Source: Guillardia theta CCMP2712
Lineage: Eukaryota > Protista > Cryptophyta
Direction of reading: 5' to 3'
Length of the DNA: 33,411 nt
Assembly: GCF_000315625.1 (NCBI RefSeq)
Contig: NW_005434577.1
Location: 1-33,411 of the forward strand
How positions within the stretch are numbered: the stretch's first letter is position 1; each line of letters starts with the position of its first letter. Positions 1-33,411 of the stretch are shown piece by piece. A model generated the notes under the pieces. It had not been told where the DNA came from and made no database searches. It saw only the letters and a program-made list of their open reading frames with translations. A program made the position numbers and the translations under genes.

Positions 1-279
1 GGGGGGGAGGGGAGAGGAGGGTATGTGACGAGAACTGAACCCACGTAGCACATGATTTGGTTTACCAGAGAGTTTGACTCCATGACTGGAGTCTAGAAAT
101 ACTTGTTTTGCTCGCAACTTGCAGTTGTAATGCTTTCAGTAGCGCTCCTGTGTTGCCCTTGTCAGATTCCTCACATCATGACTTCCTCACATCATGACGT
201 GACGAGCGAATTTTGTCAGGTTGCAGAACAAGAAACGGGAGAGAGACATCCTGACAACTCCTCTGCTCTGCTCCCAACA

Positions 280-1787
280 ATGGAAGATCTGACAGCGCAA
301 ATGGCTGGGGCTGTCCAACAGATGAACTTAGAGGACGTGTCTCCTGCGACAAGATTGCTGGAGAAGAGGAGACAGATGTTCGAAGTGCAGGTGCGACATC
401 GTATCATGCCCTGACGTGCTCCTGTTGAGATGAAACTCGCCGGTCGTCCTCGCTCCTTCCTGACCCACTTCATGCAGGAAGCGCTTGAGACTCAGAAGGA
501 GGAGTTTGCGAGGAGGGAGGAGCTGTTCAAGAGGAGGGAGGAGCAGCTGAGGAAGCAGGATCTCGAGCTGCAGCAATCTCTGATCCGCTTCAACAAGTTC
601 CTGCAGGAGAACGACTCTAAGCTGACGAGGGCGGAGAAGAAAGCGACGGAGGAGATAAAGATGAGGGAGCAGAAGGAGAAAGAGATCCAGGAGCTGAGCA
701 TGCAGATGGACGAGCTGTCCAAGGTCAAGGACGAAATGAAGGCGATCCTGGACAAGAACCTCGTGTACGAAAGTACCTCCTCTCTGTCCTGGAGCAGTCC
801 GACGATTTTAACGAGATAGGGGATCTGTTGAAGCGCTATGAAACCCTCAAGGCGCACCACAAGGACCTGCAGGACAGGGCGGCCAAGGTGGTGTCCTTGA
901 ACGACGATTACAGGAACGAGCTGCAGGCGTACATGAAGGAGGGGCAGGACACGAAGCTCAAGGGCCACAACGAGATCGCAATGCTGCAGAAGACGTTGGA
1001 GGAGTACCAACTCGACTCGCTGGTGGCTGGAAGGTGACGAAGGGAGGAGGAGGGGAAGAGGGGAGGGGGTGAAGCACGATGGACAAAGGGAGGACGAAAG
1101 GGAGAGGGAGGGTGAAGAGAAGGCGAGGCACATGGGAGGAGGAGGACGATATCGACGAAGGAGGGCATGACGAGGGTTGGGGGGAGTGGAGGAGGAGGAG
1201 GAGGAGGAGGAGGAGGAGGAGGAGATCGATTTATGATCAAGCCTGTGGCAGCTCACGGGAGAGGATGTTAGAGGAAGGAGCTGAGCGAGTGCTGGAGTAC
1301 GGCAAATGCTTGATGGTGATCAACAACTTGTACGAGAGGGCTCGATCCAAGTCGAAGATGAAACAAGTGTTCACTTCGGGTATGAAGATACTGTGACTCC
1401 CGCTGGAACACTTTCCCTTTGCCTGACTCGGACAAGAGCAGTCGTCGAGATGTTCTGACTGACTTGAGTTCCAGAACGGTCAGATCCCTAACGCTCTTGT
1501 CTGCAGACACCGCGGAGCAGTTGAAAATGATTCAAGAGTTTGTTCGGGACTTGTCCTATATCGTTCAGATGGTCTCTAAGGTAATTGACTGTAAGGGCTT
1601 GAGAACGGGAAGGAGAGGAGGAGGAGGAGGAGGAGGAGGAGGAGGAGGAGGAGGAGGAGGAGGAGGAGGCAGAATGGCAGTTGGAGGCAGTTGGAATACA
1701 AGGGGAAAGCTCGCCATCTCTGCCTGACAGGTTCCTCGCAGAGTTCAAATCCGGCAGGCAGCGGGCAGGGCAAGACAAATTGAGTGA
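280..1787 (+). CDS. Coiled-coil cilia/flagella protein of the CCDC42/CFAP73 (DUF4200) family; 5 exons; apparent 1-nt deletion near 770
   Basis: Exons 280-390, 478-1033, 1252-1379, 1507-1580, 1731-1787, all with GT..AG borders and compatible phases. Motifs SPATRLLEKRRQMFEVQEALETQKEEF, LQQSLIRFNKFLQENDSK, (frameshift) YLLSVLEQSDDFNEIGDLLKRYETL and DTAEQLKMIQEFVRDL are typical of the family. Confidence 0.85.
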
Positions 1788-2089
1788 AGGAGATCAGCTG
1801 GAAGCTGCATCCGATAGATCAGCTGGAAGCTGGCATCCGACAAGGAGGAGATGCGATCGCGATCCAGTTCCGTGGAGCAAAGGAGGATAGGAGAGGCCCT
1901 GAGGGCAGGACTCAGTCGGGATCGGACAGGTCAGGATAGGACAGGACAGGCAGCCTTCACAGGAGCCGCGCAGAGAGAGGAGAGGAGGGGACGGAGTGAG
2001 AGGAGCCCCGCCGGATTCATTCAAGTTGTTAGTATTATGCTCGCAATAGGCGATGCCAGTGTGACTTTATGAAAGTAACGATATGCAAG

Positions 2090-2460
2090 ACTGACGGGGA
2101 GACGCTGGACTCAGTACTGCCACTCACTGCCGTTATCCGCCGCCGGCTCCGACTCCGAGTCCCCCGGGCCCGGTGACAGAGTCTGTCCCGGACTCCCGGG
2201 AGTCCGATCACCCTCCGAGGCTCAGGCCCTGTCACTGCACGGCACTGCGGCAGTCCTGGCAACCCAGCAGGGCTCAGTGGGCCGGGCGCGGCGCGGCCCG
2301 CCGCGCCGCCGTCCCGCCGGCTGCCGCCGGGCCCGGGGGCCACACCAGGCTGCCGCAAGTTGAAGGAAACGGTTGAACCCTGACCGTTGAATCGTCACGT
2401 GACTCACTGGCATGACAAGTGACAAGGCGAGTCCGGGGAGTACGGTCCGATCAACCGACT
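2090..2460. other. GC/CpG-rich intergenic island rich in CCGG, GACTC/GAGTC and CAGT words
   Basis: Composition differs sharply from the flanks and there is no credible ORF. A similar island lies at 31540-31970. Confidence 0.55.
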
Positions 2461-2477
2461 CCGAGCTTTTTACTCAA

Positions 2478-2504
2478 AGTTAAGTTAAAAATCAGTACGA
2501 GGAC
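2478..2504 (+). repeat. 27-bp motif AGTTAAGTTAAAAATCAGTACGAGGAC, copy 1, preceded by TTTACTCAA at 2469-2477
   Basis: 26/27 identical to the reverse complement of 31740-31766. Confidence 0.9.
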
Positions 2505-2869
2505 AATCAGGAGAGTCGAGGAGGCTTGACCCTGACACTGTCGCACAGGCCAAACGGCGAGAAGAGAAAGAGTTCAGTGCGAGCACTGAACTCCGGAGGC
2601 TCGTGACGCGGCCCGGAGTTGAATTCCGAAACACTAGTGACAAGGAACCGCAAGGAACCACCAAGTTGACACTACGAGGAACCACCGTTGAAGTTCAAAG
2701 TTAAGGAGAGCGTTTCGAATTTGAAATCTAATATTTGAAATTAGAAAGAAATAAATGAAAAAATTCAGTGAAATTTGGACGTGCATTTTCAAATCCACAC
2801 TTCCTTGATATTTTTTATCACCCCACTTGTTTTGAGAACCAATGCCGATCTTTTTAAAAGATCTCAATG

Positions 2870-3210
2870 GGAAAAAGGGTGGGTGAAGAACTTTAGAATG
2901 TGGGGTAGGGGTAGTAACAGGTGGTGTCCCGCTCGGTCAGGGTGCGTGGGGTAGGCAAAAAATGTTTTTTCATGTCATAAGGGAGGGGGGTACGAGATGA
3001 AACGATGCGGTTTGCGATAATGACTGTTGGTGGATTGAGAGGGGTGGGGTGGTGCCCTGCAAGTACCAACGTAAATATTCTAAATGTGACTATATTTTGA
3101 GGGGTGGGGGATTAATTTCTTTGGCAAGGGGGGTAGTTGTATCCCAGGTGTTCATTTTATGTTTATCAACTATTAAGGGGGGTGGGTGGGGGTGGTTCCG
3201 GGGTAGGCTG
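2870..3210 (+). promoter_or_regulatory. GGGGT(G/A)GG motif cluster 1, G-rich on + (G-quadruplex potential)
   Basis: Repeated ggggtaggggg, ggggtggggtgg, ggggtggggg and ggggggtgggtggggggtgg with AT-rich spacers, upstream of the + strand gene at 3730. Regulatory role is inferred. Confidence 0.55.
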
Positions 3211-3729
3211 TGAATGGAATGGGCACGAGAGTGATGGAGAGGAATGGGGAGGAGCGGGAAGAGGGAAGAGGATAGCGAGATCTGGAATGTGAGGGATCAA
3301 GTGAGGAAAGGGTCTAGTGGAATAGCAAGCAGAGCTGGAAGGAGAACAGACACTGAGGGACGAAGAATATGACTATGACTATGTACTCACACGATCCTCG
3401 ATTGGCCGAAGTGCTGGCTCTAGTATGGCTTCTGCTGAGATTTTTCACTTTGCGACTTGCTTCTGACCACTTCTCACTCTTGAATCCATGGAATTCCATC
3501 CTCACCTCTTGAATCCATGAGATTCGATCCTCGTCCTGCTGTCATCGCATAATGCTCGTTTTTCAACCCCTTCAGAGCAGTCGCCATCTCATCTCACGTT
3601 GCATGCAGGAGGAGGCGATGCTGACGACGAACACAGACATACTGCTGCTCTGATTGCCGCCGAACTTGTAGAGATGGAACTGAGAGCAGCAGGCGCGTCC
3701 CATGGGACCGCGGATTGAAACCAAGTCCC

Positions 3730-4704
3730 ATGGAAGAAAACATCCACCCGGGGCCTGCTCGAACCGCGGGCTCTTCACAGGACTCCCGAGACGACACCCG
3801 CGTTCAAGATGCTCACAGTGAGTTTCCCAGCTGCTGGTTCGACTTCCTCGTGGAGACGGCCAGCAGACCGGGCTACCACCTGCACAGGGAGCTCGTAGCA
3901 TCGAGGGAAACGATCCTCGGCAAAGACAAGATGAAGATCCTCTGCTCCTCCCACCCGCTCAAGTGGTTTTTGGCCATGAGGCCGTTCCAGTTCCTCCTCT
4001 TCCTATTCGCTGTCATCATCGTCCTTGCACCCTGGAGCAGGACGGCAGTATGGGCGCGCCCTTCCCCGCCCTTGCCCCACGTTCCTCCCTCCCGCTTCTT
4101 TCGATTCACCGCGAGGAGGCTGCGGAATGGGCAAGAAGGAAGCCAGATCTCCTCTCATGGCGTCTCCTCCTTTGGGATCTTGTCGAAAGGCTGCAGACTA
4201 CCCAGCGCTTACCAGCCGTCCGCGGAGGATGCGAACCAGTCGTACGTGACCTACTCCTCCTCCTCCTCCTCCTCCCTCCTCCTGGAGTTCCGGGAAGCTG
4301 TGCAGTTCGATGGCTGGTTCCTGGTGGGCTCCAACTGGACTGACGAGCATGCACCTGTCGACTTCACTCTAGAGTCTTCGAGCGACGGGACACACTGGCT
4401 AGTCTTCGTGTTTTCCGGCACCTGCTCCCTCAACAGAGTGGTCAACGTTTCCGACTCTCCCCAGCTGCCCAGCGAGCTGTACTCCTCCCTTGGAACTCCG
4501 CTGGAGCAGGAGGAGCTGGTTCTGTTCGAGTGGAGCTCCATGGGCTGCGTGTGGCCTTTCTACGTCAGCATCCTCGTCCGATGCTGCCAGGCTCTTGGCA
4601 TCCTCCTCGCCATCGTTGCTGCCACCTACCACCAGCACTCGCGATCAGTGCAGGTTGTAGTTCGAACATGTTTGGATGGTGATGATGATGATGACGATGA
4701 TGAC

Positions 4705-4736
<32 letters not shown>

Positions 4737-6132
4737 CAACGACGATAGTGATGATAATGGAGACGATGATGATGATGATCGGGATGGGGATGGGGATGAA
4801 GTTGGAGGCGATGACATTGATCGATTTTCGTGTAGATCTTCTGCGTGGGTTACTTCGTCTCGGCACTGATTGACATCATCACCTTTTCTGTCAAGCACGA
4901 AAGTCTCCTCTGGTCTTCCCCCACCTCCGACCTCGTCGAGGCTCTAACTGTGAGCCTCCTCCCTCCCTCCCTCCCTCCCTCCCTCCCTCCCATCCCTCCC
5001 TCCCTCCCTTCCTCCCTCCCCTCCCCTCCCCTCCCCTCCCCTCCCTCCCTCCCTCCTCTCCCTAACCTCCCCTCCCTCCCCTAACCTCCCCTTCCTCCCT
5101 CCCATCCCTCCCTCCCTCTTCTCCTTCCAAGTGCTCCCCTGACAACTCTCTCAGATCCTCTTTGTCTTCCCCTGCCCCCTCCTGCTGGACGAGTCGTTGG
5201 TGCTGGAGCTGGGGTTGATTTCAGGGATTATCTTGAGCGTTTCCGTTGGGCTCTTGGACAGGAACGCCAGCTACATATATGTGGTGCTGGTATTTCTTGC
5301 TCTGATTCTACTGCGGGAGCATCTCAAGCGGGAGTCGAGGAGGAGGTTGTCTCGATTCGCTCACAAGTCGGAGGAGAGGTGGCAGGCAGTTGTTGCCGAG
5401 ACGGATCAGAGCACGCTGCTGGCCCTATCTGAGCTGCACAACAACTTTGTACGGAGGAAGGGTGGGACCTTGGTTCAGGTCCGCGTGTCGTTGCGGGAGA
5501 TGTTGGAGGTGGCAGGAGAGGGGAGTGTGCTCGGGTCCGTCGGTATCGCCGACTCCTCCTCTCCTCCCCATCACTTCTCCAACATCGCCACCCCCAGCCA
5601 CTCCTCTCACCCCGCCTTCGCCTCCTTCGCCTCTGCCGTCTTGTCCTCGGAGCAGGCGATCGCTTCCTTCGACCAGCTGTACGCGCAGGCCGTCACGTGC
5701 AACGAGCTCTTCAGGAGGAAGATCGCGCTGCTGGTAGCGAGCTGGAAGGAAAGCAACCCAAGGGCCTCCATCAGCTTCATCCCCCTCCCCGTCAAGAGCG
5801 TCTCCTCCTGCCAGGAGAAGATCCTCTGGAACTACGACGGGGACGTCTCGAGGCTGCTGGACGTGGTGAGGCAGCGGGTGGTGCTGGGGAGGGTCGAGGA
5901 GCTTCTCAGCTTCTTCGAGAGCATCAGGAAGGACGATGATCTGAAGCTAGTGAGGGTAAAGAACAGGTTCGACCCCAACTACAGCAGTGAGAGGTCAGGA
6001 GGGTACCGCGACCTCTGCCTGAAGCTCCGGCTGGTTACTCCAGACACTCGCTTCTTCGGCACCCTCGCCCTCGTCTGCGAACTTCGGCTCGCGCTACAGC
6101 AGCTGCAGGAGGAGGGAGCAGCAGGATCAAGC

Positions 6133-6185
<53 letters not shown>

Positions 6186-8486
6186 CGGCACAACAGCAGA
6201 AGCAGAAGCAGGAGCAGGCGCAGGAGCAGGAGACGGCACAGCAGCAGCAGCAGCAGGAGCAGGAGCAGGAGCAGGCGCAGGAGCTGGGGCAGGGGCACCG
6301 GTGGTGGACGATGCTATCAATCGCTTCCGCCGCCTGCACAAGTTCAGCCTGAGGAGGAGGGTCGGCACCATGATCGCGCGCCTGACGCCTCGGCTGCAAG
6401 CGCTCAAGGTTGACCAGCAGCGTGTCCGTCGGCTCTCGAGGATCTGCATCGACGCGTTCAGGCAGGGTGATGACGCGGCAACGTCCCTCGACACCTTCTA
6501 CCGCTCAGCCATCCGCGACCTCTCAGTGCTCAAGAGGTTCAAGGACAACCTGCGGCAGAAGTGCCTGTTTGCGGGAGACACCCTAGACGCTCGCCTGCTG
6601 GAGCTGCGCCATGCAGTGAAGCGAGCTGGAGTCTCCAGCGTGCTCTTCACCTCCATCCCCTGCACCCTGGCGATCCAGAAGCCCTGGTTCAAGCTCGTGC
6701 TCCTCGCGTGCGGCCTCTACTTCCTCCTCTACGTCTTCGGTCCCGGCGAGAGGATGCAGGAGGTGGCGCGAGGGAATAAGTTCTCCGTGAAGCTCGCCAA
6801 GCTCACTGTCCTGCAGCGGCGGGAGGAGGGCTGGAAGTCCAACTACACGCTCAGAGCTGGGTTCATGCTGAACGGGTGCAGGGTCGGCGACGAGGCCAAG
6901 TGGGAGGAGGACGGGGAGAATTTCTACTTCTCCCTGCCCTCCCTGCTGACCGCCAACTCCTGGTACTTCATCACTGACAGCCGCCAGGACAGTGCAGGAG
7001 GCGATCCCGTCCGCTTCGAGCTCCGCGTCTCCTCCTCCTCCTCCTCCAGCTCCGCCAGGCAGGTCCCGCCCGACAGCTGGGAGCTCGTGTCGGGACCGAT
7101 TGCCTTTGGAGCCTGACGGGGACGGGCTGCGTTCCCAGCTCGTCTGTGCAGTACGGGACGAGCTTGGAGAGGTCAGCTGAGAATGTTGTCCAGCTGCAGT
7201 GCCCCTGGTACCATGTGGTTGGATCTGTCTTCGTCTACCTCCCGATGATTGCAGGATGCATCCTGGGGCCAGTGCTGAGTGCGGCGGGGAGGACGAGGTC
7301 GGGGATCCTGACGTTCTCCCTTGCGTTCTGGGCTCCGGGGGTGATGGAGATCTTTGTTGGGATCATGTTTGCTCGGGAGGGGCGGGAGGTCAACATGGTG
7401 TACTGGATGACGCTGGGACTGTCGTCGTTGGCCATGGGCGTAATCCTGGTGCTCAAGGAGGAGCTCTTCCTGCCTTACATCCCGTTTCACTTCCTGGTGT
7501 GCGTTTTCGGGCTCAACTTCCATACCCGGTATGTCTTCCGCCAGGCCCAAGTCGAGGTGCCCCTCTCCGCTTCTATCCTCTTCTTCTCGTGGGTTGCTGT
7601 GTGGCTGCTGAGGAGGATAGCGATCTATCGCTCCTCCCTTGCGATCAGGGACGACGTTCGCAAGTACGACGAGACTTGGTCCAGTCTCCTGCAGCAGCCC
7701 GAGACCTCCCAGACCCTCCTGGACCTCCGCAGCACCGTCGACTCCTTCCCCTCCTTGCGCACCGACTTGATCTTGCAGGAGCAGCAGGAGCAGGAGCAGG
7801 AGCAGAGTCATGGACACGGAAACGGAGAAGGACGGGAAGAGGAGAAAAGGGAGGGTTCGAGGATCATCGACGTCTTTGCTCGCTTCTTGCGGATCTCGAA
7901 GAAGAGGAGGAGAAGAAATGCGATTGTGTGCCTGGATCAGCTGTACAACCAGGCGATGCTCTTGGAGCTTCCTTTCCTTCTTAAGGTCCAGTCCCTGACA
8001 AGGCAGTGCGGGGGCTACGTCCAGGTCGTGGAGGACAGCAACGAGCCAGTGTGGGTCAAGTACAGCCATACGGAGGAGGAGCTCACGTATAAGTGGGCAG
8101 AGCTGAAGAGCGTCGACCGATCGATCGAAAAGCTCAGCAGGTCGTACAAGGGACGCGCGTCTCGCCTGCTCGACGTGGTCCGGCAGTGTATCGTCTTCGA
8201 TTCACTGGAGGCGATCGTGGGCTGCCTGCGGCTGATCGCGGAGGACGAGGAGCTGAGAACCCTGCGGGTGAAGAACAGGTTCGACCCGAGCTACAGAACG
8301 GATCTTTCTGGGGGGTACCGTGACGTCTGCCTGAACGTCCAGCTGAGGACGGAGGAGACGAGGAGGATGAGGATTGACCAGCACGTCTGTGAGCTGCAGC
8401 TCTCCCTGAGAGAGTACAAAGTCTGGACTGTGCAGGGCAATGGACACAAGCGATACGTTGCGTACCGCAACCACAGGGGAGAGTGA
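3730..8486 (+). CDS. Polytopic membrane protein (~1,450 aa) of two tandem modules: TM, discoidin/galactose-binding-like ectodomain, 5 TM, RelA/SpoT-like nucleotidyltransferase
   Basis: Exons 3730-4653, 4836-4949, 5155-8486, with a frame discontinuity at ~7092. NT1: KSVSSCQEKI..DVSRLLDVVRQR..RVKNRFDP..GGYRDL..VCELRL. NT2: LKSVDRSIEKL..RLLDVVRQ..RVKNRFDP..GGYRDV..HVCELQL. Ectodomains: FDGWFL..APVDFTLESSSDGTHW and ANSWYF..DPVRFELRVS..SW. Confidence 0.8.
4677..4800 (+). repeat. (GAT)n microsatellite in intron 4654-4835
   Basis: Directly visible. Confidence 0.95.
6115..6295 (+). repeat. In-frame (GCA)n/(GCAGGA)n tract encoding a poly-Ala/Ala-Gly linker after NT1
   Basis: Lies inside the 5197-7116 open frame; no convincing flanking splice sites. 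Confidence 0.8.
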
Positions 8487-8508
8487 GGAGGAGGAGGAGA
8501 ATCATGAG

Positions 8509-8541
<33 letters not shown>

Positions 8542-8754
8542 GAGAGTCAGAGGGCAGGGTTAGAAGGAGGACAGTTTTTGGTGTATTCTTTTTCTCAGAG
8601 ATGATGTTTGTTTCCTGTGTATTCATTCCAACAACAACAGCATGTATATATAAATTGTAAAGTTCCTTCACTAAACAAACCAAAAGACGCCTCTGCACCA
8701 GCCGACGAGATCGTCGTCCCACCTATGTACATTTCTACTCCCATACCTCCTCCC

Positions 8755-8869
8755 TCACATCTGCACCTCCTCCCCGATCGAGTTCCTGTACGTCCGCTTG
8801 TTCACGATGATGTCCATGGCGTCTTGCAGCGCAGCGATCTGCTGCAGCCGCGAGGGCGAGCCCGGCACA

Positions 8870-8911
<42 letters not shown>

Positions 8912-9018
8912 TCTTGGATGGCCGATGACAAGATCGAGCCAGCTTGCAGGTCCTCCTCAGCAACAGAGATCTCAGGAGGAGATAGCGAGTGCTTGGCGTG
9001 AAAGAGGCTGTATCGCAT
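8755..9018 (-). CDS. Small unknown protein, paralog A (3' part; true start uncertain)
   Basis: Ends SPSRLQQIAALQDAMDIIVNKRTYRNSIGEEVQM*. The same motif occurs in paralogs B and C, with homology stopping at the stop codon. Confidence 0.6.
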
Positions 9019-9600
9019 GAGGGAAGAAGATGATGGGGGGAGGAGGGAGGAGAGAGGAACGCGGGCAATGGCAGACAGGGAGAGGGAGGAGCACGAGACG
9101 AGTCAGCGCACGGAGAAGTCGAGGAGGAGAGAGAAGGAGAGGCAAGAAGGAGGAAGGAGCAGCAGCAGGAGCAGGAGCAGGATGCGTAGGGGAGTAGAGG
9201 GATGGAGGGGGAGGGTATGGGGAGACCTGGGAGGAGGGGAGCTGAAGTGGACGGAGACGTAGAAGGGAAGGAGGGGGAGGGGAACAATGGCAGGTGCTAG
9301 AGTGGGGAAGGCTGTTGAAACGGCGCAAGAGGAGCAAAAGGATCTTTACTACATTGCGGCACGGCGGACGAAACAATGTGTACGTACGTCCATTCGTGAA
9401 GGTTACATTATGATGACAAATGATTACGACAAACGGTGCGATAACGCATCCTTTGATAACCTTGACAGCGTCATTAAGAGTAACGTACGTTCAAATGCCA
9501 TGTCCTGTCACGCATCGACCTCTTCAGCCTTTTGCTCCTGGAAACCCCGTGACCCGGCGCCGGGGTTGCGGAGGAAGAGAAGGAAGCAATGGCGGGTTGG

Positions 9601-9834
9601 ACGACTTCGGGCAGGCATGTTCTCCGTTTCTAATGATCATGCTGACTTCGAAGCGATGGCATCAAGAGTTTCTTTGCTCAGTGTTTATCATCATCCTCTG
9701 CAATGATTGGATCTCAGATCTCCCTTGAACGCGAGTGAGTGAGTAGGCATATGACGACTTCCGGCAGGCATGTTCTCCCTTTCTCGCCTCCTCCCTCAGT
9801 TTCCTTGCTTGGTGTGTTTATTATCATCCTCTGC
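9601..9834 (+). repeat. Degenerate direct duplication (9601-9701 vs 9754-9834)
   Basis: acgacttc(g/c)ggcaggcatgttctcc ... gtttc(t/c)ttgct ... gtgtttat(c/t)atcatcctctgc occurs twice. Confidence 0.75.
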
Positions 9835-9978
9835 TTTCATAAAAGCCTATAAGCACATCTTCTTACGTCTTTCCGACGATGTCTCGTCGCTCCTCTTTAC
9901 TTCCTCTCTTATTGCACGACAAAGTCCTCCCTGCCCATGTCGACCCTCGCATGTTCTCACGACAAGAACTTCCTGTAG

Positions 9979-10305
9979 TCACATCTGCACCTCCTCTCCG
10001 ATCGAGTTCCTGTACGTCCGCTTGTTCACGATGATGTCCATGGCGTCTTGCAGCGCAGCGATCTGCTGCAGCCGCGAGGGCGAGCCCGGCGCAGACGAGG
10101 ACGAGGACGAAGAGGAGGACGAACACGTAGAGAAGAACAGTCCTCTGCATTCTTCTTCATGGCGGGGGCTCAGATCAGCTGACGGGATTTCGGATACGAG
10201 AGGAGAGATAGAGATGTTCTTGGAATGGCAGAGATGAAAATGCATGGTGAGAGCGGGAAAGCCAGGACTGACACAGAAGCGAAAGTGCCTGTCAATAATG
10301 GGCAA
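9979..10305 (-). CDS. Small unknown protein, paralog B (3' part; true start uncertain)
   Basis: The last 132 bp are 130/132 identical to paralog A; upstream sequence is unrelated. Confidence 0.6.
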   Translation of the reverse strand: MPIIDRHFRFCVSPGFPALTMHFHLCHSKNISISPLVSEIPSADLSPRHEEECRGLFFSTCSSSSSSSSSSAPGSPSRLQQIAALQDAMDIIVNKRTYRNSIGEEVQM

Positions 10306-10669
10306 GGATGAAGAAGAGATTTTTCAGAGCTGATGGGAGAGGAACATGAGGCAAGATGAACACGATGGCGAGTCTTGTGTGGAATGGGAGGAGAAAAACA
10401 GGTGGAGGAGGAACGAGGAGGAGGAGGAGAAACGAAGGAGAGGAGGAACGAGCAGGAGGAGGAACGAGGAGGAACGAGCAGGAGCGAGGAGGAACGAGGA
10501 ACGAGGAGGAGGAGGAACGAGGAGGATGGGAGCGGACACAGGGAGGCATCGATAAGGAACAGGAAGCCTTACAGGGAGAGGGGATCAGGACTTAAAGCTA
10601 CATTCTCGAAAAAGCTCGATTTCAATACTGTGCAAGAATTTTTTTTGGAACCTGAGTTGACCTACACAA

Positions 10670-10910
10670 GATCACCACCACCCCTTTTTAACCCCCTTCG
10701 CTACCCCTCCTATCACTGCTTTACACCACCCCACCTGACAAAGATGGAAGGCACCCTACCCATCTTTTCCCCCTCATTGACTGGGAATACAGGGGTACAG
10801 TATTACCCACCCCCATGCTTTTCGAAACGCGTTCACGAAAGGAAGTTCTTTCAGGAACGATCAGGTAACCGTCACCCTTCGACCCCTTTGCTGTACCCCC
10901 CACCCATGTA
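10670..10910 (-). promoter_or_regulatory. GGGGT motif cluster 2, G-rich on -
   Basis: On +: ccaccaccccttttt, ctacccctcc, caccaccccacc, tacccaccccca, taccccccaccc. Lies between divergent paralogs B (-) and C (+). Confidence 0.55.
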
Positions 10911-11249
10911 TTTCATTTTACAATGAGGGGTGAGAGGTCATGGAACGGGACCTCTTGGCCTTTTCTCCTGCTAGTGTGCTCGTGCCCTTTTAACTCGTGC
11001 TCCCCTCGACTCCTTTGCGCCCTCGTTTATTCGCCCCCTCCCTCCCTCCCTCCCTACTTCCTCGACTTCCTCCTCGACCTCCATCCATCCTTCTTCTCCC
11101 CACCGTCCTCACCGTCCTCACCGTCCTCACCGTCCTCACCGTCCTCACCGTCCTCACCCACCTCCGTCCCGCTCCCTCCGTCCTGCTCTTGCCTTCCTCT
11201 GCACCGGCTCTCTGTCACGGCAGTCACGATCCGCCTCAATTTGCCCTAG

Positions 11250-11491
11250 CATCCTCGACCCGAGCAGGAAATTCTCTTGAGGACATTGCAGACATGAACA
11301 TGAAGCTTTCACACACTCAAGACATTCTCCCTCCTATCAAGACTTGCAATGAAGGAAAATCCCAACACAAGTCCGACAAAACCATTCCTTCTCTTCGACT
11401 CAGACAGATGAATGCTCTACGACATGCAATCGACATGATCACGAGCAAGAATGCATTCAAAAATTCGCTGGGAGACAGCGTGCACATGTAA
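11250..11491 (+). CDS. Small unknown protein, paralog C (last exon; diverged, inverted copy)
   Basis: After acceptor ttgccctag it reads ...PSLRLRQMNALRHAIDMITSKNAFKNSLGDSVHM*, aligning without gaps to the A/B motif. Confidence 0.6.
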
Positions 11492-12349
11492 AATAGGACT
11501 GATAGAAATGTATCAAAGTGTGAGTGATGTTAATAGATTTCAGAGCAGAAAACCTCTCAATGTTTCCATGGTAGCATGTCACACCTACACCCGGCCAGGA
11601 GGAGAGGGACGATATCTGTTGAGATGTCCAGAGAGCATCGGTCTTCTGGAATGCGTGTCATTCTCCAATCGCGTCCGCCCTCACAACCTTCACGAACGTG
11701 ATACATTGGATGTCACATGAACAAAGCCCCTATCGTGCCGGTTACAAAATTACATCCCACCCATGTCTTCACTCCATCCAGCTCCACTCTCAGTCCATAT
11801 GAGCCAAGAAAGGAGAAAAACAGGTCAACAACAGGCTGGTCGTTCAGCAGAATGGACGAAAGACGCGATTGATTTCATATGAAGTTTATTGTCATTCTGT
11901 AAGATAACTTGGAAGAGATCAAGAAACGACCTGATCCAACAAACTTGAGAGTATACAAGCACCCGCGTTGGGATGTTGTTAACGAACAATAAATCGGGGA
12001 TAACTTGAAAGATTTCTCGTAAAAAAAATAAAGGTGAAACAGTTTACAAAGAGATTTTCTTATTATGAACTCTAAAGCATGCAAACATTGACTTGAGTGT
12101 CTTCAATTTCCGGCCTCTATGAGCACATATACGTATCAAGAATGAGCTCTAAGGAGGTAGAGAAAAGGTAGAGAGGTTGCGAGACTGAGACGAAGGGAGG
12201 GGGGGATGGGAACGATGGAGGGAGGGAGGGGGACGGGGACGGGGACAGGGACAGGGACGGGGACGGGGACAGGGACAGGGACAGGGACAGGGACACAGTA
12301 CAAGGAGAGGAGGAGATTGTTTGATAATTGCAGCACCCCCCCTGCTCGT

Positions 12350-12880
12350 CTGGGAATGGGGGTGGGGTGTGATAGATTCTTTTTCAGGGGGGTAGGGATG
12401 TTTCAAGACAGGTGGAAATGGTGGGTAATATGAAGTTATAAAGAGGGGTCAAAGTTCGAGATGGTGGGGTGGGTACGAATATGGGGTGGAGTAGTTTCAT
12501 CTGAGTTTGTTCTGTCGTCGTTCCTTTAGCATGTGGGGTAGGGTTCGATATTGTGGGGTGGGGTATGTAAAGGAGGGGGTATTCTCAAAATGACCTTGTG
12601 AAAAGGGGTTTCAATTAGGGAATTTCTGTGTGATAAGGTAAGGGTATAGTACTTCAAAGAAAAACCTTTATTAGGTAGGGTAGTATGGAAAGAGGGTGGG
12701 GGGTGATTCCTTAAGAAAAGCACTCCTGCAGGGTGGGGTACCTGAATTTTTTTTCGATGGAAAATCTACGAGTTGGGGAAACATTGCAACCATTATAGTC
12801 AATTGAAAGTAGGAAAAAGTGGGTGGGGTACTCAAAATAGTTATCAAGGGGGTTATTTGAACCCTTAATATAGGGGTCTA
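12350..12880 (+). promoter_or_regulatory. GGGGT motif cluster 3, G-rich on +
   Basis: More than a dozen ggggtggggt, ggggtaggg and gggtggggta words with AT-rich spacers, ending ~70 bp before the MFS start codon. Confidence 0.6.
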
Positions 12881-12951
12881 TAATCTGTCGAGCTCGAGGT
12901 GATGGGTAAATGTTGGAAGTTGTGAAGTATTGTAGTCAAGTTGTCGGAGAG

Positions 12952-15134
<2,183 letters not shown>

Positions 15135-15148
15135 GACAAATGAGCTCG

Positions 15149-15863
15149 TCAGGAGGAGGAGGAGGAGGATTTTTCTACTGAAACCTCTCGGTAGTGCTGC
15201 ATCATTTTCTCGGTCTCTTTGCAATTTTCCGGTTGCTCGAATTCTTGCATGTTTTCATCGTTTTTCCTGTAGTCTATGATATGAAAACATCCGTGTACAA
15301 CATCTTGTTGTTTCACTTCATTCAATACAACAAAGTTTACATAAGCATTAATTTCATCAAACATTCATCACTCCAGATTTCTATCGTAATCATCTCCATC
15401 CTCCTCCCTGCTCCCCCTCCTCCTCCCCCTTCTCCTTCCTATGCAAGCCTCACACAGCAGCCGAAGGAAACGACGACATCTAACGTTCTGTCACTTTCTC
15501 CTCCCTTCGACTCATCACATCTCACCTCCTGTACTTTCTCCTTCGCCCACAGTTCAAGCGCTTTCCTCCCCGCCTCCCGCGCCGCCCCCAGCGCCTCCTG
15601 CAGTTGCTTCCACCAACGTTTTCCCTCCAGCTCTGCTACCATCGTCAGCCTCCCTCCTTTCCTCTCTCCTCTTCTCCTCTCTCCTCCTCTCCCTTCCTCT
15701 CCTCTCCTCCCCTCCCTTCCTCTCCTCTCCTCTCCTCTCCGCTCCGCTCCCCTCACCTCCTCTNNNNNNNNNNNNNNNNNNNNNNNNNNNNNNNNNNNNN
15801 NNNNNNNNNNNNNNNNNNNNNNNNNNNNNNNNNNNNNNNNNNNNNNNNNNNNNNNNNNNNNNN

Positions 15864-15902
<39 letters not shown>

Positions 15903-16359
15903 CGGTCCTTCACCTGCCGCATCCATCGGGCAAATCTGCTTTGAACTCGCCGATAAAAGACTCTCCCTCCTCCTCCCACCGCTGAATTCCAAGCCCCTCC
16001 CTGACGGGGCAGAAAACAAGAAGCAAGGGAAGAGAAGGGAGAGGAGGAGGAAAAGCGAGAGGAGTGGAAGGAAGAGAAGGGAGGGTCAGGAGTAAACGAA
16101 AAAGGAGGAGAGCAGCAGGAGGAGGAGGAGGAGAAGGAGGAGGAGAAGGAGGAGGAGCAGGAGATAAAGAAGCGCTGTGGAGTGGGAAAGAGGAGCAGAA
16201 AAGAGGAGAGAGTTTGATACCTGCTATTTCCGTTTCTTCCGCCGGTATAGAGGGGAGGGATTGAAAGTTCACTGAAACAAGATGAGGGAGGAGGAGGTAA
16301 AGGTTGATCACTGACATTGTTTCCCTTCCTACCCCCATCGGCTCGTCGGACGACGACAT
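15149..16359 (-). CDS. MORN-repeat-containing protein, interrupted by the assembly gap; 3' end uncertain
   Basis: Exon ~15914-16000 encodes EGLGIQRWEEEGESFIGEFKADLPDGCG (MORN pattern). An exon beyond the gap encodes WWKQLQEALGAAREAGRKALELWAKEKVQE. Candidate ATG at 16359 is followed by a GT donor. Confidence 0.55.
15764..15863. other. Assembly gap (100 N) between a (CCTCT)n and a (GCA)n microsatellite
   Basis: Run of N. Confidence 1.
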
Positions 16360-16676
16360 TTCACTTGTGTTTGCAAAGATATTCTGAACGACAGATAGAC
16401 AAACAGACAGAAAGATAGACAGCGGGAGTGAGAGAGGGCGGGGGAGGGAGGGAGGGAGGGAAGAAGAAGAAGAAGAAGAAGGTCAGAGCAACTGTGTGAA
16501 TGCGGAGAGCACAACAATGCAGCGACAAGAACGACCACTCAAGATATGATACACAACATCATGGAAAGATTCTCAACACTTAGTACGAAAGCTTAGCTGT
16601 CACCAAACAAACAGGGCTGTCACTAGCAAGACAAGACAAGTTTCTTGCACTCCTGCAAACACATTCTCATTCTATC

Positions 16677-24060
<7,384 letters not shown>

Positions 24061-24269
24061 CTTTTCTTCAAGATGGTCTATTTCTTTTCAAAATTCCCCA
24101 CCTCTCCTCCCCTCCCCTCCTCTTCTCCCCTCCTCATCGTCTGCATCCTCCTGCCCCCCCCCCCCCCTACTCCTCTCCATTCCTCCTGCCTGAAAGCATT
24201 TTTGATCCACTAGTCGCATGCCGCGTATGTTGGTAGACCATGTGTTACCGGTCCTGCACAGTAGAAATG

Positions 24270-24525
24270 TAGGGGTACTCATTTTTAAGGGGTGGGAGTA
24301 CCCTCTAGGAAAACGAAGGGGTGGAGAAAGCTATGATGAAGGGGTGAAGGTAGGATAGCAGGGGTTATTGGACGGGGGTAGGGGTAGAAATCAGTGGAAA
24401 AAGTGGGGTGGTATAGATGGAATATCAGGGGTACATTTTAGAGAAAAACGTTAAGTATTGTGGGTAGGGTTATGACATTGACGGGGGTGGAAAAATATTG
24501 CTCTCTAAACTGGGGTAGGGGTGGT
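24270..24525 (+). promoter_or_regulatory. GGGGT motif cluster 4, G-rich on +
   Basis: About 12 ggggt(a/g) words in ~255 bp, between the RECQL4 5' region and the + strand coding-like segment. Confidence 0.55.
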
Positions 24526-24669
24526 TGGCGACGGTTCGCAATGTTCCAGATCAAGCAGCAGGTACGATGAAGAGGAGGGGGGGGAGGCAAAGGAGGAGGA
24601 GGAGGAGGAGGAGGGAGAGGAAGAGGGAGAAGAAGAGGAAGAGGAGGTTGAAGGGGTGAGTCGATGTTG

Positions 24670-25557
24670 AGGATCTCGATGAAGGACAGATACAGAAAGA
24701 CGATCGAGAAGCATTTGGGTACAACGAGAATGTTGTTTGGAATATGGGGATGATTTTAGCAACGGAAACTATTAGAATGAACATATGATGATCGAAGATC
24801 TACGACATAGCATATATTTCATTTGAGATTAGGATGCCTTTGTGAGACATCATGTAAGAATGAAATAGAAGTTTGGAGGCGAGTAATATGACGGGTGAGG
24901 TATGAATGTGCTATGATGAGATGATAAGGATGTTTCATGCTAATCAAGAAGATACGCCTCCGAGGAGAAAAGAGGAGGAAAATTATATGTTGACCGTGAC
25001 CGTCTGAGATAACGATCGTAAGGGAGTTGATGAGAAAGAGAACGGAGGGAATTGAAACACTGAAATATGTTGTGTTACAAGAAGATAACAATTTGCTGAG
25101 CGTTTGGAACTTAGAATGCAACACAAACAGAGAGAACTAGACGCTTCAAGCGTCAAGATATGCAATGTTGCGAATGAGAGTTGAAGAGCTCGTAGAAGGT
25201 CAGATGAGACGGAGATCGACTTGTGCAGCAATGAGATTAATAGCAATTTCATGAACAGACAAGATGGTTGTGATGTAAATTGAGAGAGACGGTGGAATGT
25301 ACGGGAGGGGGCAGGAGGTTAGACAGGATGTAGGAGGTGTGTGATAGCGAGACAGAAGAGGGTTCAAGAGGACACTTGACAAAATTGCGACTGACTCTCC
25401 TGCTCCCATCGTTCTGATCATTCTCGTTGAGCAGACCACGGAACTGGCCGATGCCTGGCTGAAGAGGAAGCTAGCGGAGAACAGCGTTATCTTCGGGCAC
25501 AGAGTCGGTTGCATTCCAACCAACATCTTGCATGCGAACAAGACTTATCTTGTTTAA
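24670..25557 (+). pseudogene. Fragmented coding-like region (decayed gene or unresolved small-exon gene)
   Basis: Purine-rich protein-like pieces (QFAERLELRMQHKQRELD) and a plausible terminal exon 25435-25557 after ..ctgatc..gagcag. I could not build a stop-free model. Confidence 0.3.
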
Positions 25558-25775
25558 AGACAAGTTAGGACAGATAGATTAAAGTTTTTTTTCTCAGCTT
25601 GCCTCATGTGACGATGACCTGGATGTCAAACAGCACGCATGTAAGACGACAACGTGAGAAAGAGAACCAAACGTGCTCTCCCCCACCTGACAAATCCTAA
25701 ATTTGCTCTGTGGTGGGCGTGCAAGTTCGTACTCCCCTGCAAGCACCCAGCTCAGCTGAAGTTGGAGGTGAAAAT

Positions 25776-28734
25776 TTACCTATGACAAAGTCGAGGTCCA
25801 GCCAGGTAGAGAGGGACAAGTCTTTCCTGTCAACAAGTGTCAGGGTTGAGTCAATTGCACATATTGCTGAAGGTGAGAACGAAGTACAACATCGCTGAAA
25901 GGGACGACAGACACTCTCAACACCAGGGGACGAGCAGCATGAATCAAGGTTCGCATCATCGATCAAAGTTGGCTGCCATACATCAAACTTCACATTCATG
26001 AGTTCAAACATGACATTCATCTTTCAGAGTTCAACATCTTAGCCGTTCATCCTCACCCGTAGATCTCATCCGCTATCTTCATCGCCACTGACTTGGCGAC
26101 CAACCTGCCGTTGGGAAGTGCGCAAGGAGGATCGTCTTCATCCATAACCTGAAGGCTCACATTCACTTCCAATGAGATTTTTGCTCTCCCCTCCTCTCCC
26201 CTCCCCTCCCCTTTCCTTCCTCCTCTCCTCTCCTCTCCTCTCCTCTCCTCTCCTCTCCAGTCCTCTCCTCTCCAGTCCTCTCCTCTCCTCTCCTCTCCTC
26301 TCCTCTCCTCTCCTCTCCAGTCCTCTCCTCTCCTCTCCTCTCCTCTCCTGTCTCCTCTCCTCTCCTCTCCAGTCCTCCTCCTCCACTCTCCTCTCCTCTC
26401 CTCGTCTCCTCTCGTCTCCTCTCGTCTCCTCTCCTCTCCTCTCCTCTCCTCTCCTCTCCTCTCGCTCTCTCCTCTTCCCTACTCTCCCATCCCATCCCTC
26501 CTCTCCTCCTTCTCCCCCACCTTCCGGGTGTAACTGCAGAGCATGACAGAGTTCGAGACGGCCCTACAAGCTCATGAGCGACAAGAAGCAGACGCGTGCG
26601 AGTGACATCATGGGAAGATCCTTTGCAATCCGGTAGAAGGCACGATGTAGAGGGTCTCGGTTCCTGCAGCCAGCATCCCATCAGGCATCAGAGAGCAGGG
26701 AGAGCATGGCAATGGTCTACATCATTCGCCTCCTACCCTTCCTGCATCAACAATGTGCGATCAGACGAGGAGAAGGCGGGAAGCAGCATCAGACTTCACC
26801 TTGACACTGGTGCCATACATCGCAGCTTGTCCCTTTCCTCCTTACTCTCTTTCCCTTCCTTGCTCCCCGGCTGTTTGAAATCTTCCTCGTCCACCTGAGG
26901 CTTGACGTAGCTGGGAGAATACTGGTTCTTGGTCTTGAGAGCTGCCGTCATGTCAGGAGGGAGCGAGGGAGCGAGGGAGCGAGGGAGCGAGGGAGCGAGG
27001 GAGCGAGGGAGCGAGGGAGCGAGGGAGCGAGGGAGCGAGGGAGCGAGGGAGCGAGGGGTACCGAGGAGTCCCATGGCGAACAAGGAGGGGAGGAGAGGGT
27101 ACGACTGGCTCGAGCATCCACCGTGGATCAGATAAGCGTGCTTGAGAAGAGTCAGAACCAAACAAGATCAGGACGAGGAGGAGGAAAGCAAGGCGGGGGG
27201 GAGTATGAGAACGACGATGGGAACGAGGAAGAAGAAGAGGAAGAGGAAGAGGAAGAGGAAGAGGAAGAGGAAGAGACAAACTTCACCTTCTTGAGTGAGT
27301 CTTGCAGTTGTGTCCATCGAATGTCACCATACAATCTTCGAGCCTGCATGAGATTTGATTCATGATCGAGTGAGAGAAGCTAGGAGAGAGCTAGAAGAGA
27401 AGGTAGAGGAAAAGAGGGTATGAGGGGAGAAATGAAGAGGGTCGAGGAGAGGAGAGAGGGAGGAAAGGGAAGCAGACAAGAGAGGCAGGGAGAGAAGGAG
27501 GCAAAGAGGGAGGGCAGAGAGAGGGAGAGACCCAATCAAACTCCGAGTGAGGCTTGAAGAGGAGGAGCCAGAAGCTTGATCGAACTGCTAGAGAGCTTGC
27601 TTCAGCTATCCCCGTCCAAGGCTTCTCCTTCAGCTTCTCCTTCAGCTTCTCAACCTCCACACCATCCACAGGGAAACGCCTCATGTTGACATCGTTGAGC
27701 AGCAGCTGGGGGAATGCTGGGGAATCCTGCGACAACTCGTCGTACCACCAGCGGACGAAGTCGCAAGCGGCGGCATGGTCGCCCCTGTAGCAGAGCTGCT
27801 GCACTTGCTGCAGGTGCGTCTGAGAGATCAGCATCATGGTCGAGTCATGCTGCAGGAGCTTCTCTTTATGCTTGTTGCACCACTTCAGCAGCCCCAGCAG
27901 GTCCCCACCTTGAAGTGACTGCAACACGCGATAGGCCTTCTCGTACTGATGAAGCGACTTGGAGAGCTGGATACCACTGGCCTGAGCCAGCACTGCCGCC
28001 TTATCAACCTCGAGCAAGCTCAGACAGAAGTCAATGTACAACATGTCCATCTTCCGATCGTCCCTCTTCTTCATCTCCTTCTTGGACAGCTTGATGGACT
28101 TTTTCTCCTTGAGCCCTTGGAGGTACTCCTGGAGCTCGTCGACGATCTTGCTGTTCAGTAGGAAGTTCAGCTGGTGCAGGATCTCGTCTGCCTTCTTGAA
28201 CTTTTTCAGGGCTAAGATCGCTATCCCCAGGTTGACAGTCAACGTCAGCCGCATTTCCTTGACTTTCTTCTCGAACTCTTCCATCATGGCCGCTGGCGGG
28301 TTCGACATATCATCGCACTCAGCCTCACCGGCGAAGTTCATGACCTCGTCAAAGGAAGCCTGAGAGCTCGCGATCGCATGCTGTATCATGGCAGAGCCAT
28401 GGTCAAGCAGCTTGTCCGCAAGCTTGCAGAGGCTCTTGGTCGTCGTTGTCAGGTCCTCGTAGAAGGTTTTCCAGTAGGTGATCTCCATATCATACGCGAT
28501 GTCATCCTGCTGCTCGCCTTCTACGTCTCCCCATCCTCGCTGCTCAAACTCGCTGCTTTCATCAGAAGCGGAGCTCGTGCTCGCTGAGCAGCCGCCCCTC
28601 AGCCTCTCCAGCCTCAACGCCGCATGGCGCCTTGGAACGTGTCGCGCTGTCCATGGATCGTGCGGTTCACCTCTGCCCATGAAGCATAGCGTGCATAACA
28701 CCAGCATCACTGCCGAAACTCCCTGGCGGGTCAT
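25776..28734 (-). CDS. MAEA/Gid9(Fyv10)-like CTLH-complex E3 ligase subunit with N-terminal signal peptide and RLRGG leader; last exons provisional
   Basis: LisH-like MDMLYIDFCL..AAVLAQASGI; CTLH-like VLQSLQGGDLLGLLKWCNKHKEKL; CRA-like LYGDIRWTQL..LFAMGLLALKT; then DPLHRAFYRIAKDLP, SVMLCSYTRK and VMDEDDPPCALPNG (degenerate RING region), all on successive GT-AG exons. Confidence 0.75.
26958..27057 (+). repeat. (GAGCGAGG)n octanucleotide repeat filling an intron
   Basis: About 12 perfect units. Confidence 0.95.
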
Positions 28735-29104
28735 TTCTTTTCCGCTCCACCCAGTTGCAAACTCTCCAGCAATGTCAGGTTCCCCTCCTATACTCTAAGG
28801 TATATCCATCAGCCCGTCCTATCTTTGTCGTTCTTCCTCCATGGTGCAAGGCTCGTGTTTCTCTGCCTCCTCCTGCATGCTCACCAGCACCTCGTCATCC
28901 TTACTCCCTTGGCCGTCGGTTGTCAGCCTGTCTACTGTCCGCTCCGTCCCTCCCTTCTCCCCTCTTCTTCCTCCGCTCTCCTCCCTCTCCTCCCTCTCCT
29001 CCCTCTCCTCCCTCTCTCTTTCCCTCTCTCTCTCTCGCTCGCTCCTCGCCTCTTCTATCTCCGGCTCTGCCTTGGCACCATTGACTCCCTTGATCGACTT
29101 GATC

Positions 29105-29250
29105 ACCACCCCTGCCAGATAGGAATCACCCACCCTTGTATCACGGATTCCTTTTGACTACCGGTACTTGGCTAATGAAAAAATGTAATGAATACCTACC
29201 CCAAACACCACCCACATTGAAGATCACCCCTGGATGGTAGTACCCCACCT
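29105..29250 (-). promoter_or_regulatory. GGGGT motif cluster 5, G-rich on - (short)
   Basis: On +: caccacccct, cacccaccc, tacctacccc, caccacccac, tcacccct, taccccacc. Upstream of the - strand gene starting at 28734. Confidence 0.45.
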
Positions 29251-29484
29251 CACAATACAGGTATGAGAGAGTAGTCGTATCCTCCAGTCGGGCATGCAGT
29301 GCAGAGAAGGGGAGGAGAGTAGAGGGAATACGAGCGTCACAAGAGAGGGAAGGGGAGGAGAGGGAGAGAGAGGAGGGGATCGATTCACAGTTTGCCAACT
29401 CCTCAAGATCTTGTGGAAGCATTAGGGTTTTCCGAGAGCACAAGCACATAGGTGGTAAAAAGTTTCTTCTTTTATCAAGAGCGT

Positions 29485-30669
29485 TCAATCCTCGTGAAGA
29501 GTAGTTGTTAAGAAGTAGTATGATGCATGCGATGCCGACAGCACCAGGTGAAAGGAACACGGATTGGGCCCAGTCAACATGTTTAAGCGATGTAGTCCTG
29601 TCCAGTGCTTAGCACAGCAGCCAATCAGCACATTTCACTTACGATTCCACGAGAGCCGGGAGGTCCAGGAGGTCCAGGAGGTCCGTCCTGACCGGGCGCT
29701 CCCTGGAGGAGCGAGGAGAAGAGGAGGAGGAAGAGGAGCGAGGAAGAGACGAGGAAGAGATGTCAGCACGATAGAACAGCATGCACAACAAGACACACCG
29801 AAGGTCCTCTCGCTCCCTCAGGGCCCTTGAGGCCATCCGTTCCGGGGGATCCCGGCGGGCCCTCCGCGCCCATGGGGCCAGGGTTTCCAGGAGTGGACTG
29901 CGAGACGTCAGCGAGAAGAGCAGGAGAGCGGTCAGCCTACCGATCCTGGAGGTCCCGGCGGCCCTTGCATCCCGTCCTTGCCGCGCAGACCTGCTGGGCC
30001 ATCCCAGCCGGGAGGTCCGGTGGTGCCCTTCTTCCCTGGCACTCCTCGCTTCCCCCTATCTCCCATCGGGCCCTGGGGGCCAGTCACGCCCTTGGGTCCC
30101 TTGGCTCCCTGTTCTCCCTGCTCTCCCTGCTCTCCCTGAGGCCCTTGCGGGCCTTCCTCTCCCTTGTCGCCCACGAAGCCCTGGGGTCCGGGAATGCCGG
30201 GAGGTCCCATGGCACCCTGAGGACCCATCTGTCCTCGGAAGCCCCTCGGGCCCCGCATGCCGGGGGTTCCCTGCTTCACTTGAATGTCGACCTTGGTGGC
30301 AGCATCCAGGGACTTGTAGAAGCTCTCTTCCTCCTCCTGGAACGCCATTGTCTCCTTGAGGATCTTCTCGAGCTTGTCCTTCTCCGGGTCCGAGTCGAAG
30401 TCCCGAACCCCCGCCATGTCGCGGATGTTGGAGACGTCGTCCTTGGCCCCGTCGATCCCTTCAGTCACTCCTGACTCGGCTCCAAAGTCGATGCTGTTTG
30501 GAGAAGAAGACGATTCGTCTTCTCCATATAGCATCTGCCTCCTAGAAGACTTCAAGTACGTGACCTCGGGAGAGTCTGGCCGTTGCAACAGGCTGACAAG
30601 GGTCACTGCTACTACGAACATGACCGAAAATGCTGCAAAAGGATAGTAGATCCTTTTGACCTGCAGCAT
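29485..30669 (-). CDS. Type II membrane-anchored (or secreted) collagen-like protein; last exon provisional
   Basis: N-terminal hydrophobic helix FAAFSVMFVVAVTLVSLL, an acidic linker, 36 uninterrupted Gly-X-Y triplets, one interruption (GSSTP), then 16 more triplets over two further exons. Confidence 0.85.
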
Positions 30670-31299
30670 TTTGGCGACAAGCTGCAAAGCAAGAAAGGAT
30701 CAGAGATCGGAGACAAACTCTCGGCCGAGGCATTTAGATTGGTTCAACGCTCCTTCGCTACAACATTGCAGTGTTTCCCAAGAAGTCATCGTGTGAGAGA
30801 AGATCTGGTCATCTCACCTCTATGAGCCTACAATATAAACAAATGGCTCCCTGAACTTTCTTTCCCTGTTCTAAAGATCTTCTTTGTGGAAACCTCCTCA
30901 TTGGACATTGTCGATCCAACCTCTACGCATTAACCAAAACCCTTCAATCACTCGCAATCACTTTCAGCTCGAATTATATCAGTGATATCCTTGTATGCTC
31001 TGTCAACCTTGCCCATTCTTTCTCGTCTTGAAACAATTTCCTACAGCACAACTACCACCTCCCTGTCCCCGCGGCTTTCCTCTCCCTCGAACTTGACTCA
31101 TGACGTTTATCCATATTCACATATCCTCTCCGCTCTGATATCTCCCACACGAGCCATGCCTTCTGTCTCCATGACTTGTCTACGTACATCTCTCCTCTCC
31201 TCTCCATCATGCTCCCCTTTCCCGCAGCTGCCGAACTCCCACTCCCCGCCTCAAGCATTTGGACCATCGGCGAAGAGACAACTGGCGGGGTAAGGTCAA

Positions 31300-31525
31300 T
31301 GACTACCCCTACCTACATAATTCAATGATTACCGGTGATATATTTTATCACCCGGTACTTTGATTTGAATTTGTTACGAAAATGGAGGGTACAGACAGAC
31401 CTTGTTCAGAACACACCCCTCCTTTTGATTCCTCCACCATCTCATCTACCACCCCCACCCCCTCTCGGCACACATTGTCTGAAGTACCCACACACCCCTA
31501 GAATCCACATCAATCACCCCTCCGT
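31300..31525 (-). promoter_or_regulatory. GGGGT motif cluster 6, G-rich on -
   Basis: On +: taccctacctac, cacacccctcc, taccacccccaccccct, tacccacacaccccta, tcacccctcc. Upstream of the collagen-like gene. Confidence 0.5.
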
Positions 31526-31539
31526 GGCTGATGCGCAAT

Positions 31540-31970
31540 TATTACTTTACGGTCAAAGTTGGCCGCCGGGCTGTGGCCCTAGCCGGCGGCGGGCACTGAG
31601 TCACGCGGCACGCCGGCCCACCGGTGGCGGTGCCCGGCCGGGCCCGGCTGACGCAGCACCTCCATGTGTCCTTCCCTGCTTGCTGCATGCGCGCATGTAC
31701 TACCGTACCGTCCTTGTGTTTGCAAGTTCGCCCCGACAAGTCCTCGTACTGATTTTTGACTTAACTAGTACGGTTCAAGCCCTTGAGTAAAGGGCGGGGC
31801 AGACTCCGGCGGATTGACTGAGCCGTCCGATCTGAGTCTAGTGCGGCTCGGATCGAGTCAGAGTCTGATGCCGATGGGCCAGCCCGGCACTACGGGCAGC
31901 TCAGGGATTCAAAAAGGCGTGTCAGTTTGCCGCAAAGTTTGGTGGCAGTCACCGGGTACGGCCAGCCTAC
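31540..31970. other. GC/CpG-rich intergenic island containing copy 2 of the 27-bp motif
   Basis: Same word usage (ccgg, cggc, gagtc/gactc, actgag) as 2090-2460. Confidence 0.55.
31740..31766 (-). repeat. 27-bp motif copy 2 (AGTTAAGTCAAAAATCAGTACGAGGAC on -), with TTTACTCAA at 31791-31783
   Basis: Reverse complement is 26/27 identical to 2478-2504. Confidence 0.9.
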
Positions 31971-32011
31971 TAGAGTTTGTTGGAAACATTTACTCAACCA
32001 GATCTGCCAGG

Positions 32012-33411
32012 ATGTCGAGGGAGGGGAGGGGAGGGGAGGGGAGGGATGGAAGTAGTCGAGGAGAGAGAAGAAGGGAAGGAAACGAAGGGATGTAGGAGGT
32101 TGGCAGAAGAACGATATCGGGTTGTCGAGCCAGAACGAGGGAGTCAGTGACTGAAAAGACGGTACTCTTAGACAGGCAGGTACGATGTCAGGGACCAGAC
32201 AGGGTATGGTACCACTCTGACCGTGATCGCTCCTTAGGATTCCCGGAATAATCAGTTTCCCTCAGCCTCTTTGGAGGATTGTGTTGCTCCTGGTATGGAC
32301 AGAGGTAGTGTCACCTTGTATGTTCAGACGTCCTCTGCTGTACGTGAGGCCGTTGGTTGACATGAAGAAATGCGCAAGCATGGAAAATCCTTTTGCTCAC
32401 TTCAGCTATGACAAGCAAGGTGTGGTTTTCTTTGTGCAACGATGCAACACTCACTGATTTCCCTGCCTTCTGTTCTTGTTTTGACGTTGGTTGATGTGTT
32501 GACATACTAAAACAGGTTCCTCATGCATCAATCAGGTGTTGTTCTGACTTGTCTGTGTCTTGTTTCTCACATATGGTGCAAGAGACAAGTGTCGACCAAG
32601 AGGAAGCAGCCTGTTGAGATGAAGGCTGAGGATGCAACAGGAGGAGAAGCGAAGAAGGTGCAGGGCAAGAAAGCAAAGTTTACAGCGAGTAGCTTGCAAG
32701 AGGAGATGTTTTGACACTAACTGACAGGTCAAAAGTTTCAACCTCGCAGAGACCAGACAAGAAGCAAAAGACTGAACACATAGAGGGCTTCATCAAGTTC
32801 ATACCCGACTACAAGACATTGCTGGAGCGGGCAGGACTATCAATAGCTTCTGATGTGATCCTACCTGTCGTATCGGGTGAGAGTAGTAATCGTTGTCTTT
32901 GAGAGATTTCCCTTCGTTTGCCCTTCGACTCTCAATCTTCTCCTCTCCCTCTCCTCTCCCTCTCCTCTCCCTCTCCTCTCCCTCTCCTCTCCCTCTCCCT
33001 CTCCCTCTCCCTCTCCCTATCTCACTCCTCTTCACTCTCCCTCCTGTGTTCTCTCTCCCTCCCTTTCGTCATGTCTTCCTCCGCTTTCTCCTCTCTTCTG
33101 TCTTCTCTCTCCTCGCACTTTCTTTCTCATCATTTCCCAGGCAATCCGAGTGGATGGAGGGAGCGATGGGCGTCAGTATGTGACGATTGCTTCAAGAGAG
33201 GAATCCATTGCTCCCATTACGATGAGAAACCGTGAAAACAGACCCTTCCGCTCCTCCTCCTCCTCCTCCTCCTCCTCCTCCTCTACTGTTGCTTCTCCTA
33301 TTTTTCCTTCTCCATCTCTTCCATCTCCTTCCCTGTCTTCCTTCTCTCCCCCCCCCATTCCAGCTCCTGCTCTGCAAGCTTCTCGAAATGACTTGACACA
33401 CCCGAGCAGGT
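32012..33411 (+). CDS. 5' part of a probable Zn(II)2Cys6 (GAL4-type) DNA-binding protein; start uncertain, runs off the window
   Basis: Exon 33141-33231 encodes RERWASVCDDCFKRGIHCSHYDEKP (CxxC-x6-C). The window ends at ttgac..gagcag|gt, a plausible acceptor. Upstream exons carry basic, NLS-like segments (TKRKQP, PDKKQK). Confidence 0.45.

Follow-up and report, generated by a model that had tools for sequence, protein, structure and literature searches.

The region at 3730-8486 (+ strand) of the window, a 33,411-nt stretch of DNA from Guillardia theta CCMP2712, raises the question of what a eukaryotic membrane protein does with two RelA/SpoT-like synthetase (NT) domains, and whether it is one protein at all. 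We found that this region is one transcribed nuclear gene of three exons, encoding a polytopic membrane protein of 1456 aa. Exon 1 (3730-4653, aa 1-308) starts at the first in-frame ATG downstream of a stop and is followed by a 182-nt intron rich in GAT repeats (4654-4835), exon 2 (4836-4949, aa 309-346), a 205-nt intron rich in CCCT repeats (4950-5154) and exon 3 (5155-8486, aa 347-1456 and the stop), all on the + strand. Both introns have GT..AG ends and were confirmed by the RNA-like contig X1, which is spliced as 4289-4651, 4834-4949 and 5155-6096; its first junction, 4651(+2)/4834(+2), omits intron 1, and it jumps from 4949 to 5155 across intron 2.

The gene model needed correcting from three introns to these two. 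The apparent frameshift and the TGA at 7114 arise because one G of a GGGG run is missing from the assembly, which reads GGG at 7091-7094 (+ strand). The RNA-like X1 (6420-7579) and the DNA-like X9 (6367-7673) are both colinear without a break over 7087-7151, and both carry an extra G behind 7091 at full depth (31.3/31.3 and 5.56/5.56, respectively). Therefore, the assembly is short of one G, exon 3 is a single open reading frame, and a third intron near 7090-7150 was ruled out. The corrected reading (SGTDCLW...) matches the paralogues P0052 and P0071 in the alignment, and the corrected coding sequence of 4371 nt contains only the terminal stop. Since no contig covers the GCA/GGA repeats at 6097-6419, the continuity of the mRNA from the first NT domain (NT1) to the second module rests on the open frame and the paralogues.

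The protein consists of two homologous modules, each with a juxtamembrane helix (SVxFxSxP), TM1, a β-sandwich loop of ~160-180 aa, five further transmembrane helices, helices on the cytosolic side that end in DQLYxQA, and a RelA/SpoT-type (RSH) synthetase-fold domain. NT1 (5653-6126) and NT2 (7917-8483) were 37% identical over 166 aa by BLASTP (E 1e-27). The TM1 and loop halves of the two modules showed no similarity by BLASTP (E 7), and exon 1 matched a profile of 45 module sequences (A3) by hhalign with a probability of 98.3% (E 2e-14, 237 columns), so the duplication takes in the whole module. Hydropathy gave six transmembrane helices in each half. In exon 1 the cytosolic N-terminus and KILCSSHP are followed by TM1 (3970-4026), loop 1 (4027-4563) and TM2 (4564-4620), and exon 2 holds TM3 and the beginning of TM4; by Kyte-Doolittle peaks, TM2-TM6 span 4564-5325 (+ strand, aa 279-403) with both introns inside. 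The second module has SVLFTSIP and TM1' at 6640-6741 (aa 842-875; TM1' itself at 6685-6741) and TM2'-TM6' at 7227-7619 (aa 1038-1168), both on the + strand, and five long helices were also present in a structure model of the full module, made from a paralogue 45-54% identical to the window protein. Most of what the earlier note had read from the two halves was reproduced, at the positions that it gave: the internal duplication; the six helices per half; the aligned segments KILCSSHP and SVLFTSIP, which lie 5-8 residues ahead of TM1 and TM1' and correspond to the family-wide SVxFxSxP; the loop signature, which corresponds to the family consensus ANG..F...DPV.F...W; and DQLY.QA, DVVRQ, KNRF, GGYRD and CEL.L in both halves. 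Its K-S-x4-EK motif is present, but with another spacing, K-S-x5-E-K.

NT2 (7917-8483, + strand, aa 1268-1456) carries the full family signature, with none of 24 signature positions changed, and the C-terminal end GHKRYVAYRNHRGE. The AF2 model of NT2 had a pLDDT of 91.6, and its best 50 Foldseek matches were exclusively RSH synthetases (RelP, RelQ, CapRel, Tas1, FaRel2, Rel and RelA). Structural comparison by VIA gave a Z of 12.2 with RelP (rmsd 2.9 Å, 149 residues), 11.4 with RelQ, 10.6 with Tas1 and 10.4 with CapRel. The sole Pfam match of either NT domain was a weak one to PF04607 (14 bits, against a gathering threshold of 27 bits); this model reached E≤0.1 in eight of 41 family members (best 7e-7), and in a genome screen it recovered no member of the family. 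The family profile matched Tas1 (E 5.8e-4) and RelP/YwaC (E 4e-3) in the PDB. Together, the Pfam, profile, Foldseek and VIA matches (Z 10-12) agree with the proposed RelA/SpoT synthetase fold. The Pfam search found no HD, TGS or ACT domain in the protein, as had been claimed.

In the YwaC alignment, the family residues K70, K78, R81, D92, Y140 and E165, which are fully or at least 90% conserved, correspond to Lys80, Lys88, Arg91, Asp107, Tyr151 and Glu174 of RelP, whose roles are taken from PMC5794853. In RelP, two Lys and an Arg bind the ATP phosphates, an Asp and a Glu bind Mg2+, the G-loop Tyr contacts the acceptor base and a His the ATP ribose; NT2 retains all of these. The family does not conserve Arg78 and Arg112, with which RelP stacks on adenine, but has in their place a DxxR[QN] arrangement in common with Tas1, and so the substrate and product are not readable from the NT2 sequence. 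The most likely reaction of NT2 is the transfer of a pyrophosphate group from ATP onto the 3'-hydroxyl of an acceptor nucleotide, with a product resembling (p)ppGpp or (p)ppApp.

NT1 (5653-6126, + strand, aa 513-670) is a diverged copy of the same domain. It was recognized by Pfam RelA_SpoT (E 0.057), NCBIfam YjbM (E 0.002) and the family HMM (C97:5656-6111, E 9e-35). Ten of the 24 signature positions differ; the phosphate and Mg residues are kept, four family-invariant residues are changed, and the C-terminal His motif is gone together with the ending common to all terminal NT domains. The NT1 tail also holds a low-complexity Ala/Gly-rich insert of 62 aa encoded by GCA/GGA repeats (6112-6297, + strand, aa 666-727), which is missing in P0052 and P0071. 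The same asymmetry was found in all complete tandem proteins, with 0-4 changes in NT2 versus 3-14 in NT1 among the 24 residues. A regulatory role or a weakened activity is the more likely state of NT1 in the window protein. Since NT1 is 78-98% identical to NT2 in some paralogues, a pseudo-enzyme in this position is no family rule.

The loops between TM1 and TM2 are predicted to be extracytosolic β-sandwiches. Loop 1 (4027-4563, + strand, aa 100-278), assigned by the hhalign match to the module profile, contains three Cys and three N-x-S/T sequons, and loop 2 (6742-7226, + strand, aa 876-1037), with four Cys, is 45% identical to the P0052 loop. The paralogue model placed strands at 81-219, in line with the β-sandwich proposed earlier. 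The kinship with discoidin (F5/8 type C) domains suggested at the same time was not supported: Pfam was silent, and the closest structural matches of the paralogue loop (82-220) were at least seven PLAT/LH2 domains (VIA Z 6.0-6.8, rmsd 3.3-4.0 Å, ~100 residues). The one pointer to F5/8 type C was a weak lead from a language model (0.85).

Topology was judged by hydropathy and charge bias. K and R cluster in the 15 residues following TM6 (7/15) and TM6' (4/15), and the first 80 residues are hydrophilic, with no signal peptide, transit peptide or bipartite leader at the N-terminus, as expected from the earlier claim that a plastid-targeting leader is lacking. Conserved Cys and sequons lie in the loops. 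NT1, NT2 and the linker would thus be on the cytosolic side with the N-terminus, and both loops outside or lumenal, which fits the proposed order of membrane and catalytic parts.

The gene belongs to a large family. The family HMM found 112 NT matches in the G. theta genome, forming ~30 tandem pairs, each within a single open frame of ~1020-1140 aa, and ~20 single modules. The tandem form also occurs in Rhodomonas. Among the ESM Atlas neighbours of NT2 were diatom clusters. Identity among paralogues is 46-53% for the NT domain, 21-24% for the loop and 18-24% for the TM region; this pattern, together with the family expansion, is probably that of sensors. No paper on the family was found in the literature, and UniRef names one paralogue "RelA/SpoT domain-containing protein".

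Taken together, we favor, with modest confidence, a two-module polytopic sensor-enzyme of a lineage-specific family, with a cytosolic RSH-fold enzyme in NT2 and a weakened or regulatory NT1. The variable loop and TM parts would probably sense something across the membrane and control the conserved enzyme, and NT2 would carry out the pyrophosphate transfer described above. Against it, the genome shows HD_4 hydrolases at two loci only, both within canonical RSH genes, and no obvious cytosolic enzyme that would degrade the product is known. The ligand gating, surface location and second messenger proposed in the earlier note are putative. If the favored reading is right, ~50 such genes in one algal genome hint at nucleotide-alarmone signalling at eukaryotic membranes.

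Other readings were weighed against this sensor-enzyme. An effector like Tas1 or the ToxSAS toxins, which would deplete ATP through (p)ppApp or pyrophosphorylate tRNA 3' ends like CapRel and FaRel2, in a family of receptors for immunity or cell death directed at viruses, bacteria or grazers, appears unlikely. It would suit Tas1 as the top PDB profile match, with its common IKS..RA..K...YKGD...D..R[NQ].I. stretch and DxxR arrangement, the CapRel and FaRel2 structural matches, the TPR- and ankyrin-fused versions of the domain among the ESM Atlas neighbours, and an expansion with fast-evolving ectodomains typical of immune receptor families. However, the Tas1 match spans only 50 residues and RelP and RelQ are equal or better by structure, none of the PADLOC defence models match, no immunity or antitoxin partner is evident, and the gene has a constitutive presence, of moderate depth, among the transcriptome-like contigs. 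A protein of an organelle membrane (plastid envelope, periplastidial or ER-derived) feeding the plastid (p)ppGpp pool as a tethered adjunct of the stringent response is quite improbable. The RSH functions known from algae and plants are those of the plastid (PMC6881373, PMC10107265), and the two HD_4 hydrolases of the canonical RSH genes, the only ones in the genome, could break down a product there. Nevertheless, the leaderless N-terminus, the Cys and sequons, which point to an oxidising compartment of the secretory type, and ~50 paralogues, far above the need of a housekeeping plastid function, all speak against it.

That both NT domains are inactive nucleotide-binding or scaffolding modules, in a channel, transporter or adhesion protein sensing ATP or alarmones, seems very improbable: the sub-threshold Pfam scores, the unconserved adenine-stacking arginines and middling matches of the TM bundle to TMEM45A and rhodopsin-like bundles would allow it, but these matches (Z 6-8.4) lie in a range that VIA itself rates uninformative, and in all complete tandem proteins strong purifying selection acts on exactly those positions of NT2 that bind Mg, phosphate and the acceptor. 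Hardly any weight falls on two neighbouring single-module genes misread as one, despite the unbridged 6097-6419 and the existence of single-module genes. The frame stays open over 5155-8486, where no stop separates NT1 from module 2, contig depth is alike beside the gap (29.8 and 31.3), and NT1 lacks the C-terminal ending of terminal domains; NT1 and NT2 share one frame in the ~30 paralogues, GUITHDRAFT_113149 is annotated as one protein of 1337 aa, and of the 150 top-scoring representative proteins at least 29 have a pair of NT stretches, among them an MMETSP transcript and a cluster in which Rhodomonas salina is found.

Compared to known systems, the sensor-enzyme is close in its catalytic part to the small alarmone synthetases RelP and RelQ, which share the fold of NT2 (Z 11-12, rmsd ~2.9 Å, ~150 residues), the phosphate-binding K-x7-K-x2-R, the G-loop Tyr, the Asp and Glu for Mg and the C-terminal His. 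Identity is 15-20%, with Pfam below threshold and Arg78/Arg112 not kept in the family, and RelP and RelQ are soluble bacterial homotetramers of ~200 aa, whereas in the present protein the domain forms the cytosolic tail of a six-TM module and occurs twice in one eukaryotic, nuclear-encoded chain. Tas1, a Pseudomonas aeruginosa type VI effector that synthesizes (p)ppApp (PDB 6ox6), shares the K-S-x2-R-A-x2-K...Y-K-G-D...D-x2-R-[NQ] stretch, the sequence match being restricted to the first third of the domain; it is secreted as a toxin against other bacteria and is paired with an immunity protein, whereas the present protein is embedded in a eukaryotic membrane, with neither secretion apparatus nor immunity gene. 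By description, the family also resembles divRel, an unplaced divergent eukaryotic synthetase of Dictyostelium, Aspergillus and the diatoms Thalassiosira and Phaeodactylum that has the synthetase domain alone, lacking the HD hydrolase domain; Atkinson et al. 2011 (PMC3153485) report neither a membrane nor a tandem architecture for it. The loop model aligns to the PLAT/LH2 domains of lipoxygenases, lipases and the clostridial alpha-toxin C-domain in a Z range that may reflect no more than a common β-sandwich arrangement, and neither sequence nor Pfam searches gave a match. Most PLAT domains bind lipids in the cytosol or after secretion, whereas this loop, inserted between TM1 and TM2, is predicted to be extracytosolic.

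The likeness to class III transmembrane adenylyl cyclases (6TM-C1-6TM-C2) drawn in the earlier note stands for the topology and the two unequal catalytic copies, but not for the fold or the active site: PF00211 is lacking, C1 and C2 of a cyclase build the active site together at their interface whereas a single domain holds that of an RSH enzyme, and the cyclases have no large β-sandwich loop between TM1 and TM2. A predicted pairing of NT1 with NT2 gave no support for a contact between them. Finally, the plastid RSH1-4 of plants and algae belong to the same superfamily, and the genome holds two canonical genes with HD_4 and RelA_SpoT. Unlike these, and as the earlier note had held, the protein described here is not a classical plastid RSH: it dispenses with HD, TGS, ACT, EF-hand and targeting leader, is polytopic, and belongs to a family expanded ~50-fold.

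The gene at 3730-8486 (+) was read from the sequence as exon 1 (3730-4653, +), exon 2 (4836-4949, +) and a long final exon 3 beginning at 5155 (+), in which an apparent frame change occurs near 7100. A transcriptome-like contig from the public run X1 joined the pieces 4289-4651, 4834-4949 and 5155-6096, showing that two GT..AG introns, 4654-4835 and 4950-5154, are removed in RNA; a DNA-like contig from the public run X9 retained intron sequence at 5122-5154. Intron 1 is largely a (GAT)n/(GATGAC)n microsatellite and intron 2 largely (CCCT/CCCTCC)n, and the public-run contigs end at these intron repeats. A third intron at 7087-7151 or 7063-7151, which would have bridged the frame change, was ruled out, because this region was traversed colinearly by the X1 (6420-7579) and X9 (6367-7673) contigs, both of which carried an extra G behind 7091. 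In the reference assembly the GGGG run at 7091-7094 is one G short; as a result the gene falls into two frames, and a spurious TGA appears at 7114. With the added G, the coding sequence is 4371 nt long with a single terminal stop and encodes 1456 amino acids, and the junction region in the corrected reading could be aligned with the paralogues throughout. The contigs did not cover 6097-6419, a region of GCA/GGA repeats, and contig depth was similar on its two flanks (29.8 vs 31.3). The 6TM-NTase-6TM-NTase layout described in the earlier note holds for the gene at 3730-8486 once the gene model is corrected to two introns and a missing G, and the one-base assembly error that split the gene is now repaired. 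The window, contig C97 of the assembly, is nuclear DNA. Open reading frames at other loci of the same assembly were identical to G. theta GUITHDRAFT_122928 (P0003) and GUITHDRAFT_113149 (P0071), and a run of 100 N, an assembly gap, lies at 15764-15863 of the window.

Twelve transmembrane helices, six in each half, were predicted by hydropathy in the 1456-residue protein, together with two nucleotidyltransferase (NT) domains. Module 1 consists of TM1 (aa 81-99), a loop (aa 100-278), TM2-TM6 (aa 279-403) and NT1 (about aa 513-670), and module 2 of TM1 (aa 857-875), a loop (aa 876-1037), TM2-TM6 (aa 1038-1168) and NT2 (aa 1268-1456). No N-terminal hydrophobic leader was found in the protein. Clusters of Lys and Arg follow the last helix of each half (7 of 15 residues after TM6 and 4 of 15 after TM6'), and the loops contain three to four Cys residues, one of which is at least 90% conserved across the family, as well as N-x-S/T sequons. 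The simplest topology would place the N-terminus and both NT domains inside and the loops outside. The internal duplication claimed for the protein was confirmed. BLASTP aligned NT1 with NT2 over 166 aa at 37% identity (E 1e-27). Pairwise BLASTP of the two TM1-plus-loop halves found no similarity, and these halves were related only by profile comparison: exon 1 matched a profile of 45 module sequences with a probability of 98.3% (E 2e-14), indicating that the entire module was duplicated. Within the module, conservation is by far the highest in the NT domain. A Pfam scan of every exon product returned a weak RelA_SpoT match as its sole match and no HD hydrolase, TGS, ACT or EF-hand domain, in agreement with the earlier statement that HD, TGS and ACT are missing.

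The Pfam RelA_SpoT model (PF04607) scored 14.1 bits for NT1 and 14.0 bits for NT2 (E about 0.06), below its gathering score of 27 bits, and reached E<=0.1 in 8 of 41 family members, with a best value of 7.4e-7. Against the PDB, phmmer found no significant match for NT2 alone, and a profile of 41 NT domains matched Tas1 (E 5.8e-4 over 50 residues) and RelP/YwaC (E 4e-3 over 106 residues). The AlphaFold (AF2) model of NT2 had a pLDDT of 91.6, and the top 50 Foldseek matches to this model were exclusively RSH synthetases. In an exhaustive structural comparison that used a module model of the paralogue P0071 as query, rather than the window protein, the NT domain matched RelP (Z 12.2), RelQ (Z 11.4), Tas1 (Z 10.6) and CapRel (Z 10.4). 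The predicted models bear out the RelA/SpoT synthetase fold first suggested by sequence motifs, and the assignment of NT2 to the alpha/beta nucleotidyltransferase fold of RSH synthetases (NT_Rel-Spo-like) is well supported.

Residue roles were assigned to the family from those published for RelP (PMC5794853). In the YwaC alignment, the family positions K70, K78, R81, D92, Y140 and E165 correspond to RelP Lys80, Lys88, Arg91, Asp107, Tyr151 and Glu174, and Q167 of the ExQ motif is also present in NT2. By this correspondence the family keeps the phosphate-binding residues K70, K78 and R81, the Mg-binding residues D92 and E165 and the G-loop residue Y140. By spacing, the ribose-binding His corresponds to H183 in the terminal GHKRYxxxRN motif, which is kept across the family. 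In almost all terminal NT domains the chain stops 3-5 residues past an invariant GH.RY...RN, usually in R-x-E-COOH. RelP's adenine-stacking arginines have no conserved counterpart in the family; a DxxR[QN] arrangement, which Tas1 also has, occupies their position. Judging from its residues and predicted fold, NT2 very probably functions as an ATP-dependent pyrophosphokinase, for which a G nucleotide, an A nucleotide or an RNA end would be candidate acceptors.

To compare NT1 with NT2, both domains of the window protein and of 30 tandem relatives were aligned to the family HMM and scored at 24 signature positions. In complete tandem proteins, NT2 carried 0-4 changes out of 24 and NT1 carried 3-14. 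The window NT1 (5653-6126) retains K, K, D, KNR, GYRD with the G-loop Tyr, and E, and it is altered at R74S, N146K, H162L and Q167R; in the last helix Phe takes the place of the His, no His tail is present, and an Ala/Gly insert occurs in the tail. This insert is a 62-aa stretch encoded by GCA/GGA trinucleotide repeats at 6112-6297, and since the paralogues on contigs C103 and C64 are without it, it represents a recent expansion of a coding microsatellite. The NT1 domains of these two closest paralogues are more diverged, GGYRD being changed to LGHVRD and LGQVRD in P0052 (C103) and P0071 (C64), respectively. Some other tandem paralogues have two NT domains that share 78-98% identity with each other and differ by 50% from all other genes, which points to a recent (re-)duplication or intragenic gene conversion. 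Examples are P0054 (locus L016, C5:16372-19047), P0063 and P0053 (C206), and in such pairs only the last helix, the ELQ...GHKRY tail, remains distinct. Because of these near-identical pairs, NT1 degeneration is a trait of subfamilies rather than of the family as a whole. The score for a predicted complex of NT1 and NT2 was 0.12, which is under the threshold and weighs neither for nor against such a pairing.

The loop was studied in the module model of P0071 (residues 700-1337; pLDDT 87), whose identity to the two module-2 pieces of the window protein is 54% and 47%. In the model, TM1 is followed by an all-beta domain (strands 81-219), then by five long helices, a set of cytosolic helices and, last, the NT domain. 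At least seven PLAT/LH2 domains matched the beta domain at Z 6.0-6.8, within the tool's range for a common arrangement: the alpha-toxin C-domain (6.8), pancreatic lipase-related protein 2 (6.4), lipoxygenases (6.1-6.4) and lipoprotein lipase (6.0). Pfam gave no match of the loops to PLAT (PF01477), an eight-stranded beta-sandwich, and a PLAT-like domain is a modest best match for the modelled loop. The earlier note had likened the loops to F5/8-discoidin beta-sandwiches. The beta-sandwich was borne out by the module model and its PLAT/LH2 matches, and the discoidin part was not: the TM1-TM2 loops had no Pfam match to PF00754 or PF22633, and no discoidin fold was among the 50 structural matches listed for the P0071 module model. 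A language-model search leaned weakly to F5/8 type C clusters (0.85). Matches of the helical bundle to TMEM45A and rhodopsins (Z 6-8.4) lie within the uninformative range.

A search of the 87,145,349-bp, 669-contig assembly with the NT profile gave 112 matches. Some 30 pairs of matches on one strand, spaced about 2.1 kb and each enclosed in one open frame of about 1020-1140 aa, represent tandem genes, and about 20 matches are single modules. About 25 weaker matches lie in long, Pfam-silent ORFs of other architectures. Six ORFs of 803-1086 aa, L034 (C8:276500-283500), L035 (C4), L036 (C229), L037 (C100), L038 (C37) and L039 (C16), have at their ends an NT-like domain that is more remote from the family (HMM E 1e-14 to 1e-21). 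They resemble additional branches of the superfamily with a different construction. No Pfam domain was found in these six ORFs or in ten long single-module relatives. Only two canonical RSH loci (HD_4 plus RelA_SpoT) are present in the genome. Tandem genes occur in local clusters (C1:833989-836607 and 840439-843057; C30:477353-529490), and an inverted, near-identical pair at C206:46645-49368 (-) and C206:54322-57045 (+) has open frames of 1514 and 1498 aa; these arrangements indicate ongoing segmental duplication.

Among 1.84 billion representative proteins, the profile gave 6577 matches at E<=1e-3, of which 548 reached E<=1e-30, and at least 29 of the best 150 contained two NT stretches, in proteins of 927-1744 aa. 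Named members come from the cryptophytes Guillardia, Hanusia and Rhodomonas and from MMETSP transcripts, and other eukaryotes including diatoms are represented by Tara Oceans contigs and ESM Atlas clusters, with TPR- and ankyrin-fused forms as well. In a homologue search with exon 3, low-complexity words swamped the result, and only the paralogue P0052 and one protein each from Hanusia and a metagenome came back; the product of the gene itself was absent from the length range of 359-1142 aa. On Tara Oceans contigs of up to 59 kb (L031-L033), a 1341-aa ORF is followed immediately downstream by P0024, a 294-aa NT gene call that occurs on 44 contigs, with genes for cNMP-binding and FKBP proteins adjoining. 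P0024 probably represents the final exon of a larger gene from an uncultured marine eukaryote.

Alarmone synthetases are soluble stress enzymes of bacteria and plastids and also serve as bacterial toxins, and the use of (p)ppGpp-like nucleotides in eukaryotic cytosols is a long-standing open question. Here, about 50 genes of the nuclear genome specify polytopic membrane proteins, mostly of two modules, in which an RSH synthetase domain with an intact active-site signature is conserved best and is coupled to fast-evolving, predicted extracytosolic beta-sandwich loops. The fold assignment and the architecture of the window protein are well supported, and a receptor that produces a second messenger is a plausible reading of its sequence. 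Identity among paralogues is 46-53% in the NT domain, 21-24% in the loop and 18-24% in the membrane part, a pattern that variable sensors joined to a conserved output would produce. The receptor reading has a serious rival in a Tas1/ToxSAS-like role as an effector or in immunity. A search of the 41 family members against NCBIfam and PADLOC gave a single YjbM match (3.5e-5) and no defence-system model. We propose, tentatively and with more doubt than confidence, that cryptophytes and other marine protists may possess a large membrane-receptor family whose cytosolic output would be a pyrophosphorylated nucleotide of the alarmone type, be it (p)ppGpp, (p)ppApp or a novel compound. This would be a non-plastid second-messenger or immune-effector system of eukaryotes, based on the stringent-response enzyme of bacteria, in which an adenylyl-cyclase-like tandem would use a diverged NT1 to regulate a catalytic NT2. 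The family provides expressible candidates for membrane-receptor-coupled alarmone synthesis in a eukaryote, for the product specificity of a Tas1-like superfamily branch, and for the workings of two unequal RSH domains in tandem.

Long RSH enzymes (Rel, RelA, SpoT and plant RSH1-4) have an HD domain together with TGS/ACT or EF-hand domains, whereas the window protein is without these. Small alarmone synthetases (SAS) are stand-alone, soluble single synthetase domains, and a 1456-aa protein with 12 TM helices and two NT domains is therefore not a SAS. Sequence and structure disagree on whether Tas1 or RelP stands closer to the family, Tas1 having the better profile E value and RelP the higher structural Z score. 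With class III membrane adenylyl cyclases, the window protein shares the 6TM-catalytic-6TM-catalytic topology and nothing else: no Pfam match to Guanylate_cyc (PF00211) was found in it and its catalytic fold is that of RSH, so the adenylyl-cyclase-like layout of the earlier note stands as topology and not as kinship with C1/C2 catalytic domains. Atkinson et al. (2011, PMC3153485) reported unplaced, synthetase-only eukaryotic sequences, including diatom ones, as divRel with no architecture given, and discussed unplaced eukaryotic SAS and the disputed ppGpp of Dictyostelium. In UniRef, the paralogue L1IYI8 bears the automatic name 'RelA/SpoT domain-containing protein', and searches of the literature on Guillardia, cryptophytes and eukaryotes turned up no account of the family, of its membrane architecture or of the tandem form. 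What is new here is the RSH superfamily in a polytopic, tandem and massively expanded eukaryotic form.
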